Shown here in pieces: positions 1-64,000 of a stretch of DNA of 64,000 nucleotides. The stretch spans positions 2,494 to 66,493 of the forward strand of contig CAKOLH010000004.1 of the NCBI GenBank assembly GCA_934096105.1, written 5' to 3'. The notes beneath the pieces were generated by a model. The model saw only the letters and a list, made by a program, of their open reading frames with translations. It was not told the origin of the DNA and searched no databases. The position numbers were made by a program, and so were the translations under genes. The stretch is from an uncultured Bacilli bacterium (GTDB lineage: Bacteria; Bacillota_I; Bacilli_A; RF39; UBA660). Position 1 is the stretch's first letter. Every line of letters begins with the position of its first letter.

Positions 1-1
1 T

Positions 2-769
2 TTTATTAATATTTTAGATATAGATTATTATACTGTTAAAGAATATATGAAATATTTATATTCACTTAATATTAGTAAGAGTTCTATATCTAGAAAGTTA
101 AGTAGTATAAGAGGTTTATATAATTACTTAGTAAGAGAAGATATAGTTAAAGATAATTATTTTAATAGAATTAATAATCCTAAGAAAGATAAGTATTTAC
201 CTAAGTTTTTAAAGGATGAAGAAGCTAATAAAATATTTGAAGTATGTAAGTATGATACTCCAATTAATCAGAGAAATAGTGTTATTATAGAACTATTATA
301 TGCTACTGGTATTAGAGTTAGTGAACTAGTTAATATTAAAGTATCTGATATTGATATTAATGAGAGAACTATTAAAGTAGTAGGTAAAGGTAGTAAAGAG
401 AGAATGGTTATATTTAATAATCATACTAAGAAGGCTATAGAGATATATTTAAATGATGGATATCATGAATTTAATAAACTTAGTAGTGGTTATTTAATTC
501 TTAATAAAGATGGTAATAAATTATCTGAACGATATATTAGAAATATTATTAATAAGTTAGTTACTAAGGCTGGACTAGATATTAAGATAAGTCCACATAC
601 TTTTAGACATACTTTTGCTACTGATATGTTAGAGGATGGATCTGACTTAATGACTGTTAAAGAATTATTAGGACATGAATCACTTAATACGACGAGTATA
701 TATACCCATGTTACTAATGAACAAATAAGAAAAGTATATGAAATGGCTCATCCAAGGGCTAAGAAGTAA
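2..769 (+). CDS. Tyrosine site-specific recombinase, XerC/XerD family (5' end truncated by window edge)
   Basis: Frame is open from nt 2 with no stop before the ATG at 47. Catalytic-domain motifs are ATGIRVSEL (Arg), HTFRHTFAT (H-x-x-R) and LGHESLNTTSIYTHV (His...Tyr). Confidence 0.85.
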   Translation, partial: FINILDIDYYTVKEYMKYLYSLNISKSSISRKLSSIRGLYNYLVREDIVKDNYFNRINNPKKDKYLPKFLKDEEANKIFEVCKYDTPINQRNSVIIELLYATGIRVSELVNIKVSDIDINERTIKVVGKGSKERMVIFNNHTKKAIEIYLNDGYHEFNKLSSGYLILNKDGNKLSERYIRNIINKLVTKAGLDIKISPHTFRHTFATDMLEDGSDLMTVKELLGHESLNTTSIYTHVTNEQIRKVYEMAHPRAKK

Positions 770-781
770 GGAGTAATTATT

Positions 782-1396
782 ATGGCAAAGTTATATTTTA
801 AATTTGGGGCAATGAAGTGTGGTAAAACTACGGATATTATTAAGACTTATTATAATTATAAAGAGAAAGATTTAAATGTACTTATTATGAAACCAGGAGA
901 TGATACAAAGGCTGGCAGTAAGATTCAAAGTAGATCAGGAGCTGAACTTGATACTGACTATGTAGTAGGATCTGATGTTAATGTATATAACTTAATAGGC
1001 TATCATATAATTAATCATAATTTAGACTGTATAATTGTTGATGAAGCTCAGTTTTTAACACCTAAACAAGTCGATGAACTTACTGATGTTGTAGATAATT
1101 ATGATATACCAGTATTATGTTATGGACTAAGAGCGGATGCTTTTTCCTATATGTTTCCTGGTAGTAAGAGATTATTTGAAGTAGCAGATGTTTTTGAAGA
1201 GTTAAAAGCAGTATGTAAATGTGGTAGTAAAGCTACATATAATTTAAGGTTAAAAAGAACAGATAATGGATTAGTACCAACATTTACTGGAGAACAAATA
1301 TCTATTGATGGTCAAGGTGATGAATATGATTCAGTATGTAGACCCTGTTATAAGAAACTAAGGAGAAAATATGTCAAAGAGGAAGAAAATAAATAA
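782..1396 (+). CDS. tdk: Thymidine kinase
   Basis: P-loop GAMKCGKT, VDEAQF motif and a C-terminal Cys cluster (CKCG...CRPC). About 200 aa, typical of type II TK. Confidence 0.9.
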   Translation: MAKLYFKFGAMKCGKTTDIIKTYYNYKEKDLNVLIMKPGDDTKAGSKIQSRSGAELDTDYVVGSDVNVYNLIGYHIINHNLDCIIVDEAQFLTPKQVDELTDVVDNYDIPVLCYGLRADAFSYMFPGSKRLFEVADVFEELKAVCKCGSKATYNLRLKRTDNGLVPTFTGEQISIDGQGDEYDSVCRPCYKKLRRKYVKEEENK

Positions 1397-2540
1397 AAAG
1401 AAATTATTTATTATAATTGGTAGTATATTATTACTTATTGTAATAGGAGTTAGTATTTTCTTATTTACTAGTAAGAAGAATGTTAAAGATATATTTAAAT
1501 ATAAAGATAAGATTACTATTGAAGTTGGTAGTACATTACCAGTAGTTAATGATTATTTATATAAGAACACTGATTCTGATATAGAAATAGAATGGACTGG
1601 TATTGAAAGTGAGGATAATAAGATATATAAACCTGGTATTTATTATGGTAGTTTTATGTATGATAACGAGAAGAAGAATATTACTTTGGTAGTAGAGGAT
1701 ACTAAGGCTCCTGTTATCGAAGGGGTAAAAGATTATGAAATGCTAGCTTATGAGAAGGTACCTAACTTCTTAGAGAATGTTACTGTAAGTGATAATAGTA
1801 TGGAAGAGATTACTCCTAAAATAGAGGGGGAGTATGATAGTGAGAAAGTTGGTACTTATAATCTTAAATGCACAGCCTCTGATTCTAGTGGGAATACTTC
1901 AAGTAAAGAATTTAAACTTGTTGTAAAAGAAAATAGTAATGTTAAGATTAGCAAGACTAAGAAGGGTAATACAATAAAGAATTATTATGGTATTACTTAT
2001 ATTGACGATGTTATTATTGCTAATAAGTCTTATTCTTTACCTAGTAACTTTGTTCCTAATAATTTGGTTACGATAAATGGTTATATTAGAGTAGTAGATT
2101 ATGTAAGAGATGCTTTTAATGAACTTAAGAGTGATAGTTCAGTACTTGGCCTTAATATATATGCTTCTTCGGGATATAGATCTTATAGTGATCAAAAATA
2201 TATATATGATAATTATGTAAGAATGGATGGTAAGGAGAAGGCTGATACTTATTCTTCAAGAGCGGGCTACTCAGATCATCAGACTGGTCTTACCATTGAT
2301 TTGAATACGGTAAATATTTCATTTGCTGGTACTAATGAGAGTAATTGGCTTAAGGATAACTGCTGGAAGTATGGTTTTATTATTAGATATCCTGAAGGTA
2401 AAGATAGTATTACAGGATATACTTATGAACCATGGCATATTAGATATGTTGGTAAAGAATTAGCTAAAACTTTATATAATAATGGTAACTGGTTATCTCT
2501 TGAGGAATACTTTGGTATTGATAGTAAATATAGTGATTAG
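1371..2540 (+). CDS. Membrane-anchored D-alanyl-D-alanine carboxypeptidase, VanY/peptidase M15B family
   Basis: N-terminal TM helix. C-terminal motifs are SGYRSYSDQ, SDHQTGLTIDL and EPWHIRYVG, the zinc ligands of the VanY fold. Confidence 0.8.
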   Translation: MSKRKKINKKKLFIIIGSILLLIVIGVSIFLFTSKKNVKDIFKYKDKITIEVGSTLPVVNDYLYKNTDSDIEIEWTGIESEDNKIYKPGIYYGSFMYDNEKKNITLVVEDTKAPVIEGVKDYEMLAYEKVPNFLENVTVSDNSMEEITPKIEGEYDSEKVGTYNLKCTASDSSGNTSSKEFKLVVKENSNVKISKTKKGNTIKNYYGITYIDDVIIANKSYSLPSNFVPNNLVTINGYIRVVDYVRDAFNELKSDSSVLGLNIYASSGYRSYSDQKYIYDNYVRMDGKEKADTYSSRAGYSDHQTGLTIDLNTVNISFAGTNESNWLKDNCWKYGFIIRYPEGKDSITGYTYEPWHIRYVGKELAKTLYNNGNWLSLEEYFGIDSKYSD

Positions 2541-2572
2541 ATAAGTGATAGTGATATTGCTTATCTTTTTTC
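2539..2572 (+). terminator. Putative intrinsic terminator after the VanY-like gene
   Basis: AGATAAG ... CTTATCT stem followed by a T-run. Confidence 0.5.
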
Positions 2573-2573
2573 T

Positions 2574-2668
2574 ATGCACTATAAGCCTTACTACGCAAGT
2601 CTTATTAGTGTTACTTTTAGCCTAGAGTAGTCTAAAAGTAAATACTTTGTATCTATTATATATAAGAG
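2574..2668 (-). repeat. Dispersed structured intergenic repeat, inverted-orientation copy (copy E)
   Basis: The reverse complement reads CTTATATATAATAGATA...TTACTTTTAG-actactctagg-CTAAAAGTAA-CACTAATAAGACTTGCgtaGTAAGGCTTATAGTG. It is collinear with the copies at 22287, 29302, 31168 and 46626. Confidence 0.7.
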
Positions 2669-2791
2669 AGAGGTATTTATTTAGCCTTTATAAAATAGGG
2701 ATATTTGGGCTATTTTATGGTTAAAAATAAGCTATTTAATTAAAATGTAAAGCGAAATGTCAAAAAAGTTAAAAAAATGTTCTTTTTTTAC

Positions 2792-2820
2792 TTGATTTTA
2801 ATAGAATTATAGGGTATAAT
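2792..2820 (+). promoter_or_regulatory. Sigma-A type promoter of the S10 operon
   Basis: TTGATT (2792-2797), 17-nt spacer, TATAAT (2815-2820). A roughly 130-nt relatively GC-rich 5' UTR follows before rpsJ and may be an autoregulatory leader. Confidence 0.6.
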
Positions 2821-2953
2821 TGTAGAAGTGTGACTGGCTTAGATGTGCGAAGTTGCTGATACACCAGGTTAAGTTGTCAAATAAAATAAAGGTATATCAG
2901 GTAATTCGTTCGGAGCTATGCCTATACAAGATATAGACGAAGGGAGGACAACT

Positions 2954-3262
2954 ATGGCAAAAGAAGTAGTGAGAATCAAATTAAAATCTTACGACCATAG
3001 AGTTCTTGATAATGCAGCTGCTAAAATAGTAGCTACAGTTAAGAGAACTGGTGGTGAGGTATCTGGTCCTGTACCATTACCAACTGAAATTGAAAAAATA
3101 ACAATTTTAAGAGCGGTACATAAGTACAAGGATTCAAGAGAGCAATTTGAAAAGAGAACTCACAAGAGATTAATCGACATCAATAACCCAAGTAAAGAAA
3201 CTATTGAAGCACTTGCTCATTTAGATTTACCTAGTGGTGTTGATATACAAATTAAAAAATAA
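2954..3262 (+). CDS. rpsJ: 30S ribosomal protein S10
   Basis: [15 protein letters not shown]... with a GAAGGGAGGA RBS just upstream. The ORF-track start at 2918 is probably too early. First gene of the S10 operon. Confidence 0.95.
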
Positions 3263-3276
3263 TATAGGAGGAAAAA

Positions 3277-4047
3277 ATGAAAGGAATCTTAGGAAGAAAA
3301 AAAGGGATGACTGAAGTATTTACTGCTGATGGAAAACTTATTCCTGTAACTGTTATTGAAGTTGAAGATAATGTTGTATCTCAAATTAAAACTAAAGAAT
3401 CTGATGGATATGATGCTATACAACTTGCTACAGTAGAGAAAAAAGCTTCTAGAAGTAATAAACCAGAAACAGGTCATCTAAAAAAAGCTAATACTACCCC
3501 TAAGCGCTTCTTGAAGGAAATTAGAGGTGCAAGTGTTAGTGAGTATGCTTTAGGAGATGTTCTTAAGGCTGATACTTTTGCTGCAGGAGAAATGGTAGAT
3601 GTTACCGGCACTTCTAAAGGTAAAGGTTTTCAAGGTGTTATTAAAAGACACAATCAAAGTAGAGGACCTATGACTCACGGATCTCAATACCATAGAGGAG
3701 TAGGATCAATGGGTACACTATTACCTATGAGAGTTTTACCAGGAAAGAAATTACCTGGACATATGGGTCATGAACAAGTAACTATTCAAAATCTTGAAGT
3801 TATTAGTGTTGACCTAGAAAATAATGTTATCTTAATTAAGGGAAGCGTTCCTGGACCTAAAAACTCTTTGGTACTTGTTAGAACTTCAGTTAAGACTGGC
3901 GATAAAGTAAATGAACCAGTAGAATTAATCGTTTATGAAGAAGGTAAAACTTCTGAAGAAGTAGTTGAAGAAACTATGGAAACTATTAACGAAGAATTAG
4001 CTGCTGAAGAAGATAGCACAGAAGAATCACAAGAAACTGCTGAATAG
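3277..4047 (+). CDS. rplC: 50S ribosomal protein L3 with an acidic C-terminal extension
   Basis: [15 protein letters not shown]...VTVIEV. Operon position fits. The last 45 aa or so are E/T-rich and are not part of the usual L3 core. Confidence 0.95.
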
Positions 4048-4098
4048 TTAGTACTATAAAAATATTAAAAGTTGTTTGTGATGATAAAGGAGGAAATT

Positions 4099-4728
4099 AT
4101 GTCTAAGAAAATAGATGTTTTAAGTCTAAAAGGCGAAAAGGTAAAGGATATAAAATTAGAAGATAACATATTTAACATTGAACCTAACGATGCAGTTGTT
4201 AAAGACGCAATAGTAGCTGCAATGGCAGGTGCAAGACAAGGAACTGCTAGTGTTAAGACAAGAGCAGAAGTATCTGGTGGTGGAAGAAAGCCATACAGAC
4301 AAAAAGGAACTGGTAATGCAAGACAAGGTAGTATCAGAGCTACTCAATACCGTCATGGTGGTATAGCATTTGGACCAGTACCAAGAGATTATTCAAAGAA
4401 AATGAATAAGAAAGAAAAGAGATTAGCACTTAAGAGTGCATTATCTTATAAAGTATTAGATAAAGAGTTAGTAGTAGTATCTACTATTGAATTTGAAACT
4501 AATAAAACTAAAGAAATGGTAAATTTATTAGAAGGATTAAATCTTACTAATCATAAGGTATTAGTATGTGTTAAAGAACTTACTGACAATGTTTGTTTAG
4601 CTGCTAGAAACTTAGCTAATGTAAAAGTTGTTTTACCAAGTGAAATTAATACTTTTGATTTGATATCTTCAGATAATTTATTAATTGAAGAAGAAGCATT
4701 AACTATGCTAGAGGAGGTGCTTAAATAA
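4099..4728 (+). CDS. rplD: 50S ribosomal protein L4
   Basis: [22 protein letters not shown] motif. AAGGAGG RBS before the ATG at 4099. Confidence 0.95.
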
Positions 4729-5006
4729 TGAATAATTATTTAGATATAATCTTAGCACCAGTTATTACTGAGAAAACTGCTAATATGGAAGCAGAAGGAA
4801 AATATGCTTTCAAAGTAGCAAATAAAGCTAATAAAACTGAAATTAAACAAGCTATCGAAAAGAAGTTTGGTGTTAAAGTTGAAAAAGTAAATATTACTAA
4901 TTCTCATCCTAAGAAAAAGAGAGTTGGAAAATATACTGGTATGACTAGTAAATATAAGAAAGCTATAGTAACTTTAAAGAAAGGTGAAACTATTAGTTTC
5001 GACTAG
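4728..5006 (+). CDS. rplW: 50S ribosomal protein L23
   Basis: [11 protein letters not shown]-terminus, about 92 aa, operon order. Confidence 0.95.
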
Positions 5007-5021
5007 TAAGGAGGAAATATA

Positions 5022-5852
5022 ATGGCAATAAGAGTTTATAAACCAATGACTGCTGGTACAAGACAAAGATCTGTACTAACTAGTGAAGAAATTACTAAGA
5101 CTACTCCTGAAAAAAGTTTAACAGTTACTAAGAAAAAGACTAATGGTAGAAATAATCAAGGTAAAATTACTGTTAGACACAGAGGTGGCGGAGTAAAAAG
5201 AAAATACAGATTAATCGACTTTAAGAGAAGAAAAGATGGAGTAACAGCTCTTGTATCTGCTATTGAATATGATCCAAATAGAAGTGCTAATATAGCATTA
5301 ATCACTTATAAAGATGGTGAGAAAGCTTATATTATAGCTCCTAAAGGATTAACAGTAGGTACAGTAGTAGAATCTGGTGAAAATGTTGATATTAAAGTAG
5401 GAAATGCACTTCCTATAATGAACATTCCAGTAGGTACTGTTATTCATAATATTGAATTAAAACCTGGTAAGGGTGCAGCTTTAGCAAGAAGTGCTGGTGC
5501 AAGTGCTCAAATACTTGGTAGAGAAGATAAATATGTATTAATAAGATTAAGTAGTGGTGAAACAAGAAAGATTTTAGGTACTTGTAGAGCTACTATCGGT
5601 GTAGTAGGAAATGAAGACTACTCTCTAGTTAAGATTGGTAAAGCAGGAAGAACTAGACATAAAGGATTCAGACCTACAGTACGTGGTTCTGTTATGAACC
5701 CTAATGATCACCCACATGGTGGTGGTGAAGGTAGAGCTCCAATTGGTAGATCAGGACCAATGACTCCTTGGGGTAAACCAGCTCTAGGATATAAGACTAG
5801 AAAGAATAAGAAAGCGTCAGATAAATATATCGTGTCTAGACGTAAGAAATAA
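5022..5852 (+). CDS. rplB: 50S ribosomal protein L2
   Basis: MAIRVYKP..., [24 protein letters not shown] motifs. Confidence 0.97.
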
Positions 5853-5868
5853 AGAAAGGAAGATTTAA

Positions 5869-6135
5869 ATGGCTAGAAGTATTAAAAAAGGACCTTATGT
5901 CTTTGAAAGATTATTAAAAAGAGTAAGAGCATTAAACGAATCTGGTAAGAAGGAAGTTATTAAAACTTGGTCTCGTCGTTCAACAATCTATCCTGAATTT
6001 ATTGGTCATACTTTTGCAGTACATAACGGAAAAGAATTTATTCCAGTTTATGTTACAGAAGATATGGTTGGACACAAATTAGGTGAATTTTCTCTAACAA
6101 GAAAATTTGGTGGACACGGATCAGATAAGAAATAA
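5869..6135 (+). CDS. rpsS: 30S ribosomal protein S19
   Basis: [11 protein letters not shown]... and [23 protein letters not shown]. Confidence 0.97.
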
Positions 6136-6155
6136 TTTTCTAAAGGAGGACAAAA

Positions 6156-6497
6156 ATGGAAAGAACTGAAGCTAAAGCAGTAGCAAAAACAGTTAGAATA
6201 TCTCCTAGAAAGACTAGACTTATTATTGATTTAATAAGAGGTAAGAGTGTTGAAGAAGCAAGAGCTATTCTTGCTAACCAACCTCAAAGAGCATCTAGAG
6301 TTATTTCTAAAGTATTAGAAAGTGCTACAGCAAATGCTGTTAATAACTTTGGCATGAAGGAAGAAAATCTTTATGTTAAGACATGTTTCGTTGATGAAGC
6401 ATTAGTAATTAAAAGAATTAAATTTGATTCAAGAGGTCGTACAGGAAGAAACGATCATAAGACAAGTCACATTACTGTAATAGTGGCTGAGAAATAA
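6156..6497 (+). CDS. rplV: 50S ribosomal protein L22
   Basis: [17 protein letters not shown] motif, operon order. Confidence 0.95.
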
Positions 6498-6514
6498 GTG
6501 AGGAGGAGCGTTTA

Positions 6515-7177
6515 ATGGGACAAAAAGTCAGTCCAACAGGACTTAGAATTGGTATCAATAAAGATTGGGAATCAAAATGGTATGCTGAAAAAGACTTTTC
6601 TAAATATTTAACTAACGATTATAAAATTCGTAAATATTTAAATAAGAAATTCAAAAATGCTGGTATTTCTAAAATCGTTATTGAAAGAAATCCTAAGAGA
6701 AATGAAGTCTTTATCTATGCTGCTAAACCAGGATTAATAATTGGTCAAAGTGGTACTGAAATTGAAAAGGTAAAGAAAGAAGTTTCAAAACTAGTTAAAG
6801 AAGACATTCAAATATCTGTTGTTGAAATAAAGAACCCAGATATGGTTGCACAAATAGTTGCAGATACAATTGCTCATAATATTGAAAACCGTGTTTCATT
6901 TAGAGTAGCTCAAAAGAAAGCTATTAGAAACACTATGAAAGCTGGAGCAAAAGGAATTAAAACATTAGTATCAGGAAGACTAGGAGGAGCTGATATTGCT
7001 CGTGGTGAAGGATATTCTGAAGGAACTATTCCTCTACATACAATAAGAGCGGATATCGATTATGCTACTAGTGAAGCAGATACTACTTATGGAAAAATCG
7101 GTGTAAAGGTATGGATCTATAAAGGTGAAATACTAGATAAGGGAGGTAATTCTCATGTTGATGCCAAAAAGAACTAA
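6515..7177 (+). CDS. rpsC: 30S ribosomal protein S3
   Basis: [13 protein letters not shown]... with a KH-domain core. Confidence 0.97.
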
Positions 7178-7586
7178 ACATAGAAAAACTTTCCGTTTAC
7201 CTTATGAAGGAAAGAGTAAAGGTAATACTGAACTTCATTTTGGAAGTTATGGTTTAATGGCAAAAGAAGGAGCTTGGATTACAGCTAATCAAATCGAAGC
7301 AGCCAGAATAGCTATGACTAGATATATGAAGAGAGGTGGTAAAGTTTGGATTAATATATTCCCTAACTTATCACTTACTAAGAAACCTCTAGAAACTAGA
7401 CAAGGTAAAGGTAAAGGTAATCCAGAAGTATGGGTTGCAGTTGTTAAAGAAGGTAAAATTATGTTTGAAATAGATGGCGTAGATGAAGCTACTGCTAGAG
7501 AAGCATTAAGACTTGCTTCACATAAGTTACCTATCAAATGTAAGTTTGTAAAGAAAGAAGAAAGTGGTGAAATAAATGAAAACTAA
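7155..7586 (+). CDS. rplP: 50S ribosomal protein L16
   Basis: [11 protein letters not shown]... Overlaps the rpsC 3' end, as is typical. Confidence 0.97.
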
Positions 7587-7767
7587 TGAACTTAGAAAAT
7601 TAACCACAGAAGATTTAAATAAAAAAATCGCAGAATGTAAAGAAGAACTTTTCAATTTAAGAATGCAAAAGGCTACTGGTATGCTAGAAAAACCTTCTAG
7701 AATACATGAATTAAGAAAAGAAGTAGCAAGAATAAATACTATTCTTAATGAGAGAAGAGAAGGGTAA
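7576..7767 (+). CDS. rpmC: 50S ribosomal protein L29
   Basis: 63 aa, [10 protein letters not shown]...LFNLRMQ motif, operon order. Confidence 0.93.
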
Positions 7768-7781
7768 GTGAGGTGTAAGTT

Positions 7782-8036
7782 ATGAAAGAAAGAAAAGAAT
7801 TAATCGGTGTAGTTGTTTCAGATAAAGCTGATAAGACTATTACAGTTAAAGTTGAAACTTACAAGAAACATCCATTATATGGAAAAAGAGTTAAATATTC
7901 AAAGAAATATGCTGCTCACGATGAAAATAATATGGCACATGTTGGAGATAAAGTTCGCTTAGCCCAAACTAGACCATTATCTAAAACAAAGAGATATGAA
8001 CTAGTAGAAGTAATAGAGAAAGCTGTTATTCTATAA
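7782..8036 (+). CDS. rpsQ: 30S ribosomal protein S17
   Basis: 84 aa, [17 protein letters not shown]...HPLYGK motif. Confidence 0.95.
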
Positions 8037-8063
8037 GCTCTTTAGTCGGAAGGAGGAAATAAT

Positions 8064-8432
8064 ATGGTACAACAAGAAACGCGTCTAAAAGTCGCAGATA
8101 ACTGTGGAGCTCGTGAAGTATTAGTAATCAGAGTTCTAGGTGGAAGTAAAGTAAAAACAGGTAATATTGGAGATATAGTTGTATGTACAGTTAAGAAAGC
8201 TACTCCTAATGGTACTATAAAAGCAGGTAAAGTAGTAAAAGCCGTTATAGTAAGAACTAAAAGAGGAGTTAGAAGAGACGACGGAAGTTATATTAGATTT
8301 GATGATAACGCATGTGTTATTATTAAAGATGATAAGAGTCCAGTAGGTACACGTATTTTAGGTCCAGTAGCACGTGAACTTAGAGATAAAGAATTTACTA
8401 AGATTGTAAGTTTAGCTAAAGATGTGTTATAG
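8064..8432 (+). CDS. rplN: 50S ribosomal protein L14
   Basis: [19 protein letters not shown]... Confidence 0.97.
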
Positions 8433-8451
8433 GATGTAAGGAGGATATAAT

Positions 8452-8757
8452 ATGAAACTAAAAACTGGTGATAAAGTAGTAGTAGTTTCTGGTTCAAATA
8501 AAGGTAAGGAAGGAAAAATTACTAAGATCTTAGATTCTAGAGTTATCGTTGAAGGTGTTAACATTGTTAAGAAACATTTAAAACCTAAAAACAATAATGG
8601 TAATGGTGAAATAATCGAAACTGAAGCACCTATACATGTATCTAATGTAATGTTAGTAGATCCTAAGACAAAGAAACCTACTAAGGTAAAAATAGACAAA
8701 GATAGTAAAGGCAAGAAGATTAGAATATCTAAAAAGTCTAATGAAAAAATAGATTAA
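8452..8757 (+). CDS. rplX: 50S ribosomal protein L24
   Basis: MKLKTGDKVVVVSGSNKGKEG (KOW motif). Confidence 0.95.
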   Translation: MKLKTGDKVVVVSGSNKGKEGKITKILDSRVIVEGVNIVKKHLKPKNNNGNGEIIETEAPIHVSNVMLVDPKTKKPTKVKIDKDSKGKKIRISKKSNEKID

Positions 8758-8816
8758 TTATTATAGGAGTGAACATCCTAATATAATTTAGAGATTTGGA
8801 AGGAGGGCGAGCTAGA

Positions 8817-9356
8817 ATGAACCGCCTAAGAGAAAAATATATTAAAGAAGTTGTTCCAAGTTTAACAGAAAAGTATAATTATTCTACACCTATGTTAGTT
8901 CCTAAACTAGAAAAAGTAGTTGTTAATATGGGAGTAGGAGATGCTACTGTTAATTCAAAAAATCTAGAAAATGCTGTAAATGAATTAGAAAAAATTACAG
9001 GACTTAAAGCTGTAGAAACTACCGCTAAAAAATCAATAGCTTCATTTAAAGTAAGAGAAGGACATAAAATTGGTTGTAAAGTTACTCTAAGAGGAGAAAA
9101 GATGTATACTTTCTTAGATAAGTTAATATCTATCTCTTTACCTAGAGTTAGAGATTTCAGAGGACTTTCTCCAAAAAGTTTTGATGGAAGAGGAAATTAT
9201 ACAATCGGTATTAAAGAACAAATTATCTTCCCAGAAATTAATTTTGATGAAGTAGAAAAAGTTAGAGGTATGGATGTAGTATTAGTTACTACTGCTAAAA
9301 CTAATGAAGAAGCATTTGATTTATTAAAAGAACTTGGAGTTCCTTTTAGGAAATAA
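8817..9356 (+). CDS. rplE: 50S ribosomal protein L5
   Basis: [14 protein letters not shown]... with a GGAAGGAGGG RBS upstream. The track start at 8796 (TTG) lies inside the RBS. Confidence 0.95.
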
Positions 9357-9372
9357 AGAAGAGGAGACTAAG

Positions 9373-9558
9373 ATGGCAAGAAAATCAATGATTGTTAAAT
9401 CAGAAAGAGAACCTAAATTTAAGGTTAGAAAATACACTAGATGTAAAATTTGTGGAAGACCTCATGCAGTTCTTAAGAAATATGGAATTTGCCGTATTTG
9501 TTTTAGAGAACTTGCTTACAAAGGTCAAATACCTGGTGTAAAGAAATCAAGTTGGTAA
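9373..9558 (+). CDS. rpsN: 30S ribosomal protein S14, zinc-binding type Z (61 aa)
   Basis: MARKSMIVK...[10 protein letters not shown]...CRICFRE (CxxC...CxxC) with a GAGGAG RBS. The track start at 9334 overlaps the rplE end. Confidence 0.95.
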
Positions 9559-9589
9559 ACCCAAAAATTAAAAGAAGGAGGGATTAATA

Positions 9590-9979
9590 ATGACAGATCC
9601 AATCGCAGATATGCTTACAAGAATACGTAATGCTAATCAAAATAGAAGTGCCTCTTGTGAAATCCCAGCATCTAATATGAAAGAAGAAATTGCTAAAATT
9701 CTAAAGAATGAAGGATTTATAGAGGATTATAAAATTGAAGGCGAAACTGCTAATAGAATGATGACATTAACATTAAAATATAAAAATAAAGAAAGAGTTA
9801 TTACTGGACTTAAGAGAATTTCTAAACCTGGTCTAAGAGTATATGCTGGTGCTGATGAGCTTCCTACTGTACTTAATGGTCTTGGTATAGCAATTATCTC
9901 TACATCTAAAGGAATTATGACTGATAAAGAGGCTAGAAAGAATTCCTTAGGTGGAGAAGTAATAGCTTATGTATGGTAA
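9590..9979 (+). CDS. rpsH: 30S ribosomal protein S8
   Basis: [15 protein letters not shown]... Confidence 0.97.
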
Positions 9980-9988
9980 GGTGAAATA

Positions 9989-10528
9989 ATGAGCCGTATT
10001 GGTAAAAGAGCTTTATCTATACCTGAAAATGTTAATGTTAATGTAGAAAATAATGTTGTTACTGTTAAAGGACCTAAAGGAGAACTTACTTTAGATCTAG
10101 TAAAGAACATTAGTGTTAAAGTAGTTGATAATACTGTAGTAGTTGAACCACTTAAAGATGATAAATTTACTCATGCTATGCATGGTACTACTAATGCTAA
10201 CATTAAGAATATGATTGAAGGCGTTAGTAATGGTTATAAGAAAGGATTAGAAATCGTTGGTGTTGGTTATAAGTTTAATGCTAGTGGCAATAAGCTTACT
10301 ATATCAGCAGGATATTCTCATCCAGTGGTTATAGATGTACCTAATGGTTTATCTGTAGCTCAAATAAGTAATACTGAAATCGAAATATCAGGAATCGATA
10401 AGGTAAAAGTTGGTGAATTTGCCGCTAATATAAGAAAAGTAAGAAGTCCAGAACCATATAAGGGTAAAGGTATTAAATACAAAGGTGAACAAATTCGTCG
10501 TAAAGAAGGAAAGAAAGCTTCTAAATAA
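9989..10528 (+). CDS. rplF: 50S ribosomal protein L6
   Basis: MSRIGKRALSIPENV... Confidence 0.96.
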   Translation: MSRIGKRALSIPENVNVNVENNVVTVKGPKGELTLDLVKNISVKVVDNTVVVEPLKDDKFTHAMHGTTNANIKNMIEGVSNGYKKGLEIVGVGYKFNASGNKLTISAGYSHPVVIDVPNGLSVAQISNTEIEISGIDKVKVGEFAANIRKVRSPEPYKGKGIKYKGEQIRRKEGKKASK

Positions 10529-10549
10529 TAAATAGGAGGAGACTTAAGT

Positions 10550-10912
10550 ATGATTAAGAAAGTTTCAAGAAATGAAATGAGAAAAGTTAGACACACAAGA
10601 ATCAGAGAAAATTTGTCTGGTACTAGTGAAAGACCTAGACTTTGTGTGTTCAGATCTAATGCAAATATTGAAGCTCAAATCATTGACGATGTTAAGGGTG
10701 TTACTTTAGTTAGTGCATCATCATTAGAAAAAGAATTAAATCTTAAAAATGGTGGTAACATAGAAGCTGCTAAAGTAATTGGAGCTGAAGTTGCAAAAAG
10801 AGCTAAGAAAGCAAAAATAAATGCCGTTGTATTTGATAGAGGAGGATATCTTTATCATGGACGTGTTCAAGCTTTAGCAGAAGCTGCACGTGAAAATGGC
10901 TTAGAATTCTAG
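10550..10912 (+). CDS. rplR: 50S ribosomal protein L18
   Basis: [10 protein letters not shown]...[21 protein letters not shown]. Confidence 0.96.
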
Positions 10913-10932
10913 ATCATTAGGAGGAATAGTAA

Positions 10933-11538
10933 ATGAACGAAGAAAATAAAAAGACTGAAGTTACTGAAAATAAAAAAGAAGTAAGTAAAACTGAAGTAAA
11001 TAAAACTCGTAAGTTTGATAAGAAAAGACCTAGAAACAATAATAGACCTTCTAAACCTAAATCTGACTTAGAGGATAAGGTTATTGAAATAAGAAGAGTA
11101 ACTAAAGTTGTTAAAGGTGGTAGACAATTTAGATTTGCTGCTACTGTAGTAGTAGGAAATAGAAAAGGACTAGTAGGTCTTGGTACTGGTAAAGCTCATG
11201 AAATGCCAGATGCAGTTAAGAAAGCTACACAAGCTGCTAGTAAGAATTTAATTAAAGTTGACCTTGTTGATAATAGAACTATATCTCATGATATTATAGT
11301 AAAAGAAGGAGCATGTAAGGTAATGCTTAAACCTGCTAAAGAAGGTACTGGAGTTAAGGCTGGTGGACCAGTTAGAGATGTACTTGAACTTGCTGGTGTT
11401 AAAGATGTATTATCTAAGAGTCAAGGATCTAGTACTAAGATTAATGCTGCTAGAGCTACTCTAAATGCTTTAAAGGGACAAAAATCTCTTGCTCACGTTG
11501 CTTACTTAAGAGATAAGAATGTGGAGGAAATAAGATAA
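10933..11538 (+). CDS. rpsE: 30S ribosomal protein S5 with a Lys/Asn-rich N-terminal extension
   Basis: [23 protein letters not shown] core. The roughly 45-aa N-terminal extension is not part of the usual S5. Confidence 0.95.
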
Positions 11539-11981
11539 TGAAATTACATGAATTAAAAGCAGTAGAAGGTTCTACTAAAGCTAGAAAAAGAATTGGTCAT
11601 GGACCTGGTTCTGGTACTGGTAAAACTTCAGGTAAAGGTGAAAAAGGACAAAACGCTAGAAGTGGCGGTGGAGTAAGACCTGGATTTGAAGGTGGACAAT
11701 TACCATTATTCAGAAGATTATCAAAAAGAGGATTCAACAATTATGAGTTTAGAACAGTATATAGTACTGTAAATGTATCAGATTTAAATAGATTTGAAGA
11801 TGGTACAGTAGTTGATCTTGCTTTACTTAAAGAAGTAGGATTAATAAAGAAAGAATTAGATGGAGTTAAAGTTTTAGGAAATGGTGATTTAACTAAGAAA
11901 TTAACTGTTAAAGCAAATAATTTCTCTAAGACTGCTAAAGAGAAGATAGAAAATATTGGTGGAAAAACTGAGGTGATTTAG
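11538..11981 (+). CDS. rplO: 50S ribosomal protein L15
   Basis: [12 protein letters not shown]...[23 protein letters not shown]. It directly follows rpsE, with no rpmD between them. Confidence 0.96.
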
Positions 11982-13244
11982 ATGTTTAAGAATCTAAAAT
12001 TAATCTTTAGTCCTAAAAATAAAGATATTAGGAAAAGAATTGGTTTTACCTTATTTGGACTACTAATATTTGCTGTTGGAACAACAATTCCTGTTCCAGG
12101 TACAGAAGGTGCAATATCTAATTTAGGATTATGGGAATTAATTAATGCTATTGGTGGAGGAGCACTTAAGAACTTTTCAATATTTGCTCTAGGTGTTATG
12201 CCTTATATTTCCGCTAGTATCATTACTGGAATATTACAAATGGATATCATTCCTTACTTCACTGAACTTAAAGATAGTGGAGAACAAGGAAGACAAAAGA
12301 TAAATCAAATTAATAGATATATTGGTATCGTACTTGCCTTTTTACAAGGATTTGCTATGGCATTTACCTTTGTAAAAGGTGCTGGTACAGTAGAATACTT
12401 AAAAATAGCTTTAATACTAACTGGTGGTACAGCGTTCCTATTATGGCTTGGTGATCAAATAACTCAAAAGGGTATGGGTAATGGTATATCATTAATTATT
12501 ATGGCTGGTATTATATCTACAGTACCAAAGATGTTTATTGATACATTTAAAACATTAATATTAAATCATACTGGCTCATTAGCTATGGGAATAGTAGGAT
12601 TTGTAATATTTGTACTTGTATATCTATTAATAGTAGTAGGAGTTATATTTGAGGAATCTTCGGAAAGAAGAATACCAATACAATATTCTAATAGAACAAC
12701 TTCTGCTTATGGTCAAAAACAAAGTTATATTCCATTTAAATTAAATTCTGCTGGTGTAATGCCTGTAATCTTTGCATCAGTAATATTATCAATACCTACT
12801 TTTATTGGTGGTATCTTAGGTAGTGATTCTGGATTTACTAAGTTTGTAACTAATTATATAAATTATACTACTCCAACAGGATTTGTACTTTATATAATAT
12901 TAATATTTGTATTTGGTTATTTCTATACTAATATGCAAATTAATCCAAAAGAACTTGCTAAGAACTTAAATAAGAGTGGTGGATATATTCCTGGTATTAG
13001 ACCTGGAGTAGAAACTGAGAAGTATATTAAGAAAATACTTTATAGAATTACTTTCTTAGGTTCAACATTTATTGCTGCAATAGCAGGACTTCCAATAGTA
13101 TTCAGTAGTTTTATATCTACTGGACTTCCAGCATCAGTTAGTATTGGTGGTACTGGAGTACTTATCGTTGTAGGAGTTGCTATTGAAACTTGTAAACAAT
13201 TAGAAAGTAGTTTAATTAATAGAAATTATAAAGGAGCTAGATAA
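11982..13244 (+). CDS. secY: Preprotein translocase subunit SecY
   Basis: About 10 TM segments, GVMPYISASII motif, position after rplO. Confidence 0.96.
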   Translation: MFKNLKLIFSPKNKDIRKRIGFTLFGLLIFAVGTTIPVPGTEGAISNLGLWELINAIGGGALKNFSIFALGVMPYISASIITGILQMDIIPYFTELKDSGEQGRQKINQINRYIGIVLAFLQGFAMAFTFVKGAGTVEYLKIALILTGGTAFLLWLGDQITQKGMGNGISLIIMAGIISTVPKMFIDTFKTLILNHTGSLAMGIVGFVIFVLVYLLIVVGVIFEESSERRIPIQYSNRTTSAYGQKQSYIPFKLNSAGVMPVIFASVILSIPTFIGGILGSDSGFTKFVTNYINYTTPTGFVLYIILIFVFGYFYTNMQINPKELAKNLNKSGGYIPGIRPGVETEKYIKKILYRITFLGSTFIAAIAGLPIVFSSFISTGLPASVSIGGTGVLIVVGVAIETCKQLESSLINRNYKGAR

Positions 13245-13897
13245 TGAAGAATATTATATTTATTGCCCCACCAGCTGCGGGTAAAGGAACAGTATCTGCA
13301 AGAGTCTGTGACAAATATAATATTCCTCATATATCAACTGGCGATCTTTTAAGAGATGAAATAAAGAATTCAACTAAACTTGGTCTTGAAATAAAAGATG
13401 CTATGGCTAGAGGAAAATTTGTTTCAGATGAAGTAATAACTAAATTATTAAAAAAGAGATTATCAAGTAAAGATTGCAAAAAAGGCTATATCTTAGATGG
13501 TTATCCTAGAAATGTTAATCAAGCAATTGTCTATGACAAGTTACTTGAGGAATTAGGATTTGACTTAGGAAAGGTAATACTTTTAGATATAGATAAAGAT
13601 GTTGCTATGCAAAGGGCATTATCTAGATTGGTATGTTCTAAGTGTGGTTTATCTTATAACTTATTAAATAAGGAATTATCTCCAGTCAAAGAAGGAATAT
13701 GTGATAGCTGTGGTAGTCCTTTGAAATCTAGAAGTGATGATAATGAGGAAACATTCATAAATAGATTTAATACTTATATGAATGAAACTTTCCCACTAGT
13801 GAACTATTATGAGAAGAAGAATAATTTAGTTAAAATTAATGTTACTGATAAAAATTCAGATGAAGTTTTTGAAGAAGTAGAGAAGGTAATTAAATGA
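13244..13897 (+). CDS. adk: Adenylate kinase (zinc-lid type)
   Basis: P-loop APPAAGKGT. Lid cysteines CSKCG...CDSCG. Confidence 0.95.
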   Translation: MKNIIFIAPPAAGKGTVSARVCDKYNIPHISTGDLLRDEIKNSTKLGLEIKDAMARGKFVSDEVITKLLKKRLSSKDCKKGYILDGYPRNVNQAIVYDKLLEELGFDLGKVILLDIDKDVAMQRALSRLVCSKCGLSYNLLNKELSPVKEGICDSCGSPLKSRSDDNEETFINRFNTYMNETFPLVNYYEKKNNLVKINVTDKNSDEVFEEVEKVIK

Positions 13898-14652
13898 TAA
13901 CTATTAAAAGTGATTATGAATTATCCTTAATGAGAGTGGCAGGAAGAATAGTTTATGATACTCATCAGTATTTAAAACCTTATATTAAACCTGGTATTAC
14001 TACTGGTGAGTTAGATAAACTTGCTCATGATTATATCATAAGTAGAGATGCTACTCCATCATGTTTGGGATATGAAGGTTATCCTGCGAGTATATGTATT
14101 TCAGTTAATGAAGAAGTAGTACATGGTATACCAGGAAAAAGAAAACTTAAAAATGGTGATATTGTAACTTTAGATATATGTGCCTGCTACAAAGGATATC
14201 ATGGTGATTCTGCTTGGAGTTATAGAGTAGGAACTGTATCAAAAGAGAAAGAATATTTACTTACTCATACTGAGAAGGCTTTATATGAAGGATTAAGTAA
14301 AGTAAAAGATGGAGTTCATCTTGGAGATGTATCTAATGCTATTGAAGAATATGCTAAAAAGCATAAACTAGGAGTTGTTAAAGAACTAGTAGGCCATGGT
14401 ATTGGATCACATTTGCATGAGGATCCAGAAGTACCTAACTATGGAAAAGCGGGTACTGGAATAATTTTAAAAAAAGGAATGACTATTGCCGTAGAACCTA
14501 TGCTTAATTTAGGTACTGCTAAAGTATACTTACTTGATGATGATTGGACAATAGTTACAGGTGATAACAAACCATCAGCTCATTTTGAACATACAATTAT
14601 TGTTACTGACGATGGTTATGAAATACTAACAGGAGATGATAAATGTGAGTAG
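13894..14652 (+). CDS. map: Methionine aminopeptidase type I
   Basis: Metal-ligand context DIVTLDICA...[21 protein letters not shown] and EHT. Confidence 0.95.
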
Positions 14653-14863
14653 AGAAGAGTTAATCGAAGTAGAAGGAAAAGTACTTGATAATTTACCACA
14701 AGGAAAATTCAAAGTTGAACTTGATGGAGGCCACATAGTAGTTGCCCATGTTTCTGGTAAAATGCGCATGAACAACATACGTATCTTACCAGGTGATACT
14801 GTGGTTTTAGCTATGTCACCATACGATCTAACACAAGGGCGTATTGTATATAATAAGAAATAG
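14645..14863 (+). CDS. infA: Translation initiation factor IF-1
   Basis: A GTG start 9 nt after AGGAG gives the canonical 72 aa ([13 protein letters not shown]...). The track ATG at 14636 abuts the RBS. Confidence 0.9.
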
Positions 14864-14875
14864 GAGGGATGAATA

Positions 14876-14989
14876 ATGAAAGTAAGAGCATCCGTAAAGA
14901 AAATATGCGACAAATGTAAAATTATTAAAAGAAAAGGTAAAGTAATGGTTATTTGTGAAAATCCAAAACACAAACAAAAACAAGGTTAA
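14876..14989 (+). CDS. rpmJ: 50S ribosomal protein L36 (37 aa; absent from the ORF track)
   Basis: Hand translation gives [47 protein letters not shown], and the expected position between infA and rpsM. Confidence 0.93.
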
Positions 14990-15007
14990 TAGGGAGGAAA
15001 TAATAAT

Positions 15008-15373
15008 ATGGCAAGAATTAAAGGTGTAGATATACCTAACGACAAGAGAATTGAGATATCTCTTACATACATTTATGGTATTGGAAGACAATTATCTAAA
15101 ACAATTCTTAATGATGCTAAAGTTGACTTAAATAAAAAGGCTAAGGATTTAACTGATGATGAACTTTCTAGAATCAGAAAAGAAGTAGATAAATACTTAA
15201 CTGAAGGTGATTTAAGAAGAGAAATTAACTTAAATATTAAAACTAAGATGGAAATTAATTCTTATCAAGGTACAAGACATAAAAAGAATTTACCAGTAAG
15301 AGGACAAAGAACTAGTAGAAATGCTAGAACTCGTAAGGGTAAAGGAAAAGTTGTTGCTAATAAGAAAAAATAA
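15008..15373 (+). CDS. rpsM: 30S ribosomal protein S13
   Basis: [14 protein letters not shown]... Confidence 0.97.
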
Positions 15374-15386
15374 TTAGGAGGAAAAT

Positions 15387-15773
15387 ATGGGAAAATATAA
15401 TTCAAGAAAAAGAAAAACTAAAAAGAATATTCCTGCTGGTATAGCTCATATTCATTCAACATTCAACAACACAATCGTAACTATTACTGACTTAGAAGGA
15501 AATGTTGTAAGCTGGGCTTCTTCTGGAAAACAAGGAGTAAAAGGTAGTAAGAAATCTACTCCATTTGCTGCTGGTATGTCTGCTGAAGCTGCTGGAAGAG
15601 ATGCAGTAGCTGCAGGTATGAAGAAAGTAAAAGTAGAAGTAAAAGGCTTAGGCTCTGGAAGAGAGGCTGCAATTAGATCATTACAAACTGCTGGATTAGA
15701 AATAGAATCAATAACTGATGTAACACCAATTCCACATAATGGTTGTCGTCCACCAAAAAGAAGACGTGGATAA
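15387..15773 (+). CDS. rpsK: 30S ribosomal protein S11
   Basis: [17 protein letters not shown]...[15 protein letters not shown]. Confidence 0.97.
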
Positions 15774-15794
15774 TAAAGAAAGGAAGCGTGTCTA

Positions 15795-16757
15795 ATGTTA
15801 AAATTTGAAAAACCAGATTATAAGGTAAAAGAATATGTAAAGGATTCTTTCTATGGTAAATTTGAACTTGAACCACTAGAAAGAGGATTTGGAACAACTT
15901 TAGGTAATGCACTTAGAAGAGTTATGTTATCATCACTTCCTGGTGATGCTATAACTTCAGTTAAAATAGATGGAGTAGCTCATGAATTTCAAAAAATTGA
16001 TGGAGTTATCGAAGATGTTACTGCTATCGTATTAAATTTAAAGGGAGTAGTAATAAAGAATCATTCTAAAGATACTGATAAAATATTAAGACTTAAAAAG
16101 GATACCCCAGGAGTAGTTACTGCTGGTGATATTGAAGCTGATGCTGATATAGAAATATTAAATCCTGACCATGTAATTGCTACACTTGTTGAAGGTGGAA
16201 AATTAAATATGGAAATGACTATTGGATCAGGAAGAGGATATATAGTAGCAGAAGATAATAAGAAGATACTTGCTCAAAATAATAAGACTAAAGTAGGAGC
16301 AATTGCTATTGATAGCTTATATTCTCCTATTGAAAGAATTAACTATGAAGTAGAAAATGCTAGAGTAGGTCAAAATAATAATTATGATAAATTAATTCTT
16401 GAAGTATGGACTAATGGTTCAATTACTCCAGAAGAAGCTTTAGCACTAGCTGCTAGAATCTTAATTGAGCATTTTGAAGTATTAACTGAACTTAACTCAA
16501 TTGCAGATGAAACAGGACTTATGATATCTAAGAGTGAAGACCCTGCTGTTAAGATATTAGAGACTTCTATTGATGATTTAGACTTCTCTGTAAGAGCATA
16601 TAATTGCTTAAAGAGAGCTAATATTCTTACTTTAAAAGATTTAGTAGATAAGACTGAAAATGAAATGATGAAGATTAGAAATCTTGGTAAGAAGTCATTA
16701 AAAGAAGTAATGGATAAAGTTAAAGACATGGGTCTTACATTTAAAGATGAAAATTAA
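15795..16757 (+). CDS. rpoA: DNA-directed RNA polymerase subunit alpha
   Basis: [18 protein letters not shown]-terminal domain and a C-terminal domain with [16 protein letters not shown]. Confidence 0.97.
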
Positions 16758-16771
16758 TAGAGGAGGTAATT

Positions 16772-17113
16772 ATGGCATATAGAAAATTAGGTAGAGATAA
16801 TAAACATAGAAGAAGTATGTTAGCTACTTTAACTAAACAACTAATTGAAAATGAAAGAATAGTTACTACTGAAACTAGAGCTAAAGAAGTTAGAAAGAGT
16901 TTTGATAAAATGGTAACTTATGGTAAAAAAGGTACTTTAGTATCAAGAAGACTTGCCCTTGCATTTTTACATAATGATAAGAAAACCGTTGATAAAGTAT
17001 TTAATGATTTAGCAGTTAGATACAAAGATAGAAATGGTGGTTATACTAGAATTATTAAGATGACTGAAAGAAAAGGAGATTCTGCTCTAGAAGTTATTTT
17101 AGAACTAGTTTAA
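16772..17113 (+). CDS. rplQ: 50S ribosomal protein L17
   Basis: [17 protein letters not shown]...GGYTRI. Confidence 0.96.
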
Positions 17114-17119
17114 TATATA

Positions 17120-17157
17120 GAGATATCTATTAATTTAGATATCTCTTTTCTTTTTTC
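17120..17157 (+). terminator. Intrinsic terminator of the alpha operon
   Basis: Perfect 11-bp stem AGAGATATCTA/TAGATATCTCT, 6-nt loop, then a T-rich tail. Confidence 0.85.
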
Positions 17158-17526
17158 TCTTAAGCCTAGGCTTAAGAGATATAACATAGCCTAGGGTCTA
17201 TGTTATGAAAGTTTATTTATTTTTTAAATACTTATTGATTTATTTTTTAAATACTTATTGCAAAATATCATTACTTATGATATTATTTTATACGTAAGGT
17301 AGATAGATATAATTTATGTGTAAAATCTATAAATTATATAAGGAAAGGAGGCTCCTCTTATGATTAAAATGGTAAATAGAAACGTTAACTATTTGTTAAT
17401 TAGGGAGAGGACTGTAAGTCTACAAATACTTATAAATAAAAGGATTATAGATAAAGACTAAGATAACTAATATAAATATTAGTCTTTCTTTATAGTCTTT
17501 TTTGTATTATAGAAAAGAGGTATATT
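17157..17526 (+). promoter_or_regulatory. Conserved leader, copy 1: two hairpins, a promoter, a roughly 235-nt 5' UTR and a terminator-like hairpin before the RBS
   Basis: Collinear with 44040-44369. Promoter is TTGCAA (17258-63), 17 nt, TATTAT (17281-86). Conserved core is AGGAGGC.C.TCT.ATGA.TAAA...AACGTTAACTATTTGTTAATTAGGG...TGTAAGTCTA. It ends with AAAGACTA...TAGTCTTTCTTTATAGTCTTTTTT. Confidence 0.6.
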
Positions 17527-18081
17527 ATGAATAAAAAATTATTATATAGTTTATTAATAGTATTATTAATAGTAGTAGTATCAGTAAGTATTACTTATGC
17601 TTGGTTATCATGGTCTGGAGTAGTTAATATATCTGGTACTAGTGAATGTTTTGATGTTAATTATGTTAAAGGACAAGATATAGGTAGTGATAGTAATCCT
17701 GCTAATTTTAGTTTAGCAAGTACTTATACTGAAGGTTTATCTTCAGTAATTAAAGTTAATTTAAAAGATACTTGTACTATTAGTAATGGTACTGGGACAT
17801 TATATTTAAATACTGATAGTACTACAAGTAATATATTACTTACTAGTAATGTATTAAAGTATCAAGTATTAGAAGGTACTAATGAAGTAGCAAGTGGTAT
17901 AGTAAGTAGTACAGGTAATTTACCTATATATAATAATATAGAAATAAATAATGAAGTAAAACAGTTAACAGTATATATATGGATAGATGGTAGTTTAGTA
18001 AATAATGATAATTCTAATGATATATTATCTAGTGTATATAAAGGAAATATAAGTATGAGTATAGAAAGTGGTGATAAATAA
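17527..18081 (+). CDS. Secreted or anchored protein: stand-alone copy of the N-terminal module shared with the DGR target and the LRR protein
   Basis: TM/signal segment ending ITYAWLSW, which resembles SipW/camelysin-class signal peptides. It shares the TVYIWIDG motif with 18081 (TLYIWIDG) and 44370 (TLYIYIDG). Its stop overlaps the next ATG (TAATG). Confidence 0.7.
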   Translation: MNKKLLYSLLIVLLIVVVSVSITYAWLSWSGVVNISGTSECFDVNYVKGQDIGSDSNPANFSLASTYTEGLSSVIKVNLKDTCTISNGTGTLYLNTDSTTSNILLTSNVLKYQVLEGTNEVASGIVSSTGNLPIYNNIEINNEVKQLTVYIWIDGSLVNNDNSNDILSSVYKGNISMSIESGDK

Positions 18082-19703
18082 TGAAAGATAATAAAAATAA
18101 TAAAGCAAAGATATATATGATATTTAGTTTAATAGTATTAGTAATAGTAGTAATAGTAAGTGGTACATATGCTTATTATGTATGGACTACAAGTGACAGT
18201 GATACTACAAAGATAGTTGCAGGAATAGGAGCTGCTACAGTTACCTTTAATGGAGGAAGTGATATAAGTGCTAATCTAAGACCAGTATCAGATAAAAGTA
18301 AAGGTATAGTAAAGAATATTAGTGTAAAGGCAGATACTACAGGATTAGTATTTAATATGTATTTAGATATAACTAGTATAGATACAGGATTAAAAGATGA
18401 GAGTTTTAGATATGAATTATATAAAGGAACTACTAAAGTAAAAGAAGGTAACTTTAGTGATAGTTATCTAACTAGTAATACAGTTACTTGTAGTAAGAAT
18501 AATACTAATCATATAGTATTATTAACTAATGAAAGTATATCTACATCAAAGACATCATATACATTATACATATGGATAGATGGAGCAAATTATACTAATC
18601 CAAATACTATGATGAATAAAATATTTAGTTTTAAATTACATGCTGATGGAGAAGGGGCAGTGTTAGCAAAGACAGCCGCAGAAACTATAACTAATTTATA
18701 TACAAATGCATCAAAAACATCAGCAACAAATAATGGTATAACTTATAATTATGCTAATATTTATGATACTGATAGTGATAACAATACAAGCGGTGGATTA
18801 ATGAATGATAGACTAGGTGGTACTACAACTAGTTTAGATGGTGGTAATATAAGATATTATGGAGCAAGTCCAAATAATTATATATATTTTAATTGTTCTG
18901 ACTATAGTAATCAAACATCTAGTACATGTGAAACATGGCGTATAATAGGAGTATTTGATGGCAAATTAAAACTAATAAGAGGTAGTCAAATAGGAACATA
19001 TTCTTGGGACAATAAGAATACTAGTACAGGAGCAGAAGATAATTATGGTGAAAATGACTGGACAACAGCAAGATTAATGAAACTGCTTAATCCTAGCGAT
19101 TATTATACAGTAGATTCTAACGATAATGGATTAGGCCAAAGTTTATATTACAATAGTACATCAGGAAAATGTTATAGCGGTCAAAATAATGCTACAGTAG
19201 ACTGCGATTTTACAAGTACAGGAATAAAAAATGATATTACAAGAAATATGATTGCAGATACAACATATAATCTAGGGGGATGGAATACCGCTGCAGTATA
19301 TCCAAATCAAATATATGGATACGAAAGAGGAACAACAGTATATACAGATAGACCAACAACATGGACTGGTAAAATAGCCTTAGCATATATAAGTGATTAT
19401 GGCTATGCAGCAGATTTTAATCAGTGTGTTAATAAACCATTAGATGAATATAGCGATAGTACTTGTAACTCAAACAACTGGATGAAAGCAATTTTAGGCA
19501 CTTCTAGTTGGGGATGGTTATTAACCCCTGATTCCAGCGACTCGAGTACTGCGCGGGCTGTGTCTTCGGGCGGCCATGTGCCCCACGGCTATGCGTATAA
19601 TGTGACTGGGGCCGCGCCAGTCCTTTCTCTAAGTTCTGAACTAGGAATAGAGTCAGGATCAGGGGACGGCTCAAGTAGTAATCCATACAAATTAAATGCG
19701 TAA
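18081..19703 (+). CDS. DGR target protein: signal/anchor, shared N-terminal module and a C-terminal variable ligand-binding domain carrying the VR
   Basis: N-terminus ...VSGTYAYYVWTTSD. The first 190 aa or so are homologous to 44370. The C-terminal WGWLLTPDSSDSSTARAVSSGGHVPHGYAYNVTGAAPVL is encoded by the VR. Confidence 0.85.
   Translation: MKDNKNNKAKIYMIFSLIVLVIVVIVSGTYAYYVWTTSDSDTTKIVAGIGAATVTFNGGSDISANLRPVSDKSKGIVKNISVKADTTGLVFNMYLDITSIDTGLKDESFRYELYKGTTKVKEGNFSDSYLTSNTVTCSKNNTNHIVLLTNESISTSKTSYTLYIWIDGANYTNPNTMMNKIFSFKLHADGEGAVLAKTAAETITNLYTNASKTSATNNGITYNYANIYDTDSDNNTSGGLMNDRLGGTTTSLDGGNIRYYGASPNNYIYFNCSDYSNQTSSTCETWRIIGVFDGKLKLIRGSQIGTYSWDNKNTSTGAEDNYGENDWTTARLMKLLNPSDYYTVDSNDNGLGQSLYYNSTSGKCYSGQNNATVDCDFTSTGIKNDITRNMIADTTYNLGGWNTAAVYPNQIYGYERGTTVYTDRPTTWTGKIALAYISDYGYAADFNQCVNKPLDEYSDSTCNSNNWMKAILGTSSWGWLLTPDSSDSSTARAVSSGGHVPHGYAYNVTGAAPVLSLSSELGIESGSGDGSSSNPYKLNA
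19526..19631 (+). repeat. DGR variable repeat (VR)
   Basis: About 106 bp, aligning without gaps to 19895-20000 (offset 369). The differences are concentrated at TR adenines. It ends in the GC-rich GGGGCCGCGCCAG, an IMH-like element. Confidence 0.9.
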
Positions 19704-19747
19704 GCAGTTAATTTGAGATAACTTTGGTAGGAAGAACTTGGTAAGAG

Positions 19748-19828
19748 GCCCCTTAAACAGGCGAAGTCTGTTAGGGGCAATGGCGGCGAAAGTCGCCAAG
19801 AGAAGATAGATATTCGCCGAAAGGCGAA
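19748..19828 (+). other. Three GC-rich hairpins between VR and TR, two with GAAA tetraloops
   Basis: 19748-19778 is GCCCCTTAAACAG...CTGTTAGGGGC (imperfect). 19782-19797 is GGCGGC-GAAA-GTCGCC. 19813-19828 is TTCGCC-GAAA-GGCGAA. None is followed by a T-run. Confidence 0.7.
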
Positions 19829-19894
19829 AAAATAAAAATGGTATTAACACTGGTTCGGTGTTTAATATAGGGTGATTTTATATAAAACTAGTAT

Positions 19895-20000
19895 CCCTAA
19901 TTCCAGCAACTCGAATAATGCGTGGAATGTGAATTCGGACGGCAATGTGGGCAACAACAATGCGTATAATGTGAATGGGGCCGCGCCAGCCCTTTATATA
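19895..20000 (+). repeat. DGR template repeat (TR)
   Basis: Non-coding copy of the VR. In the VR frame it reads PNSSNSNNAWNVNSDGNVGNNNAYNVNGAAPALYI, with 12 AAY (Asn) codons. Confidence 0.9.
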
Positions 20001-20252
20001 GTGGGTTTTCTACTAGGCTAAGGCTTAGTATGACAGTGCTTTAAAGGACAAAAATCATCCTTGAGATATTTATCTCTAAATGTTAAGCTATAGATGGATT
20101 ATATCTACGGGTATACCTAGAACTATAGATATTTATGTAAAAGTGCTAGTAGAGGCTTTTATAGAAAATTAATTCAAATATTTTGAATATATTTTCTTAT
20201 GTCTCTATTAGCGCTTATTTTTAATCTGTAAAGGCTGTGATATTATAATGAT
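20001..20252 (+). ncRNA. Putative DGR spacer RNA region downstream of TR
   Basis: Non-coding and rich in hairpins (AAGGA...TCCTT, GAGATA..TATCTC, ATTCAAA...TTTGAAT). A long-range pairing GCTAGTAGAG/CTCTATTAGC is possible. The role is inferred by analogy to the Bordetella phage DGR. Confidence 0.35.
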
Positions 20253-20549
20253 ATGAGTATGATAAATAGATATAAGTTTACTAAGAATATCTATAAAGAC
20301 TATATAGTACTAATAATTAAAAATAAAAAATATTATTCTTTTGATAAAGATAAGAAAATATTAAATTATATTAATTTTAATAATAAACTATATTTATTAA
20401 AAAAGTATAGTATTAATTTTATAGTACTAGATAATTTAGAAATACTTAGTATAAATAATTATGATGTAAATAATTATTATAAATATTTATATATATCTTA
20501 TGTAAAAGATATATTATTAGTAATAAGGGGAAGTATAAGAAGTGAATAG
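20253..20549 (+). CDS. Small DGR accessory ORF, weakly MutS-domain-I-like
   Basis: 98 aa. The DYIVLIIKNKKYYSFDKDKKILNYI segment parallels SIVLRKSGGFYICFDDDAIVLSYL of the next ORF. It overlaps the next ORF by 8 nt. Confidence 0.5.
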   Translation: MSMINRYKFTKNIYKDYIVLIIKNKKYYSFDKDKKILNYINFNNKLYLLKKYSINFIVLDNLEILSINNYDVNNYYKYLYISYVKDILLVIRGSIRSE

Positions 20550-20904
20550 TATAGTTTTAAGAAAATCAGGTGGTTTTTATATATGCTTTGATGATGATGC
20601 TATTGTATTATCATATTTATGTAATTATAAAATAAACAATGGAAAAGTGGGTTTTCCATTAAATACTATTAATAAAGTTATTAATATACTAGAGAATAAT
20701 AGTATTAGTTATATTGTTAAAGAAAATATGGAAGATATAAATAAGAAGATGTATGGCAATAAGAATAAATATAAATGTTATTTGGATAAAGGTAAAAAGA
20801 AAATAGATTTAGATTATAGAATAAATAAAATTATAAATAAAATTAATTGTATGAATGAAGAAGATGTTAATAAACTACTAGATTTAATTGAGGAAAATAT
20901 ATGA
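20542..20904 (+). CDS. MutS N-terminal (domain I)-like small protein, DGR accessory
   Basis: SIVLRKSGGFYICFDDDAIVLSYLCNYKI..GKVGFPLNTINKVINILENNSISYIV parallels the MutS stretch ILLFYRMGDFYELFYDDA...LDI.L....AGIPYHAVENYLAKLV..G..VAI. Confidence 0.6.
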   Translation: MNSIVLRKSGGFYICFDDDAIVLSYLCNYKINNGKVGFPLNTINKVINILENNSISYIVKENMEDINKKMYGNKNKYKCYLDKGKKKIDLDYRINKIINKINCMNEEDVNKLLDLIEENI

Positions 20905-21239
20905 ATGATTTTAAAATAGTAAAAAATATTAAGTTATTTATATATAGTTTAGATAATATAGTTATTAATATTCCAAATAAAGATAAAGTAATAAAAGAAA
21001 GATTATATAATACTAGTTATGATATATTATATTTAGTATATAGATGTAATTATAAAAGTGAAAATAAAAATGAATATTATAAAGATATATTATCTAACAT
21101 TAGCATGTTAGATTTTTATTTAGAAAGATGTCTAAAGAATAAATATATTAATAATAAAGTATGTGAGAAGTTAAGTAATAATTTACTTTCTATTACAAAA
21201 ATGATATATGGTTGGATTAAAAGTGAAAGTAAATGTTAA
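20901..21239 (+). CDS. avd: Avd-like DGR accessory variability determinant (helical bundle)
   Basis: 112 aa, predicted helical, with a basic C-terminal part. It sits immediately upstream of the RT and overlaps it, as in canonical DGRs. Confidence 0.65.
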   Translation: MNDFKIVKNIKLFIYSLDNIVINIPNKDKVIKERLYNTSYDILYLVYRCNYKSENKNEYYKDILSNISMLDFYLERCLKNKYINNKVCEKLSNNLLSITKMIYGWIKSESKC

Positions 21240-22278
21240 TGATATTATAGATATTTATGAAAAAGAAGTAAGTGTTAATACTAAGAATAAAAGTAAAGTA
21301 TATAATTTTGAAAAGAATAAAATAGAAAATATTTATGATATTAAAAATATTATAGAGAGTGATAATTATAAAATAACTAAGTATAATGTATTTACTATTA
21401 ATAACCCTAAATATAGAATAGTTATGAGTTTAAATATGAAAGATAAGATTATTAATCATTATGTAGCAAGATTTATATTATTACCTAAACTAAACAAATA
21501 CTTAGATATAAGAAACTGTGCTACTAGAAAGAATATGGGTTATGATTATGCCATTAAATTACTAAAAAGATATATTGAATGTAATAAAAAATATGGTAAG
21601 TTTTATATACTTAAAATAGATATTAGTAAATATTTTTATAGTATAGACCATAATATATTAAAAGAATTATTAAAAGATAAATTAAATGAAGAAGAATATA
21701 AAATAGTGAGTAGTATAATAGATAGTACTAATGAAAGTTATATTAATAATATTATTATTAATATTAAAAATAATCTATTAATTAAAGATAAAAATAGATG
21801 TAATGAAATAAATAAATTACCATTATATGAATATAATAAAGGATTACCTATAGGTAATATGACTAGTCAGATATTATCTATATTTTATTTATATAAGTTA
21901 GATTATTATATTATAAATAATTTGAAATTAAAATATATGGTAAGATATATGGATGATTATATTATTATATCTAATAATAAAGATAAATTAAAGAAAGCAT
22001 TAAAAGAAATAGAATATATTTTAAATAAAAAATATAAATTAAATATTAATAAAAATAAAACTAATATATATGATAGTTATCATGGTTTTGAATATTTAGG
22101 TTATATGTTTTATATTAGAAATAATAAAACTATTATTAAGATAAAAAGTAGTAATAAAAGAAGAAGAAATAATAATATTAAAAAGATAAATTATTTATAT
22201 AAGAATAATTATATTTCTTATCAAAAATATTTTAATAGTATGAATAATTATAATAATAGTTATAAATATACTAAGTAA
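21208..22278 (+). CDS. DGR-type reverse transcriptase
   Basis: RT motifs FYILKIDISKYFYSIDH, LPIGNMTSQ (the DGR-characteristic I/LGxxxSQ) and RYMDDYIII (YxDD). About 356 aa with no maturase or endonuclease domains. Confidence 0.9.
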   Translation: MVGLKVKVNVNDIIDIYEKEVSVNTKNKSKVYNFEKNKIENIYDIKNIIESDNYKITKYNVFTINNPKYRIVMSLNMKDKIINHYVARFILLPKLNKYLDIRNCATRKNMGYDYAIKLLKRYIECNKKYGKFYILKIDISKYFYSIDHNILKELLKDKLNEEEYKIVSSIIDSTNESYINNIIINIKNNLLIKDKNRCNEINKLPLYEYNKGLPIGNMTSQILSIFYLYKLDYYIINNLKLKYMVRYMDDYIIISNNKDKLKKALKEIEYILNKKYKLNINKNKTNIYDSYHGFEYLGYMFYIRNNKTIIKIKSSNKRRRNNNIKKINYLYKNNYISYQKYFNSMNNYNNSYKYTK

Positions 22279-22286
22279 TATCTAAG

Positions 22287-22396
22287 TATATAGATATGGC
22301 TTATATATAATAGGTATGTAGATACATTATTCTTAGACTAAGAATTAGGCTAAGAATAATACTAATAAGACTTAGAATAAGGCTTATAGTGAATAT
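22287..22396 (+). repeat. Dispersed structured intergenic repeat, copy A
   Basis: TATATAGATATGGCTTATATATAATAGGTATGTAGATAC-ATTATTCTTAG-actaagaattagg-CTAAGAATAAT-ACTAATAAGACTTagaatAAGGCTTATAGTGAATAT. Confidence 0.75.
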
Positions 22397-22485
22397 ATAT
22401 TATAAAGAAACAAACACTTATACAGGTGTTTTTTCTTTACTATTTAAAACTTTTGTGGTAGTATATTAAATACTTGGAGGATTCT

Positions 22486-23268
22486 ATGTACGAAAAACTA
22501 TTAAATATTATTTATACTTATACTTTTAATTATAAATTACCTGATATAGATTTTGTAAATGAAGTAATAAATATTGCTATTGATAATGATGACTTAAGTT
22601 CTTTTGTTAATGGTGTTAGTTATAATTATGAATATACAGCATCATATGGTTTTATTTCAAAAACATTAAGATTTAATATAAATAATATTATTAGGTGTAT
22701 AAAAAATTCATTAAATTTTTATAGTGATGCTTATGATTTAAAAGAAATAAGATTATTTGAAAAATATGTATATGTCTGTTATGAATTTGTTTATACTATT
22801 TTACATGAATTGGAACATATTAAACAAATTAAATTACTAGATACTAGTGAAGAAAATACTTTTGAAACTAATTTAATTCAAAATAATATTGATATGTTAT
22901 CAATTAATCCTGATTTATATAAGAAAGAACATGATTTATTTCCTATAGAAAGAATGGCTATTATAAATAGTAATTCAAAGATAATTGAAATGTTAAAGTT
23001 AGATGCTGATGTATTCTTTATTTTGAATAATATTTATGTTAATAGATATAATTCTTTTGTTACACAGTATTATTCTGATGGTAGATTTCCATTACTTGAA
23101 TATATTAATGCTACTGATTCTAATCTTTATTATGAAGAACTCTTAATTGATAAAAATAATACTAAAAAAATATTAAAAAGAGTTAAAAAAGATATTTCTT
23201 TTGAAGATAGAGTTTTGATGGGATTACCAATTACACAGAAGGAACTTAATGAGATAAAAAACAAATAA
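22486..23268 (+). CDS. HExxH-motif protein (putative zinc metallopeptidase-like), paralog 1
   Basis: The ATG at 22486 (MYEKLLNIIY) matches the paralog N-terminus MYEEILNIIY. Motif ILHELEHIKQ. Shared C-terminus SFEDRVLMGLP. Confidence 0.6.
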   Translation: MYEKLLNIIYTYTFNYKLPDIDFVNEVINIAIDNDDLSSFVNGVSYNYEYTASYGFISKTLRFNINNIIRCIKNSLNFYSDAYDLKEIRLFEKYVYVCYEFVYTILHELEHIKQIKLLDTSEENTFETNLIQNNIDMLSINPDLYKKEHDLFPIERMAIINSNSKIIEMLKLDADVFFILNNIYVNRYNSFVTQYYSDGRFPLLEYINATDSNLYYEELLIDKNNTKKILKRVKKDISFEDRVLMGLPITQKELNEIKNK

Positions 23269-23285
23269 TATTTGGGGGTGATATT

Positions 23286-24065
23286 ATGTATGAAGAGATA
23301 TTAAATATTATTTATAATTATGCTTTTAATTATAAATTGCCTGATGTTAAGTTTATTGATAGTGTTTTAGATATAATAGTGGATAAAGAATTAGGAGAAT
23401 ATATTACAAGAGTTGAACATAATTATCAAAGTTTTGCTTTAGCTTCTTATCTATATGAAAATAAAATATTAAGATTTAATCTTGATATGATTTTAATTCA
23501 GTATTCTAATTTTTATCAAGTACACAAAAGAATGTATGGTATGGATGATTTTAATAAATATTTATATATATGTTTAAGCGTGTTAGAAATTATTTTTCAC
23601 GAACTGGAACATGTTATTCAAAGTAAAAAAACTAATACTTTATTAGTAGATGATTTTGAGAGACAGTTAATTGAAATAAGTACTATTGCAGTAGAAGTAT
23701 ATCCTGATTTATATGATAAACGTCATGATTTGTTTTTTATTGAAAGAGAGGCTAATATCAAAAGCTGCAAAAAAATAAAAGAAGTATTAGCATTATGTGA
23801 ATCATCTTCAAGAGGTATTAAGAATAATTTTAATAAAAGATATAATCAATTAGTAAATAAATATTATTCATATGATAATTATCCATTATTAACGTTTTTA
23901 AATATTACTCATGGTAAACTTTCATATTATGATTTTCCTATTGAAAAATATAATACCGAAAGAATATTAGCTAGTACTAAAGAAAATCTTTCTTTTGAAG
24001 ATAGAGTTTTGATGGGACTACCTTTGGATAAAAAAGAATATCACAGATTAAGAAGATTAAAGTAA
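23286..24065 (+). CDS. HExxH-motif protein, paralog 2
   Basis: Collinear with 22486-23268. Motif IFHELEHVIQ. Confidence 0.6.
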   Translation: MYEEILNIIYNYAFNYKLPDVKFIDSVLDIIVDKELGEYITRVEHNYQSFALASYLYENKILRFNLDMILIQYSNFYQVHKRMYGMDDFNKYLYICLSVLEIIFHELEHVIQSKKTNTLLVDDFERQLIEISTIAVEVYPDLYDKRHDLFFIEREANIKSCKKIKEVLALCESSSRGIKNNFNKRYNQLVNKYYSYDNYPLLTFLNITHGKLSYYDFPIEKYNTERILASTKENLSFEDRVLMGLPLDKKEYHRLRRLK

Positions 24066-24081
24066 ACTATGAGGTAATATT

Positions 24082-24744
24082 ATGAAAAATTTATATGACG
24101 AAAAAATAATGTGGGGGACACATGCTAGTGTTAGAAATATTGATAACAATGTATGTGAAAAAGTATATAATGATTATACTATGACTACAATTAAAGATCA
24201 TATTATAGATGAATGGATTTTTAATACTATAAAAAATTTAGACTTAGAATCTTTTGTTAAACTATATGATTATGTTTTTAATACTAGTAGAAGACAAATA
24301 ATTAGTTATACTATGGAGTATTATGAACCCTACTATGATGATATACTTAATATCGAAACGGAATATATTATAGATAGTTTTATAAAAATATATAATGATA
24401 TTATTATTTTATCAAAAAATAATATTTTGATAGGAGATATGAATTTTAGTAATATAATATTTGGTAAGTATGGTATTAAAGTAATTGATTTTGATAATTA
24501 TAAAAAATGTAATTTTAATACTGAAGAACTAATAGAATTAAATAAAAAAGAGTTATGTAGTTGTTTTAAAGGTGCATATAGAAATGCTTTATATGATATT
24601 TTGGTTATTAGATATATTCCTAATTGTATAGGAAAAATGATGGATTTATTTAATCCAGATATATGTGATTTATCTAATTATGTTACAAAAAAATTAGTAA
24701 AATATCCTAATTTACTTAGTTATTTTGATGATAATAAAGTGTAA
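24082..24744 (+). CDS. Small atypical kinase-fold protein (RIO/Bud32/Kdo-kinase-like)
   Basis: VCEKVY (VAIK-like Lys), MEYYE hinge, ILIGDMNFSNIIF (catalytic D....N) and IKVIDFDN (DFG-like). The assignment rests on motifs only. Confidence 0.45.
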   Translation: MKNLYDEKIMWGTHASVRNIDNNVCEKVYNDYTMTTIKDHIIDEWIFNTIKNLDLESFVKLYDYVFNTSRRQIISYTMEYYEPYYDDILNIETEYIIDSFIKIYNDIIILSKNNILIGDMNFSNIIFGKYGIKVIDFDNYKKCNFNTEELIELNKKELCSCFKGAYRNALYDILVIRYIPNCIGKMMDLFNPDICDLSNYVTKKLVKYPNLLSYFDDNKV

Positions 24745-24771
24745 ACCAGAGATTAATTGTAATTATAAAGG

Positions 24772-24800
24772 TTTACACTTTTTTTATATTCTGATATAAT
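24772..24800 (+). promoter_or_regulatory. Promoter of the glmS leader
   Basis: TTTACA, 17 nt, then the extended -10 TGATATAAT. Confidence 0.6.
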
Positions 24801-24835
24801 GTATTAAAGTTTATGTTATGGAAAGGAGGAGGGCA

Positions 24836-24965
24836 TAAACTTAACGCCAGGCTAGAAATAGTTAACGATGTGTATAGTTTGTCGTTCTTTTGGCGGATAC
24901 TATATTGGGTATATATATACTCATTTATATACTCATTAGATTATTATAAAAAGCAAAATCAAAAT
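24836..24965 (+). ncRNA. glmS ribozyme: glmS ribozyme / GlcN6P riboswitch (3' boundary uncertain)
   Basis: AACGCCAGGCUAGAAAUAGU...ACGAUG...UUGUCGUUCUUUUGGCGGAUAC matches the conserved core A/GCGCC-AG-P1...GACGAGG...UUUUCGGCGGAUGC. It lies directly upstream of glmS and overlaps the spurious ORF 24813-25001. Confidence 0.7.
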
Positions 24966-25006
24966 TGTAACAAGATAATAATTATATATGATAGGAGGTA
25001 AATATT

Positions 25007-26773
25007 ATGTGTGGCATCGTAGGCTATGCAGGAAATAAAAAAGCATTAAATAAAATACTTACTGGTTTAAAATCTTTAGAATATAGAGGATATGATTCAG
25101 CGGGTATTGCATATATTAAGGATGGTAAAATCGAGATAATTAAAAAGGCTGGTCCTATTAAGAATCTTGAAGAATATATAGATTATAATGAGGATATTAA
25201 TATAGGAGTATCACATACAAGATGGGCTACTCATGGAGAAGCTAATGATACAAATGCTCATCCTCATAGACAAGGTAAAATAACATTAGTTCATAATGGT
25301 ATTATTGAAAATTATGATGAATTAAAGAAAGGATTATTAGAAAAGGGTTATACATTTGAAACTGGTACTGATACTGAAGTAGCTACTGCGGTTATAGATG
25401 ATATCTATAATGAAGAAAAAGATATGATTAAAGTACTAAACAAAATTACTTATATTTTTAAAGGTAGTTATGCTTTTAATATTATAAATGATGATTATAA
25501 AGATGTTATCTTTGGTATTAGAAAGGACAGCCCTTTAATTGTTGGTATTGGAGATAATGAAAATATTCTTGCTAGTGATATACCCGCTATTGTACATATA
25601 ACTAATAAGTATGTAGTTCTTGATAATTATGATGTTGTATATTTAACTAAAAATGAAGTTAAATATTATGATAGAGAAGGAAATGAGATAGCAAAAGAAA
25701 TTAAAGTTTTTCCTTTAGAAAAAGAAACAATTAGTAAGAATGGTTATGATCATTTTATGTTAAAAGAAATTAATGAAGAGCCTGAACTTGTAAAGAAATT
25801 ACTTAATTTATATACTGAAAATAACAAAGTAAAAGATATTTTTGATATAAAAAAGTATAAGAGTATTGATATTGTTGCCTGTGGTAGTGCTTCTTTTGCT
25901 GGACAACTTGGTAAATATTATATTGAGAAATTTGCTAATATTAAAGTTAATGTATATTTTGCATCAGAATATAGATATCAAACTAATTTCTTTGATAAAG
26001 ATACTTTAGTTATATTAATTTCACAATCAGGTGAGACTGCTGATACATTAGCATCACTAAAATTAGCTAAAGAAAATAATATTGATACTTTGGCTATAGT
26101 AAATAGGCATGAGTCTTCAATTGCAAGAGAAGCTAAATATGTTATATATACTGAGGCTGGTATTGAAGTAGCAGTAGCTACTACTAAGGCATATTTAGCA
26201 CAAGTATTAATACTATTATTCTTAGCTATTAAAGGTAGTAATATTGAGGAAGAAACTATTAATAGTCTAAAACTACTTCCTAATATATTTACTAAATATA
26301 TTAATGAATATGACTATGAAGAAATATCTAAAATATTAGTTGATAAGACAAATATTTTCTATTTGGGTAGATTAGTTGACTATTATTTAGCTATGGAAGG
26401 TAGTCTTAAATTAAAGGAAATATCTTATATACATAGTGAAGCTTTTCAAGCAGGAGAGCTAAAACATGGTAGTATATCTTTAATAGATAAAGACTTTGGT
26501 GTAATAGCGGTAGTTACTGATAAAGAAATTAGTGAAAAAACTATTAGTAATCTAAAAGAGGTAGAATCACGTGGAGCGAATATTGTTACTATTACTAATA
26601 TTAAAGATGATGATTTTTCTAAATATAAAATATTATTAGATGATTATAATGAGGTTTTGAATCCATTAATGGCAATAATACCTATGCAATTACTTGCCTA
26701 TAATGTTGCTAAATTAAAAGGCTGTGATATTGATAAGCCTAGAAATCTTGCTAAATCTGTAACTGTAGAATAA
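25007..26773 (+). CDS. glmS: Glutamine--fructose-6-phosphate aminotransferase
   Basis: MCGIVGY N-terminal nucleophile, two SIS domains, C-terminal KSVTVE. Confidence 0.97.
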   Translation: MCGIVGYAGNKKALNKILTGLKSLEYRGYDSAGIAYIKDGKIEIIKKAGPIKNLEEYIDYNEDINIGVSHTRWATHGEANDTNAHPHRQGKITLVHNGIIENYDELKKGLLEKGYTFETGTDTEVATAVIDDIYNEEKDMIKVLNKITYIFKGSYAFNIINDDYKDVIFGIRKDSPLIVGIGDNENILASDIPAIVHITNKYVVLDNYDVVYLTKNEVKYYDREGNEIAKEIKVFPLEKETISKNGYDHFMLKEINEEPELVKKLLNLYTENNKVKDIFDIKKYKSIDIVACGSASFAGQLGKYYIEKFANIKVNVYFASEYRYQTNFFDKDTLVILISQSGETADTLASLKLAKENNIDTLAIVNRHESSIAREAKYVIYTEAGIEVAVATTKAYLAQVLILLFLAIKGSNIEEETINSLKLLPNIFTKYINEYDYEEISKILVDKTNIFYLGRLVDYYLAMEGSLKLKEISYIHSEAFQAGELKHGSISLIDKDFGVIAVVTDKEISEKTISNLKEVESRGANIVTITNIKDDDFSKYKILLDDYNEVLNPLMAIIPMQLLAYNVAKLKGCDIDKPRNLAKSVTVE

Positions 26774-26774
26774 T

Positions 26775-26800
26775 AAACAGACTAATTTGGTCTGTTTTTT
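26775..26800 (+). terminator. Intrinsic terminator after glmS
   Basis: AAACAGAC-taatttg-GTCTGTTT followed by a T-run. Confidence 0.85.
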
Positions 26801-26925
26801 CTATGTAAGTATGAGTGATATCTAAAATTATAATTGGCACATTGTAAACTAAAAGTAAACAATATTGATTTATTATTTATAGTATGTTATTATTAATTTA
26901 GTGATAATCAGGAGGGAATAATATT

Positions 26926-28089
26926 ATGACTTATTTTGATGAAGAATACGTTAAACTATTAAAGAGAATATTACATGAGGGGGAAGAAGTAGAAAATAGA
27001 ACTGGTATTAATACTATTAGATTACCAGAACATTATTTTAAGTTTGATTTAAGAGACGAATATCCTATTTTATCTACTAAACAAACATTTTATAAAAATG
27101 CTATATTAGAAATGCTATGGATATGGCAAGCAAGTTCTAACGATGTGGAATGGTTACATGAGAGAAATGTTAAGATATGGGATGAGTGGATGATAGATGA
27201 TGATGGTATATATAGAATATATGAACCAAATACAAAAGATTATAATCCCGATAAAGAGGTAACTGTTATTGATCCACTTAGTGTACCACTTAGTGATCCG
27301 TTTGGTGAATATACTACTTTTGAGCCTAAATATAATAACGAAGGTAAAGCAATGACCGCAAAAAGTAGAATACCTGGTAAAAATATTAAGGCTGCTAAAT
27401 GGTATGGAAAAGAATATGCTGGTACTATAGGTACTGCTTATGGTTATATTACTAAAAGATATGATATGGCAAGGTCTTTAATTAATTCTATTAAAAATTG
27501 TCCTACCGCCAGAAGAAAAGTCTTTAGTTTATGGCAAAATGAATTCTTAAGAACAGCAGTTCTTCCATCTTGCGTTTGGAGTACTGAATGGAATATATAT
27601 AAAGATACATTAAACTTAGAAGTACATCAAAGAAGCTGTGATGTACCATTAGGGCTTCCATTTAATGTAACACAATATGCAACATTATTAAAGATGATTG
27701 CCCAAGTAACAGATTTGGAGCCTGGTTTTGTATCTTATTCTATTAATGAACCACATATTTATGTAAATCAATTAGATGGTATCAAAGAGCAACTAAGAAG
27801 AGCGGAAACTTATGAATATTTAAAAGATAAAAGTGAATTAGAATTGTTATGCGAAGAAAGAGGTAATCTACTTCAAATGAAACATTTAGATAAAGAAAGT
27901 GAAAAGTATAAAGTATTAGATTCAGATAATAAAATAATTGATATGATACTAAATCCTAGTACTCCAGAACTTATTCTTAATAAAGAAGTTACTGATTTCT
28001 TTGATTTTGATAATTCAAAAGAACTAAATGATGTTAAACTAGTTAAATATAAGCATATGGGTAAGATACCAATGCCTATAGCACAATAA
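26926..28089 (+). CDS. thyA: Thymidylate synthase ThyA family, divergent and enlarged (387 aa)
   Basis: LWIWQ...IWDEW, ARRKVFSLWQNE, LPSC (catalytic Cys context), DVPLGLPFNVTQYATL and PHIYVNQ. It has a large internal insert and a roughly 75-aa C-terminal extension. Confidence 0.75.
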   Translation: MTYFDEEYVKLLKRILHEGEEVENRTGINTIRLPEHYFKFDLRDEYPILSTKQTFYKNAILEMLWIWQASSNDVEWLHERNVKIWDEWMIDDDGIYRIYEPNTKDYNPDKEVTVIDPLSVPLSDPFGEYTTFEPKYNNEGKAMTAKSRIPGKNIKAAKWYGKEYAGTIGTAYGYITKRYDMARSLINSIKNCPTARRKVFSLWQNEFLRTAVLPSCVWSTEWNIYKDTLNLEVHQRSCDVPLGLPFNVTQYATLLKMIAQVTDLEPGFVSYSINEPHIYVNQLDGIKEQLRRAETYEYLKDKSELELLCEERGNLLQMKHLDKESEKYKVLDSDNKIIDMILNPSTPELILNKEVTDFFDFDNSKELNDVKLVKYKHMGKIPMPIAQ

Positions 28090-28101
28090 GGGGGAATGTA
28101 T

Positions 28102-28596
28102 ATGAAAAATTTAGCTTTAATTGCTGCGGTTGGTTATAATAATGAGCTAGGACTTGATAATAGATTATTATGGTATATACCTGAAGATTTAGCCTTTTAT
28201 AAAAAGATGACTATGGGTAAAAATATTATTATGGGTAGAAATACTTTTGAAAGTATGCCAGTAAATGCTCTTAAAGGAAGAAATCCAATAGTGTTAAGCA
28301 GCAAAAATATAGATAGATATGCTGATGTTATTTGTTATAATAATGTTGAAGACTTATTAAATATGATAAAAAATAGTTCTGAAGATTTTATGGTAGTTGG
28401 AGGAGCAAAGGTATATGAGGAGTTTTTACCTTATGTAGATGTTATGTATCTAACAGAAATATATGAAAATTTTGTTGCAGATGCTTATTTTCCATATGTC
28501 GACTTTAGAGAGTGGGATAATATTAAATTAGCAACTTATATGGATGAAGTTATTCCTTATGAGAGAAATGTATATATGAGAAAGAAGATGAAATAA
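28102..28596 (+). CDS. folA: Dihydrofolate reductase
   Basis: LIAAVGYNNELG...LLWYIPEDLAFYKKMT...GRNTFES...VVGGAKVY. AAGGGGG RBS 7 nt before 28102. Confidence 0.9.
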   Translation: MKNLALIAAVGYNNELGLDNRLLWYIPEDLAFYKKMTMGKNIIMGRNTFESMPVNALKGRNPIVLSSKNIDRYADVICYNNVEDLLNMIKNSSEDFMVVGGAKVYEEFLPYVDVMYLTEIYENFVADAYFPYVDFREWDNIKLATYMDEVIPYERNVYMRKKMK

Positions 28597-29270
28597 TGGG
28601 TAAATTAATTGTAATTGAAGGTTCTTGTGATGGAGTAGGAAAAAGTACTCAATATAAACTACTTATAGATAGATTGATTAACGAAAAGGAATATGATATT
28701 ACTTCACATCATTTTCCTAGTTATGGAACATATCAGGGTAGACCAGTGGAAGAATATCTTAAAGGTAATTATGGTAATCATTCGGAATTATCACCTTACT
28801 TTGTAAATAGTTTATATGCTCAGGATAGAGCGATTACTTGGATTACAGGATTAAAAAATGAATATGACAAAGGTAATTTAATAATATTGGATAGATATAC
28901 TACTTCTTCTTTAATATATCAATCTTCAAGTATAGAAGATGATAAAGAAAGAGAGAAATTTATAGATTATGTTTATGACTATGAGTATCATAAACTTGGT
29001 ATACCTGAACCAGACTTAGTAATTTTTCTTCATGCTCCATTTGAAATAACTAGAAGTTTAAAAGATAAAAGAAAAGATAATGATGGTATTAAAAATGATA
29101 TTCATGAAAGAGATTTGGAATTTATGAAAAAGGTATCAGATACTTCAATATATATTGCTAAAAAATATAATTGGGATTTTATTGAATGTACTGATGGTAC
29201 TAATATGCGTAGTATTGAGAATATACATAATGATGTATACAGTTTAGTTAAAAGAAAAATAATAAAATAA
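28596..29270 (+). CDS. tmk: Thymidylate (dTMP) kinase family protein
   Basis: IVIEGSCDGVGKST P-loop and DRYTTSSLIYQ motif. Confidence 0.8.
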   Translation: MGKLIVIEGSCDGVGKSTQYKLLIDRLINEKEYDITSHHFPSYGTYQGRPVEEYLKGNYGNHSELSPYFVNSLYAQDRAITWITGLKNEYDKGNLIILDRYTTSSLIYQSSSIEDDKEREKFIDYVYDYEYHKLGIPEPDLVIFLHAPFEITRSLKDKRKDNDGIKNDIHERDLEFMKKVSDTSIYIAKKYNWDFIECTDGTNMRSIENIHNDVYSLVKRKIIK

Positions 29271-29272
29271 TT

Positions 29273-29300
29273 AGAAAGGTATGACTAATATCTTTCTTTT
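29273..29300 (+). terminator. Intrinsic terminator after tmk
   Basis: AGAAAGGTAT/ATATCTTTCT stem with one G-U pair, then TTTT. Confidence 0.7.
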
Positions 29301-29301
29301 A

Positions 29302-29393
29302 ATATATAGTTATGGCTTATATATAATAGATGTTATATTATTAGACTATAGGCTAATAATAACACTTTAATACCTTAGAATTAAAGTGAATAA
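29302..29393 (+). repeat. Dispersed structured intergenic repeat, copy B
   Basis: ...TATGGCTTATATATAATAGATG...TATTATTAG-actatagg-CTAATAATA-ACACTTTAAT-accttaga-ATTAAAGTGAAT. Confidence 0.7.
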
Positions 29394-29444
29394 AATAGTT
29401 GAAAAATAAGATAAAATACTATATAATTAAATTGGTGATATAAA

Positions 29445-30389
29445 TTGATAAATAAAGATATAAAGATAATATTTATGGGTACCCCTTCTTTTGCAGTACC
29501 AATATTAGAAGAATTAATAAATAAATATAATGTAATAATGGTTGTATCACAACCAGATAAAGAAAAAGATAGAAAAGGTAATATAATATACTCTCCTTGT
29601 AAAGAACTAGCTATTAAGAATAATATAGAAGTGTATCAACCTATTAAGATAAGGGAGGAATATCAATATATACTAGATAAGAAACCAGATATTATTATAA
29701 CTGCCGCCTACGGACAAATTATACCAAGTGAAATACTAGACTATCCTAAGTATGGCTGTATTAATGTTCATGGCTCTTTACTTCCCAAGTTAAGAGGGGG
29801 TGCTCCTATCCATCATGCTATAATTAATGGTGATAAAGAAGCAGGAGTAACTATTATGTATATGGATAAGAAGATGGATAGTGGTGATATAATCAGTCAA
29901 AGAAGTATAAATATAGATGATAACATGATATTAGATGATTTATATTATAAATTATCTATATTAGGTAGAGACTTGCTTATGGAAACACTACCAAGTATCT
30001 TAAATGGTACTAATAATAGAATAAAACAAAATGAAGAAGAAGTAACTTTCGGACTAAATATTACTAAAGAGGAAGAACTAATTAACTTTAATGATAGTGT
30101 AAGTAATGTTCATAATAAAATAAGAGGATTATCTAGTATACCAGGAGCTTATGCTATATTAAATAATAAGAGAATGAAAATATATTTATCAGAAAAAACA
30201 AATAATATATCTAAAGAAAAACCTGGTACTATTACTGATATAAATAAAAATGGAATAACAGTTAGTACTAAAGATTATGATATAATACTAAAGAATATCA
30301 AATTAGAAGGAAAGAATAGATGTGATGTAAAAGACTTTGTCAATGGTATAAAGAAAGAAAACTTTATCGGAGGTATATTTAATGAGTAA
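29445..30389 (+). CDS. fmt: Methionyl-tRNA formyltransferase
   Basis: TTG start after GGTGAT. IIFMGTPSFAVP, HGSLLPKLRGGAPI. Confidence 0.92.
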   Translation: MINKDIKIIFMGTPSFAVPILEELINKYNVIMVVSQPDKEKDRKGNIIYSPCKELAIKNNIEVYQPIKIREEYQYILDKKPDIIITAAYGQIIPSEILDYPKYGCINVHGSLLPKLRGGAPIHHAIINGDKEAGVTIMYMDKKMDSGDIISQRSINIDDNMILDDLYYKLSILGRDLLMETLPSILNGTNNRIKQNEEEVTFGLNITKEEELINFNDSVSNVHNKIRGLSSIPGAYAILNNKRMKIYLSEKTNNISKEKPGTITDINKNGITVSTKDYDIILKNIKLEGKNRCDVKDFVNGIKKENFIGGIFNE

Positions 30390-31074
30390 AGAAAAAGAAA
30401 AAGAAGAAGTAAACAAAGAACCTAGTAAATTTGATAAATTAAAAGAAATGTGGAAAGATAAAAAAGGTAGAGCAAAAATTAAACTATGTCTATATCTTAT
30501 TTTCTTCGTAGGAGTAATTATCTTTGCTAGAGTACTTGGTTATCAAAATTCTAAAGCAACTCATAATGGTAATGTAAATAATAATAGTTTTATTTATACT
30601 TTAAAAGATAATTATGAGTATGATATAAATATAGAAAAAGATAATAATAAATATAATTATCACGGAAGAAAACTAGGACTAAATGAAAGTATTAAAGTAA
30701 AAGATGATGATAAAGAAGAATACTATTATGTTATGAATAATAAATATTATTCACTAGATAATAAAGGTAATTATATATTATCCACGAGTGAAGAAGTATT
30801 TCCTTATATAAATTATAAATTTATGAATATTAATTTTATCAAAGAATTAATAGAAAACTCTATCAAAGAAGAAAATATATATAAAGTAAAATTATCTACT
30901 TTAGTACTTAACAATACTTCTGATAATTATATTACAATAGAAATAAATGAAGATACTAAAACTATTACTATAGATTATACAGAACTATTTAAAATAGATG
31001 ACTCTTCTATTAACAAAGTATTAGTTACTATGACATATAGTAATATTAATCAAATACTATCACTTGAAGAATAA
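30382..31074 (+). CDS. Membrane-anchored protein of unknown function
   Basis: Lys-rich N-terminus, one TM helix, Asn/Tyr-rich ectodomain. Overlaps the fmt stop. Confidence 0.6.
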   Translation: MSKEKEKEEVNKEPSKFDKLKEMWKDKKGRAKIKLCLYLIFFVGVIIFARVLGYQNSKATHNGNVNNNSFIYTLKDNYEYDINIEKDNNKYNYHGRKLGLNESIKVKDDDKEEYYYVMNNKYYSLDNKGNYILSTSEEVFPYINYKFMNINFIKELIENSIKEENIYKVKLSTLVLNNTSDNYITIEINEDTKTITIDYTELFKIDDSSINKVLVTMTYSNINQILSLEE

Positions 31075-31099
31075 TTGGATTGTAATATATTATCTACAG

Positions 31100-31149
31100 A
31101 AAGCGGATATTAAGACATTTTATGTCTCCATAGTGGCTATCCGCTTTTT
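31100..31149 (+). terminator. Intrinsic terminator
   Basis: AAAGCGGATA ... TATCCGCTTT 10-bp stem with a large structured loop, then a T-run. Confidence 0.65.
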
Positions 31150-31167
31150 ATTATATTTACAATAAAC

Positions 31168-31272
31168 TATAAATTATGCTTATATATAATAGATATGTAG
31201 ATATATTATTTTGAGACTTAAGGCTCAAAATAACACTAATAAGACTTACAAAGTAAGGCTTATAGTGAACAT
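31168..31272 (+). repeat. Dispersed structured intergenic repeat, copy C
   Basis: ...ATGCTTATATATAATAGATATGTAGATATA-TTATTTTGAG-acttaagg-CTCAAAATAA-CACTAATAAGACTTACaaaGTAAGGCTTATAGTGAACAT. Confidence 0.75.
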
Positions 31273-31338
31273 ATTAAAATAACTTTGGTAGGGTTTACTT
31301 TTCTTTAGTTTTATGCAATAATATATCTAGGTGGTATA

Positions 31339-33621
31339 ATGAAAGAATATATAGTATTAGTACCAAATAATATAAAAAATAAAATAATAGAATTATCCAG
31401 GATAAAATATTTTAACTATAATATCAAATTTATGAGTATAGATACATTTATTAAAAGAGTAACATTTGATTATGATGAAAAAACAATATATAGTTTAATG
31501 AAAGAATATAATTATAACTATAGTACAGCCTTAGTATATTTAGATAATTTATATTATATAAGTAATAAACTAAGTAACAATAAAATGACTAAATTAAAAG
31601 AAATAAAAGATTATTTAGATAGTAACAATCTACTTATATATGATAAATTATTTAAAGAATATGTTAAAGATAAAGAAATATATATATATGGTTATGACTA
31701 TATTAATAAATATTATAAAAGTATTCTAGATAACTATAACTATAAAGTAATAGATTATGAATATAAAAATTATGCTATAAAAGACATATATGAATTTAAT
31801 TATATAGATGATGAAGTCTTATTTGTTATAGATAATATATGTGATCTAATTACTAAGAATATTAATATAAGTGAGATAAAACTAATAATATCTAATGAAT
31901 ATAAAGAACCAATATATAGATTATTTAAAATATATAATATACCAATATCAGTAAAAAATAGAAGCATATATTCTATTAAAGAAGTAAAAAACATATTAAA
32001 TAATTTAAATAATATTAATGAAGAAATAGATAGTATTAATGATACTAGTATTAAAGAAAAGATAGTTAAAGTAATTAATAAATATAGTTTTATTGATAAT
32101 AAAGAAGAAGTAAAAGAATTAATTGTTAATGACTTAAAAAATACTTACTTAAATGAAGATAATACCGGTATTAAAATAGTTAGTATTAATGATTATTTTG
32201 ATGATGATGACTATGTATTTTATTTAGGATATAATAAAGAAAATATTGTATTATATAAAGATGATGAATATTTTAATGATAAAGAAAAAGTTATATTAGG
32301 ATATGATACTAGTATAGAATTAAATATAAATAAAAAGATTGAAATAATAAAGAAAATTAATAATATAAAGAATCTTACTATTAGTTATAAACTATTTGAT
32401 AATAGTGGTAATTATACTAGATGTGATCTAATTAATGATATAGATATTATAGATAATTATAAAACTAAATATACTAATTCTAATATGATGAATAAAATTT
32501 TCTTAGCTATGAAATTAGATAATTTAGTTAAATATAATATAAAAGATAAAGATATAGATTTACTATCCTCTAATTACGATATACCATATATGCAGTATGA
32601 TAATAAATATCATAGTATAGATAAAGATAAACTATATAAATATTTAAATAATAAACTATTACTTTCTTATACAGCATTAGATAATTATTATAAATGTAAG
32701 TTTAAGTATTATTTAAATAATATATTAAAAATAAATATTATTAAAGATGATTTTGCTATATTAATAGGTAATGTCTGCCACTACGAACTATTACATATGG
32801 ATGATATAGATTTTAATTTTAGTAATGTCTTTGATGAATACATTAGTAATGAAAGAGAGTTTAGTAAAAGAGAATTATTCTTTCTTAGTAATATTAAAGA
32901 AGAATTAGAATTTGTTATAACTACCATAAGAAAACAATATACTTATAGTACTTTTGATAAGAATATGAAAGAAAAAGAAGTCTATGTAAATAAAGATAAA
33001 AATATTAAAGTTACCTTTATGGGTAAGATAGATAAAGTACTATATAAAGAAGAAGATGATATTACATATCTTGTAGTAGTTGATTATAAGACAGGAAGCA
33101 CTAATATTAATCTTAAGAATATGGAATATGGACTTGGATTACAACTACCAATATATTTATATTTATCTAGTAAGATGGAACTTAAAGATGTTAAAGTAGT
33201 AGGTTTTTATCTTCAGAAACTATTTAATACTACTTTAGATAATAGTAAAGACTATGATACTGAAAGAGAAAATAACTTAAGACTTGAAGGTTATTCTATA
33301 GATGAAGAAAATATATTATCTAAATTTGATACTACTTATAATGATTCTAAGTTAATTAAGGGTATGAAGACTACGAGTAAGGGATTTAGTTCTTATAGTA
33401 AGGTACTTTCTGAAGAAGAGATAGATGATATGCTAGATAATACTGATAAGTTAATTGATAAAGCAATAGATAATATATTAGAGGCTGACTTTGAAATTAA
33501 TCCAAAGGTAATAAATGGTGAAAATGTAAGCTGTAGTTTTTGTGAATATAGAGATATCTGCTACTTAAGAGAGAAAGATAAAGTATATATTAATAAGGAG
33601 AGTGAAGATAATGGGGACTAA
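31339..33621 (+). CDS. addB: Helicase-nuclease AddAB/RexAB subunit B (short form with no Walker A)
   Basis: C-terminal RecB-type nuclease (VVVDYKTG) and Fe-S cysteines (...CHYE..., CSFCEYRDIC). Partner addA lies downstream. Confidence 0.8.
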   Translation: MKEYIVLVPNNIKNKIIELSRIKYFNYNIKFMSIDTFIKRVTFDYDEKTIYSLMKEYNYNYSTALVYLDNLYYISNKLSNNKMTKLKEIKDYLDSNNLLIYDKLFKEYVKDKEIYIYGYDYINKYYKSILDNYNYKVIDYEYKNYAIKDIYEFNYIDDEVLFVIDNICDLITKNINISEIKLIISNEYKEPIYRLFKIYNIPISVKNRSIYSIKEVKNILNNLNNINEEIDSINDTSIKEKIVKVINKYSFIDNKEEVKELIVNDLKNTYLNEDNTGIKIVSINDYFDDDDYVFYLGYNKENIVLYKDDEYFNDKEKVILGYDTSIELNINKKIEIIKKINNIKNLTISYKLFDNSGNYTRCDLINDIDIIDNYKTKYTNSNMMNKIFLAMKLDNLVKYNIKDKDIDLLSSNYDIPYMQYDNKYHSIDKDKLYKYLNNKLLLSYTALDNYYKCKFKYYLNNILKINIIKDDFAILIGNVCHYELLHMDDIDFNFSNVFDEYISNEREFSKRELFFLSNIKEELEFVITTIRKQYTYSTFDKNMKEKEVYVNKDKNIKVTFMGKIDKVLYKEEDDITYLVVVDYKTGSTNINLKNMEYGLGLQLPIYLYLSSKMELKDVKVVGFYLQKLFNTTLDNSKDYDTERENNLRLEGYSIDEENILSKFDTTYNDSKLIKGMKTTSKGFSSYSKVLSEEEIDDMLDNTDKLIDKAIDNILEADFEINPKVINGENVSCSFCEYRDICYLREKDKVYINKESEDNGD

Positions 33622-33952
33622 ACCTGTTCTATATATGCCTAGATATTACTGCACGATAATGGAAAGACATTTAAATAGTGAAGATACTATTTATAAAGAA
33701 AATGCTATAGTACAATATAATGATGTAGATAATGAATATTTTTATCCAGGAGATAAAGATAATGGCTATGAAAATATGAGAAATTATGTTATGTGGTTTT
33801 ATAATCTTTTAGATGGTATAGAAGATGAAGAACTTGATAGGAAAGTAAAAAAATATTTCTTAAAAGGAAATATTCCAGATACTGATGGTACTTTATATGT
33901 AGATGAGGGTACTCTAATAAAGGTGAATGATCATGGAATTAGCCGCAAATAA
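33602..33952 (+). CDS. Hypothetical protein inserted between addB and addA
   Basis: ORF overlapping the addB 3' end by 20 nt. No recognisable motif. Confidence 0.45.
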   Translation: MKIMGTKPVLYMPRYYCTIMERHLNSEDTIYKENAIVQYNDVDNEYFYPGDKDNGYENMRNYVMWFYNLLDGIEDEELDRKVKKYFLKGNIPDTDGTLYVDEGTLIKVNDHGISRK

Positions 33953-34649
33953 AGAGTTGTATCAGGTATATGCTTCAAGCTGTTTTGATAAAATAATGCC
34001 AGAATTATCTGCTTACTTAGATAAGGGTATTATAAGTGTTATGAATTTCTTTGACTTAGAACATATAAGTAAACTAAAGATATATTTATATGATGACGCT
34101 GAAGAGTATCAAAAGTTATTTAAAGCACTATATCCTCCAAATGGGATTGCAGGCTGTTTTGGATATGAAGATGTTAAAATATATGCTGATTTAAACAAAA
34201 TAGAAAGATATAGACTATTTACCTGTATACTTCATGAACTTACTCATGTAGTTTATAGAAACTACATTCAAGAAAAAGGAATAAATAACCGAATAGTATG
34301 GTTTGATGAAGGACTAGCTAGTTTTCTATCAGGAGAGAAAAATGCTCTTCTTGATAATGATAAGTTAAAAGAGTTTGTTGAGACAAGAATTAATAGTGAA
34401 GGAAAAGAAATACCAAAGATATCTTATCTGCATAAACATGGTGCTAATTATGGCGAGTTTGTAGATACTAAAACTAATAAATATAATGGCTATGACTGGT
34501 CTTATTTAATGATAAGATATTTAATAGAAACACTAAGTAAGAAAGAACTTAATGAGTTAATGAGAAGCAAACAAAATATTTTAGATATAGAAGATACTAT
34601 AACTAATGATACTTATAATTATTTTACTAAGAAAGTAAAAACAAAGTAG
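33927..34649 (+). CDS. Gluzincin-like metallopeptidase (Peptidase_MA-like; HExxH + E)
   Basis: ILHELTHVVY followed about 20 aa later by VWFDEGLASF, which resembles the M1-type WxNEGxA third-ligand motif. Confidence 0.6.
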   Translation: MIMELAANKELYQVYASSCFDKIMPELSAYLDKGIISVMNFFDLEHISKLKIYLYDDAEEYQKLFKALYPPNGIAGCFGYEDVKIYADLNKIERYRLFTCILHELTHVVYRNYIQEKGINNRIVWFDEGLASFLSGEKNALLDNDKLKEFVETRINSEGKEIPKISYLHKHGANYGEFVDTKTNKYNGYDWSYLMIRYLIETLSKKELNELMRSKQNILDIEDTITNDTYNYFTKKVKTK

Positions 34650-34658
34650 GAGGGTTTT

Positions 34659-34967
34659 ATGAATACTTATATTTTTGATAATAATCAAGATAAAATTAAT
34701 GAAAAAATTCAAATGATTTTTGTAGGAGAGGATACTATATTTGATAAAGAAATTGGTAATATGTATAACTTATATGATTACTTTAGAGATAATAGTTTTA
34801 ATAGTGATAAAATATTATTTTGTAACTTTACTGGTAATCAATTAGAAAAACTTATCATTTATATTTCTAAGTATAAATGTATAGATACTATTCTTGGTTA
34901 TAATAGTATGATTATCAGTAATAAAAAGAAAATAAGAGGTTTAAATTATGCCAAAATGGACAGATGA
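34659..34967 (+). CDS. Hypothetical protein; its 3' end overlaps the addA start
   Basis: 102-aa ORF overlapping the addA ATG by 20 nt. Confidence 0.45.
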   Translation: MNTYIFDNNQDKINEKIQMIFVGEDTIFDKEIGNMYNLYDYFRDNSFNSDKILFCNFTGNQLEKLIIYISKYKCIDTILGYNSMIISNKKKIRGLNYAKMDR

Positions 34968-37900
34968 GCAAAAAGAGGCTATATATAAAGAAGGGACTAA
35001 TATTATTGTATCTGCGGGAGCAGGATCTGGTAAAACAGCTGTTCTAACTGAAAGAGTATTAGAAAAAGTAAAAGGCGGTATTTCAGTAGACAACCTACTT
35101 ATACTAACCTTTACTAAAATGGCCGCTAAAGAGATGCGTGAAAGAATAGGAGAAAAGTTAAAAGAGAATGGTTTTACTAAAGAATTATCTAAACTAGATA
35201 CTGCTGATATAACAACATTTGATGCCTATGCTTTATCACTAGTTAAAAAATATCACTACTATTTAAATCTATCTAAAGATATTAATATTATAGATGCTTC
35301 AGTAATAGGACTATATAAAGAAAAGATGCTTAAAGATATCTTTGAAGAGTTATATACTAGTGAAGACTCTAAGTTTTTAAATCTAATTAAAGAATATGCT
35401 TTAAAAGATGATAAAGAAATATTTAATTTTATTTTAAATATTAATAATAAATTAGATTTAAAAACTAATAAGAGAGAATATTTAGATAGTTATATAAATG
35501 TTAAATATAATGAAGAAAATATAGATAAAGATATAGATAACTATATCAAAGTAATATTAGATTTAATTAATAATATTAGAGATTATTTAGAATATATAGA
35601 TGATAGTGATTATTTTGATAAGATTTATAAAGTACTTAGTCCTTTGTTATCTTCAGGTAATTATGATGATATTAAACTTAATATAGAAGTTAAACTTCCT
35701 ATAGCTAAGGGAGTATCAGATACCACTAAAGAATATAAAGATAAAATATCTAATACTATTAAAGAAATAAAAAAATTAGTCATATATGATAATTATGATA
35801 GTATAAAGAGTGGTATATTAAAGACTAAAGATTATGTAGAAGAAATAATATCTATAATAAAAGAATTAGATAAAAGAGTATCAGAATATAAAAGTAAATA
35901 TAATTACTTTGAATATGGTGATATATCTTCTTATGCAATAGAACTTGTAAAAAATAATACTGAGATAAGAGAAGAAATTAAGAATAATTTAAATGAAATA
36001 ATGATTGATGAATATCAAGATACTAATGATGTTCAAGAAGAATTTATTTCATATATATCTAATAATAATGTCTATATGGTTGGAGATATTAAACAGTCTA
36101 TATATAGATTTAGAAATGCTAATCCATATATATTTAAAAATAAATATGATTCATATAGTAAGAATATTAATGGTATTAAGATAGATCTAAATAAAAACTT
36201 TAGAAGTAGAGAAGAAGTTATTAATAATATTAATTTAATGTTTGATAGAATAATGGATGATACTATTGGAGGCGCCTCATATAGAGTAAGTCATAGAATG
36301 GTATATGGTAATCCTATGTATCAAGGTGATGGTGATAGTGGGGTAAATAATAACTTTGAAGTATATAGTTATCTTAATGAGACAATATTTAAAAAAGATG
36401 AAGTAGAAGCCTTTATAATAGCTAGTGATATTAAAAATAAAATTACTAATGGTTATCCAATCTTTGGTAAAGATACTAAAGGCATTAGAAAGGCTAAGTA
36501 TAGTGATTTTGCTATCTTACTTGACAGTAGTAAATCATTTGAACTATTTAAAAAGATTTTAGAATATAATGATATTCCTACGAGTATTGTAAAGTCAGTT
36601 AATTTAACTGATGGTGAAGTAATTACTATAATAAAGAATATAATTAGTTTTATTATAAAGATTAAAGATAATGTTATCGATAATGAATTTAAAAAATTAT
36701 TTATATCAATAGCTAGAAGTTTTCTCTTTAATTTAGATGATAATATAATATTTGATTATTTTCTAAATAATAATTTTAAAGATAGTGATATTTATAAGAT
36801 TAGTTATAGTATTACTAAGAATTTAGATACAATTAGTTTAGATGAAATAATTAATATAATTATTGATAAATATGATTTTTATAATAAGTTATTTTTACTT
36901 GGAGATTATTCTTCAAATATTCTTAGAATAGATAAACTAAAAGAAATTACTAGTAATCTAACTAATTTAGATTATGATATATATAAATATAGTGAGTATT
37001 TAGGAAATATTATAGAAAGTGGCATGAAGATAGAATATAATGTTACAGAAAGTAGTAATAATACAGTAAAAATTATGACTATTCATGCTTCAAAAGGACT
37101 AGAATTTAATGTCTGCTACTACGGGGGACTATATAGTAAATTCAATATTAGGGAAGCTATAAGTAAATTTAGTTATGATGATAAATATGGTATTATTATC
37201 CCTTATAAAGATAAATTCTTATATAGTACTATTTATCATAATTTAAGTTATAGAAACTATGTATTAGAAAATATTAGTGAAAGAATAAGACTCTTCTATG
37301 TAGCTTTAACTAGGGCTAAAGAAAAAATGATATTTATATTACCAGAGAATACTAAAGAAGTTAGTTATATTAATGATATTATTGATGATAGTATCAGATC
37401 AAAATATAATAGTTTTGCTAGTATTATGTATTCATTAGAATCTATTACTAAGAGTTATTATAAAAATATTGATATTAATAGTATAGGTTTATCTAAAAAT
37501 TATAATTTAGTTAAGAATGATAATTATAATAAATTACTTAGTAGAGTAGAAGATAAACTAGACGTCCAAGATATTAATATAGATATTCAAAAAGAAAAAG
37601 AAAAATCTTTTTCTAAGAAGAATATTCATATTACTTCAAAAGAAGAACAGAGTAGACTTGACTATGGTAAGAAAGTACATGAATTATTTGAGTTAACAGA
37701 CTTTCATGATATTAGTAATTTAACTGGTAAGAATAAAGAAATAATAGCTAATTTCTTAGATAAAGTTAATATAGAGAATGCAGATATATATAAAGAATAT
37801 GAATTTATATATGAAGAAGATAATACTACTTATCATGGTATTATAGATTTAATGTTAGTATATAAAGATAATATTAAAATAATAGATTATAAATTAAAGA

Positions 37901-38025
37901 ATATTAGTGATGAAGCATATTTAAAACAATTGAATGGTTATAAAGAATACATAGAGAAAAGATTTAATAAACCTGCAGCTATTTATTTATATTCAGTTAT
38001 TAATAATACTTTAGAAAAATTATAA
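34948..38025 (+). CDS. addA: ATP-dependent helicase/nuclease AddA/RexA (UvrD/PcrA superfamily 1)
   Basis: Walker A SAGAGSGKTAVL, DEYQDTN, VGDIKQSIYRFR, TIHASKGLEF and a C-terminal nuclease motif GIIDLM...IIDYK. Confidence 0.92.
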   Translation: MPKWTDEQKEAIYKEGTNIIVSAGAGSGKTAVLTERVLEKVKGGISVDNLLILTFTKMAAKEMRERIGEKLKENGFTKELSKLDTADITTFDAYALSLVKKYHYYLNLSKDINIIDASVIGLYKEKMLKDIFEELYTSEDSKFLNLIKEYALKDDKEIFNFILNINNKLDLKTNKREYLDSYINVKYNEENIDKDIDNYIKVILDLINNIRDYLEYIDDSDYFDKIYKVLSPLLSSGNYDDIKLNIEVKLPIAKGVSDTTKEYKDKISNTIKEIKKLVIYDNYDSIKSGILKTKDYVEEIISIIKELDKRVSEYKSKYNYFEYGDISSYAIELVKNNTEIREEIKNNLNEIMIDEYQDTNDVQEEFISYISNNNVYMVGDIKQSIYRFRNANPYIFKNKYDSYSKNINGIKIDLNKNFRSREEVINNINLMFDRIMDDTIGGASYRVSHRMVYGNPMYQGDGDSGVNNNFEVYSYLNETIFKKDEVEAFIIASDIKNKITNGYPIFGKDTKGIRKAKYSDFAILLDSSKSFELFKKILEYNDIPTSIVKSVNLTDGEVITIIKNIISFIIKIKDNVIDNEFKKLFISIARSFLFNLDDNIIFDYFLNNNFKDSDIYKISYSITKNLDTISLDEIINIIIDKYDFYNKLFLLGDYSSNILRIDKLKEITSNLTNLDYDIYKYSEYLGNIIESGMKIEYNVTESSNNTVKIMTIHASKGLEFNVCYYGGLYSKFNIREAISKFSYDDKYGIIIPYKDKFLYSTIYHNLSYRNYVLENISERIRLFYVALTRAKEKMIFILPENTKEVSYINDIIDDSIRSKYNSFASIMYSLESITKSYYKNIDINSIGLSKNYNLVKNDNYNKLLSRVEDKLDVQDINIDIQKEKEKSFSKKNIHITSKEEQSRLDYGKKVHELFELTDFHDISNLTGKNKEIIANFLDKVNIENADIYKEYEFIYEEDNTTYHGIIDLMLVYKDNIKIIDYKLKNISDEAYLKQLNGYKEYIEKRFNKPAAIYLYSVINNTLEKL

Positions 38026-38075
38026 AAAATATTTCTATATAATATGACTTATGTTATAATTATATAGAAAGTATT

Positions 38076-38149
38076 GCCAAATTAGTTTAGTGGTAGAACA
38101 AGGCCCTCGTAATGCCTAGAGGTAAGTTCGATTCTTACATTTGGCACCA
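38076..38149 (+). tRNA. tRNA-Thr (anticodon CGU) with encoded CCA
   Basis: Hand-folded cloverleaf. Acceptor GCCAAAT/ATTTGGC, D arm GTTT-AGTGGTA-GAAC, anticodon arm AGGCC-CTCGTAA-TGCCT, T arm GTAAG-TTCGATT-CTTAC, then ACCA. Confidence 0.85.
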
Positions 38150-38167
38150 TTTATTATAAGGAGCTTT

Positions 38168-38530
38168 ATGAAAAATAAATATTTTATAAAAAACATAATT
38201 CAGATGATTGTACTTTTATTGGTAATTTCTATTTTAAGTTATGTTTTGATTATGACTAGTGATTTATTAACCAAAGTAATGGTGGCAATATTTCTAACCT
38301 TTATAATTAATCAGTTTTTAATGAATTTATTTTTTATTCTAAATAAAAATAACATAATAGTACTATTTAGGGAAATTAATTTAATATTATTCTTTGTTTA
38401 TTGGTTCGGCTTTTTGTTTTATTGGAATTATATTAATATTAATAAGCATGAATATATGTCAGTATTATTCTCAATACCATTTTCATTCATGGGAATATTT
38501 GCGCTTTATAAAGAATTTAAAAGAAAATGA
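38168..38530 (+). CDS. Small multi-pass membrane protein
   Basis: ATG at 38168 after AAGGAG. The track start at 38141 lies inside the tRNA. Three to four hydrophobic segments. Confidence 0.6.
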   Translation: MKNKYFIKNIIQMIVLLLVISILSYVLIMTSDLLTKVMVAIFLTFIINQFLMNLFFILNKNNIIVLFREINLILFFVYWFGFLFYWNYININKHEYMSVLFSIPFSFMGIFALYKEFKRK

Positions 38531-38544
38531 AAAGGAGACTATAT

Positions 38545-39219
38545 ATGAAAAAAATATTAATAATATTATTTGGAATATTATTTTTGTGTGGCTGCAACTA
38601 CGATAAACAGGTAGAACCTATTAAAGATAATATAACTAATGATAACGAAGAAGAAATAAAAGAAGAGTATAAGGACGATAACCCTATAAAAGTAGGTTTA
38701 TTTCTCGCAGAAGATAGTAATTATCATAATAAAAACAAATTAGTGGATACTTATTATACTGATTTTATTAATGGAATAGATATTGGTTCGTTTGAAGTAT
38801 TTTTTACTGATGATAATGTTATTGATGGTAATAGGTTTAAAGATACATGGAAGAAATATTATGATATGTATGATAATATTGATGATTATAAAATTGGATT
38901 TAATATTAAATTTATATTAAAAGATGGTACTAATTATAATGGTAATTTCTTAGAACCTGATGAATATAAATTTGGTGATTATTTCTATGTTTATTTATAT
39001 GATGATGTTAATCAGGCTGATGGGGCATTTTATAGTCATTTAGAAGAAATGAATGATAATACTAAGATTACTTCAATTAAGATATATGCTGTCGGTGGTA
39101 TAGATAAAGTAGAAAACTTTATACTTACAGTATTTACCTATAAGGATAGTAATGATTTTGATGCTGATGGCAATTATAGAGGCAATTCTATATATGGTAT
39201 AAGAATAAAAAGAAAATAG
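38545..39219 (+). CDS. Lipoprotein of unknown function
   Basis: MKKILIILFGILFLCGC lipobox. Confidence 0.7.
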   Translation: MKKILIILFGILFLCGCNYDKQVEPIKDNITNDNEEEIKEEYKDDNPIKVGLFLAEDSNYHNKNKLVDTYYTDFINGIDIGSFEVFFTDDNVIDGNRFKDTWKKYYDMYDNIDDYKIGFNIKFILKDGTNYNGNFLEPDEYKFGDYFYVYLYDDVNQADGAFYSHLEEMNDNTKITSIKIYAVGGIDKVENFILTVFTYKDSNDFDADGNYRGNSIYGIRIKRK

Positions 39220-39246
39220 ATAAGAATTAAATTCTTATCTATTTTT
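39218..39246. terminator. Bidirectional terminator between convergent genes
   Basis: AGATAAGAAT-taa-ATTCTTATCT, a perfect 10-bp stem flanked by A/T runs. Confidence 0.75.
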
Positions 39247-40087
39247 ATCTAGTTTTTGGTTCACTGCCTAAATCACTTGTATAGTATTCATCTTCGTAAT
39301 TAGATAGTGTTTGATTTTCATAAGCCGTTAGTATAGTATTTTGCATCATATTAGTAAATACTTCATTACTAACTTTATTAACAGGATTACCAAACTCATC
39401 TGTTTCTTGTGCATAGTAACCATTAATATTTAAAAATTGACTATAACTTATATAATGGTATAATCCATCAGCATAAGTGACACTTTGAATAAATTTATCA
39501 AATTCTTCATGATTATCAATAGCTAATTTATAAATATAAACTTCCATTGGAGTATCGGCATCTAGAACACAATAATCTTCAACAGTATTATTTCCTATTT
39601 TGAACTTACCATTTTCCTCGGTTCCAAGACCATATTCTAGTAGAGTATCTTCTCCTAGGTCTACTAGGGTTTGGGTTGCTTTTTGAACTTTTGCATTATC
39701 GTGACCCCTTGATGCAGCAGCCAAAGCAGTAGCACCACCTGCAGTAATAATAGCTGAAATTAACATACCAATAACTGCTTTCTTTAATGTGTTTTCTTTT
39801 TTCTTTTTTGCTCTTTCTTGTTCTTGTTTTAGTCTCTCTCTTTTGTCTTTTAAAAAATCTAAAGTTTGCGTTGGTTTACGGTAGTTTTCTAGTGCTTCAT
39901 TTAGTTCTTTTTCTTTTCTCCATTTTTCTAAAACGGCTGCAGGATCAGGATCTTTTCCTCCATCAAATATTTTTCTATTTGGATCATATTTTACTGATTG
40001 TTCATTCTTTTTCTTTGTCATGCTATCAATTTCATCATTTAGTCTTTGATATTCATTAAAAAACTCATTTTTTCTTTTTTCTTCCAT
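39245..40087 (-). CDS. Coiled-coil / single-TM protein of unknown function
   Basis: Start at MEEKRKNEFF, with AGGAGG 8 nt upstream on the minus strand. Charged coiled-coil N-terminus, TM helix AVIGMLISAIITAGGATALAA, globular C-terminus. Confidence 0.6.
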   Translation of the reverse strand: MEEKRKNEFFNEYQRLNDEIDSMTKKKNEQSVKYDPNRKIFDGGKDPDPAAVLEKWRKEKELNEALENYRKPTQTLDFLKDKRERLKQEQERAKKKKENTLKKAVIGMLISAIITAGGATALAAASRGHDNAKVQKATQTLVDLGEDTLLEYGLGTEENGKFKIGNNTVEDYCVLDADTPMEVYIYKLAIDNHEEFDKFIQSVTYADGLYHYISYSQFLNINGYYAQETDEFGNPVNKVSNEVFTNMMQNTILTAYENQTLSNYEDEYYTSDLGSEPKTR

Positions 40088-40215
40088 TTCTATTGTCCTC
40101 CTAGAATAAATATATATTAATTTAAATATAAAGTCAATATTTGTTGACAATAGTTTTACATTTTATGTTTAAAATATTTTCTTTTTAATCATAATAATTA
40201 TGAAAGGAGATAAAT

Positions 40216-40434
40216 ATGCAAAATTATAATGTAGTACCTAATATTATTTCAGGTAAAGATTTAGATTATTTATCTGATATGTTTAACTGGAATTATACTG
40301 GTTATAAAGAACTATATAATACATTAGAAAATATATCAGATGATGAAGTTAAAACTATGATAAGTAGAGTTAGTGAAGTATTATATAATAATATGACTAA
40401 TATTTTAAATGTACTAGGAGGCTCTTATGAATAA
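40216..40434 (+). CDS. Small protein co-transcribed with the CotF-like gene
   Basis: 72 aa, AAAGGAG RBS, overlaps the next ORF. Confidence 0.5.
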   Translation: MQNYNVVPNIISGKDLDYLSDMFNWNYTGYKELYNTLENISDDEVKTMISRVSEVLYNNMTNILNVLGGSYE

Positions 40435-40741
40435 TAAAATTACTAATCCTAAAACTGAAGTACCTAAAGGTAAGGCATTAAATGATAAAGATTATTTAAA
40501 TATGACTTTATCACTACTTAAAGATATGGAAAAGAATTATGCTATATCTTTAACTGAAGCCTCTAATGAGAATTTATTTGCTAAGTATGAAGAAGTATTT
40601 AATGTAATTAAAAGTCTTCAGAGAGAAGTATTTGAACTAGCCTTTAGAAAAGGCTGGTATGAACTAGAAAAGGCTCCATCTAATAAGATTACTGAAAAGT
40701 ATAATACTTTAAATACTGAGTTTAATGATTTAAATAATTAA
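40427..40741 (+). CDS. Spore coat protein F (Coat_F) family protein
   Basis: LNDKDYLNMTLSLLKDMEKNYAISLTEASNENL...LQREVFELAFRKGWYELEKA matches the Coat_F pattern. Confidence 0.7.
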   Translation: MNNKITNPKTEVPKGKALNDKDYLNMTLSLLKDMEKNYAISLTEASNENLFAKYEEVFNVIKSLQREVFELAFRKGWYELEKAPSNKITEKYNTLNTEFNDLNN

Positions 40742-40742
40742 A

Positions 40743-40768
40743 AAATAAGAGCAGACTGCTCTTATTTT
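40743..40768. terminator. Bidirectional terminator (cotF-like / clpB)
   Basis: ATAAGAGCAG-a-CTGCTCTTAT flanked by A and T runs. Confidence 0.75.
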
Positions 40769-42873
40769 AATATTAATTTGTCACTATCTACATCGATAGT
40801 AATGGTACTACCAAAAGATATTTTATCATTAATGATAGCTTCTGCGATTAGAGTTTCAACATTTCTTTGAACATATCTCTTTATAGGTCTAGCACCATAT
40901 TTTTCATCATATGAAACATTTACAATAAACTCTTTAGCTTTATCAGTTACATCTATTTTAATATTCTTATCTCTTAATCTATATTCAATATCTTTGATAA
41001 TTTTATTTAGAATATCATAAACAACATCCTTAGTTAAAGAATTAAATATTATTATTTCATCTATTCTATTAATGAACTCAGGTTTAAAAGTACTTCTTAA
41101 TTCTTGCATTACAAGTTCATTAGCATTATCTTTATTATCTAAGATATATTCACTACCTAGATTAGATGTCATTATTATGATAGTATTCTTAAAATCTACA
41201 GTTCTACCTTGACCATCGGTTATTCTACCATCATCTAGTATTTGTAGTAGTACATTAAAGACATCGTGATGAGCTTTTTCTATTTCATCAAATAAGACAA
41301 TAGAGTAGGGATTTCTTCTTACGGCTTCAGTAAGCTGTCCACCTTCATCATAACCTACATATCCTGGAGGGGCACCAATTAATCTAGCTACTGAATGACT
41401 TTCCATATACTCAGACATATCTATTCTTATCATATGTCTTTCATCGTCAAATAGTTCATAGGCTAGAGTTCTTGCTACTTCAGTTTTACCAACACCAGTG
41501 GGTCCTAAGAAGATAAATGAACCAATTGGTCTATTTGGATCTTTAATACCCGCTCTTGAACGAATAATAGCTTCAGTTACTAAGTGAATAGCATTATCTT
41601 GTCCTTTTACTCTTTCTTTCATTTTGTCTTCAAGATGTAGTAACTTTTCTTTATCTCCTTCGGCTAATTTAGATACAGGTATATTAGTCCATTTAGATAT
41701 AATAGCGGCGATACTTTCTTCATCAACTGTATCTGATAATATTTCTGATTTATTAATTTCTTCAAGAGAAGCTAGTTCTTTTTCTAGTTTTGGTATAGTA
41801 CCATGTCTTAGTCTAGCAGCACTTTCTAAATCATAGTTATTTTCAGCAGTCTCTAGTTCAAAGTTAGCACGATCTATTTCTTCTTTCTTTTTACTAATCT
41901 TAGTATTAACGGTCTTTTCTTCTTCCCATTTGGTCTTTAAATCTTTTTCTTTTAATTTAAGATTATCTAGTTCTTTATCTATTTCAATAATTCTATTCTT
42001 TGAAATATTATCTTTTTCTTTCTTTAGAGCCTCTTTTTCTATTTCAAGTCTCATAATACTTCTTTCTAGATTATCTAGAGCAGTAGGAACTGATTCCATT
42101 TGTACCTTTATAGTAGCGGCAGCTTCATCTACTAGATCGATTGCTTTATCTGGTAAGAATCTATCAGTAATGTATCTATCAGATAGAGTAGCGGCCGCAA
42201 TTAAAGCTTTATCTTTAATTGTTACACCATGGAATACTTCAAATTTAGATTTTAGACCACGAAGAATAGTGATAGTATCTAGAACAGTAGGTTCTTTTAC
42301 TAATACTTTTTGGAATCTTCTTTCTAATGCAGCATCTTTTTCGATATATTTACGATATTCATTTAAGGTAGTAGCTCCAATACAATGTACTTCACCACGG
42401 GCTAGCATAGGCTTTAACATATTACCAGCATCCATAGCACCTTCAAGTGCACCAGCACCTACAATCATATGTATTTCATCAATAAACATAATGATGTTAC
42501 CTTCAGAGTCTTTTACCTCTTTTAGTACGGCTTTTAGTCTTTCTTCAAATTCACCACGGTATTTAGCACCGGCAACTAAGGCACCCATATCTAGCTCCCA
42601 AATAGTCTTATCTTTTAGATTATTAGGAACATCGCCTTTAATTATTCTTTGTGCCAAACCCTCTACAATGGCGGTTTTACCAACACCAGGTTCACCAATT
42701 AATACAGGGTTATTTTTAGTTTTACGAGAAAGTATTCTAGTAATACTTCTAATTTCTTCATCACGACCAATAACTGGATCAATTTTACCATCTTTTGCAG
42801 CCTTAGTAATATCTCTACCATATTTTTCTAAGGGCTTTTGTAAATTTTCTTCATAAGGATTATTCATATTCAT
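40762..42873 (-). CDS. clpB: AAA+ disaggregase ClpB, short form without the Clp_N domain
   Basis: Start at MNMNNPYEE after AAGGAAAG. Two Walker A motifs ([16 protein letters not shown]) and a long coiled-coil middle domain. The protein begins at the ...LEKYGRDIT segment that normally follows the N-domain. Confidence 0.9.
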
Positions 42874-43008
42874 ATATATCACTTTCCTTTCTATTACGAT
42901 ATATATTATACTCCAATAATTAGCAATTGTCAATAGAGATTGCTAACATAATAAAAATAATTTACTTTTATTTTAAAGTGTTATATAATTGTTTTGGAGG
43001 TAAGAGAT

Positions 43009-43602
43009 ATGTATTGTTCTAATTGTGGTAATAAATTAAATGGTAATGAAGATGTATGTTTAAAATGTGGAGTTATGGTAAAGAAAGGTACTACTCCTAG
43101 TAGTAATAATGTAGAAGATAAACCATTAGTTATTTTAAATATTTTATCTTTTATAAATCCAGTAGTAGGTTTAATACTATATTTAAGTCTGAAGAGTAGT
43201 ACTCCAAATAGGGCTAAGAAATGTGGTAAATATGCTATAATTGGTACTATAGTTTCAGTAGTAATTTTTATTATTGCTGGTATTATATTAGCAGTTGCAT
43301 TAATTAACACTGGTAATTCAGAAATAGCTAAATATTCTGATGAGATTAGTCAGAAAGCTATAACAATATATGAAGAAGAAAACAAAGATCAATATACTTG
43401 TTATAATCTATATAAATTAGATAATAATAGTGATTATGTTGGTAGTGTTTCTATAGATAAAAATGGTAATAATTATATAGTTAAAACTTATATTACTAAA
43501 GGTAATAATTATTTTGAAGCAAGATATAAGAATAAGAAGAGAACTGGTTTTAGTAATATTATAGATAATAATCCTAGAATTAATTTATATTGTACGGATT
43601 AA
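43009..43602 (+). CDS. Zinc-ribbon membrane protein
   Basis: [10 protein letters not shown]...CLKCG zinc ribbon, two TM helices, C-terminal ectodomain. Confidence 0.6.
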
Positions 43603-43627
43603 TACATATATAGAAGGAGGAAAATAT

Positions 43628-44032
43628 ATGAAGAAGTTTTTTAAAGAATTTAAGACATTTATAGAAAGAGGTAATGTTATTGATTTAGCAGTAGGTGTAG
43701 TAATTGGTTCTGCATTTACTAATATTGTTAATTCACTAGTTAATGATGTTATTACTCCTACTATTGGGTTAATAATAGGTAAAATTGATTTTAGTAATTT
43801 AGTAATACCTGGTACACAAATTAAATATGGTTCATTTATTAATAATGTAATTAATTTCTTTATTATTGCATTCTGTATCTTTTTAATAATTAAATTTATT
43901 AATAAATTAACTTCATTAAAGAAAAAGAAAGAAGTAGATGAAAAGAAAGAAGAATCTAAGAAGAGTAATGAAGAAATATTACTTGAAGAAATACTTAATG
44001 AATTAAAGAAAAATAATAAAAAGAATAAATAA
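43628..44032 (+). CDS. mscL: Large-conductance mechanosensitive channel
   Basis: [37 protein letters not shown]. Confidence 0.93.
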
Positions 44033-44039
44033 TATATAT

Positions 44040-44369
44040 CCTCTTAAGCTTGTAGTCTTAAGAGGCACAATAGAGCCTAGGGTCTCTATTGTGAAAGTTT
44101 ATTTTGTAAATATCTATTGTAAAAATTAATTACTTATGGTATTATTAGTATGTAGAAAAAAATAAAGAAAAAGGAGGCCCTTCTCATGAATAAAGTAGTA
44201 ATTAAAAACGTTAACTATTTGTTAATTAGGGGGGGGGCTTGTAAGTCTATTAACCTATATAAATAAAGGGATTATAGATAGTTTAAATATAAAGACTATA
44301 AGGAAAACTAATAGAAATATTAGTCTTTCTTTGTAGTCTTTTTTTGTATTATAGAAAAGAGGTATTAAA
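44040..44369 (+). promoter_or_regulatory. Conserved leader, copy 2 (paralog of 17157-17526), containing a G9 tract
   Basis: Hairpins CCTCTTAAG...CTTAAGAGG and CACAATAGAG-cctagggt-CTCTATTGTG. Promoter TTGTAA (44117-22), 17 nt, TATTAT (44140-45). Conserved core, then AAAGACTA...TAGTCTTTCTTTGTAGTCTTTTTTT before the RBS. Confidence 0.6.
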
Positions 44370-46595
44370 ATGAATAAATATAAGTTATATATGATATTAG
44401 GAATAGTAGTATTAGTGTTATCAGTAAGTAGTAGTTTTGCTTATTATGTATGGAAGAATACATCTAATGCACTAGTTAGTTTAAATGTATGTACTCCCAC
44501 AATAACATTTGCTGGAGGTTCAACAATTAATGGAGTAGACATAGTGCCAGTATTAACTAAAGAAGAAGGGACTATAAAAGATATTGAAGTAAAAAAGAAT
44601 AGTAATTGTAATAGAGATGTAACTATGAATCTATATTTAGAGTTAACTACATTTCCTACAGAACTAGCAGAATCTTCATTTGTCTATGAATTATATAAAA
44701 ATAGTGAAACTATGGCTATAGCAAGTGGTAACTTTGCTAATAAAACAGAGGGAGATACAATAACACTTTTATCTAATCAAATATTAAATACAAGTAAAGA
44801 TACTTATACATTATATATTTATATAGATGGTAATGTAGATAATCCAAGTACTATGGCAGGAAAGAACTTCTTATTTAAATTATGGGGTTCAGGAGAAGGA
44901 GCAATATATAAAGAAAATGTGATAACTACTCCAGATAATCCAAGTACTAGTACATCAAAGTTCTTTAATACTGAAGTAATGAGAGAAGAGATACAATCAC
45001 TTACTATTGCTGAAGATAACACAGTACCAGATACACCAGGAGTAATATCAAAAGATATATCTTCAAATCAAGATGGAACAGTAATGTTATGGTATACACC
45101 AAAAGAAGTAACATCAAGCGATGGAAGTACAAAAACAATGTATGATATGTGGATAGGTGGAGAAAATGGTGTATTACAAACAGGAACAAATGCTTCAGGT
45201 ATGTTTGCATATTTAACTAACATAGAAAAACTAGATTTATCAAAACTAGATACTTCATACATAACCAATATGTCTAGGATGTTTTATAATAGTTCAGGTT
45301 TAAAATCTATAGATTTATCTAACTTTAATACGAGTAATGTTACTAGTATGAGTCATATGTTCGATGGATGTTCTAATTTACTTAATTTAGATGTATCTAA
45401 TTTTGACACTAGCAAGGTAACTGGAATGATAGCAATGTTCTATAATTGCAGTTCATTAACTAACATAGATGTTTCTAATTTTGATACCAGTAATGTTAAG
45501 AGTATGGAAGCTATGTTTGGATTGTGTTCCAATTTAAATACTCTAGACTTAAGTAATTTTGATACTTCTAATGTAACTAATATGGGGAATCAGGTTGGAA
45601 AAGGAGGTATGTTTCAGGGATGCACTAATTTAAAGAGTTTAAATATAAGTAGTTTTAACACTTCAAATGTAACAAATATGACGTGGTTATTTGCAAGTTG
45701 CAAGTCACTTACTGAAATTGATGTATCAAACTTTGATACAAGCAAGGTAACATCAATGCGAGGAATGTTTAGTGGTGCCTCTTCATTGCAAACATTAAAT
45801 ATAGCAAACTTTAATTTATCTAATGTTGATAGTATGAGCGAAATGTTTAGAAATTGCACTAATTTAATTGATTTAATTTTACCTAATTCTTCGGCACCAA
45901 AATTAACCACTATGTATCGTACATTTCAATATTGTACTAATTTAAAAGGAACAATAGATTTATCCAATTTTAAACCAAATAATTATGTTGACTTTGGTTT
46001 TGCTTTTAATGGGTGTAAAAACGTAACTGAAGTAAAATTAAATGACTTTAAGTTTTCATCATTTAACGCAGTTTTTTATGGCTGCACTTTACTTGAAAAG
46101 ATAGACTTTACAGGAATTAGTACATCAAATATAACAAATATGCAAACTGCTTTTGCCGATTGTAGTTCTTTAACAAGTTTAGATTTAACAAATTTTGATG
46201 TTTCAATGGTAGCCACAAGTAAATATGGTAATGCTGGTCTTCTTCAAACATTTGGTGGATGTTCTAATCTTGAAACGCTTAATATTACAGGTTGGAAAAT
46301 AACAAACAAGGTAACAAAGTTGTATGGTACTTTTGATAAATGTAGTAAATTAAAAAAAATAGATTTATCAAATTGGGATACAAGTGGAGTAACTGATTTA
46401 AGTTATGCTTTTAGAAATATGACAAATATTGAAGAAATAGATTTAAGAAGAGCAGATTTTAGTAATGTAACATTTACTACTTCAGTATTCTATCTAACAA
46501 ATAATAATGTTAAAATAATAGTAAAAGATGATATACAAAAAAATTGGTTTAATACTAATTTTAGTAATTTAACAAATATAGTAGTTGCAGACTAA
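44370..46595 (+). CDS. Surface protein: shared N-terminal module plus BspA-type / DUF285 leucine-rich repeats
   Basis: N-terminus SSSFAYYVWKNTS and a roughly 190-aa module homologous to 18081. It continues with many tandem repeats of about 25 aa (DLSNFDTSNVT.M..MF..CS.L). Confidence 0.85.
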   Translation: MNKYKLYMILGIVVLVLSVSSSFAYYVWKNTSNALVSLNVCTPTITFAGGSTINGVDIVPVLTKEEGTIKDIEVKKNSNCNRDVTMNLYLELTTFPTELAESSFVYELYKNSETMAIASGNFANKTEGDTITLLSNQILNTSKDTYTLYIYIDGNVDNPSTMAGKNFLFKLWGSGEGAIYKENVITTPDNPSTSTSKFFNTEVMREEIQSLTIAEDNTVPDTPGVISKDISSNQDGTVMLWYTPKEVTSSDGSTKTMYDMWIGGENGVLQTGTNASGMFAYLTNIEKLDLSKLDTSYITNMSRMFYNSSGLKSIDLSNFNTSNVTSMSHMFDGCSNLLNLDVSNFDTSKVTGMIAMFYNCSSLTNIDVSNFDTSNVKSMEAMFGLCSNLNTLDLSNFDTSNVTNMGNQVGKGGMFQGCTNLKSLNISSFNTSNVTNMTWLFASCKSLTEIDVSNFDTSKVTSMRGMFSGASSLQTLNIANFNLSNVDSMSEMFRNCTNLIDLILPNSSAPKLTTMYRTFQYCTNLKGTIDLSNFKPNNYVDFGFAFNGCKNVTEVKLNDFKFSSFNAVFYGCTLLEKIDFTGISTSNITNMQTAFADCSSLTSLDLTNFDVSMVATSKYGNAGLLQTFGGCSNLETLNITGWKITNKVTKLYGTFDKCSKLKKIDLSNWDTSGVTDLSYAFRNMTNIEEIDLRRADFSNVTFTTSVFYLTNNNVKIIVKDDIQKNWFNTNFSNLTNIVVAD

Positions 46596-46622
46596 GAAAG
46601 ATATAACTAATATCTTTCTTTT
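46594..46622 (+). terminator. Intrinsic terminator after the LRR gene
   Basis: AAGAAAGATA-taactaa-TATCTTTCTT then TT. Confidence 0.8.
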
Positions 46623-46625
46623 AGT

Positions 46626-46728
46626 ATATAGATATGGCTTATATATAATAGATATGTAGATATATTATATTAAGACTAAGAATTAGGCTTAATATAACAG
46701 TGAAAGACTTACATAGTAAGGCTTGAAC
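46626..46728 (+). repeat. Dispersed structured intergenic repeat, copy D
   Basis: TATATAGATATGGCTTATATATAATAGATATGTAGATATA-TTATATTAAG-actaagaattagg-CTTAATATAA-CAGTGAAAGACTTACataGTAAGGCTTGAAC. Confidence 0.75.
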
Positions 46729-46761
46729 TAAATAAAAAGAATATAAAAATAATAAAAAATA

Positions 46762-46790
46762 TTGTATAAATTATAAAAGTATGTTATATT
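46762..46790 (+). promoter_or_regulatory. Putative promoter of frr
   Basis: TTGTAT, 17 nt, TATATT. Confidence 0.45.
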
Positions 46791-46814
46791 ATTTAATGTA
46801 AAAAAGGAGATTAT

Positions 46815-47357
46815 ATGGAAGAAATATTAAATAGTACAGAAGAAAAGATGATGTTAACAATTGAATCTTTAGAAAACAAGTTTACTAATGTAAGAGCAGG
46901 TAGAGCTAATCCTAATATGTTAGATGGTATTATGGTAGAGTATTATGGAGTACCAACACCACTTAAAAGTTTAGCCAATATATCTATACCTGAGGCTAGA
47001 CAATTATCTATTAAACCATTTGATAGATCATGTCTTGGAGCAATAGAAAAAGCTATCTTCGAAGCTAATTTAGGAGTTACTCCTAATAACAATGGAGAAG
47101 TAGTATTTATAGTAATACCACCACTTACTGAAGATAGAAGAAAAGAATTAGTAAAACAAGTTAAAAACTTAGGAGAAGAAGCAAAAATAGCTCTTAGAAA
47201 TATTAGACAAGATGCTAATAAAGCATTAGAAAACCAAAAATTACCTGAGGATGAAGAAAAAAGAGGCAATGAAAGAGTACAAGATTTAATTAATGAATAT
47301 AATAAAATTGTAGATGAAAAATTAAAAGAGAAAGAAAAAGATTTAATGACTATATAA
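46815..47357 (+). CDS. frr: Ribosome recycling factor
   Basis: VRAGRANPNMLDGI...PPLTEDRRKELVKQVK. Confidence 0.95.
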   Translation: MEEILNSTEEKMMLTIESLENKFTNVRAGRANPNMLDGIMVEYYGVPTPLKSLANISIPEARQLSIKPFDRSCLGAIEKAIFEANLGVTPNNNGEVVFIVIPPLTEDRRKELVKQVKNLGEEAKIALRNIRQDANKALENQKLPEDEEKRGNERVQDLINEYNKIVDEKLKEKEKDLMTI

Positions 47358-47394
47358 TAAGACAATGATAAGGAAGTAGTAATACTATAAAAAT

Positions 47395-47570
47395 AATTAT
47401 TAGCGAGCTCTTAGAGGGTGAAAGAAGAGTTAATTATTTAGTATGAATTCACCCTTTAGTTTTATACCGTTAATCAGGTTAAAGATTTAAGAGTATAACT
47501 TATGTTATAAAGAAAGGTGGTACCGCGGATATTAATTCGTCCTTTTATGGTACTATCTTTTTTCTTTTTT
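47395..47570 (+). promoter_or_regulatory. T-box leader (tRNA-Phe-responsive by context) with terminator
   Basis: Conserved T-box AAAGGUGGUACCGCGG (47512-47528). Terminator AAAGGTGGTACC/GGTACTATCTTT plus a T-run. A UUC triplet at about 47448. pheST lies downstream. Confidence 0.75.
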
Positions 47571-47587
47571 AGAAAGAAGGTATTAAG

Positions 47588-47875
47588 TTGGAAGATAAAC
47601 TAAACTATTTATTTAAGTTTATATCTTATGCTAGTTATGAAAAGTTAATTAATAGTAAAAATAATTACTTATTAGAATTACTTGTAAATAACTCTAGAAA
47701 TGTTAATTTAAACTGTCTATATTTAATTAGATATGGAGTATCAAATATAGAAAAGGTAATATTAACTAAGACTGAAGATATAACTAAAGATCATGATGAA
47801 TTTATAAAAGATATTAAATCTTTAGAAAAGAATTTAAATAAGGAAGAAATAATAGCATTATATGAAAATGCTTAA
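47588..47875 (+). CDS. Hypothetical 95-aa protein between the T-box and pheS
   Basis: TTG start after GAAGG. No recognisable motif. Overlaps the pheS RBS region. Confidence 0.4.
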   Translation: MEDKLNYLFKFISYASYEKLINSKNNYLLELLVNNSRNVNLNCLYLIRYGVSNIEKVILTKTEDITKDHDEFIKDIKSLEKNLNKEEIIALYENA

Positions 47876-47885
47876 GGAGGATATT

Positions 47886-48920
47886 ATGAATATAGAAGAA
47901 ATAAAGAAAAGTATAAGTGCTGATTTAGAACATATTAATAAGCAAAATGAACTAAATGATATTAAAAGTAAATATTTAGGTAAAGAAGGTGTAATTACTT
48001 TACTTCAAAGTAAAATAAGAGAAATACCTAATGAAGAAAAGAAAGAATATGGCATTAAGGTTAATGAAGTAAGAACATACTTTAATACCTTATTTGAAGA
48101 AGTTAAAACTAGAATAGAGACTGAAGAAATTAATAGAAAGTTAGAGAAAGAAGCTATTGATATTACACTTCCTAGTGAAGAAATAGCTACTGGTAGTTTA
48201 CATCCATTTAATAGAATAATTGAAGAAGTAGAAGATATATTTGTTAGTATGGGATATGATGTGGTACCAGGTAATGAGGTAGAAACAGACGAGTATTGTT
48301 TCAAGAGACTTAATGTACCTGATGGTCATCCTGCACGAGACGCTCAAGATACCTTTTATATTGATACAGAGTATTTACTTCGTACGCAAACATCTTGTGC
48401 ACAGGCACATACTATGGAAGAAAATGAAGATAAAGGCCCTATTAGAATAATATGTCCTGGTAAAGTTTACCGAAGAGATGATGATGCTACTCATTCACAT
48501 CAATTTGGTCAAGTTGAAGGATTGGTTATTGATAAAGATATCTCATTAGCAGACCTTAAAGGTACGCTAGAAATATTTGCTAAAAAGATTCTTGGAGATA
48601 ATACAAAAGTTAGATTTAGACCTAGTTATTTCCCATTTACTGAGCCTAGTGTTGAAGTAGATTTATCTTGCTTTAAATGCGGTGGTAGAGGCTGTGCTCT
48701 ATGTAAAAATACTGGCTGGATAGAAGTACTTGGAGCAGGTATGGTTCACCCTAATGTACTTAGAATGGGCGGCTACGACCCAGAAGTATATACTGGTTTT
48801 GCTTTTGGTACAGGATTAGATAGATTAGCAATGTTTAAATATAATATTCCAGATATTAGATATTTATATACTAATGATGTCAGAATGTTAAGACAATTCG
48901 ATAGAAAGGATGAAGAGTAA
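47886..48920 (+). CDS. pheS: Phenylalanine--tRNA ligase alpha subunit
   Basis: ATG at 47886 after AAGGAGG. Class II motifs FRPSYFPFTEPS and GFAFGTGLDRLAM. Confidence 0.95.
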   Translation: MNIEEIKKSISADLEHINKQNELNDIKSKYLGKEGVITLLQSKIREIPNEEKKEYGIKVNEVRTYFNTLFEEVKTRIETEEINRKLEKEAIDITLPSEEIATGSLHPFNRIIEEVEDIFVSMGYDVVPGNEVETDEYCFKRLNVPDGHPARDAQDTFYIDTEYLLRTQTSCAQAHTMEENEDKGPIRIICPGKVYRRDDDATHSHQFGQVEGLVIDKDISLADLKGTLEIFAKKILGDNTKVRFRPSYFPFTEPSVEVDLSCFKCGGRGCALCKNTGWIEVLGAGMVHPNVLRMGGYDPEVYTGFAFGTGLDRLAMFKYNIPDIRYLYTNDVRMLRQFDRKDEE

Positions 48921-51286
48921 TGAAGTTATCAAGAAAATTTGTAAGTGATTATATTGATATAAATGATGATATTAATACAGTAGCAGAAAAAATGACTGGC
49001 GTTGGCAACGAATACGATAGTGCTGGTAAATTAATAAATGCCTCTAATTTAGTAATCGGTGAAGTATTAGAATGTGATATGCATCCAGATTCAGATCATT
49101 TACATGTATGTAAGGTAAATGTATGTGATGAAGTACTTCAAATTGTATGTGGTGCTCCTAATGTAAGAAAAGGATTAAAAGTAATAGTAGCCTTACCTGG
49201 AGCAGAACTTCCTGGTGGTACTATTAAAAAAGGTGTTATAAGAGGAGTAGAATCAAATGGTATGTTATGTTCTATTGCTGAACTAGGTTTAGATCATAAA
49301 TTCCTAAAAGAAGAAGATATAAATGGTATTCATGAATTACCAGAAGATGCCCCAGTAGGTGAAGATCCTATCAAATACTTAAAATTAGATGACGAAGTAA
49401 TAGATTTTGAGTTAACTTCAAATAGGGGAGACCTACTTAGTATACTAGGTATGGCTTATGAACTTGGAGCAATCTATGATGAAAAAGTAAAAGCTATAGA
49501 TTTATCACATAAAGAAGGTATTGGAAATATAAAAGATGAATTAGAATTAAAAGTAGATACTGAGGCATGTCCATTGTTCCTTGCTAGAAAAGTAGTAAAT
49601 GTTACGATAAAAGAAAGTCCTACTTTTATTAAGAATAGATTAATAGCTTCAGGTATTAGACCTATTAATAATGTTGTAGATATTTCTAATTATGTAATGT
49701 TAGAAACTGGTCAGCCACTTCACTACTATGACGCTGATAGATTAGGAAGTACACTTGGAGTAAGGATGGCTAATGATAATGAAGAAATAACTACTTTAGA
49801 TAATCAAAAGAGAACTCTATCTAATTCAGATATAGTAATATATAATAATACTGGGGCTATTGGTCTAGCAGGTATTATGGGAGGACTATCTACTGAAGTA
49901 GAAAATGATACTAAAAATATCGTTATTGAAAGTGCTATCTTTGATCCAGTATTAATTAGAAAGACAAGTAAGAAAGTATTAAGAAGTGAGGCTTCAAATA
50001 GATTTGAAAAAGGTCTAGATCCAAAGAGAACATATATGGCTATGGAAAGAAGTCTTAACTTACTTGAAAAGTATGCATCTGCTAGTGTAGTAGGAGGTAT
50101 GCTAGAACATAAAAATATTGATATCAAAGATAAAGAAATAGAAATAGCATATAATAAAATAAATAAAATACTTGGAATAGAACTAGATAAAAATACTATT
50201 CTAGATATCTTTAGAAAACTAGATTTTACTACTTTAGATAAGGGAAATACAGTATTGGTTACAGTTCCAAGTAGAAGAATAGATATTGCTATTGAAGAAG
50301 ATTTAGTAGAAGAAGTAGGAAGAATATACGGTATAGATAATATTGAAGGTAGAAAGATGATTCTTCCGGTTAGAATGGGTAAGGTAGATAAAACTAATAG
50401 AAGTATTCGTCATTTACTTAGTAATTTAGGTTTATCTGAAACACTTACTTACTCACTAATAAAAGAAAGTGAAGTACATAAATATACTAATGATACTTTT
50501 GATAGTATAAGACTACAAGATCCTATGACGGAAGAGAGAAGTACTTTGAGATATAGTTTAATACCAAGTTTACTTTCAGTATATGATTATAATATTAATC
50601 GTGGTAATAATAATATTAATCTATTTGAAATAGGAAAGAGTTATTATGTAAAAGATAATATTCATTATGAAGATGAAAAACTAACTATTTTAATGAGTGG
50701 TACTTATTATAATAAATTAGGTAGTAATAGAGAAATAAACTACTATATAACAAAAGGTATACTAGAAAAAGTACTTAATTATTTAGGATATAATAATAGA
50801 TATTATTATAGAAAGGAAGATTTACCTAAAGAATTACATCCAGGAGTAGCTGCAAGTATCTATATAGATAATAAAAAAGTAGGTATTATTGGTAAGATAC
50901 ATCCTAATGTTACTAAAGATAATATCTTTGTTATAGAACTTAATTTATCTTTATTAAAAGATATTAAAGTATCTAAGATGAAATATAAAGAAATAAGTAA
51001 ATTCCCTGGTATTAGTAAAGATATAGCCTTTGTCCTTGACAAAAATATAACTTCAGAAGAAGTAATTAAAACTATCAAGAAAGCCGGAGGTAAACTTCTT
51101 ACTAAGATAGAAGTATTTGACTTATATGTAGATTCTTCATTAGGAGAAAATAATAAATCATTAGCCTTCTCATTATATTTTGAAGATCCAAATAAGACTC
51201 TTACTTTAGATGAAATAACTGAAATATTTGATAAAATAGCTACTGATGTAGAAAAGAAACATAATGCTAAATTAAGAAATAATTAA
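48920..51286 (+). CDS. pheT: Phenylalanine--tRNA ligase beta subunit
   Basis: tRNA-binding OB domain (VGEVLECDMHPDSDHLHVCKV), B3/4, B5 and FDX-ACB domains, 788 aa. Confidence 0.95.
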   Translation: MKLSRKFVSDYIDINDDINTVAEKMTGVGNEYDSAGKLINASNLVIGEVLECDMHPDSDHLHVCKVNVCDEVLQIVCGAPNVRKGLKVIVALPGAELPGGTIKKGVIRGVESNGMLCSIAELGLDHKFLKEEDINGIHELPEDAPVGEDPIKYLKLDDEVIDFELTSNRGDLLSILGMAYELGAIYDEKVKAIDLSHKEGIGNIKDELELKVDTEACPLFLARKVVNVTIKESPTFIKNRLIASGIRPINNVVDISNYVMLETGQPLHYYDADRLGSTLGVRMANDNEEITTLDNQKRTLSNSDIVIYNNTGAIGLAGIMGGLSTEVENDTKNIVIESAIFDPVLIRKTSKKVLRSEASNRFEKGLDPKRTYMAMERSLNLLEKYASASVVGGMLEHKNIDIKDKEIEIAYNKINKILGIELDKNTILDIFRKLDFTTLDKGNTVLVTVPSRRIDIAIEEDLVEEVGRIYGIDNIEGRKMILPVRMGKVDKTNRSIRHLLSNLGLSETLTYSLIKESEVHKYTNDTFDSIRLQDPMTEERSTLRYSLIPSLLSVYDYNINRGNNNINLFEIGKSYYVKDNIHYEDEKLTILMSGTYYNKLGSNREINYYITKGILEKVLNYLGYNNRYYYRKEDLPKELHPGVAASIYIDNKKVGIIGKIHPNVTKDNIFVIELNLSLLKDIKVSKMKYKEISKFPGISKDIAFVLDKNITSEEVIKTIKKAGGKLLTKIEVFDLYVDSSLGENNKSLAFSLYFEDPNKTLTLDEITEIFDKIATDVEKKHNAKLRNN

Positions 51287-51305
51287 AAAGCAATTAAGAA
51301 ATTAG

Positions 51306-51338
51306 AAAGATATAGTGAATAATTTACTATATCTTTTT
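51306..51338 (+). terminator. Intrinsic terminator after pheT
   Basis: AAAGATATAGT-gaataattt-ACTATATCTTT then TT. Confidence 0.85.
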
Positions 51339-51511
51339 ATGTATAAATATAATTTATATGGTATATAAAAAATTAATATTTGTAACACATCATTTTAGTA
51401 TTACTATATTGCTTGTAGGAGGCTTGGTTTGATTTTTTAGAACGTTTGTGAAGTTTTACCTAATTAATTTTTGGTTTTCATTGCGATTTGGTAAAAGTTG
51501 TCAAAAAAGGG

Positions 51512-51539
51512 TTGACAAACATTCTAAAAAGATATAAAA
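51512..51539 (+). promoter_or_regulatory. Promoter with an overlapping inverted repeat (possible operator)
   Basis: TTGACA (51512-17), 16 nt, TATAAA. The inverted repeat TTGTCAA-aaaaggg-TTGACAA spans the -35 element. Confidence 0.55.
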
Positions 51540-51576
51540 TCAACTTAAATTATTTAAAAAAGAGGAGTTGAGCATT

Positions 51577-51711
51577 ATGATAAAATATGTTATGTTAAAT
51601 ATTAGTTCTATACTTAATAATGTTAGAAATAATTTAACTGACATATTTTTCTGCTGCTGCAAAATTAAAAATATTGTTATTACTAAAGAGCAGTACTCAG
51701 TGAATGGCTAA
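51577..51711 (+). CDS. Putative 44-aa leader peptide with three consecutive Cys codons (absent from the ORF track)
   Basis: AGAGGAG RBS 9 nt upstream. Hand translation gives MIKYVMLNISSILNNVRNNLTDIFFCCCKIKNIVITKEQYSVNG. The last 9 codons or so form the 5' arm of the following terminator. Confidence 0.4.
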   Translation: MIKYVMLNISSILNNVRNNLTDIFFCCCKIKNIVITKEQYSVNG

Positions 51712-51743
51712 TTTGATGTCGTTCACTGGAGTGCTGCTCTTTT
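51685..51743 (+). terminator. Strong terminator/attenuator hairpin upstream of the rel homologue
   Basis: AAGAGCAGTACTCAGTGAA ... TTCACTGGAGTGCTGCTCTT, about 19 bp with one G-U pair and one bulge, then TTTTG. It sits between the promoter and the first long ORF. Confidence 0.75.
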
Positions 51744-51760
51744 GTTATATATGGTGGTGA

Positions 51761-53206
51761 ATGAAAATGAATAAACTTACTGTTGATGATTTGCTTAATC
51801 TAGTTAAAAGTTATAATCCTGATGAAGTAGAAATCATAAAAAGAGCATATTATTATGCTGACAATCTTCATACGGGACAAAAAAGACAAAGTGGAGAGCC
51901 TTATATTACTCATCCTCTCAATGTTGCTTATATTCTCGCAGAAATGCATGCTGATAGGGATACAGTATGTGCTGGATTATTACATGATACTTTGGAAGAT
52001 ACTCATATTACCAAGGAAGATATTTCACACGATTTTAATCCTGAAATAGCTGCTTTAGTAGATGGAGTAACAAAGATAAGTAAACTTAACTTTTCTACTA
52101 AACAAGAACAAAATGTAGCTAATACTAGGAAGATAATTACTGGTATTACAAGTGATGTCAGAATAATAATTATTAAACTAGCAGATAGACTTCATAATAT
52201 GCGAACTATGGAGTATAAGTCAGAATTCAAACAAAAAGAAAATTCACTAGAAACTATGGATATATTTGTACCTCTTGCTTATTATATTGGAGCATATAGA
52301 ATAAAAAGTGAATTGGAAGATTTATCTTTTAGATATTTAAAACCAGATATTTATATGAATTTATTTGAAAAAAATAAGAAAATAGAAGAAGAAAATAAGA
52401 ACCTTTTATTAGAAATGAAATATAAAATAGAAAATATTTTAAAAGATAATAATATACCTAACGAGATTAAAGTTAGAACTAAGAATATATATGGTATATA
52501 TAAGAGATTACACGAAGGACAGAGACTATCTGATATACATGATTTATTTTCTCTTAAAATAATGGTAGATGAAATAGATAATTGCTACAGGGGATTAAGA
52601 TATGTACATAGTTTATATCATCCTATAAATAATAAGTTTAAAGATTATATATGCAATCCTAAAACTAATATGTATAGTAGCCTTCATACAACAGTATTTG
52701 GTCCTGAGGGAAGACTTGTTCAAACACAAATTAGAACATTTGATATGGATAAAATTGCATCGTTTGGTCTTACCGCTTATTTTGATATAAATAAAGGTGC
52801 AGCAAGAAGAATTATGCAAGAAGATTTAAAGAATAAGTATCAGTTTTTTAGTTCATTATTAGAAATTAATTCAGTATTTGCAGACAATCAAGAATTTGTT
52901 AATCAAATAAAAAATGAATTATTTTCTGATAAGGTATATATTTATGGTACAGATGGCAAAATAGTGGAATTACCTAAAGGATCAACGATAATAGATTATG
53001 CATTTAACTTAGATTCTGATATTGGTAATACTATGGTAGGTGCTATCGTTAATGATGATTATAAAGATGTTAGTTATGTTCTTAAAAACAATGATAGAGT
53101 AAGAATTATTAGTGATGAGTTATCATTTGGTCCAAGAGAAGAATGGATTGCTAAGGCAGTTACTACTAAGGCAAGAAAGAGAATAAGAGACTTTAGAAAG
53201 ATGTAG
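51761..53206 (+). CDS. RelA/SpoT homologue: HD hydrolase, synthetase-like and TGS domains; no C-terminal regulatory domains
   Basis: HD motifs HPLNVAYILAEM...LLHDTLEDT. Synthetase-like region YGIYKRL...DLFSLKIMV...KDYICNPKTNMYSSLHTTV...VQTQIRT. TGS YIYGTDGKIVELPKGSTIIDYAF. 481 aa against the usual 730 or so. The start could be 51767. Confidence 0.8.
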   Translation: MKMNKLTVDDLLNLVKSYNPDEVEIIKRAYYYADNLHTGQKRQSGEPYITHPLNVAYILAEMHADRDTVCAGLLHDTLEDTHITKEDISHDFNPEIAALVDGVTKISKLNFSTKQEQNVANTRKIITGITSDVRIIIIKLADRLHNMRTMEYKSEFKQKENSLETMDIFVPLAYYIGAYRIKSELEDLSFRYLKPDIYMNLFEKNKKIEEENKNLLLEMKYKIENILKDNNIPNEIKVRTKNIYGIYKRLHEGQRLSDIHDLFSLKIMVDEIDNCYRGLRYVHSLYHPINNKFKDYICNPKTNMYSSLHTTVFGPEGRLVQTQIRTFDMDKIASFGLTAYFDINKGAARRIMQEDLKNKYQFFSSLLEINSVFADNQEFVNQIKNELFSDKVYIYGTDGKIVELPKGSTIIDYAFNLDSDIGNTMVGAIVNDDYKDVSYVLKNNDRVRIISDELSFGPREEWIAKAVTTKARKRIRDFRKM

Positions 53207-53217
53207 AGGAGGTAAAT

Positions 53218-54426
53218 ATGAATATTGGTTTTGATATAGACGATACAATTACTAATTCTAGTGAGGTATTTGTGAAATATGCGATAGAGTATAATCGTAT
53301 GAAGAAAATTAACTATTCAATTAGAAAAAATGAAATGGATCAAACGCTTGCATTTGGATGGAACGATAATAACAAAATAGAATTTAAAAAATTATTTTTA
53401 GAAAAAATTTTAATGGAATCTACTCCAAACGAAGATGTAATTAATGTAATCAACTATTTAAAAAATAACCATCATACAATATTTTTAATCACAGCGAGAA
53501 GTGATTATGAAATTTCCAATATATATGAATTGACGGAAAAATGGTTGTTAAAAAATAAAATTAAATATGATAAATTATTTGTTAATTCTAAGGACAAACT
53601 TTCTATTTGCAAGGAAAATAACATTGATATATATGTTGATGATAATTTTGATATTTGTAATAATATTTTTAAAAATTCAAAAATAGATGTTATAATATAC
53701 ACAACAAAGTATAATGAAAATATTAAAACTAAATTTAAACGAGTATTTAATTGGCATCAAATATTGTTATACATAAAAAAAGTGGAAAAGGAGAAAAAAG
53801 TGAAAAGAGAGTTAAAATACATTGATGTTGAAAAAAGAGAAGATTTTCCACCAGAACCAAAAGGAATGAGATTTATTCATTTTTATGGTGGAACGAAAAA
53901 CTATAGAGGATACTTGGTTTCAGAAAACTTATCACGTGCAGATTTTATGGAACAGTATTCGGAATATATACCAATACAAAATGCTCCTGTATATGAAAAT
54001 AATGGAATAATATTGAGAGCAGATCCAAAATTTCCATGTCCAGGTTTTTATATTTTATCATTAAATAAAACATATAAAGCTTTTGACTTACTTGACGACG
54101 TAACATTTTTAAGATTTTCATTTATATTAAAGAAAGCAAAAGAAGGAATGAGAAATGTTTTGGGAATAAATTATGCACATTTGCTTTCAAACGAAAAATC
54201 CGATCCATATGTTAATGTTCATTTTTGGCTGGTTCCAGTAAATGGTATAACTTCACCAGATTTATTGGATTTTGATGTTAAAGCATATTTAAATAGTTTT
54301 ATTCCAAAAGAAAATATTGATAAGATAATAATTTATAATAATAAATTAAAGAAATACTTTGAAGAAATAAAATTGGTTGAACAAGATAACGCATTATCTA
54401 TAAAATTGAATAGTGAAACTAAATAA
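53218..54426 (+). CDS. Fusion protein: HAD-superfamily 5'(3')-deoxyribonucleotidase-like N-domain plus HIT-like C-domain
   Basis: N-terminus has the DxDxT motif GFDIDDTIT, then ...FLITARS..., ...YVDDN. The C-terminus has PGFYILS...GINYAHLLSNE...VNVHFWLVP, resembling a HIT fold that keeps only the central His of HxHxH. Confidence 0.5.
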   Translation: MNIGFDIDDTITNSSEVFVKYAIEYNRMKKINYSIRKNEMDQTLAFGWNDNNKIEFKKLFLEKILMESTPNEDVINVINYLKNNHHTIFLITARSDYEISNIYELTEKWLLKNKIKYDKLFVNSKDKLSICKENNIDIYVDDNFDICNNIFKNSKIDVIIYTTKYNENIKTKFKRVFNWHQILLYIKKVEKEKKVKRELKYIDVEKREDFPPEPKGMRFIHFYGGTKNYRGYLVSENLSRADFMEQYSEYIPIQNAPVYENNGIILRADPKFPCPGFYILSLNKTYKAFDLLDDVTFLRFSFILKKAKEGMRNVLGINYAHLLSNEKSDPYVNVHFWLVPVNGITSPDLLDFDVKAYLNSFIPKENIDKIIIYNNKLKKYFEEIKLVEQDNALSIKLNSETK

Positions 54427-54461
54427 ATAATAAAGTAGTTGAATATTGGAGGTAACAAAAT

Positions 54462-55352
54462 ATGCATTTAAATTTATTTGTAAGTCAAAAATGTTTTTTG
54501 TATTGTAAAGGGTGTTATAGTTTTTCTAGAATTGAAAAATCTGGCCAAACATTAGATACCCAAAAAATTATTGAATTTTTAAAATATGCGTATGATCATG
54601 GTATTGACAAAGTTACGCTTTGTGGAGGAGATCCTTTAACTAGAAATGATATAATTAATTTATTAAAAATGATTAAAAGCATTGGTTATTATATTTCAAT
54701 TGATACTGTAGGCACATCAATAATTAGAGATGTAGTAAAAAATGATGGTACTATTACGAAAAAAATTGATGCCAAGGATTTGTCCGAATTAGTAGATGAG
54801 ATAGGATTACCTATTGATGGTTCAAATAATGAAATATTTAGAAAATTTAGACAAACTGATTTCGACTTGTTGTCTGATCAGTTAAAAATATGTAATGAAT
54901 TAAATAAATATGGCATTAATATTTGTATTAATACTGTAGTTCACAAAGAAAATTTAAATGATGCTAAATTATTGTGTGAGATAATAAATAAACTAAATTA
55001 TATTAAAAAATGGCAATTATTTAAATATGCTCCAATGGGTAAATATGGTGTCTTGAATCGAAAACAATTTGAAATATCTGAAATACAATTTGAAGAGTAT
55101 AAGCAAAATATTTTGAATGCATGTTTAAGAAAAGACATTATTGATTTTAAAAACTTTGATGTAAGAACTAAATTATATATGTTAATAGATAATTCTGGGA
55201 ATGCATGGATACCAGAATATAATCAAGGAATGTTTGACAATTATAATATAGTAACTGATAATAGAAAAATAATAGGAAACATAACTAACCAAACAGATTG
55301 GAGTGGATTATGTAAAATATTAAAGTTAGGAGAAAATAAAAATGAAACATGA
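54462..55352 (+). CDS. Radical SAM enzyme, viperin-like (candidate prokaryotic viperin)
   Basis: CFLYCKGCY (Cx3Cx2C), KVTLCGGDPL, IGLPIDGSNNEIF and INTVVHKENL...IKKWQLFKY. These parallel viperin NYHFTRQCNYKCGFCFH, KINFSGGEPF, ISCDSFDEE and INSVINRFN...RWKVFQC. About 296 aa with no SPASM domain. Confidence 0.5.
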   Translation: MHLNLFVSQKCFLYCKGCYSFSRIEKSGQTLDTQKIIEFLKYAYDHGIDKVTLCGGDPLTRNDIINLLKMIKSIGYYISIDTVGTSIIRDVVKNDGTITKKIDAKDLSELVDEIGLPIDGSNNEIFRKFRQTDFDLLSDQLKICNELNKYGINICINTVVHKENLNDAKLLCEIINKLNYIKKWQLFKYAPMGKYGVLNRKQFEISEIQFEEYKQNILNACLRKDIIDFKNFDVRTKLYMLIDNSGNAWIPEYNQGMFDNYNIVTDNRKIIGNITNQTDWSGLCKILKLGENKNET

Positions 55353-56736
55353 AGATATTAAATTAATATTGAATAATGATGAATACATTGGAAAAGAAAT
55401 AACTGTTTGTGGTTGGATTAGAGCAATTAGAAAAAACAAAAGTATACTTTTTTTAGAAATTAATGATGGAACATCATTAAAAAATTTACAATTAGTAGTT
55501 GATTATGCGTTGATTACAACAGAAAAGTTATTTAGTAAATTAAGTATTGGTTCTTCTATTGCTGTTAATGGCATTGTTGTTAATTCAATAAATTCAAGTC
55601 AGAAAATAGAGTTAAAGGTTAAAGAAATAAAATTACTTGGAAAATGTCCGAATGATTATCCTATTCAAAGAAAAAAACAAAATATGGAATATTTGCGGAA
55701 TTATCCACATCTTAGGACAAGAACCAATACTTTTAATGCTGCCTTTAGAATAAGAAGTATGTTGATAAAATATATTCATGACTATTTTCAAGAACATGAT
55801 TATATATATGTTAATACTCCGATAATTACAGGTAGTAATTGTGAGGGTGCTGGAGAAATGTTTAGAGTTACTACACACGATTTAGACAAATTATCTAAAG
55901 AGCCTTATGACGCAAATTTAAATAGTAAGGATTTTTTTGGAAAAAAGGTCAATTTAACTATTTCCGGTCAATTAGAAGCGGAAGCAATGGCATGTAGTTT
56001 AGGTAAAGTTTACACATTTGGTCCTAGTTTTAGAGCAGAAAATTCTAACACAAAAAAACATGCCGCTGAATTTTGGCTATTTGAACCTGAAATGGCCTTT
56101 ACTGATTTAAATGAAGCAATGAATGTTGTTGATGAATTATTAAAAAATGTATTTAAACGAATTTTATGTAATTGCTCACAAGAAATAGATTTCTTTACTA
56201 ATTTTTATGATAGCAATTTATTAAATAAACTTAACAATGTTGTTGAAAGTAAATTCCCAGTCCTTGAATATTCTGATGTTATAAATATATTGCAATCTTC
56301 AGAAATTGGTTTTGAATTTCCAATATATATGGGATGTGATTTAAAAAGCGAACATATTCGTTATTTGACGGATGTCATATTTAAAAAACCCATATATATT
56401 ATTAATTATCCTAGAGATTTAAAACCTTTTTATGTAAAAATAAATAACGACGGAAAAACAGTAGCAGCAGCAGATTTGTATTTTCCTGGAATCGGTGATA
56501 TTATAGGCGTATGTCAGAAAGAAGATGACTTTGAATTGTTAAGTCGGAGAATAAAAGAATTGAATATGACTGAGGAAGATTATTCTTGGTATTTAGATTT
56601 GAGAAAATACGGAACGGTTCCACATAGTGGCTTTGGATTAGGTATTGAAAGACTTGTAATGTATACTACCGGACTGGACAACATTAGAGATACTATATGT
56701 TTTCCAAGAACTAAATGCAAAAAACTTAAACTGTAA
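55342..56736 (+). CDS. asnS: Asparagine--tRNA ligase (class IIb)
   Basis: OB-fold N-domain (CGWIRAIRKNKSILFLEINDG), motif 2 FGPSFRAENSNTKKHAAEFWLFEPEMAF and motif 3 GFGLGIERLVMY. The start overlaps the radical SAM gene by 11 nt. Confidence 0.85.
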   Translation: MKHEDIKLILNNDEYIGKEITVCGWIRAIRKNKSILFLEINDGTSLKNLQLVVDYALITTEKLFSKLSIGSSIAVNGIVVNSINSSQKIELKVKEIKLLGKCPNDYPIQRKKQNMEYLRNYPHLRTRTNTFNAAFRIRSMLIKYIHDYFQEHDYIYVNTPIITGSNCEGAGEMFRVTTHDLDKLSKEPYDANLNSKDFFGKKVNLTISGQLEAEAMACSLGKVYTFGPSFRAENSNTKKHAAEFWLFEPEMAFTDLNEAMNVVDELLKNVFKRILCNCSQEIDFFTNFYDSNLLNKLNNVVESKFPVLEYSDVINILQSSEIGFEFPIYMGCDLKSEHIRYLTDVIFKKPIYIINYPRDLKPFYVKINNDGKTVAAADLYFPGIGDIIGVCQKEDDFELLSRRIKELNMTEEDYSWYLDLRKYGTVPHSGFGLGIERLVMYTTGLDNIRDTICFPRTKCKKLKL

Positions 56737-56784
56737 TATAAATTTTAAAAATAAAAAATTAATGAAATAAAAGGAGAAAAATGT

Positions 56785-57582
56785 ATGAAAAAGAAAATAG
56801 TGGCTATTGGTGGTGGAGAAAACGGAAGGTTTCTTGAAGATGGAACTAAAACTGAATATGAAACAGAAATAATGGATAAGGAAATTATTAAATTAACTGA
56901 AAAAGAAAAACCTAATTATTTATTTATTGCTCATGCAATGTGTTTTTCTGATGAAATTCAGGAAAGCTATTATGATACTATGAAGAAAATATACGATGAT
57001 AAATATGGATGTGACTGTATGTTCCTAAAGTCAACTAGTTTATACGATACTAATTTAGTAAAAGAAATGGTTGAATGGGCTGATATTATATATGAAGGTG
57101 GCGGTGATACTTCAGCTATGATTAAACTTTGGAAAGAAACAGGTTTTGATACTATTTTAAAATATGCTTGGCAAAATGGTAAAGTAATATGTGGCATTTC
57201 TGCAGGGGCGGTATGTTGGTTTAATTCTTGCAATTCCGATATAGATGCATCACATTTTGAAGTTACAGATTGTTTGAACTGGTTTGATGTATTTATTGTT
57301 CCACATTGTGATGAGGATGGCCGATATGAATCTGCGAAAAAACAACTTAGAGAAAATCAAAAAGTTGGACTTATGTTATCTAATTGTTCTGCTATTGAAA
57401 TTATTAATAATAAATATAAAATAATTTGCGCTGATACAAATAAAAGAAAATTTAAAAAAGGCTATGTATTAAAGTGTTACTGGCAAGACGATAGATATTA
57501 TGAAGAAAAACTAGAGGAAAATAATGAATATAAAATGTTAAGTGAGTTATTTTGCAAAAATATAGTAGATTTATCAAAGTAA
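56785..57582 (+). CDS. Peptidase S51 family (dipeptidase E / cyanophycinase-like)
   Basis: IVAIGGGE, IYEGGGDT, GISAGAVCW (Ser nucleophile) and VPHCDE (His). Confidence 0.7.
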   Translation: MKKKIVAIGGGENGRFLEDGTKTEYETEIMDKEIIKLTEKEKPNYLFIAHAMCFSDEIQESYYDTMKKIYDDKYGCDCMFLKSTSLYDTNLVKEMVEWADIIYEGGGDTSAMIKLWKETGFDTILKYAWQNGKVICGISAGAVCWFNSCNSDIDASHFEVTDCLNWFDVFIVPHCDEDGRYESAKKQLRENQKVGLMLSNCSAIEIINNKYKIICADTNKRKFKKGYVLKCYWQDDRYYEEKLEENNEYKMLSELFCKNIVDLSK

Positions 57583-57950
57583 AAAAATTTATTAGTACTC
57601 TAATTGAACATTATGCAGAGACTTTTCCTCTGTGGCTTAATCCAATACAAATTAATGTTATTCCAGTAAATAATGAATATCATTTAGAATATGCTAACGA
57701 AGTAGTAGAAGAACTTAGAAATAAAGGCTTTAGAGTAGAATTAGATGCTAGAGATGAAAAAATGGGATATAAGATTAGAGAATCACAAACTAAAAAGATT
57801 CCATTAACTCTAATTATTGGAGATCAAGAAAAAGATAATAATACTATTAGTTATAGAAAATTTGGCAGTCAAGCAACAATTACCAAAAAAACATTTGAGT
57901 TTATAAATGAATTAAATGAATGCTTAAAATCAAAGAAAAATAATTTATAA
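57552..57950 (+). pseudogene. thrS: 3' remnant of threonine--tRNA ligase (anticodon-binding domain only)
   Basis: KFISTLIEHYAETFPLWLNPIQINVIPV...GFRVELDARDEKMGYKIRESQTKKIPLTLIIGDQE matches the ThrRS C-terminus ([21 protein letters not shown]..VIP). There is no catalytic core, only a TTG start and no RBS. Homology begins at the stop of the preceding gene. Confidence 0.6.
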
Positions 57951-57971
57951 TTTGCTGGAGGAGATGATAAA

Positions 57972-58475
57972 ATGAAATTGAATATAAGAAAAGCAGTGGC
58001 TTCTGATGTTGAAAGTATCGCAATGATTAATATTAGTAGTTGGCAAAAAACATATAAAGATATTTTTCCTTCTGATTTTTTAAATGGATTATCTGACAAA
58101 AAAAATCTAGATAATGTCATAATCCGTATGGAAGAAAATATTAAAAGTAACAATAGTTATTTAGTTGCAGAATCTAATAATCAAATTGTTGGTTTCTGCA
58201 AAATGGGTCCGTCTACAAAAGAAAATTATAAAAATTGTGGTGAAATTATGGCATTATATGTTAAGAATGAGGCAATAAAAAAAGGAATTGGAAAACAATT
58301 GTTTTTAGAAGCTAACAAACTATTAAAAGAAGTTTATGAATATAATGTAGTAAGTTGCATAAAAGAAAACAGTTCAAATGAATTTTATAAAAAAGTTGGA
58401 TGCAAATTTCTTGAAGAATGTGATTTTAATTTAAAAAATACTATTTATAAAGAAAATTTGTATAAATGTCCTTAA
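57972..58475 (+). CDS. GNAT family N-acetyltransferase
   Basis: IVGFCKMG...ALYVKNEAIKKGIGKQLF (acetyl-CoA binding R/Q-x-x-G-x-G/A-like). Confidence 0.8.
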   Translation: MKLNIRKAVASDVESIAMINISSWQKTYKDIFPSDFLNGLSDKKNLDNVIIRMEENIKSNNSYLVAESNNQIVGFCKMGPSTKENYKNCGEIMALYVKNEAIKKGIGKQLFLEANKLLKEVYEYNVVSCIKENSSNEFYKKVGCKFLEECDFNLKNTIYKENLYKCP

Positions 58476-58536
58476 TGATAAATCTAAGTTTGAATTTAAA
58501 GCTAAAAAGTGTTACAAAATATTGTTAATAACATTT

Positions 58537-58569
58537 AAAGGAGACAATAAAAGTATTCGTCTCCTTTTA
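58537..58569 (+). terminator. Intrinsic terminator ending the rel-to-GNAT operon
   Basis: AAAGGAGAC ... GTCTCCTTT then TT. Confidence 0.8.
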
Positions 58570-58571
58570 TT

Positions 58572-58602
58572 AAAAAAAACAGGTTATAGAGCCTGTTTTT
58601 TT
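58572..58602. terminator. Bidirectional terminator
   Basis: AAAAAAAACAGG-ttatagag-CCTGTTTTTTTT. Confidence 0.75.
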
Positions 58603-59020
58603 ATATGCATTCAACAACTGTATCATCTAGACATCTTAGTATGCAGCAGCATCCTAAATTAATAGTAAAGAATGAGTTTGTAGCTTCGTATGGAAATACA
58701 CTAGTCTCATCAGTATTAGGTGCAAGTACTCTGCAAGTAGCACAGCAGCCATCTAATTTTTCTAGTCTAAAGACAGTACTTGTAGTAGTAATACTTGGAT
58801 CTTTACTAATTGGCATTGCTAATGGAGTACTTCCTCCTGAACAAGTATATAACTGAATAGGTCTAGTGTTGTAACAGAAACTACTATTTTGTCCTAAGAA
58901 GCCTCTATCACAAGTCTCTAGGCAGCAGTCATTTTGACATACACTTTGCTGAAGTATAAGGATAACTTTAAGGATATCCGCGATGCAATTCTCGCAAGTA
59001 TTATTTTCATTATTACACAT
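58601..59020 (-). CDS. Cys-rich spore coat/exosporium protein, CotZ/CotY/ExsY family
   Basis: Start at MCNNENN after AAGGGGTGGA. VFRLEKLDGCCATCRVL and TINLGCCCILRCLD parallel B. subtilis CotZ FFRVERVHGSCATLSLL and VDLDCFCAINCLN. Confidence 0.7.
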   Translation of the reverse strand: MCNNENNTCENCIADILKVILILQQSVCQNDCCLETCDRGFLGQNSSFCYNTRPIQLYTCSGGSTPLAMPISKDPSITTTSTVFRLEKLDGCCATCRVLAPNTDETSVFPYEATNSFFTINLGCCCILRCLDDTVVECI

Positions 59021-59140
59021 ATAATCCACCCCTTTTTTGTATTCAATATAACTTATGACAAAAGTAAATAAAAATGCACTACGAATACCTATATAATCTA
59101 ATATTTTCATAAATTTTAATTATAAATCATATATATTAAT

Positions 59141-59392
59141 ATGAAAAAATTAAAATTAGTTAGATCAATAGATAATTATGTTAATGATAAAAAATTTAGT
59201 ATATTATATAAAAACAACAAACTAGATATTATTAATTATACTAAAATATTAGATTTCTCAGACACTAAAATTAGTATTAGTTACCTAGATAGTAAATATA
59301 TAATAATAGGTACTAATCTAGTTATATCTAAAATGCTTGAAGAAGAAGTATTAATAACTGGTAATATTGAAGGTATTTCTTTTAATAAATAG
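59141..59392 (+). CDS. yqfC: Sporulation protein YqfC (YabP family)
   Basis: 83 aa, ...IINYTKILDFSDTKISI...IIGTNLVISKMLEEEVLITGNIEGISF. It directly precedes yqfD. Confidence 0.75.
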   Translation: MKKLKLVRSIDNYVNDKKFSILYKNNKLDIINYTKILDFSDTKISISYLDSKYIIIGTNLVISKMLEEEVLITGNIEGISFNK

Positions 59393-59406
59393 AAAGAGTT
59401 GATATT

Positions 59407-60594
59407 ATGAAAGAAAAAATATTTAGAATATTTTCTAGTAATATTAAAATTAGAGTTAGTGGTAGAAATATTAATAATTTTATTAAGAGAATAATAAAAA
59501 ATAATATCAAGATAGTTAAGTTGACTCCAAGAAGTCATAAAGAAGTAGATTTAATAATTGATTATAATGATTTAGAAGAAATAGAAAAATATAAAACTAT
59601 TTATGATATTAAAATAGTTAGGTATTATGGAAAACTTCATATAATTAAATTCTTAAAAAAGAATAGATTTATTTTATTATTCTTATTACTTGGTATGATA
59701 ATAGTATTTATATTATCCAATATGATATTTAATGTTGAAGTAATACATTCAAATAGTAAAATAATTAAACTGGTAACTGAAGAGTTAAAAGATCGTGGTA
59801 TTAAGAAATATGCTTTCGCTAAAAGTTATAGTGAAGTAGAAAAAATAGAAAAAGAAATACTTAATAATAATAAAGATAATTTAGAATGGCTTGAGATAAT
59901 AAGAAATGGTACTAAATATACTGTTAGAGTAGAAGAGAGAATTATTAATAAAGAAATAGATGATAACAAAAACTATGATATAGTCTCTTCAAAAAATGCT
60001 GTCATTAGGGTTATTGAAGCAGAGTCAGGTGAAAAAGTACGAGATATTAATACTTATGTTAAAAAAGGTGAAACTATAATATCAGCATATATTACTACTC
60101 CAAGTGAAGAGAGGATACTAAGTACTGCAAGAGGAAAGGTAATTGGAGAAGTTTGGTATACAATAGATATAAATTATCCATATTATCATCATGAAGTAAA
60201 ATATACTGGTAATAAGAAAAAAGTACTAGTATTTAACTTTATTAATAAAAGAATATCATTATTTGACTTTAAAAAGTATAAAACTTTTGACAAGAATATA
60301 AAAAATATATTTTATAATAATGTAACTCCAATATCATTAAATTATGAATATCAATATGAAACTGAAGTAACTAATGATATATATACTAAAGAAGAAGCTA
60401 AGAATAAAGCGGTAGAGACCGCTAAAGAGAAGCTGCTGCTTAAATATAGTAATATTAAAGAAGTAAAAGATGTTACTATTGTCAATGAGATAAGTAATGA
60501 TGAACAACTTAATTTAACCTTATTTGTCAAGACTTATGAAGATATTACTAAATATAGAGAAGTTATTATTAATGAAGAAGACACTACGAGTTAG
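59407..60594 (+). CDS. yqfD: Stage IV sporulation protein YqfD
   Basis: 395 aa, IKIRVSGRNINNFIKRIIKNNIKIVKL N-terminus, a central TM helix, and gene order after yqfC. Confidence 0.75.
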   Translation: MKEKIFRIFSSNIKIRVSGRNINNFIKRIIKNNIKIVKLTPRSHKEVDLIIDYNDLEEIEKYKTIYDIKIVRYYGKLHIIKFLKKNRFILLFLLLGMIIVFILSNMIFNVEVIHSNSKIIKLVTEELKDRGIKKYAFAKSYSEVEKIEKEILNNNKDNLEWLEIIRNGTKYTVRVEERIINKEIDDNKNYDIVSSKNAVIRVIEAESGEKVRDINTYVKKGETIISAYITTPSEERILSTARGKVIGEVWYTIDINYPYYHHEVKYTGNKKKVLVFNFINKRISLFDFKKYKTFDKNIKNIFYNNVTPISLNYEYQYETEVTNDIYTKEEAKNKAVETAKEKLLLKYSNIKEVKDVTIVNEISNDEQLNLTLFVKTYEDITKYREVIINEEDTTS

Positions 60595-60647
60595 TGTTTT
60601 TTATTTGACATTTTATTTGTAAAATAATTTTTTTGTAGAAAAAAGTC

Positions 60648-60675
60648 TTGTAAAAGATAAAATTAATGTTATAAT
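60648..60675 (+). promoter_or_regulatory. Putative promoter of the surface-protein/sortase locus
   Basis: TTGTAA, 16 nt, then the extended -10 TGTTATAAT. Confidence 0.5.
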
Positions 60676-60734
60676 TGAATTGTAGGGTAGGAGAAGTGAG
60701 CTACTCAAAAAATAAGAAAAGGAGAAAGAAAAAA

Positions 60735-62276
60735 ATGAAAAAGAAATTATTATTTCTAGTGGCAGCGCTTGCATTATTTGTTCCTAGTGTAATGGCTGCT
60801 GAAAAAACTGCTGGTACAGAAGAAGAATTAACTAAAGCGTTTTCTGAAACTGCTACTGGTGATACAATTAAATTAACTGCAGATATTGATTCTACTAATC
60901 ATTTGCCACTTACTGATGGTAGAAAGTTAACAATTAATTTAAATGGGCATAATTTAAATTTTACTAATGGTAAAACATTGTTTGTTGTAAGCGGCGAATT
61001 AACAATTACAGGAAAAGGAACCGTTAATTTGAATGACTTATATATTAATGTTTGGGGAATTGAAGAAAGTACATCAAAAGAGAAGTCTATTTTAAATGTA
61101 GAAAAGGATGTTACTATTAAGGGTTCTACGGGTATTGCAATATATGAATCTGAAAACAATGCTTATAATACTGAAGTTAATTTTGCAGGAACAATTATAG
61201 CAGAAGACTATGGTATTACAACAAACGGAAAAATTAAAAACGAAAATGGTCCAGTAGTAAATATTAAAAAAGGTTCTGTTATAACTGCTACTGGAAATGA
61301 TGGTATTGCTGTATATTGTGCAGGCAATGGTACTTATAATATTGAAGATGGTGTAAAACTTACTGGTGCTACTGGTATTGAAGTTAGATCTGGTAAATTA
61401 AATGTTAAAGGTGGAACAATTACTGGTACTGCTAAAAAATTAGTATCAGAAGCAAACAGCAAAGGTGCTACTACTGCTGGTGCTGGTATAGCTGTTGTAC
61501 AACATACTACACAATTACCTATTGAAGTTAATATTACAGGTGGTACTATTACTGGTGCTGAAGCTTTATATGTAAATAATACTCAAGGAAATCCTACTAC
61601 AGCATGGGCTAAAGTTAATGTTACAGTAACTGGTGGAACATTTAATACAGATGTTGCAAAATTTGTTGGAGATAAATATGTAGTTAACAAAAATGGTAAC
61701 ACATATGCAGTAGTAGAAAATAAAGTATTAGAAACTAATGATGAAAAAGTTATTTTTGAAAGTGAAGAAGCTATTAGAAATGATTTAAGTTTAAAAGTAA
61801 CTGAAAAAAATGATGATGAAATTAAAAAAGGTACTGAAAAAGTTACTGAAGCATATAAAGATAATAAAAAAGTAAAAGAAGTTAAATTAATTAATTTATA
61901 TGAAATTGATGTTTTAAATGGTGATGATAGAATTGAAAAATTAGAAAATGGTAAATTTACAATTGCCATTGCAATTCCTGAAAGTGAGCAAAAATATGAT
62001 TCTTATAAAGTAGTATATTTTGATGAAGAAGGAAAATTAGTTGAAACATTAGATGCTAAATTAGAAAATGGTAAAGTAGTATTTACTACATCTCACTTAA
62101 GTACTTATGGTGTCGTTGGATATAATAATGTTACTGAAACACCTACTGAAACTAAACCTGAAAAGAATCCAACTACTTCAGATATCAACTTAGCATTAAT
62201 TATTAGTGCAATAGTAATAAGTACTATTGGTGTAGTTATTACTTCAAAAAAAATATCTGCTAAAGTAACTAGATAA
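60735..62276 (+). CDS. Secreted beta-helix-like surface protein with a candidate sortase-B sorting signal
   Basis: Signal peptide MKKKLLFLVAALALFVPSVMA. Repeated GxxGIxV/TGG(T)ITG strands. C-terminus is NPTTS, then a hydrophobic helix, then a KKISAKVTR tail. Confidence 0.75.
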   Translation: MKKKLLFLVAALALFVPSVMAAEKTAGTEEELTKAFSETATGDTIKLTADIDSTNHLPLTDGRKLTINLNGHNLNFTNGKTLFVVSGELTITGKGTVNLNDLYINVWGIEESTSKEKSILNVEKDVTIKGSTGIAIYESENNAYNTEVNFAGTIIAEDYGITTNGKIKNENGPVVNIKKGSVITATGNDGIAVYCAGNGTYNIEDGVKLTGATGIEVRSGKLNVKGGTITGTAKKLVSEANSKGATTAGAGIAVVQHTTQLPIEVNITGGTITGAEALYVNNTQGNPTTAWAKVNVTVTGGTFNTDVAKFVGDKYVVNKNGNTYAVVENKVLETNDEKVIFESEEAIRNDLSLKVTEKNDDEIKKGTEKVTEAYKDNKKVKEVKLINLYEIDVLNGDDRIEKLENGKFTIAIAIPESEQKYDSYKVVYFDEEGKLVETLDAKLENGKVVFTTSHLSTYGVVGYNNVTETPTETKPEKNPTTSDINLALIISAIVISTIGVVITSKKISAKVTR

Positions 62277-62282
62277 TATTTA

Positions 62283-62306
62283 AAGAGGAATTTTCCTCTT
62301 TTTTCT
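62283..62306 (+). terminator. Intrinsic terminator
   Basis: AAGAGG-aatttt-CCTCTT then a T-run. Confidence 0.7.
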
Positions 62307-62361
62307 TTTATTACCTTGTAAATATTTTAAATTATTAGTATAATTAATATGGTGATAGTAT

Positions 62362-63357
62362 TTGAATAAAGAATATAATAATTATAATCAAGATAACGAA
62401 TATACTCCAAGGCATGCAAGTAATTCTTATCAAAATAGTACAAGTGATTTAATTATAGATAATGGTTTAAACTACACAAGTACTAATGATGATAATATTT
62501 TAGATACAATAAATAATGATAGAAATGGCAGAAAGAAAAAAAGAAAAAAGAAAAAACATACTACTTGGCTTTTTGTAATATTATTTTCTATATTTATATC
62601 TATAATAGTATTTTGTCTAATTAAAATATTTATTTGGGGTAAAGATAATAAAGATACTTCTAAAGTAATAAATGATATTACTAATGCGGTTAATGTTACT
62701 TTGAGAGATGATGACGATAATACAGAATTAGTTAATGATACTAATGAAGAAGAAACTAGTGATTATTGGTATTATATAAAGTTTCCTTTAATAGATGTAG
62801 ATATAACTGAATTAAAAGAAAAGAATTCAGATACTGTAGGCTGGATTAATGTAAATAATACTAATATAAACTATCCATTTGTGCAGGGTAAAGATAACTC
62901 TTATTATTTATCCCATTCCTTTGATAAAAAATATAATGAAGCAGGATGGGTATTCTTAGACTATAGAAATAGCAAAGACTTAAATAATAAAAATACTATT
63001 TTATATGCTCATAGTAGACTTGATAAAACTATGTTTGGATCTCTTTCAAAGGTATTAAAATCATCTTGGTATAATAATAAAGATAATCATATTATTAGAT
63101 TATCTACAGATACTGAAAATACTTTGTGGCAGATATTCTCAGTATACAAAATACCTGAAGAGAGTTATTATATTACTACTAATTTTAATACTAATGAAGA
63201 ATATAGTAAGTTTTTAAATACTATAAAACAAAGAAGCATCCATAACTTTAATACTAATTTAGATACTAATGATAAAATACTTACTCTTAGTACTTGTTAC
63301 TCAGATACTGAAAGAACAGTAGTTCATGCTAAATTAATTAAGAGGAGCCCTAAGTAA
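62362..63357 (+). CDS. srtB: Class B sortase with a long N-terminal cytoplasmic/TM extension
   Basis: TVGWINVNNTNINYPFVQGKDNSYYLSHSFD, ILYAHS (His), LTLSTC (Cys) and a downstream conserved Arg region. TTG start after GGTGAT. Confidence 0.8.
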   Translation: MNKEYNNYNQDNEYTPRHASNSYQNSTSDLIIDNGLNYTSTNDDNILDTINNDRNGRKKKRKKKKHTTWLFVILFSIFISIIVFCLIKIFIWGKDNKDTSKVINDITNAVNVTLRDDDDNTELVNDTNEEETSDYWYYIKFPLIDVDITELKEKNSDTVGWINVNNTNINYPFVQGKDNSYYLSHSFDKKYNEAGWVFLDYRNSKDLNNKNTILYAHSRLDKTMFGSLSKVLKSSWYNNKDNHIIRLSTDTENTLWQIFSVYKIPEESYYITTNFNTNEEYSKFLNTIKQRSIHNFNTNLDTNDKILTLSTCYSDTERTVVHAKLIKRSPK

Positions 63358-63370
63358 AGGAGATAGATGA

Positions 63371-63898
63371 ATGAAAAAATATCAAAAGATTATATTTATT
63401 TGTATGACTTTAATTATAGTTGTACTTGGTGTATTTCTAATTATAGAAAGAAATGAATTAAAAGATAAATGTACCAACAATAGTGTAATTACTCCAAATA
63501 ATAAAAACAAGAATACAGAAGAGTTAAACTATGATTGTAGTTTTACTCAAACTTGGAAAGTATATAATCTACTTGAGGATTATACCGGTCATCATCCTGA
63601 TGTTTCATATGTAATATTAGAAAAGTTTCAAACCACTATTCCATATTCACATATAATACCATCTAACTTAAAATCTAAGTTAGAACAAGGTAAATATTAT
63701 GAGTTTACATATCATATTAAAGGTAAAGGCAATATAAATGATATCAATGACATAACAGATAAAATAATACCTGAAGATAATGTTAAAACAAACCAAAGCA
63801 ATTTAATAGTAACACTTAGTATAAAAGAAACTGCTAAGGAGGGACTTGAACAACTTCAAGAACCAATATGTAGTGGTACTCCTATAACAAATGAATAA
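63371..63898 (+). CDS. Membrane-anchored protein of unknown function
   Basis: N-terminal TM helix. AAGGAG RBS. Follows the sortase gene. Confidence 0.55.
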   Translation: MKKYQKIIFICMTLIIVVLGVFLIIERNELKDKCTNNSVITPNNKNKNTEELNYDCSFTQTWKVYNLLEDYTGHHPDVSYVILEKFQTTIPYSHIIPSNLKSKLEQGKYYEFTYHIKGKGNINDINDITDKIIPEDNVKTNQSNLIVTLSIKETAKEGLEQLQEPICSGTPITNE

Positions 63899-63904
63899 AT
63901 TGAG

Positions 63905-63939
63905 AACTGGTCGTGACCCGTAGGGTTGCGGCCAGTTTT
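63905..63939 (+). terminator. GC-rich intrinsic terminator
   Basis: AACTGGTCG...CGGCCAGTT with an inner ACCC-gta-GGGT stem, then TTTT. Confidence 0.75.
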
Positions 63940-64000
63940 GTAATTAGTTATGATTATATTATATATTATTTTTATTACAACACTTTTAGGTATAATAATT

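Follow-up and report, generated by a model that had tools for sequence, protein, structure and literature searches.

The window (the whole 64,000-nt stretch of DNA that was analysed; G+C content 26.7%) contains, on its forward strand, the parts of a diversity-generating retroelement (DGR), all in the same orientation: a target gene with a variable region (VR), a non-coding template repeat (TR), three small ORFs and a reverse transcriptase (RT) gene. They were found at the coordinates claimed in the earlier, sequence-only reading. The cassette is flanked by a ribosomal protein operon (rplQ) on one side and by glmS/thyA/folA on the other. A terminator-like site (17119-17146) follows rplQ, and a promoter-like site (17258-17286) precedes the first gene of the locus. 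The window also encodes YqfD and CotZ, in agreement with the proposed very AT-rich, spore-forming host, as well as a sortase and VanY. On the right, the block common to relatives ends at one copy of a dispersed intergenic repeat of ~110 nt (22299-22406), which probably does not belong to the DGR.

The target gene (18081-19703) encodes a protein of 540 aa, composed of a GTYAYY-containing membrane helix at the N-terminus, a stalk module of ~260 aa common to a DUF285/LRR protein encoded at 44370-46595, and a C-terminal domain of ~276 aa, which contains the VR and has 2458 homologues. DUF6273 was matched by 12 of 40 homologues of this domain (best E = 2.2e-5), and in these relatives the VR occupies profile positions ~117-171 of 172; the window's own protein matched no Pfam family. 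Its AF2 model was of low quality (pLDDT 42.8) and did not confirm a lectin-like fold. The protein may be surface-exposed, with a DUF6273-like fold, and is perhaps the 'adhesin or lectin' of the sequence-only reading. The gene upstream (17527-18081) encodes a 184-aa protein with an N-terminal membrane helix, a paralogue of the anchor module of the target (26% identity to target residues 7-182, E = 8e-13), and its homologues adjoin the cassette in the related loci L007 and L008. This gene is the first of a two-gene target operon and is associated with the DGR without being part of its core.

DUF6273 targets occur commonly among DGRs of gut phages (tentaclins; Faecalibacterium prophage), those of Faecalibacterium phages having the VR at the C-terminal end as in the relatives of our target, and the VR region matches a PHROG of unknown function. 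Both observations would fit a prophage-borne DGR diversifying a phage receptor-binding protein. We consider such an origin highly improbable, as no phage structural, integrase or lysis genes are present within 20 kb of the cassette, its flanks are those described above, related copies also lie among housekeeping genes, and the membrane-anchor module of the target is common to cellular LRR proteins. The gut-phage targets are tail fibre proteins, whereas the window's protein is cellular and membrane-anchored and stays under every Pfam threshold; the C-type-lectin fold is known from literature on other DUF6273 members, not on this target. The proposed chromosomal location is upheld.

Repeat pair and template RNA

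The two arms of the repeat (19526-19631 and 19895-20000, the second in non-coding DNA) are 106 nt long and offset by 369 nt, as had been claimed, and align without gaps at 80% identity; the window contains one VR and one TR only. The 21 mismatches include 17 at adenines of the downstream copy, which has 31 of them (hypergeometric p = 4e-8); every one of the 17 affects the first or second position of a codon. From 19621/19990 on, the final ~10 nt of the repeat represent the IMH/IMH* difference and not mutagenised sequence. The IMH-like element (19608-19631), a G+C-rich 13-mer GGGGCCGCGCCAG followed by TCCTTTCTCTA, departs from the TR copy (IMH*) from 19621 on, and the T (VR) versus C (TR) at 19621/19990 recurs in the related loci L003, L006, L007, L027, L013 and L010.

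The VR proper (19526-19607), which matches the part of the template predicted to be copied into cDNA (19895-19976), differs from it at 15 adenine sites and three other sites. Two of these three lie at 19581-19582, where the TR codon is GGC; as the templates of relatives have AAY there, the change probably occurred on the TR side. Read in the frame of the VR, the TR (19895-20000) contains 12 AAY codons, and its part 19895-19989 has 28 adenines; the theoretical repertoire was computed as ~10^16 proteins, stop codons being impossible. In related cassettes the counts of adenine-site and other mismatches are 16/3 (L003 and L006), 13/2 (L007), 17/2 (L027), 18/2 (L038) and 16/2 plus a 3-nt gap (L010), and each VR follows its own diverged TR. 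Variability across the 40 homologues is concentrated at template-adenine codons: mean entropy is 2.44 bits for VR codons with a TR adenine at position 1 or 2, 1.17 bits for other VR codons and 0.75 bits for the remainder of the domain.

Three G+C-rich hairpins (19748-19778; 19781-19798 and 19813-19828, each with a GAAA loop) follow the target stop codon. The DNA fold of this region (19748-19828) has an energy of -23.3 kcal/mol (z = -5.8), and none of 200 shuffles was as stable; judged by eye, the pairing of the first hairpin is preserved by two-arm changes in L006/L007, L027 and L013. These hairpins may represent the GC-rich inverted repeats by which DGRs recognise their targets, reported for 34% of DGRs (Wu et al. 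2018, PMC5758913).

The TR is embedded in a structured RNA (19870-20129). Helix P0 (19870-19879 paired with 20051-20060) encloses the TR, while P1 joins the TR 3' end (19991-19996) to TAAAGG at 20042-20047; an 8-bp stem-loop with a TAAG loop (20011-20030), a further stem-loop (20063-20076) and a closing helix (20087-20093 paired with 20123-20129) complete the layout. In an alignment of 9 loci, 90% of the cells were paired (38-56% in slid controls), and in 16 pairs both partners had changed; shuffles gave 7.7 +/- 2.0 such pairs, none of 500 reaching 16. Compensatory changes affect 6 of the 10 P0 pairs. This covariation shows that the flanks of the TR fold into the P0 and P1 helices. An Rfam scan of the RNA returned no family at gathering score, and the layout matches the one published for the Bordetella RNP, whose RNA elements are reported to be conserved in 207 of 278 Avd-bearing DGRs.

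Between this RNA and the accessory genes lies a long hairpin followed by TTATTTTT (20141-20223), seen in MFE and centroid folds alike and missed by a simple terminator scan because its loop is too long; it is possibly a terminator or an attenuator. The window scan detected no canonical promoter directly 5' of the TR; by our own reading of the sequences, L027 and L010 carry TTGACA-17-TATAAT at this position.

Proteins of the cassette

The RT (21208-22278; 356 aa, pI 9.7) contains the motifs LPIGNMTSQ and RYMDDY, beginning at residues 213 and 246, and matches Pfam RVT_1 (E = 1.2e-20) and the PHROG RT (E = 4.5e-60). Among solved structures the best match was 8ub7 (328 aa, IGSLTSQ, YMDD; E = 1.2e-16, both protein halves), which we take to be the Bordetella phage bRT, with the runner-up at 1e-7. 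The NCBIfam matches were to group II RT/maturase, Drt3a and retron RT models, as would be expected of an RT from a group II intron, a retron or an Abi/DRT defence system lying beside a coincidental repeat. These matches are to non-DGR models because no DGR RT model was among those returned, and their scores are far under the cut-offs (85 bits versus 300 for group II RT/maturase, 46 versus 200 and 38 versus 235 for the others). The protein has no maturase or endonuclease domain, its closest solved structure is a DGR RT, Avd adjoins it, the repeat is adenine-biased and DGR RNA elements are in place. A non-DGR origin is effectively refuted, in line with the earlier assignment, and we treat the enzyme as a DGR RT.

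The accessory variability determinant, Avd (ORF112, 20901-21239; 112 aa, pI 9.2), was the top match in three libraries: Pfam (bAvd, E = 1.6e-8, 35.4 bits with a cut-off of 40), NCBIfam (DivGenRetAVD, E = 1.5e-11, below the curated cut-off) and PHROG ('Avd protein of DGR', E = 1.6e-12). MSL (ORF120, 20542-20904; 120 aa, pI 8.6) is a MutS-like accessory protein, whose residues 2-83 match Pfam MutS_I at profile positions 16-93 (E = 0.0046, below threshold); seven of eight members of its family match MutS_I, with a best E of 4.7e-4. Relatives and the further libraries (NCBIfam, PHROG) thus back the previous Avd-like and MutS-like calls. The size of MSL and its co-occurrence with avd fit the MSL of Wu et al. 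2018 (PMC5758913).

The remaining small ORF, ORF98 (20253-20549; 98 aa, basic, pI 9.6), here named MSL2, had gone unrecognised as to its nature. Profile comparison and structural modelling identify it as a truncated MSL paralogue with a predicted MutS-domain-I-like fold. It aligns with the MSL family by hhalign (probability 95.7%, E = 8.4e-9), and the HMMs of the two match each other's ORFs. Its AF2 model (pLDDT 95.4) has MutS/MSH3 chains as top Foldseek matches in the PDB (TMq ~0.55) and phage 'MutS domain I' proteins as top matches in BFVD (probability 0.97).

The cassette thus has a fourth protein-coding gene, and this gene is conserved. It was found in every related cassette in which the region was covered, and its family, unnamed and represented by neither a Pfam nor an NCBIfam model, comprises 265 clusters at 50% identity, all of ~90-105 aa. 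ORF98 lacks known motifs, the MutS Phe and a 16-residue segment present in MSL, as might a decaying MSL duplicate or a small ORF hitch-hiking in AT-rich DNA, and at the 13.5% G+C of its coding sequence long ORFs arise more easily. Nonetheless, such a non-functional ORF seems unlikely, as ORF98 persists over an identity range of 100% to 33%, next to RTs as low as 53% identical, has residues that do not vary (Y7, K11, D33, Y39, D60, Y78), shifts its place in the cassette yet stays, and combines uniform size with a confident model. We therefore keep ORF98 as a DGR component.

In the comparison with MutS domain I, GDFYE aligns in register with MSL, which has retained the Phe of the Phe-X-Glu motif; its F12 presumably corresponds to F36 of E. 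coli MutS (hhalign statistics weak). In ORF98 the fold and the QY..K helix at the N-terminus are preserved, with Lys at the Phe position, and so only one of the two carries the mismatch-contacting residue, an asymmetry that may be likened to that of MSH2-MSH6. The Glu of the motif is missing from both, and, unlike MutS, both are stand-alone proteins of ~100 aa devoid of connector, clamp or ATPase domains.

Relation to known DGRs

We are confident that the region is a complete chromosomal DGR of the MSL-plus-Avd type in a very AT-rich, spore-forming, cell-walled gut Bacillota. The combination of MSL and Avd defines Architecture D, with 16 of 372 DGRs, including that of Legionella pneumophila Corby (Wu et al. 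2018, NAR 46:11, PMC5758913), and Msl is also present in the Bacteroides Bfr/Bth/Bun DGRs. As in Architecture D, an RT with I/LGxxxSQ, Avd and a small MutS-domain-I-like protein are encoded on one strand, the HRDC gene is absent, and the element is cellular, its VR forming the 3'-terminal part of a gene for a surface protein. The differences concern the host (a low-GC spore former instead of Legionella or Bacteroides), the target (a DUF6273-like domain instead of LdtA DUF1566 or a type V pilus tip) and the second, shorter MutS-domain-I-like gene, ORF98, of which we found no mention in the MSL-DGR literature examined. The accessory set, previously called unusual, is so only in ORF98, the pairing of MSL and Avd being already published.

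Another point of comparison is the DGR of Bordetella phage BPP-1 with its bRT-Avd-RNA complex (Handa et al. 2024 preprint, 10.1101/2023.10.23.563531). The two elements have in common an adenine-specific transfer from TR to VR, an IMH rich in G+C, and an RNA whose TR 3' end is base-paired to a segment further downstream, with a duplex of TR-upstream and TR-downstream sequences 2-3 nt beyond and a tetraloop-capped stem-loop just 3' of the TR. On the other hand, BPP-1 is phage-borne and lacks MSL proteins, the upstream strand of its bracketing duplex lies inside avd (non-coding here), and RT identity is low (alignment E = 1e-16). The order target-TR-ORF98-MSL-Avd-RT does differ from the mtd-avd-TR-brt of BPP-1, as had been pointed out, but other non-prototype orders have already been catalogued (Wu et al. 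2018, PMC5758913).

Activity and proposed mechanism

The only near-identical second strain differs by 28 SNPs over 13.6 kb and has no differences in the VR, TR or cassette. Its VR is identical in spite of a 23-SNP patch elsewhere in the target gene; as the strains are extremely close (background divergence ~0.04%), identical VRs are weak evidence. VR invariance among related strains, which the sequence-only reading held to count against a DGR, was to this extent observed. In addition, the non-A change T19554C in the VR puts Arg in place of a Trp that 34 of the 40 homologues share, which suggests that rewriting has been absent for some time.

It is quite conceivable, though not the reading we favour, that the DGR is structurally intact but quiescent or recently inactivated, the VR being a fixed allele and the cassette kept only by inertia or tightly repressed. 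The identical VRs and the Trp-to-Arg change point in this direction, as do the TR codon GGC in place of the AAY of relatives, homologue pairs whose VRs are more alike than the domain (e.g. P0317/P0329, 95% outside and 100% within the VR) and RT-less related loci, which indicate that decay occurs in the lineage. Against it, none of the four cassette ORFs is disrupted or differs between the two strains, the RNA helices are unbroken, and there are Bacteroides DGRs that are functional although silent under laboratory conditions. Present retrohoming activity of the DGR is only putative; its design, the rewriting of the tip of one membrane-anchored and probably surface-exposed protein, is shown.

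For an active DGR, we propose the following course. The RNA (~19870-20130) carries the template, bracketed by P0 and joined at its 3' end to TAAAGG by P1, as covariation shows. If the RNP of the Bordetella phage is taken as a model, P1 may act as the template:primer duplex, P0 as the cPRT Stop duplex and the TAAG stem-loop as the site bound by Avd; priming by the RT-Avd complex would take place from the RNA near G20047 and copying would begin at C19990, with misincorporation opposite the 28 adenines of the template and a halt before 19880. As in other members of the family, the cDNA would then replace target positions 19526-19607, in a direction presumably set by the IMH and the G+C-rich hairpins past the stop codon. 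In this way ~15 codons, including 12 AAY codons, would be rewritten at the tip of the putative DUF6273-like domain. The roles of MSL and ORF98 are suggested by fold resemblance of the models: most likely they would bind the heavily mismatched cDNA:VR heteroduplex, shielding it from host mismatch repair, which would otherwise bring back the parental sequence. In Bacteroides, a host mutS knockout raises retrohoming 5-10 fold.

Apart from a second, previously unnamed MutS-like helper gene, this DGR is a typical representative of a known type. What it adds to the family is ORF98 as a truncated MSL paralogue, a covarying RNA structure around the template, and the occurrence of the same cassette in differing chromosomal contexts among relatives.

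Components of the retroelement and its host

The 540-aa target ORF (18081-19703) carries in its 3' end, at 19526-19631, one copy of a 106-nt direct repeat, the second copy of which lies in non-coding DNA at 19895-20000. The copies align without gaps at an offset of 369 nt and are 80% identical. Seventeen of their 21 mismatches fall at the 31 adenines of the downstream copy (hypergeometric p = 4e-8), and each of these 17 affects the first or second base of a codon in the upstream copy. A variable region (VR) inside the gene, a template repeat (TR) outside it and differences located overwhelmingly at TR adenines are the marks of a diversity-generating retroelement (DGR). Read in the VR frame, TR has 12 AAY codons and a computed coding repertoire of about 10^16 proteins, in which a stop codon is never possible. 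The repeat forms a G+C island (VR 62% and TR 48% GC; the window has 26.7% and the cassette genes have 13-19%). Searching the whole window brought up no additional VR and no remote target, so that it holds a single VR and a single TR.

At their 3' ends both copies contain an identical G+C-rich 13-mer, followed by divergence from 19621/19990 onward, as is typical of the DGR end elements IMH (in VR) and IMH* (in TR). The T of VR and C of TR at this position are fixed in the six closest related loci and in L010; L003, L006, L007, L027 and L013 all share them. This fixed difference is that of IMH versus IMH*, not a product of mutagenesis. In the TR of L003 (about 6300-6315) an extra T is present within the G+C-rich element (GGGGCCTGCGCCAG), which is absent from the L003 VR and from the window.

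The ORF map proved identical to that of the sequence-only reading. The reverse transcriptase (RT, 21208-22278) matches RVT_1 of Pfam and contains LPIGNMTSQ from residue 213, conforming to the I/LGxxxSQ motif that the DGR clade has where other RTs have a QGxxxSP-type motif, and RYMDDY from residue 246. Its nearest solved structure is 8ub7 (E = 1.2e-16, next best 1e-7), aligned in both halves and through IGSLTSQ; this 328-aa reverse transcriptase, represented by nine entries, has IGSLTSQ and YMDD in its sequence and is presumably the bRT of the Bordetella phage in the work of Handa et al. The NCBIfam models for a group II intron RT (group_II_RT_mat, 85.5 versus a cut-off of 300 bits), a retron RT (retron St85, 38 versus 235 bits) and DRTs all scored far below their cut-offs, and no intron or retron RNA was found in an Rfam scan, which agrees with the earlier description of a DGR RT devoid of intron-maturase or retron features.

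The best match of ORF112 (20901-21239) is Avd in Pfam (35.4 versus 40 bits) and NCBIfam (44.5 versus 80 bits), in both cases under the curated cut-off, and in PHROGs (E = 1.6e-12); Avd proteins are small, basic four-helix bundles, and this one has a pI of 9.2. ORF120 (20542-20904), the MutS-like protein MSL, matches MutS_I of Pfam (E = 0.0046), and 7 of 8 relatives match it too. Sequence searches of solved structures gave no match for Avd, nor for MSL as a single sequence or a profile, and HRDC had no match in the cassette in Pfam or NCBIfam. A small MutS-like protein with an adjacent avd and without HRDC constitutes the "Architecture D" of Wu et al. (2018, PMC5758913), who described MSL in 16 of 372 DGRs, each time accompanied by avd and in no case by HRDC, with sizes of 112-283 aa and one copy in a Legionella DGR. 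Msl is also carried by Bacteroides DGRs. As both accessory genes are already in the literature, the set, first considered unusual, is not unusual in kind. L010, a related locus, lacks a separate avd, and its MSL gene (5622-5996) carries the C-terminal Avd motif at its end (…KMVYGWIRKSGL), as if a deletion had joined MSL to the Avd tail.

No phage genes were found near the DGR, which has a ribosomal protein operon on one side and glmS on the other. Genes for YqfD (E = 2.5e-64), CotZ, a sortase and VanY are present in the window, one related locus lies between spoIIGA and sigE, and the relatives come from human gut MAGs labelled uncultured Bacilli or "Tenericutes". The earlier description of the host as a very AT-rich, spore-forming member of the Bacillota stands, and with all parts present and co-oriented the element is, as had been proposed, a complete chromosomal DGR, of the published MSL-plus-Avd type. 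About 1900 RT homologues were found, many from Hadza and other gut metagenomes; apart from its pair of MutS-like genes, this is one more of the abundant DGRs of the gut microbiome. What goes beyond the known is a conserved second MutS-domain-I-like gene, a well-supported RNA structure open to comparison with the Bordetella RNP, and a cassette that apparently moves with the C-terminal part of its target.

The RNA around the template repeat

The 250 nt downstream of TR are more conserved than the coding genes. In an RNA alignment of nine loci, 90% of the cells were paired (38-56% in slid-partner controls), and 16 pairs had changes on both sides, versus 7.7 +/- 2.0 in shuffles. None of 500 shuffles reached the observed value on four of five measures, while 33 of 500 did so for further pair types. 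The predicted structure of the RNA around TR is accordingly well supported by covariation. Helix P0 (19870-19879 with 20051-20060), comprising 10 bp, 6 of them compensatory, brackets TR. Three nt from it, P1 joins the TR 3' end CCTTTA (19991-19996) to TAAAGG (20042-20047). TR is followed by a stem-loop with an 8-bp stem and a TAAG tetraloop (20011-20030), and P0 by a short stem-loop (20063-20076).

A template:primer duplex, a flank duplex and a stem-loop after TR are features of DGR RNAs. [quoted passage not shown] P1, P0 and the two stem-loops described here have the same layout. By analogy, C19990 would be the position opposite which cDNA synthesis begins, and synthesis would stop short of 19880; the proposed start fits the VR/TR difference that is fixed from 19621/19990 onward.

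No Rfam family covers the DGR RNA at gathering score, either in the window or in 12 related loci. The weak matches to RT-3 (17 bits) and RT-9 at 19746-19869 do not rise above chance. The only matches at gathering score in the window are a T-box leader upstream of pheS and a tRNA gene (47356-47547 and 38076-38146).

Three G+C-rich hairpins (z = -5.8) are located 3' of the target stop codon, the first of which, judged by eye, keeps its pairing through double changes in the relatives. Further downstream, a long hairpin followed by a T-run (20141-20223) may form a boundary between the TR RNA and the accessory genes. Another hairpin, at 19842-19867 (TATTAACAC-TGGTTCG-GTGTTTAATA), lies just upstream of the TR RNA, and its stem changes are compensatory in L003 and L013; L027 and L010 have a canonical TTGACA-17-TATAAT promoter in its place. 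A promoter scan of the window gave 40 sites versus 52 expected, and is uninformative in such AT-rich DNA.

Mobility of the cassette, the target protein and activity

The block from 19217, inside the C-terminal domain of the target, to 22406 is 91% identical to that of L003, where its neighbours are rseP and a radical-SAM gene and the target in front of it has 604 aa and another N-terminus. L007 and L027 represent other contexts again. We regard these locus comparisons as evidence that the cassette apparently travels with the C-terminal part of the target. In all RT-bearing relatives whose target region is covered, a TR/VR pair of their own is present, and its mismatches are A-biased.

On the right the shared block ends, directly 3' of the RT gene in both the window and L003, with a copy of a dispersed intergenic repeat of about 110 nt, with the core GCTTATATATAATAGRTATGTAGATA, then ...TAGACTAAGAATTAGGCT...AAGACTT..AAGGCTT. 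The repeat has no Rfam match and occurs within the 64 kb in three close and two more diverged copies (22299-22406, 46597-46752, 31178-31282, 29301-29397 and, on the minus strand, 2573-2684), and in L003 at 8591-8732. Between the DGR and glmS lie two tandem paralogues of about 260 aa with a HELEH motif and a gene for a 220-aa protein (22474-23268, 23286-24065 and 24082-24744). These genes have no family match and, since they are absent from the DGR loci other than the near-identical second strain L042, in which they are identical, they are probably unrelated to the DGR. Tandem arrays of up to five YhcG/DUF1016 genes (PD-(D/E)XK-type) stand directly downstream of several related cassettes (L027 8181-12291; L003-L005, L028, L029 and L036), and none is present in the window.

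A membrane helix stands at the N-terminus of the target. Over its first ~260 residues the target shares 35% identity (E = 4e-37) with the start of a 741-aa protein encoded at 44370-46595, which ends in DUF285/leucine-rich repeats, and over its first ~180 residues 26% identity with the product of the 184-aa gene just upstream. Judged by these similarities, the N-terminus is a reusable membrane-anchor/stalk module common to different putative binding proteins. The C-terminal domain has 2458 homologues; DUF6273 was touched by 12 of 40 sampled homologues, at the VR-bearing end of its profile, with two relatives above the cut-off. DUF6273 is a recurrent DGR target domain, whose AlphaFold models resemble C-type lectins (PMC10743442, PMC11792537). 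For the target in the window there was no Pfam match and no sequence match among solved structures, with a single sequence or a profile, and the AlphaFold2 model of its C-terminal 276 aa was unusable (pLDDT 42.8, from a 40-sequence alignment spanning only 65-82% identity); we therefore only infer a lectin fold from its relatives.

All parts of the DGR are intact, and the variability of the homologues is concentrated at codons corresponding to TR adenines (entropy 2.44 bits versus 0.75 elsewhere). Some close pairs differ mainly in VR, e.g. P0241 and P0252, two homologues of the target domain that are 93% identical outside VR and 43% inside. These observations speak in favour of possible current activity. 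At VR 19554, an Arg codon (CGG) stands where TR encodes Trp, the residue found in 34 of 40 homologues; this change is not at an adenine and was counted against, or as neutral to, activity. Frozen VRs were seen in some lineages. At TR 19950-19952 the window has GGC where the TRs of relatives have AAY, and the VR codon there is CCC, which suggests that the template adenine codon itself was altered.

The sequence-only reading had made VR invariance in deep read data and among related strains an argument against a DGR. At the level of the family VR is diverse; at the level of strains it is identical in L042, the only near-identical second strain, which is weak evidence because the two strains are very close. 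They differ at 28 positions in 13.6 kb, none of which is in VR, TR or the cassette, while 23 lie in 18132-18878 of the target gene and 5 in the other ~12 kb. The patch of 23 SNPs, mostly synonymous and confined to the N-terminal two-thirds of the gene, resembles a tract imported by recombination into the target outside VR.

A second MutS-like gene and modules lacking a reverse transcriptase

ORF98 (20253-20549) had no family match in Pfam, NCBIfam or PHROGs. Nevertheless, it is kept in every related cassette with the region covered, at identities from 100% down to 33%, usually upstream of MSL and in L010, L011 and L036-L038 downstream of RT. Its family profile aligned with that of MSL over 65 columns (probability 95.7%, E = 8.4e-9), lacking a 16-residue segment of MSL, and the HMMs of both families cross-match each other's ORFs. 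An AlphaFold2 model built from 30 sequences reached a pLDDT of 95.4. The best PDB matches of this model in Foldseek were almost all MutS or MSH3 chains (TMq ~0.55, rmsd 2.6-3.1 A, ~80 columns), with weak E-values, as expected for a small domain compared with 800-residue chains. Its top three matches among viral models were small phage proteins annotated as "MutS domain I", "DNA mismatch repair protein" and "MutS-like N-terminal domain". Judged by profile and model, ORF98 is a conserved second MutS-domain-I-like gene and a truncated paralogue of MSL.

We considered whether ORF98 might be CH1, an accessory protein of 160-169 aa that is acidic (pI ~4.7) and confined to DGRs in which avd, HRDC and MSL are all missing (Wu et al. 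2018, PMC5758913). ORF98, with 98 aa, a pI of 9.6 and a place beside MSL and avd, differs from it in size, charge and co-occurrence. This sets it apart from CH1 only, and it may be one of the minor accessory candidates PAG1-4 of the same authors. No description of a second MSL-like gene was found in the searchable literature. The ORF98 family forms 265 clusters at 50% identity among 1.84 billion representatives, with members all of ~90-105 aa, none of them named. In DGR loci further removed, whose RTs are 23-33% identical, ORF98 and MSL are both absent.

Two lineages of related loci (L030-L032 with L039, and L033-L035 with L040-L041) have the order target - ORF98 homologue - TR with structured RNA (in L030 at about 4367-6430), and no MSL, Avd or RT was found within 10 kb flanks of L030-L032 and L033-L035. 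ORF98 is the only cassette protein kept in these modules. Their TR/VR mismatches are mixed, about half being at A (11 A and 12 other, 12 and 10, 19 and 13). The L033 module, whose target contains an N-methylation motif of type IV pilins, is flanked by spoIIGA and sigE. For such modules there are two readings: relics, or satellites that are served in trans.

We take F12 of MSL to be the counterpart of F36 of E. coli MutS, the mismatch-stacking Phe, with Ile at the place of Glu38; ORF98 presumably keeps the N-terminal QY..K helix, with Lys at the Phe position. Both comparisons serve as a lead only. In MSH6/MSH2 one subunit has the mismatch-stacking Phe and the other does not, and the same is proposed for MSL and ORF98. 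In Bacteroides, host MutS lowers retrohoming 5-10 fold. To our knowledge, the MutS-like accessory genes of DGRs have been noted and never tested. We put forward, as a speculation that we ourselves consider improbable, that MSL and ORF98 might form a two-subunit module of MutS domains I only, echoing MSH6/MSH2, which would hold the cDNA:VR heteroduplex as a clamp and protect it against mismatch repair by the host. In this module ORF98 would represent the template/target end, since it adjoins TR in most architectures and is the sole cassette protein in the RT-less modules. If this were true, a DGR located elsewhere in the genome might serve these modules in trans as satellite targets.

The main open step of DGR biology is how the mutagenised cDNA enters VR and survives mismatch repair. 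A lineage with two diverged MutS-domain-I proteins, one with the putative mismatch-contacting Phe and one without, would constitute a compact test system for this step, and it also offers hundreds of natural variants and RNA helices that can be mapped onto the solved Bordetella RNP.

Follow-up and report, generated by a model that had tools for sequence, protein, structure and literature searches.

A probably intact, MSL-containing DGR with a covarying RNA around its TR in an uncultured, AT-rich gut bacterium

The VR/TR pair at positions 19526-19631 and 19895-20000 of the window, which is the whole stretch of 64,000 nucleotides analysed here, belongs with a probability of about 90% to a complete, chromosomal DGR in an uncultured, very AT-rich gut bacterium (Bacilli/'Tenericutes'). 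The element would work by the mechanism set out below, and this copy looks intact but was probably not rewritten very recently. The locus is an MSL-containing DGR, a known kind, and leaves the DGR concept unchanged. Its cassette is encoded on one strand in the order target (with the VR), structured RNA, TR, structured RNA, orf98, MSL, avd and reverse transcriptase (RT), and all features described in the following lie on the plus strand. The repeat with its adenine bias, the gene content, the covariation in the RNA and the hypervariability of the VR codons in the population are direct observations. The locus offers a clean, fully annotatable case of targeted hypermutation, in a gut lineage that is uncultured, poorly known and genome-reduced.

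Ungapped alignment of the two intervals revealed 85 identical positions out of 106, and an independent repeat finder returned the same pair (106 nt, spacing 369, 80% identity), as had been aligned by hand in the original prediction. The VR lies inside the target ORF, where it encodes amino acids 483-517 of 540, with a mutagenised zone at about 19530-19606, while the TR is intergenic and non-coding. The TR consists of 31 A, 27 G, 24 C and 24 T. Of these 31 adenines, 17 are changed to G, C or T in the VR, whereas only 4 of the 75 non-A positions differ (T19923>C, G19950>C, G19951>C and C19990>T, from TR to VR), giving 21 mismatches in total and a p-value of 4.2e-8 in Fisher's exact test. The approximate counts of the original prediction proved exact, as did its four non-A positions, its translations of both arms and its 12 AAY codons in the TR when read in the VR frame; the tabulation by TR base that it had proposed as a check is uneven and concentrated at A. 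In the frame of the target (codon start 19527), all 21 mismatches are located at codon position 1 or 2, and 27 of the 28 adenines within 19895-19990 occupy these two positions. The homology of the repeats reaches 2 nt further, to AC at VR 19524-5 and AT at TR 19893-4, and this extension adds one non-A difference at the 5' edge. Scanning with adenines as wildcards found no second VR in the window.

The pair is also conspicuous in its composition. The GC content amounts to about 57% in the VR, compared with 26.7% in the window and 10-20% in the downstream accessory and RT genes, which bears out the GC-rich island described earlier. Base composition bears on the idea that the "TR" merely duplicates the 3' end of the target as dead, non-coding sequence, made rich in A by the AT pressure of a 27% GC genome and never reverse transcribed. 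The genome is indeed extremely AT-rich, and the non-coding TR adjoins a gene that resembles it. AT pressure, however, is strand-symmetric and should therefore produce T as frequently as A, whereas the TR base is A in 17 of the differences and T in only 1; this asymmetry effectively refutes a dead duplicate. AT pressure also cannot account for the two TR adenines that stand opposite T in the VR, and the TR has about 48% GC next to coding DNA of 10-20%. Furthermore, its adenines fall on the first two codon positions in a frame that the TR does not use, and in every relative the repeat occurs together with an RT, Avd and covarying RNA around the TR. A dead duplicate is thus extremely improbable.

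Variation among relatives is found in the same place. In 100 orthologous targets, the entropy peaks at the VR codons (amino acids 484-509), with 51 haplotypes and 8-14 residue types per VR site, so that the orthologue comparison suggested in the original prediction places the variability on exactly the VR codons. Pairs of orthologues with 2-8 differences outside the VR differ at 8-19 VR codons. Related loci with an adenine-biased TR/VR pair of their own are L001, L002, L005, L008, L024 and L034, and the VRs of the sister strains L032 and L034 differ at 9 nt, 9 of 9 at TR adenines. L024 and L030 were compared as a further test of VR variation, but their contigs are identical and the comparison is therefore uninformative. 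The reading of the pair as DGR VR and TR with an AAY-rich template is supported by the RT, the Avd homologue, the pairs of the relatives and this hypervariability.

A different source of the VR differences would be recombination or gene conversion among paralogous targets, as in cassette-type antigenic variation, with the RT belonging to a group II intron or a defence system, for instance, and adjoining the target without any relation to it. Recombination at this locus is shown by 26 clustered SNPs in the N-terminal half of the target between the window and L022, and the near-identical cassette sits in several genomic contexts, which may be paralogues within one genome or products of rearrangement between strains; no flanking genes of the alternative context were found in the window. 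Models of group II intron, Drt3a and retron RTs are matched by the RT as well, but all of these scores are far below the family cut-offs. In addition, the window contains no other copy that could serve as VR donor, the inter-strain differences fall on TR adenines throughout, and the DGR-specific partner Avd adjoins. Gene conversion is accordingly a very improbable source of the VR differences, and the DGR reading is retained.

The RT gene (21208-22278) encodes 356 aa and matches Pfam RVT_1 with E=1.2e-20. The protein contains IGNMTSQ at residue 215 and YMDD at residue 247, and a [I/L/V]GxxxSQ motif is typical of DGR RTs. All phage records matched by the RT show less than 60% identity. Among these records are the DGR-carrying phage nd12 as well as crAss-like and Faecalibacterium phages, and the RT is distant from phage DGR RTs, with 27-34% identity in the 12 phage records listed, BPP-1 left out. 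The avd gene (20901-21239) encodes 112 aa with a pI of 9.2 and is matched over its full length by two models, bAvd of Pfam (E=1.6e-8) and DivGenRetAVD of NCBIfam (E=1.5e-11), although neither score reaches the curated cut-off. Avd is present in about 74% of DGRs. Neither a second RT nor a second Avd was found in the window.

The MSL (MutS-like) accessory gene (20542-20904) encodes 120 aa. Its product matches Pfam MutS_I with E=0.0046, below the curated threshold, and 19 of 32 family members match the same model. As a search of the MSL profile against PDB sequences gave no meaningful match, the link to MutS required a fold search. The AF2 model (pLDDT 95.6) was compared with the PDB by Foldseek, and the best 50 matches listed were all MutS/MSH chains, 6 of them with E<=0.001 and the best with E=1.7e-4. 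With an rmsd of mostly 1-2.5 Å over about 58-79 columns, the model confirms the predicted MutS domain I fold of the MSL protein.

The small basic protein encoded by orf98 (20253-20549, pI 9.6) belongs to a conserved gene of the cassette, with 60 homologous clusters and three different positions within the cassette. Searches against Pfam and NCBIfam gave no match for orf98. It aligns with the MSL family in hhalign with a probability of 89.7% (E=1.8e-6, 66 columns), with two gaps in orf98, one of which spans the invariant GFP segment of MSL; BLASTP gives E=0.022. On this sequence evidence, orf98 is probably a divergent, MutS-domain-I-like paralogue of MSL. Speculatively, MSL and orf98 handle the densely mismatched cDNA:VR heteroduplex. 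A more specific proposal, tentative and on balance rather unlikely, is that the two MutS-domain-I-like proteins act together and shield or channel the mismatched heteroduplex from host mismatch repair, e.g., as a heterodimer mimicking the asymmetric mismatch-binding pair of MutS. In Bacteroides, mismatch repair reduces retrohoming 5-10-fold. If such joint action were true, orf98 would represent a fifth, previously unlisted DGR accessory class in low-GC gut Bacilli. As a conserved and probable second MutS-I-like gene, orf98 is a testable lead on DGRs versus mismatch repair and the one modest novelty of the cassette.

The target gene (18081-19703) encodes a protein of 540 aa, consisting of an N-terminal hydrophobic anchor and a beta-rich module followed by a cysteine-containing C-terminal domain of about 287 aa that ends in the VR. 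The N-terminal anchor module is shared with a DUF285/LRR surface protein. Sequence and profile searches of the target sequence against Pfam, NCBIfam and PDB gave no meaningful match, and an AF2 model of the full target, built with 100 close homologues, was unusable (pLDDT 35.6). Over its full length the target has more than 7,800 close homologues, and the family of its C-terminal domain comprises 2640 representatives at E<1e-3. The diversified protein is thus a member of a very large surface-protein domain family whose C-terminal domain is not directly recognised by Pfam. DUF6273 is matched by 7 of 29 diverse members of this family, at the C-terminal end or half of DUF6273 including the VR. 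The best of ten members scanned singly reached 23.8 bits, just above the curated cut-off of 23.5, whereas the protein of the window is too diverged for a DUF6273 match. DUF6273 is a published DGR-target domain with a reported C-type-lectin-like fold and the VR at the C-terminus. By family resemblance, the tip of the target may be a DUF6273-like (C-type-lectin-like) ligand-binding domain.

The TR is embedded in a structured RNA. The MFE fold of 19700-20240 has a z-score of -5.3, and a consensus fold of the TR RNA was derived from 7 loci. In the structure tested, 94.4% of cells are paired, compared with 37-56% in slid controls; 5 pairs show compensatory changes, and the observed covariation score was reached by 0 of 500 shuffles. 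The elements that flank the TR comprise a duplex between upstream and downstream segments, a stem-loop that follows the TR and a helix joining the 3' end of the TR to the spacer, in a structure supported by covariation. The 5' strand of the bracketing duplex, AGGGUGAUUUU (19869-19879), pairs with the 3' strand AAAAUCAUCCU (20051-20061), and the pairing is maintained through compensatory changes in L001/L002, L005, L007 and L008, with L005 and L007 adding further covarying variants. The 19869-19879 strand corresponds to the avd strand in the "cPRT Stop" duplex of BPP-1. The sequence CCUUUA at the 3' end of the TR (19991-19996) is predicted to pair with UAAAGG (20042-20047), part of the invariant motif UAAAGGACA (20042-20050) directly 5' of the duplex 3' strand. 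In the consensus fold of 7 loci, the CCUUUA:UAAAGG pairs are invariant in most loci, while L007 has the different yet complementary combination UCCUUAUC:GAUAAGGA. This helix is a candidate template:primer helix that would define where cDNA synthesis begins.

Just 3' of the TR, the consensus fold contains the stem-loop UACUAGGC-UAAG-GCUUAGUA (20011-20030), a candidate Avd-binding element; stem-loops of like position and shape have been reported in 207 of 278 Avd-type DGRs. The duplex is followed by the short stem-loop GAGAU-AUUU-AUCUC and then U-AAA (20063-20080). This stem-loop with its adenosines resembles the part that completes the cPRT Stop element of BPP-1. Further downstream, the conserved branched hairpin CUAUAG...CUAUAG (20088-20128) also contains compensatory pairs in the consensus fold. 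A long hairpin (20141-20216) followed by a U-rich tract (to 20226) separates the TR RNA from the accessory genes. Its arms are changed but complementary in L001, L002 and L008, and L007 carries a simpler hairpin with a U-run; the stretch 20141-20226 looks like a terminator or attenuator. Between the stop codon of the target and the TR, the MFE fold shows four hairpins within 19748-19867, namely 19748-19778, 19782-19797 and 19813-19828 (both with a GAAA loop), and 19842-19867. The first of these has 2 pairs with compensatory changes in L001/L002. The four hairpins could belong to the DGR RNA as its 5' portion or form a structure on the target side.

An Rfam scan of 17000-23000 at E<=1 gave only a chance match to CsrC (E=0.98), and the RNA around the TR corresponded to no curated family. 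A genome-wide scan with the 15-mer AAGGCTTAGTATGAC identified no new locus with the adjacent UUAAAGGA motif among the fetched loci of the matches listed; apart from the known loci, the other AAGGCTTAGTATGAC matches look like chance, because the fetched ones lack this motif. A promoter scan returned 40 sites against 51 expected and is uninformative in such AT-rich DNA.

Both repeats share the GC-rich 13-mer GGGGCCGCGCCAG, located at 19608-19620 in the VR and at 19977-19989 in the TR. In the IMH-like 3' end of the VR (19608-19631) it is followed by T19621, and in the IMH*-like end of the TR (19977-20000) by C19990. The original prediction had recognised this arrangement as IMH/IMH*-like, and the comparison with relatives agrees, as the same switch, CCAG[C/T]CC with C in the TR and T in the VR, is present in 6 of 6 relatives with a readable pair (L001, L002, L005, L008, L024 and L034). 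C19990/T19621 thus looks like a fixed TR/VR discriminator. Since the switch is the same in all six, it does not represent the drift that had been considered for C19990>T. The count of 17 adenine substitutions stands, but two of them should probably not be read as products of mutagenesis: A19996 and A19998 are located 3' of the site at which reverse transcription probably starts, and they look like fixed IMH/IMH* differences. No conserved hairpin was found directly after the VR end at 19631, where the nearest GC-rich hairpins start at 19748, past the stop codon, and a VR-internal hairpin (19604-19622) is not kept in the relatives. A GC-rich inverted repeat directly after the IMH is present in only 34% of DGRs and is not obligatory (PMC5758913).

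The following mechanism is proposed. The non-coding TR (19895-20000) would be transcribed within the structured RNA, where the long-range duplex 19869-79:20051-61 is predicted to enclose it and CCUUUA at its 3' end (19991-6) to pair with the invariant UAAAGG (20042-7). By analogy with the Bordetella phage element, the RT-Avd complex would thereby be placed to self-prime cDNA at about 19990, and synthesis would stop just 5' of the TR. The RT would copy G, C and U faithfully and insert random bases opposite adenines. At the 3' end of the gene for the 540-aa membrane-anchored surface protein, the cDNA would then replace the homologous VR (19526-19631) and recode about 14 AAY, AGC and GAC codons in the putative DUF6273-like ligand-binding tip. 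The GC-rich 13-mer with T19621 would mark the VR as recipient, and C19990 the TR as donor. MSL and probably orf98 would participate as accessory factors, speculatively at the stage of the mismatched heteroduplex.

The copy in the window has probably kept its competence, while a recent rewriting of its VR is unlikely. Of the non-A mismatches, three fall within the transfer zone (T19923>C and GG19950-1>CC) and one at its 5' edge; fresh homing would erase them. The original prediction regarded such mismatches as atypical, but non-A differences between VR and TR occur in 23% of curated DGRs (PMC5758913). For those other than C19990>T, the origin by drift or an older homing event that it offered is plausible but unproven.

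These mismatches are also the starting point for a less favourable view of the same element, namely that the copy is a quiescent or decaying DGR relic, in which the VR was written from an older TR, both have since drifted and homing no longer occurs. T19923>C turns a Trp that is kept in 87 of 100 orthologues into Arg. At position 19894 the TR carries a derived T, in contrast to the C of the VR and of the sister TRs. The TR codon GGC19950 is aligned with AAC in sister TRs, and the CCC of the VR could therefore have arisen by A>C, A>C from an older template. Neither the VR nor the TR differs between three assemblies (those of the window, L022 and L023), and some VR haplotypes in the family are unchanged across proteins with up to 47 other differences. 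A sister locus has demonstrably decayed, with an internal TR deletion and the loss of the RT and accessory genes in L032/L033. On the other hand, the three assemblies differ by only 0-1 SNPs over 5.9 kb outside the N-terminal half of the target and are thus too close for an identical VR to say much, and the frequency of non-A differences among curated DGRs weakens the argument from the mismatches. All four cassette ORFs are intact, as are the RNA elements. With the sister locus L034, the RNA after the TR shares 99% identity (261 of 263 positions), compared with 85 of 100 in the TR itself. A relic is therefore rather unlikely.

The prototype for comparison is the BPP-1 DGR (mtd-avd-TR-brt). Both elements have a C-terminal VR and a non-coding TR that differ adenine-specifically at codon positions 1-2 and end 3' in a GC-rich IMH/IMH* pair, and both encode Avd together with an RT. 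In both, the TR lies in an RNA with pairing upstream and downstream segments (the cPRT Stop analogue) and a helix between the TR 3' end and downstream sequence. This layout matches the cPRT Stop and priming architecture known from BPP-1, which has also been predicted in 207 of 278 Avd-type DGRs. The BPP-1 element is phage-borne, whereas that of the window is chromosomal, and its target is a membrane-anchored cellular surface protein instead of a tail fibre. Due to the order target-TR-orf98-MSL-avd-RT, the 5' strand of the duplex lies between genes, whereas in BPP-1 it is part of avd. The window cassette further contains two small accessory genes beyond the BPP-1 set and, unlike BPP-1, has no inverted repeat directly after the IMH. 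The locus and its relatives form a compact comparative set, in which covarying RNA and fixed IMH/IMH* discriminators are found along with haplotypes both frozen and diversified and with a decayed copy. Such a set speaks for a general role of RNA-controlled priming and termination, a mechanism worked out only for the Bordetella phage element.

MSL-containing DGRs are known as "Architecture D" (Wu et al. 2018), to which the Legionella DGR belongs, and Msl is likewise carried by the Bfr, Bth and Bun DGRs of Bacteroides (bioRxiv 10.1101/2024.11.15.621889). The window shares with them a small MutS-domain-I-like protein (112-283 aa) that is encoded with avd and without HRDC. It differs in its host, an uncultured low-GC member of the Bacilli/'Tenericutes', and in the addition of orf98, a basic protein of about 98 aa related to MSL at profile level. 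In a comparison by class, orf98 falls outside the four accessory classes Avd, HRDC, MSL and CH1.

On the side of the target, the closest counterparts are the DUF6273-type DGR targets of gut phages, such as the tentaclins of phages nd4/nd12 and the targets of Faecalibacterium prophages. They carry the VR at the C-terminal end of a DUF6273-like domain, as the target in the window probably does, and their VR peptides follow a similar pattern (...AW.V...G.V...(A/V)xPVL.L.). In contrast to these phage targets, the domain in the window, at about 287 aa and with its cysteines, is fused to a cellular N-terminal anchor module.

The repeat pair formed by the variable region (VR, 19526-19631) and the template region (TR, 19895-20000) was recovered independently by a repeat finder as 106-nt copies with a spacing of 369 and 80% identity. 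The original prediction of adenine-specific substitutions was borne out. Ungapped tabulation yields 21 mismatches, concentrated on A rather than spread evenly over the four TR bases, with 17 of 31 adenines affected against 4 of 75 other positions (Fisher's exact test, p=4.2e-8). The adenines are replaced in the VR by G, C or T, and the four remaining mismatches (T19923>C, G19950>C, G19951>C and C19990>T) had been named correctly to the base. In the frame of the 540-aa ORF at 18081-19703, all 21 mismatches lie at codon position 1 or 2, as do 27 of the 28 TR adenines within 19895-19990. The proposed AAY-codon template was found as well, with 12 such codons in the TR, and the peptides read earlier from both arms match exactly. 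The GC-rich island is real: GC content reaches ~57% in the VR, against 26.7% in the window as a whole and 10-20% in the next genes downstream. A dead duplicate of the target 3' end, made A-rich by AT pressure, is excluded as the origin of the TR: such decay conflicts with the strand asymmetry (17 A versus 1 T), the presence of A>T changes, the 48% GC still found in the TR and the codon-position pattern of its adenines. No second VR was found elsewhere in the 64-kb window.

The reading as the VR/TR pair of a diversity-generating retroelement (DGR) is supported by cassette, RNA and orthologue data. All genes of the locus are encoded on the + strand, downstream of rpsM-rpsK-rpoA-rplQ. They comprise orf184 (17527-18081), the target gene (18081-19703, VR at aa 483-517), orf98 (20253-20549), the MutS-like (MSL) gene (20542-20904), avd (20901-21239) and the reverse transcriptase (RT) gene (21208-22278). 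Structured spacers of 190 and 250 nt separate the TR from the target gene and from orf98, respectively. The RT matches Pfam RVT_1 (E=1.2e-20) and contains the motifs IGNMTSQ and YMDD; [I/L/V]GxxxSQ is typical of DGR RTs. All matches of the RT to phage records are below 60% identity (27-34% in the 12 matches listed) and include the DGR-carrying phage nd12, crAss-like phages and Faecalibacterium phages. Avd gives full-length matches to bAvd (E=1.6e-8) and NCBIfam DivGenRetAVD (E=1.5e-11), both under curated cut-offs. The 120-aa MSL protein matches Pfam MutS_I weakly (E=0.0046), a match shared by 19 of 32 family members. Its AlphaFold model, built from 38 homologues, has a pLDDT of 95.6, and the best 50 PDB fold matches listed are all MutS/MSH chains, with an rmsd of mostly 1-2.5 Å over ~58-79 columns. 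This MSL accessory class is the defining feature of the DGRs that Wu et al. 2018 (PMC5758913) grouped as 'Architecture D', and Bacteroides DGRs encode an MSL as well. Overall, the element is a complete DGR with an MSL-containing architecture, and its host is an uncultured gut bacterium of low GC content.

Relatives of the RT were found in MAGs from the gut that have ~25% GC and are annotated as uncultured Tenericutes or Bacilli. Searches with the RT, Avd and target revealed related loci, six of which (L001, L002, L005, L008, L024 and L034) have TR/VR pairs of their own with adenine-specific differences. In all six, CCAG-C-CC in the TR faces CCAG-T-CC in the VR, which points to C19990/T19621 as a fixed donor/recipient discriminator and rules out drift at this position. 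The adenine differences at 19996 and 19998 were rejected as mutagenesis products. Both lie 3' of the probable cDNA start, and of their codons one is monomorphic in the population (L 100%) and the other dimorphic (S 69 / Y 31); they belong to IMH/IMH*, the GC-rich 3' ends of VR and TR. A VR-only 6-bp hairpin, GACTGG...CCAGTC at 19604-19622, was flagged as terminator-like by a scan. It owes its existence to A>C at 19606 and to the IMH-specific T19621; relatives do not conserve it, and it has probably arisen by chance.

Comparison of orthologous loci placed the variability at VR codons. In the 100 closest homologues of the target (81-87% identity), aa 484-509 are precisely where column entropy is highest; sites there have 8-14 residue types, and 51 VR haplotypes are present. 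Homologue pairs with 2-8 differences in 495 non-VR positions differ in 8-19 of 33 VR codons. Some haplotypes are unchanged across proteins with up to 47 non-VR differences, and VR rewriting therefore appears episodic. Cassette-type gene conversion is excluded as the source of VR differences, as the 64-kb window contains no donor copy of the VR and the sister strains L032 and L034 differ at nine VR nucleotides, 9/9 facing TR adenines. L032 and L033 carry a naturally decayed sister DGR (L032 3100-3700), in which a 45-nt internal TR deletion lies between AACAATG(C/T)G repeats and orf98-MSL-avd-RT are deleted. Of the RT gene, just the final ~40 nt survive, and the target gene and VR are kept.

The window copy itself could be an intact-looking but quiescent relic, although this is considered unlikely. 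Two near-identical assemblies of the locus in the same context (L022 and L023) have the same VR and TR, but with no more than 0-1 SNPs among the three assemblies in the last 5.9 kb, VR identity argues only weakly for inactivity. Three non-A mismatches are left inside the transfer zone (T19923>C, G19950>C and G19951>C). As such differences would be lost in a fresh homing event, the last rewriting of the VR probably predates them. This does not make the copy exceptional, as 23% of curated DGRs have non-A differences, with more than one in 24/372 (PMC5758913). The suggestion of drift or older homing, which failed for C19990, is plausible here. The TR codon GGC at 19950-2 aligns with AAC in the sister TRs L029, L034 and L001, so two A>C changes made from an older TR, itself altered later, could account for the VR codon CCC. 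At the 5' edge, T19894 in the TR, compared with C in the VR and sister TRs, points to TR drift. T19923>C converts a Trp conserved in 87/100 orthologues to Arg, a change that arose independently in one other clade. Two distinct lineages, namely the window pair and a 10-protein clade, thus have Arg at this scaffold Trp (TR TGG; window aa 492, column 504 of target-homologue alignment A2), and Leu occurs there once; non-adenine changes recur at this one VR codon. Outside the VR, the window and L022 are separated by 26 SNPs, every one of them within 17796-18878 (1.1 kb; the orf184 end and the target N-terminal half), and the next 5.9 kb have none. This pattern is suggestive of recombination or of a second variable zone unrelated to the DGR.

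The RNA at 19700-20240 folds far better than shuffled sequences (z=-5.3). An 11-bp duplex (19869-79 AGGGUGAUUUU : 20051-61 AAAAUCAUCCU) brackets the TR, and compensatory changes keep its pairing, a conserved G.U included, in L001/L002 (AGGGUAAUUUC:GAAAUUAUCCU), L007, L005 and L008. Taken together, this duplex and the first upstream hairpin have 94.4% paired cells versus 37-56% in slid controls, five pairs are changed on both sides, and the observed covariation score was reached by 0/500 shuffles. At the TR 3' end, CCUUUA (19991-6) is predicted to pair with UAAAGG (20042-7), an invariant motif; L007 has a different yet complementary pair (UCCUUAUC:GAUAAGGA); a tetraloop stem-loop (20011-30) lies between the two strands. 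The bracketing duplex is followed by a short stem-loop with AAA (20063-80) and a branched hairpin (20088-128). The TR-flanking structure is thus supported by covariation. Between the TR RNA and orf98, a long hairpin with a U-rich tract (20141-20226) looks like a terminator or attenuator and may determine where the TR RNA ends. Its arms vary but stay complementary in L001, L002 and L008, and L007 has a simple hairpin and U-run. No part of the cassette is better conserved than the RNA after the TR (261/263 identical between window and sister L034, compared with 85/100 for the TR). The layout matches the Bordetella phage DGR RNA, in which cryo-EM revealed a template:primer duplex beside an upstream:downstream 'cPRT Stop' duplex, the latter followed by a stem-loop and A-minor adenosines, and an Avd-binding stem-loop directly after the TR; the same layout is predicted in 207/278 Avd-type DGRs (bioRxiv 10.1101/2023.10.23.563531). 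By this analogy, the window RNA may function likewise, and its covarying elements would extend the Bordetella mechanism to this lineage.

The target protein has no sequence match in Pfam, NCBIfam or PDB, and its AF2 model (pLDDT 35.6) is too poor for use. Its C-terminal 287 aa belong to a large family (2,640 clusters at 50% identity, E<1e-3), of which 7/29 diverse members match the C-terminal end of the DUF6273 model, VR included. DUF6273 is a DGR-target domain, modelled as C-type-lectin-like with the VR at the C-terminus (PMC10743442, PMC11792537). The N-terminal ~210 aa consist of a hydrophobic anchor and a beta-rich module, which is common to orf184 and a DUF285/LRR surface protein (44370-46595). 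Most likely, then, the target is a surface protein that is anchored in the membrane and exposes a variable tip for ligand binding, and it is this DUF6273-like tip that the DGR would diversify. In the 741-aa surface protein, the first ~210 aa are 39% identical to the target module and are followed by DUF285/LRR repeats (Pfam E=6e-67); the module appears to be a common membrane-anchor or stalk domain for differing surface 'heads'.

A secondary point of interest is orf98, a conserved second, probably MutS-I-like accessory gene encoding a 98-aa basic protein (pI 9.6) with homologues in 60 clusters. It accompanies the cassette at three positions, with the order TR-orf98-MSL-avd-RT in both the window and L002, behind the RT in L005 and ahead of the TR in L007, which speaks for a genuine accessory gene. 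When its profile was compared with that of the MSL family, the probability was 89.7% (E=1.8e-6, 66 columns), with two gaps in orf98, one spanning the invariant GFP segment of MSL. It is not among the four DGR accessory classes listed in the article text of Wu et al. 2018 (PMC5758913). Host MutS lowers retrohoming 5-10-fold in Bacteroides (bioRxiv 10.1101/2024.11.15.621889), which makes a putative role of MSL and orf98 in protecting the mismatched heteroduplex a reasonable idea. In the more distant cassette of L005 (5622-7372), a 124-aa ORF combines the N-terminus of an MSL with the C-terminal ~17 aa of Avd (...KMVYGWIRKSGL), and the Avd body is seemingly missing.

Directly 3' of the RT gene, two tandem paralogous ORFs (22474-23268 and 23286-24065; 264 and 259 aa; ~65% nucleotide identity) each contain an HExxH motif (ILHELEHI and IFHELEHV). 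They have no significant Pfam or NCBIfam match (DUF3920 at E=0.046, below cut-off) and adjoin the cassette only in the window's context (L022, L023 and L027), being absent from the others. An Avd identical to that of the window occurs in at least four genomic contexts (L022-L031), implying several cassette copies per genome or frequent relocation. These contexts are rplQ...glmS, peptidase M50 with a 608-aa target, radical-SAM/MFS and CNNM/TrmA. Where compared (L024-L026, L028-L030), the cassette DNA is 94-98% identical to that of the window, and TRs and targets differ. Many cassette-carrying contigs do not reach 2 kb, perhaps because the assemblies break at repeats.

Follow-up and report, generated by a model that had tools for sequence, protein, structure and literature searches.

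A HIT-like protein and a viperin-fold radical-SAM enzyme beside aminoacyl-tRNA synthetases: a candidate nucleotide-modifying cassette of gut Firmicutes

Why should a viperin-like radical-SAM enzyme be encoded together with an asparaginyl-tRNA synthetase, a nucleotidase fusion and a peptidase-like hydrolase? We address this question for one locus of the window, a 64,000-nucleotide stretch of DNA from an uncultured Bacilli bacterium. We tentatively propose (probability of roughly 40%) that it represents the Asn type within a family of accessory, nucleotide-modifying cassettes coupled to aminoacyl-tRNA synthetases (aaRS), built around a HIT-like protein and the radical-SAM enzyme. The family is apparently undescribed: a literature search found no published description of, or experiment on, any of its members, just as the preliminary description of this DNA knew of no system with such a composition. 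The proposal starts from what is observed, namely the folds, an obligate pairing that includes natural fusions, the sets of accessory genes, and sister clades coupled to extra TyrRS or ProRS genes devoid of a T-box.

Layout of the operon

The locus runs from rel to a GNAT gene and comprises the following features.

51512-51540, + strand: promoter-like site of the rel-to-GNAT operon, TTGACA-17-TAAAAT (11/12 matches)
51577-51711, + strand: 44-aa leader ORF with three Cys codons in a row and a strong RBS
51687-51745, + strand: strong hairpin and T-run just 5' of the rel RBS, candidate attenuator
51761-53206, + strand: short Rel, 481 aa, a truncated long RSH reduced to its HD, synthetase and TGS domains
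53218-53790, + strand: HAD domain of a 402-aa protein, like 5'(3')-deoxyribonucleotidases, with DxDxT motif
53791-54426, + strand: HIT-like domain of the same protein (whole ORF 53218-54426)
54462-55352, + strand: viperin-fold radical-SAM enzyme, 296 aa, CX3CX2C, without SPASM or twitch domain
55342-56736, + strand: asnS, full-length asparaginyl-tRNA synthetase, without T-box leader
56785-57582, + strand: S51-family serine hydrolase of a distinct subfamily
57552-57950, + strand: 3' remnant of thrS, anticodon-binding domain only
57972-58475, + strand: GNAT acetyltransferase
58537-58606: two hairpin-plus-T-run terminator-like elements after the GNAT gene, closing the operon (read by eye)

The ORFs, motifs and gene overlap of the preliminary description are thus all present on the + strand. 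Its terminator-bounded operon also holds, with a promoter-like site at one end and terminator-like elements recognized by eye at the other, although an automatic pattern scan of the window returned none: it missed the elements after the GNAT gene because of their long loop and AT-rich stems. The second of these elements could be used by both strands. Another hairpin with a T-run, likewise seen by eye, follows pheT at about 51298-51338.

Alignment places a TTGACA-type box at a similar position 5' of rel in most related loci. The stop codon of the leader ORF falls inside the candidate attenuator, and nine related rel leaders share this layout (ORFs of 27-55 aa, with 1-8 Cys). The last 140 nt of the leader fold with a minimum free energy of -44.8 kcal/mol; the hairpin has no match in Rfam.

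The radical-SAM enzyme and its HIT-like partner

Families were assigned with Pfam and NCBIfam profiles. The 296-aa protein matches Radical_SAM with 60 bits, and each viperin landmark listed for it earlier is found in its translation: N4..S8..C11x3C15x2C18-Y19, CGGDPL (54-59), IDGSNNE (118-124), CINTVVHKEN (155-164), KKWQLFKY (182-189) and YMLIDN (239-244). These motifs are mostly invariant among 29 homologues. Beyond CX3CX2C, the only invariant cysteines of the set are C54 and C155; the enzyme therefore carries no SPASM or twitch cluster, and the claim that such auxiliary domains are lacking is borne out.

Its resemblance to viperins lies in fold and size. A Foldseek search of the PDB returned viperins or viperin-like proteins as all top 15 matches (E 1e-14 to 1e-12, TM 0.65-0.79), with a sequence identity of 14-18%, and the PADLOC pVip models match almost the full length (77 bits, E 4e-22). 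Membership of the curated viperin/pVip family had to be rejected: model NF038283, nominally the top NCBIfam match, reaches 70.8 bits where the cut-off is 180, and a SPASM family comes only about 4 bits behind. Ten relatives score 48-68 bits with the same model or do not match it at E <= 1e-10. Viperins have two pocket lysines, in FK(L/I)N and RWK; in the hmmsearch alignment, the whole HIT-associated family has an invariant Cys155 and Gln185 instead. The window locus is not a canonical pVip.

The constant partner of the enzyme is the HIT-like domain of the upstream 402-aa protein, not asnS. That this protein is a nucleotidase(HAD)-HIT-like fusion, as suggested before, is backed by the DxDxT motif (D6-I-D8-D-T10) and by an AF2 model (pLDDT 89.9), whose HAD half resembles the deoxyribonucleotidase-like 3bwv (TM 0.77) and human mdN 1mh9 (TM 0.69), and whose C-terminal half matches the HIT protein 3lb5. 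In the motif N-V-H335-F-W-L-V-P, the middle, nucleophilic histidine is the only one kept from HxHxHxx; a homologue from M. szulgai has arginine at this position. Distant relatives of the domain meet the Pfam HIT cut-off.

The preliminary description treated the HIT-like part as peripheral, which proved wrong. A HIT-like gene lies immediately 5' of the radical-SAM gene in 24 of the 24 Firmicute loci that have one, as well as in M. szulgai, and the two are naturally fused in P0185, P0187, P0191, L046, L051 and L061. Among 17 further metagenomic loci with a HIT-like gene, 10 have a radical-SAM gene of this family nearby; for the remainder, flanks are short or none was found. No HIT-like gene lies within the flanks examined for L030 and for five alphaproteobacterial homologues of the enzyme (38% identity). 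The HIT-like domain is 70-80% identical across loci. The HAD part is elsewhere a separate gene, lies 3' of the S51 gene or is fused to a NUDIX domain (P0186).

Recurrence beside different aminoacyl-tRNA synthetases

The cassette recurs in gut Firmicutes next to different aaRS genes, with 28 loci found by a pattern-limited scan of 185,579 species representatives. Linkage to the neighbours is conserved and not peculiar to the window genome: over 31 non-redundant loci we count a HIT-like gene in 25, S51 in 15, AsnRS in 8 and a nucleoside-phosphorylase-like gene in 8; S51 or the phosphorylase-like gene is what usually comes after the pair. In genomes that share only 24-37% identity in PheT, the HIT-like protein retains 72-75% identity, the radical-SAM enzyme 52-56% and the S51 protein 53-58%.

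The window AsnRS is a normal, high-scoring enzyme (NF003037, 592 bits; cut-off 414), and may be the sole copy, 64 kb having been searched. AsnRS lies 3' of the radical-SAM gene in the 8 loci, as tandem duplicates in L001 and L028; asnS starts 11 nt before the radical-SAM stop codon in the window, and the two genes overlap by 4 nt in L007. In the AsnRS tree, the cassette paralogue is not separated from the housekeeping copy. Within the window clade, the same orthologous HIT-radical-SAM pair adjoins AsnRS, pheST or no aaRS at all, so AsnRS cannot be obligatory. The pair lacks asnS in L004, L016 and L040, S51 in several Clostridia-type loci and Rel in some. Rel (HD_4, RelA_SpoT and TGS in Pfam; TIGR00691, 503 bits, model positions 1-450 of 687) has orthologues of 72-76% identity 5' of Asn-, Pro- and Tyr-type cassettes. 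asnS and Rel count as partners in a single sub-lineage only.

The S51 protein (Peptidase_S51, 116 bits) is linked to the pair in some loci that lack asnS, and its linkage survives rearrangement, in the orders HAD-HIT-rSAM-AsnRS-S51, HIT-rSAM-S51-HAD and HAD-HIT-rSAM-S51. The Asp-specific type suggested for it is not established: PepE, with 25.9 bits, is far under its cut-off, as is cyanophycinase with 33.7 bits, and by these curated cut-offs both identities are rejected. The thrS remnant (HGTP_anticodon) covers TIGR00418 positions 451-562 only and turned up in none of the first 37 related loci; the GNAT is 33% identical to the one opening the Pro-type cassette L047.

In sister clades, the pair stands directly 5' of an extra, T-box-less TyrRS or ProRS; coupling to an aaRS, first seen with asnS, is general in the wider family. 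Tyr-type cassettes carry a PLP decarboxylase and a divergent TyrRS, which shares 47-50% identity with the T-box-regulated TyrRS next to it; between the two genomes the cassette copy is 82% identical and the housekeeping one 95%. Pro-type cassettes have a short T-box-less ProRS. L044 combines TrpRS, a tRNA-Tyr(GTA) gene 21 nt 5' of the radical-SAM gene and TyrRS. Kinases, HD phosphohydrolases, S66 peptidase and GNAT also accompany sister clades. Accessory genes of nucleotide type include the HAD nucleotidase, HAD-NUDIX, PNP_UDP_1-like, a second small HIT, thymidylate-kinase-like, an NDK-rSAM fusion, the HD phosphohydrolases and PPDK_N; a consistent exporter or regulator is absent from the cassettes.

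In at least 7 of about 16 independent architectures, the pair directly adjoins an aaRS, against a chance adjacency of roughly 7% per locus by our own rough estimate. Clades of the radical-SAM and HIT trees correspond to the type of aaRS, whereas identity of the adjacent Rel remains at 72-75%. In keeping with an accessory or mobile character, several relatives are flanked by integrase, recombinase, IS element or group II intron genes; in related genomes alternative cassettes occupy the site downstream of rel.

Possible functions of the cassette

It is probable that the cassette produces or processes a modified nucleotide linked to an amino acid. We infer its substrate, its chemistry, whether it synthesizes or destroys the compound, and its role as antimetabolite, defence or signal. 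The core would be a two-protein enzyme, in some organisms a single fused one. The HIT-like partner may bind a nucleoside 5'-monophosphoryl group, or hold it as covalent His-NMP, drawn from an aminoacyl-adenylate, an NpnN dinucleotide or an NTP. The radical-SAM enzyme would then perform viperin-type chemistry on the ribose, with H-atom abstraction leading to elimination or rearrangement, and its conserved Cys may stand for one phosphate-binding lysine of viperin. The fused HAD and the S51 hydrolase might trim the product, a task that could fall to the nucleoside-phosphorylase-like enzyme in other genomes. Finally, the co-translated AsnRS would set amino-acid specificity, by donating activated Asn or by serving as a protected or additional copy of the target enzyme. 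The surrounding genes (pheST, rel, leuS, cysS, dtd, RNase P RNA) count against this reading, as they would be equally expected of a translation-linked housekeeping function.

Alternatively, the HIT-radical-SAM pair, perhaps with HAD, could be the whole functional unit, with asnS, S51, Rel, the thrS remnant and GNAT as neighbours by descent or genome compaction. The window-clade pairs without asnS, S51 or Rel, the ordinary AsnRS and the unconserved GNAT and thrS remnant suit this view; we consider it unlikely, given the S51 linkage that outlasts three gene orders, the excess of aaRS adjacency, the co-variation of aaRS type with both core proteins and the rSAM/asnS overlaps.

We are also doubtful of an immunity or salvage module that destroys or recycles exogenous aminoacyl-nucleotides of microcin C type or other modified gut nucleotides. 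HIT would cleave a phosphoramidate or adenylate, S51 or S66 remove the amino acid, GNAT acetylate, HAD and PNP recycle the nucleotide, and an aaRS copy buffer the target. Microcin C resistance indeed uses HIT, serine peptidase and GNAT activities (HinT, MccF, MccE/RimL), and the echo of it noticed earlier in the HIT-like, S51 and GNAT genes of the window recurs in L047, where GNAT, S66 (MccF-family), HIT-like and S51 stand together with TrpRS and ProRS. The nucleotidase and PNP-like genes would fit catabolism, and the duplicated or extra aaRS target protection. However, such a module leaves the obligate radical-SAM partner and its HIT fusions, the most conserved feature, without a function; GNAT and S66 occur in few loci, two of the three triad histidines are missing, and relatives have biosynthetic-looking neighbours (PLP decarboxylase, adenylation and carrier proteins, kinases, FkbH-like, ketosynthase).

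A housekeeping role appears rather improbable: the pair would modify or repair either a tRNA, perhaps at its 3'-terminal adenosine or at an anticodon nucleoside, or an adenylate formed as a by-product of aminoacylation, and would travel with aaRS genes, rel, dtd and rnpB because of this translation-linked function. It accords with aaRS genes of five specificities (Asn, Phe, Tyr, Pro, Trp), with LeuRS and CysRS nearby, with Dtd, RNase P RNA and MnmA in the neighbourhoods and the tRNA-Tyr gene inside L044, and with a HIT-like protein better conserved than Rel or AsnRS. The TGS domain of long RSH enzymes binds tRNA 3' ends, and the adjacent Rel has one. Against it stand the patchy distribution, the alternative cassettes downstream of rel, the flanking mobile-element genes and the cassette aaRS, which are extra, faster-evolving paralogues beside T-box-regulated housekeeping copies; the nucleotidase and phosphorylase partners hint at small-molecule substrates.

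The preliminary description suggested a defence or stress module; we found no phage or plasmid copies, and the window clade lies outside defence islands, amid translation genes. Given this and the curated scores, low identity and replaced lysines above, it is very unlikely that the enzyme turns CTP, UTP or GTP into 3'-deoxy-3',4'-didehydro-NTP chain terminators during phage infection, with HAD and HIT curbing self-toxicity, despite the viperin-like fold and the pVip model matches; we know of no pVip system with an obligate HIT partner. pVips are fused or adjacent to nucleotide kinases, and some distant relatives of the enzyme are likewise fused to such kinases or adjoin them.

Gene order and control of the operon

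The pair under study consists of a HIT-like domain, which is the C-terminal half of a 402-aa protein with an N-terminal HAD half, and a radical-SAM protein of 296 aa (rSAM). Both are encoded in low-GC DNA (about 25-28% G+C in this region).

Features of the block and its borders in the window, with the source of each assignment in brackets

Upstream end of the block, same strand as the operon: T-box leader, then pheS and pheT
Between pheT and rel: gap of 475 nt
51512-51540: near-consensus promoter-like site
51761-53206, + strand: rel (Pfam/NCBIfam)
53218-54426, + strand: 402-aa ORF, HAD and HIT-like halves (AF2 model and Foldseek)
54462-55352, + strand: 296-aa radical-SAM ORF (Pfam/NCBIfam)
55342-56736, + strand: asnS, starting 11 nt ahead of the rSAM stop (Pfam/NCBIfam)
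56785-57582, + strand: S51 peptidase (Pfam)
57552-57950, + strand: thrS fragment (Pfam/NCBIfam)
57972-58475, + strand: GNAT (Pfam/NCBIfam)
58601-59110, - strand: CotZ-like spore-coat protein adjoining the operon (Pfam)
59407-60594: 395-aa ORF beyond the CotZ-like gene, by its look a putative YqfD-type sporulation protein

The ORF coordinates agree with the overlap of rSAM and asnS given in the preliminary description. The terminators said there to bound the operon stood in part: a hairpin with a T-run is seen after pheT and after the GNAT gene, but the automatic scan returned none. Control by a T-box or other known riboswitch was rejected, with no match at E ≤ 1 in 51200-51800 and no T-box ahead of asnS. 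The host is probably a spore-forming low-GC Firmicute.

The window AsnRS is full-length (Pfam tRNA_anti-codon and tRNA-synt_2), scoring 592 bits on NF003037 (cut-off 414) and 556 bits on TIGR00457; its gene is the one asnS within the 64-kb window. The thrS fragment begins 31 nt before the S51 gene ends and covers only positions 451-562 of the thrS model TIGR00418, that is the last ~120 codons with the anticodon-binding domain. It was absent from the related loci looked at. It is the relic of another aaRS gene and shows a turnover of aaRS genes at this position.

Rel (481 aa) carries HD_4, RelA_SpoT and TGS only, matching model positions 1-450 of 687; ZFD and RRM are missing, which leaves it short of the long-RSH domain set. 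The same truncation (476-481 aa) recurs in nine related loci (L001, L007, L023, L027, L046, L047, L058, L059 and L062), and the short rel is always directly followed by a HIT/rSAM cassette, whose type varies. Rel may be a mere neighbour, or it may supply the cassette with 3'-pyrophosphorylated nucleotides.

The rel leader (window 51541-51760) is conserved, being found also upstream of rel in L003, L012, L023, L027, L046, L047, L058 and L059; it has no Rfam match. It contains a strong RBS and an ORF of 27-55 aa in which Cys codons are frequent (26 of 347 residues), with FFCCCK in the window and up to eight Cys in L059. Just 5' of the rel RBS stands a strong terminator hairpin followed by a T-run, and the stop codon of the ORF falls at or within this hairpin. 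As the small ORFs go with rel and end in that hairpin, the leader looks like a cysteine-codon leader-peptide attenuator, or else a gene for a Cys-rich small peptide with a leaky terminator. The same two observations led us to reject these ORFs as RiPP precursors for rSAM: they track rel and not any one cassette, and each ends in the terminator hairpin.

The radical-SAM protein and its HIT-like partner

Structure comparison places rSAM next to viperin. Its AF2 model (pLDDT 87.8) shows a partial (beta-alpha)6 barrel with a C-terminal extension and a single CX3CX2C cluster, and its 15 best Foldseek matches in the PDB are all viperins or fungal viperin-like proteins (E 1e-14 to 1e-12, TM 0.65-0.79), aligned over nearly the full chain. 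SuiB, SkfB, MoaA and anSME rank after them. On this model, rSAM has the viperin fold. It further resembles viperin and pVip in its length (~290 aa), in having no auxiliary cluster, in the nucleotide-handling genes nearby and in the order of its motifs: N-x-x-x-x-x-x-C-x3-C-x2-C-(F/Y), GG(E/D)P, xDS/xDG, xNTV, (R/K)W(K/Q)xF and Y(L/M)(I/L)(L/I)D. All the motifs first noticed by eye were found, most of them invariant among 29 homologues, and the lack of SPASM or twitch domains was borne out: the homologues have no further conserved Cys clusters.

Sequence scores are far lower than the fold would suggest for a viperin. The nominal best NCBIfam match is the viperin model NF038283, scoring 70.8 bits where the cut-off is 180, followed by the SPASM-family model TIGR04053 at 67 bits; the PADLOC pVip models, supplied with no cut-off, give 77 bits. 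A family profile reaches the fungal viperins of the PDB only at E ~1e-3, identity to viperins is 14-18%, and of ten more distant rSAM relatives, two have no match to the viperin model at E ≤ 1e-10 while the other eight score 48-68 bits. QueE, NrdG, PflA and MoaA, the families named in the preliminary description for comparison, and also SPASM maturases, score no higher than the viperin model and cover a smaller share of the protein; these identities were rejected. PqqE and MoaA sequence matches in the PDB are confined to the N-terminal cluster region.

The family also departs from viperin in the pocket. In the hmmsearch alignment to the T. virens viperins, its C155-I-N-T-V stands opposite K-L-N-T-V and its K-W-Q185-x-F opposite R-W-K-x-F, and the lysines so faced are two of those in the triphosphate pocket of the mouse viperin-CTP structures. 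Fenwick et al. reportedly described mouse viperin K220 (FKINS) and K247 (RWKVF) in 2020 as lysines of the nucleotide-triphosphate pocket. A docking description fits both positions lining the viperin pocket (PMC11970327). By this alignment rSAM has Cys and Gln in place of the basic pocket lysines, and both are near-invariant (40 of 43 family members each). R61, R130, K230 and R235, all basic, and Y239 are conserved as well. Clade-specific residues stand at positions 4, 6, 8, 23, 54, 72, 121, 243, 244, 273 and 280. What stood of the original viperin-like assignment is the fold; membership in the family did not. The chemistry of rSAM is probably related to that of viperin, and rSAM represents a separate family, likely with a different substrate.

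In the Firmicute loci, the HIT-like half of the 402-aa protein is encoded directly 5' of rSAM wherever it is present (tblastn, 37 related loci), and the HIT-like gene of Mycobacterium szulgai is placed likewise. The two are fused in one polypeptide in the homologous proteins P0185, P0187 and P0191 and in the loci L046, L051 and L061. Five alphaproteobacterial rSAM homologues have no HIT-like gene nearby. Across loci the HIT-like half is 70-80% identical, rSAM only 52-69%.

AF2 models the 402-aa protein as two domains (pLDDT 89.9). The HAD half carries the DxDxT nucleophile motif (D6-I-D8-D-T10); its model best matches the deoxyribonucleotidase-like HAD 3bwv (TM 0.77) and superposes on human mitochondrial 5'(3')-deoxyribonucleotidase (mdN, 1mh9/1z4i) with TM 0.69. 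Pfam gives only HAD_PNKP for the window protein, at 22 bits and under the cut-off, and weak NT5C matches for homologues. As modelled, its fold, motif and cap are those of an NT5C-like 5'(3')-deoxyribonucleotidase. Elsewhere the HAD module is a separate gene (L007), follows S51 (L016, L019 and L037) or is fused to NUDIX (P0186).

The C-terminal half has no Pfam or NCBIfam match in the window protein; its predicted fold is that of HIT proteins (Foldseek match to 3lb5, E 1e-5). Profile A5, built from diverse relatives, finds 3lb5, 3l7x and 2oik in the PDB at E 1e-3 to 4e-3, and the distant relatives P0240 and small HIT2 pass the Pfam HIT cut-off. The domain shares with the HIT superfamily (Hint/HinT, Fhit, GalT/Ap4A phosphorylase) an alignable conserved D...PG(F/H) strand and (H)xHx(H)xxP region, and, as in GalT, two such domains stand in tandem in many distant relatives. 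In contrast to that superfamily, the HxHxHxx triad is incomplete: the window has N333-V-H335-F-W337-L-V-P340, aligned to H-L-H-F-H-I-I-P of 3lb5, and in the family N or S, and W, replace the first and third His. The middle His, the nucleophile of HIT enzymes, is ~90% conserved (Arg in M. szulgai). The domain is also set apart by some 60 additional N-terminal residues that include an invariant GG, by a C-terminal helical extension and by its constant association with a radical-SAM enzyme.

None of the curated models names either core protein, public names being only 'radical SAM protein' and 'hypothetical protein', and we found nothing relevant in full-text literature that would link viperin or radical SAM to HIT, to a tRNA synthetase or to self-resistance.

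Related cassettes and their aminoacyl-tRNA synthetases

Gene counts were taken over 31 non-redundant loci.

Genes accompanying the pair, in loci of 31

rSAM: 31/31
HIT-like partner: 25/31
S51: 15/31
AsnRS: 8/31
PNP_UDP_1-like: 8/31
pheT: 8/31
Rel: 5/31

The linkage to neighbours put forward in the preliminary description was kept for the HIT-like partner, S51 and AsnRS. S51 linkage survives several rearrangements, including loci without asnS. In the window clade (the clade of the window pair), the context is pheST, rel and asnS; the gene after the pair is usually the S51 hydrolase or a divergent member of the nucleoside-phosphorylase-I family (55 bits on the DeoD model, well under its cut-off), at times joined by a second small HIT protein. 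These accessory genes point to nucleotides. The S51 protein scores 116 bits on PF03575, 25.9 bits on PepE (cut-off 156) and 33.7 on cyanophycinase (cut-off 126.6), scores that do not bear out its earlier typing as Asp-specific.

Two loci have further neighbours. In L004, a locus without asnS, a protein of 327 aa that matches nothing in Pfam or NCBIfam (9703-10686) directly follows the HAD-HIT and rSAM genes and lies between two S51 genes. In the Clostridia-type locus L038, an RNase P RNA gene (6497-6849), another tRNA-related neighbour, stands directly 5' of the HIT-like gene, with dtd ~2 kb farther upstream.

The family is widespread in uncultured gut Firmicutes, human and animal. Between the window and Clostridia-type loci (L014, L017, L020-L022), identity is 72-75% for the HIT-like domain, 52-56% for rSAM and 53-58% for S51, against just 24-37% for PheT, which suggests horizontal transfer of a three-gene module or unusually strong constraint and is taken as a sign of an accessory module. 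A phage or plasmid origin was rejected: pattern scans of IMG/VR gave no relatives of either core protein, and tblastn against phage and plasmid collections gave no matches.

Sister cassettes were found with a profile of distant HIT-like proteins, contig look-up and one metagenome scan using the narrower alignment A6. A profile search of a 1.84-billion-protein library recovered both HIT-like and rSAM halves; its alignment included the rSAM half of a fusion and its counts mix two families.

RNA genes and leaders of sister cassettes

L046 11897-12088: T-box leader between tandem TyrRS genes
L061 8836-9026: T-box leader between tandem TyrRS genes
L044 5027-5111: tRNA-Tyr(GTA) gene, 21 nt ahead of the cassette rSAM, with TrpRS and TyrRS genes on either side

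In the Tyr type (L046 and L061) the order is HIT-like, PLP decarboxylase, HD phosphohydrolase, HIT-rSAM fusion, TyrRS, T-box and second TyrRS. The TyrRS without T-box, beside the fusion, keeps the HIGH and KMSKS motifs and is 47-50% identical to its T-box-regulated neighbour; between the two loci the cassette copies are 82% and the housekeeping copies 95% identical. The downstream gene is the regulated housekeeping TyrRS (9028-10263 in L061), the upstream one a divergent cassette paralogue (7547-8818 in L061). The Pro type (L047, L058 and L059) has rel, a PPDK_N-like protein, HIT-like, rSAM and a short T-box-less ProRS, to which L047 adds GNAT, TrpRS and an S66 peptidase upstream and S51 downstream. 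L044 consists of TrpRS, a 221-aa protein, the tRNA, rSAM, HIT-like, a thymidylate-kinase-like gene and TyrRS; flanked by Fic, ParB-methylase and recombinase genes, it appears to be a mobile unit with its own aaRS/tRNA pair. L045 has the TyrRS catalytic domain alone, beside rSAM, HIT-like, PLP decarboxylase and HD. L042 represents a Simiaoa type that is frequent in human gut data; there rSAM is fused to NDK and accompanied by HIT-like, PLP decarboxylase, an adenylation enzyme and a carrier protein. Near the more distant clades there are recombinase, integrase, Fic, Vsr and PLD genes, as well as Tmk-like or NDK genes; still more distant members have FkbH-like, ketosynthase, glycosyltransferase, PIG-L, GDPD and integrase neighbours.

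In NJ trees of the rSAM and HIT-like domains, clades match aaRS type, and the short Rel is 72-75% identical between genomes with Asn-, Pro- or Tyr-type cassettes, so that one and the same site is occupied by different cassettes in related organisms. Coupling to aaRS genes is a trait of the whole family. We roughly estimate that at least 7 of ~16 independent architectures have an aaRS no more than one or two genes away from the pair, the chance expectation for an adjacent aaRS being ~7% per locus. For AsnRS, tandem duplicates occur in L001 (93% identical) and L028 (63%). A cassette-specific paralogue clade was rejected: the NJ tree has two AsnRS lineages with no clean divide between cassette and housekeeping copies.

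Possible roles of the cassette

The most economical reading, to which we give a probability of about 0.4, is that the pair edits the ribose of a nucleotide, while its partners handle phosphate and amino-acid parts. The HIT-like domain would hold the nucleotide by its 5'-phosphoryl group and the viperin-fold rSAM act on the ribose; phosphatase or kinase partners (HAD, HD, Tmk-like, NDK, PPDK_N) would work on the nucleotide, and S51, S66, PLP decarboxylase and GNAT on the amino-acid part. The cognate aaRS would feed the pathway or shield translation from its product, and the window would be the Asn version. The direction may be either synthesis of an antimetabolite or signal, or destruction of a foreign one. 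Against this reading, the same pair adjoins pheST, or no aaRS at all, elsewhere in the window clade, the window AsnRS is ordinary-looking and possibly the sole copy (64 kb searched) in a tree that resolves no cassette paralogue, and the alphaproteobacterial homologues lack the HIT-like neighbour.

That the pair is functional and its neighbours incidental is rather improbable; the occurrence of the pair without asnS in the window clade favours it, and the frequency of adjacent aaRS genes across architectures does not.

An immunity or salvage module, which we hold improbable, would suit the likeness to known self-protection genes. Those of microcin C encode a GNAT (MccE), an S66 peptidase (MccF) and HinT, and in aaRS-inhibitor clusters one copy of the aaRS is resistant (mupM, abmK and agnB2 are examples). 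As in both, a nucleotide enzyme, a peptidase, a GNAT and a single-specificity aaRS occur together; divergent extra aaRS paralogues adjoin the cassette as they do in aaRS-inhibitor clusters. Of the microcin C-type set, the window has GNAT, S51 (not S66) and the atypical HIT-like domain, and the Pro-type L047 has GNAT, S66, S51 and HIT-like. The reduction of the HIT-like triad to its middle His speaks against immunity or salvage. The cassette also differs in that no MccB-like adenylating enzyme or precursor peptide was found with it and, as against both kinds of system, in having no consistent exporter; we know of no microcin C-type or aaRS-inhibitor system containing a radical-SAM/HIT core.

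A housekeeping tRNA-linked function is quite improbable: the translation genes of the neighbourhood would agree with it, the divergent TyrRS beside a regulated housekeeping copy less so. True pVip defence, for which fold and motif order would speak, is very improbable, with an obligatory HIT-like partner or fusion and, around the window clade, translation genes instead of defence islands.

Extra aaRS genes beside amino-acid enzymes have a precedent in the biogenic-amine loci of lactic acid bacteria (tyrS-tdcA-tyrP; hdcA-hisS), where a second, matching aaRS gene stands beside a PLP (Pyridoxal_deC) decarboxylase and an amino-acid/amine antiporter. The Tyr-type cassettes likewise pair an extra aaRS with a PLP decarboxylase, also in Firmicutes, whereas the Asn-type window has no decarboxylase; to our knowledge the amine loci contain no radical-SAM, HIT or HD genes.

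To return to ribose editing, a more specific form of it is unlikely: a modular, amino-acid-specific HIT-like/rSAM pair with a dedicated aaRS (Asn, Tyr and Pro versions) would make a ribose-edited aminoacyl-adenylate or amine-nucleotide conjugate, for example 3',4'-didehydro or 3'-deoxy, as a new class of endogenous antimetabolite or signal against translation. The extra aaRS (in one case a tRNA), the S51/S66 hydrolases and the GNAT would then serve self-protection, and the conserved Cys in the place of the viperin lysine could be an H-atom donor, in a chemistry unlike viperin's. Viperin-type enzymes are so far known as stand-alone or kinase-assisted producers of chain-terminating nucleotides. 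As a variant of such nucleotide-modifying radical-SAM systems, the cassette has a realistic chance of new chemistry and biology.

The finding indicates a sister family of viperin that needs a HIT-fold partner and whose clades travel with different aaRSs. Were its product an amino-acid-linked modified nucleotide, the radical-SAM reaction would be new; it would also offer a new natural route to aaRS-directed compounds or alarmone-like signals, and explain 'extra' aaRS genes of gut genomes. Since the pair is small (~500 aa in total) and exists as natural single-chain fusions, it is directly testable in vitro.
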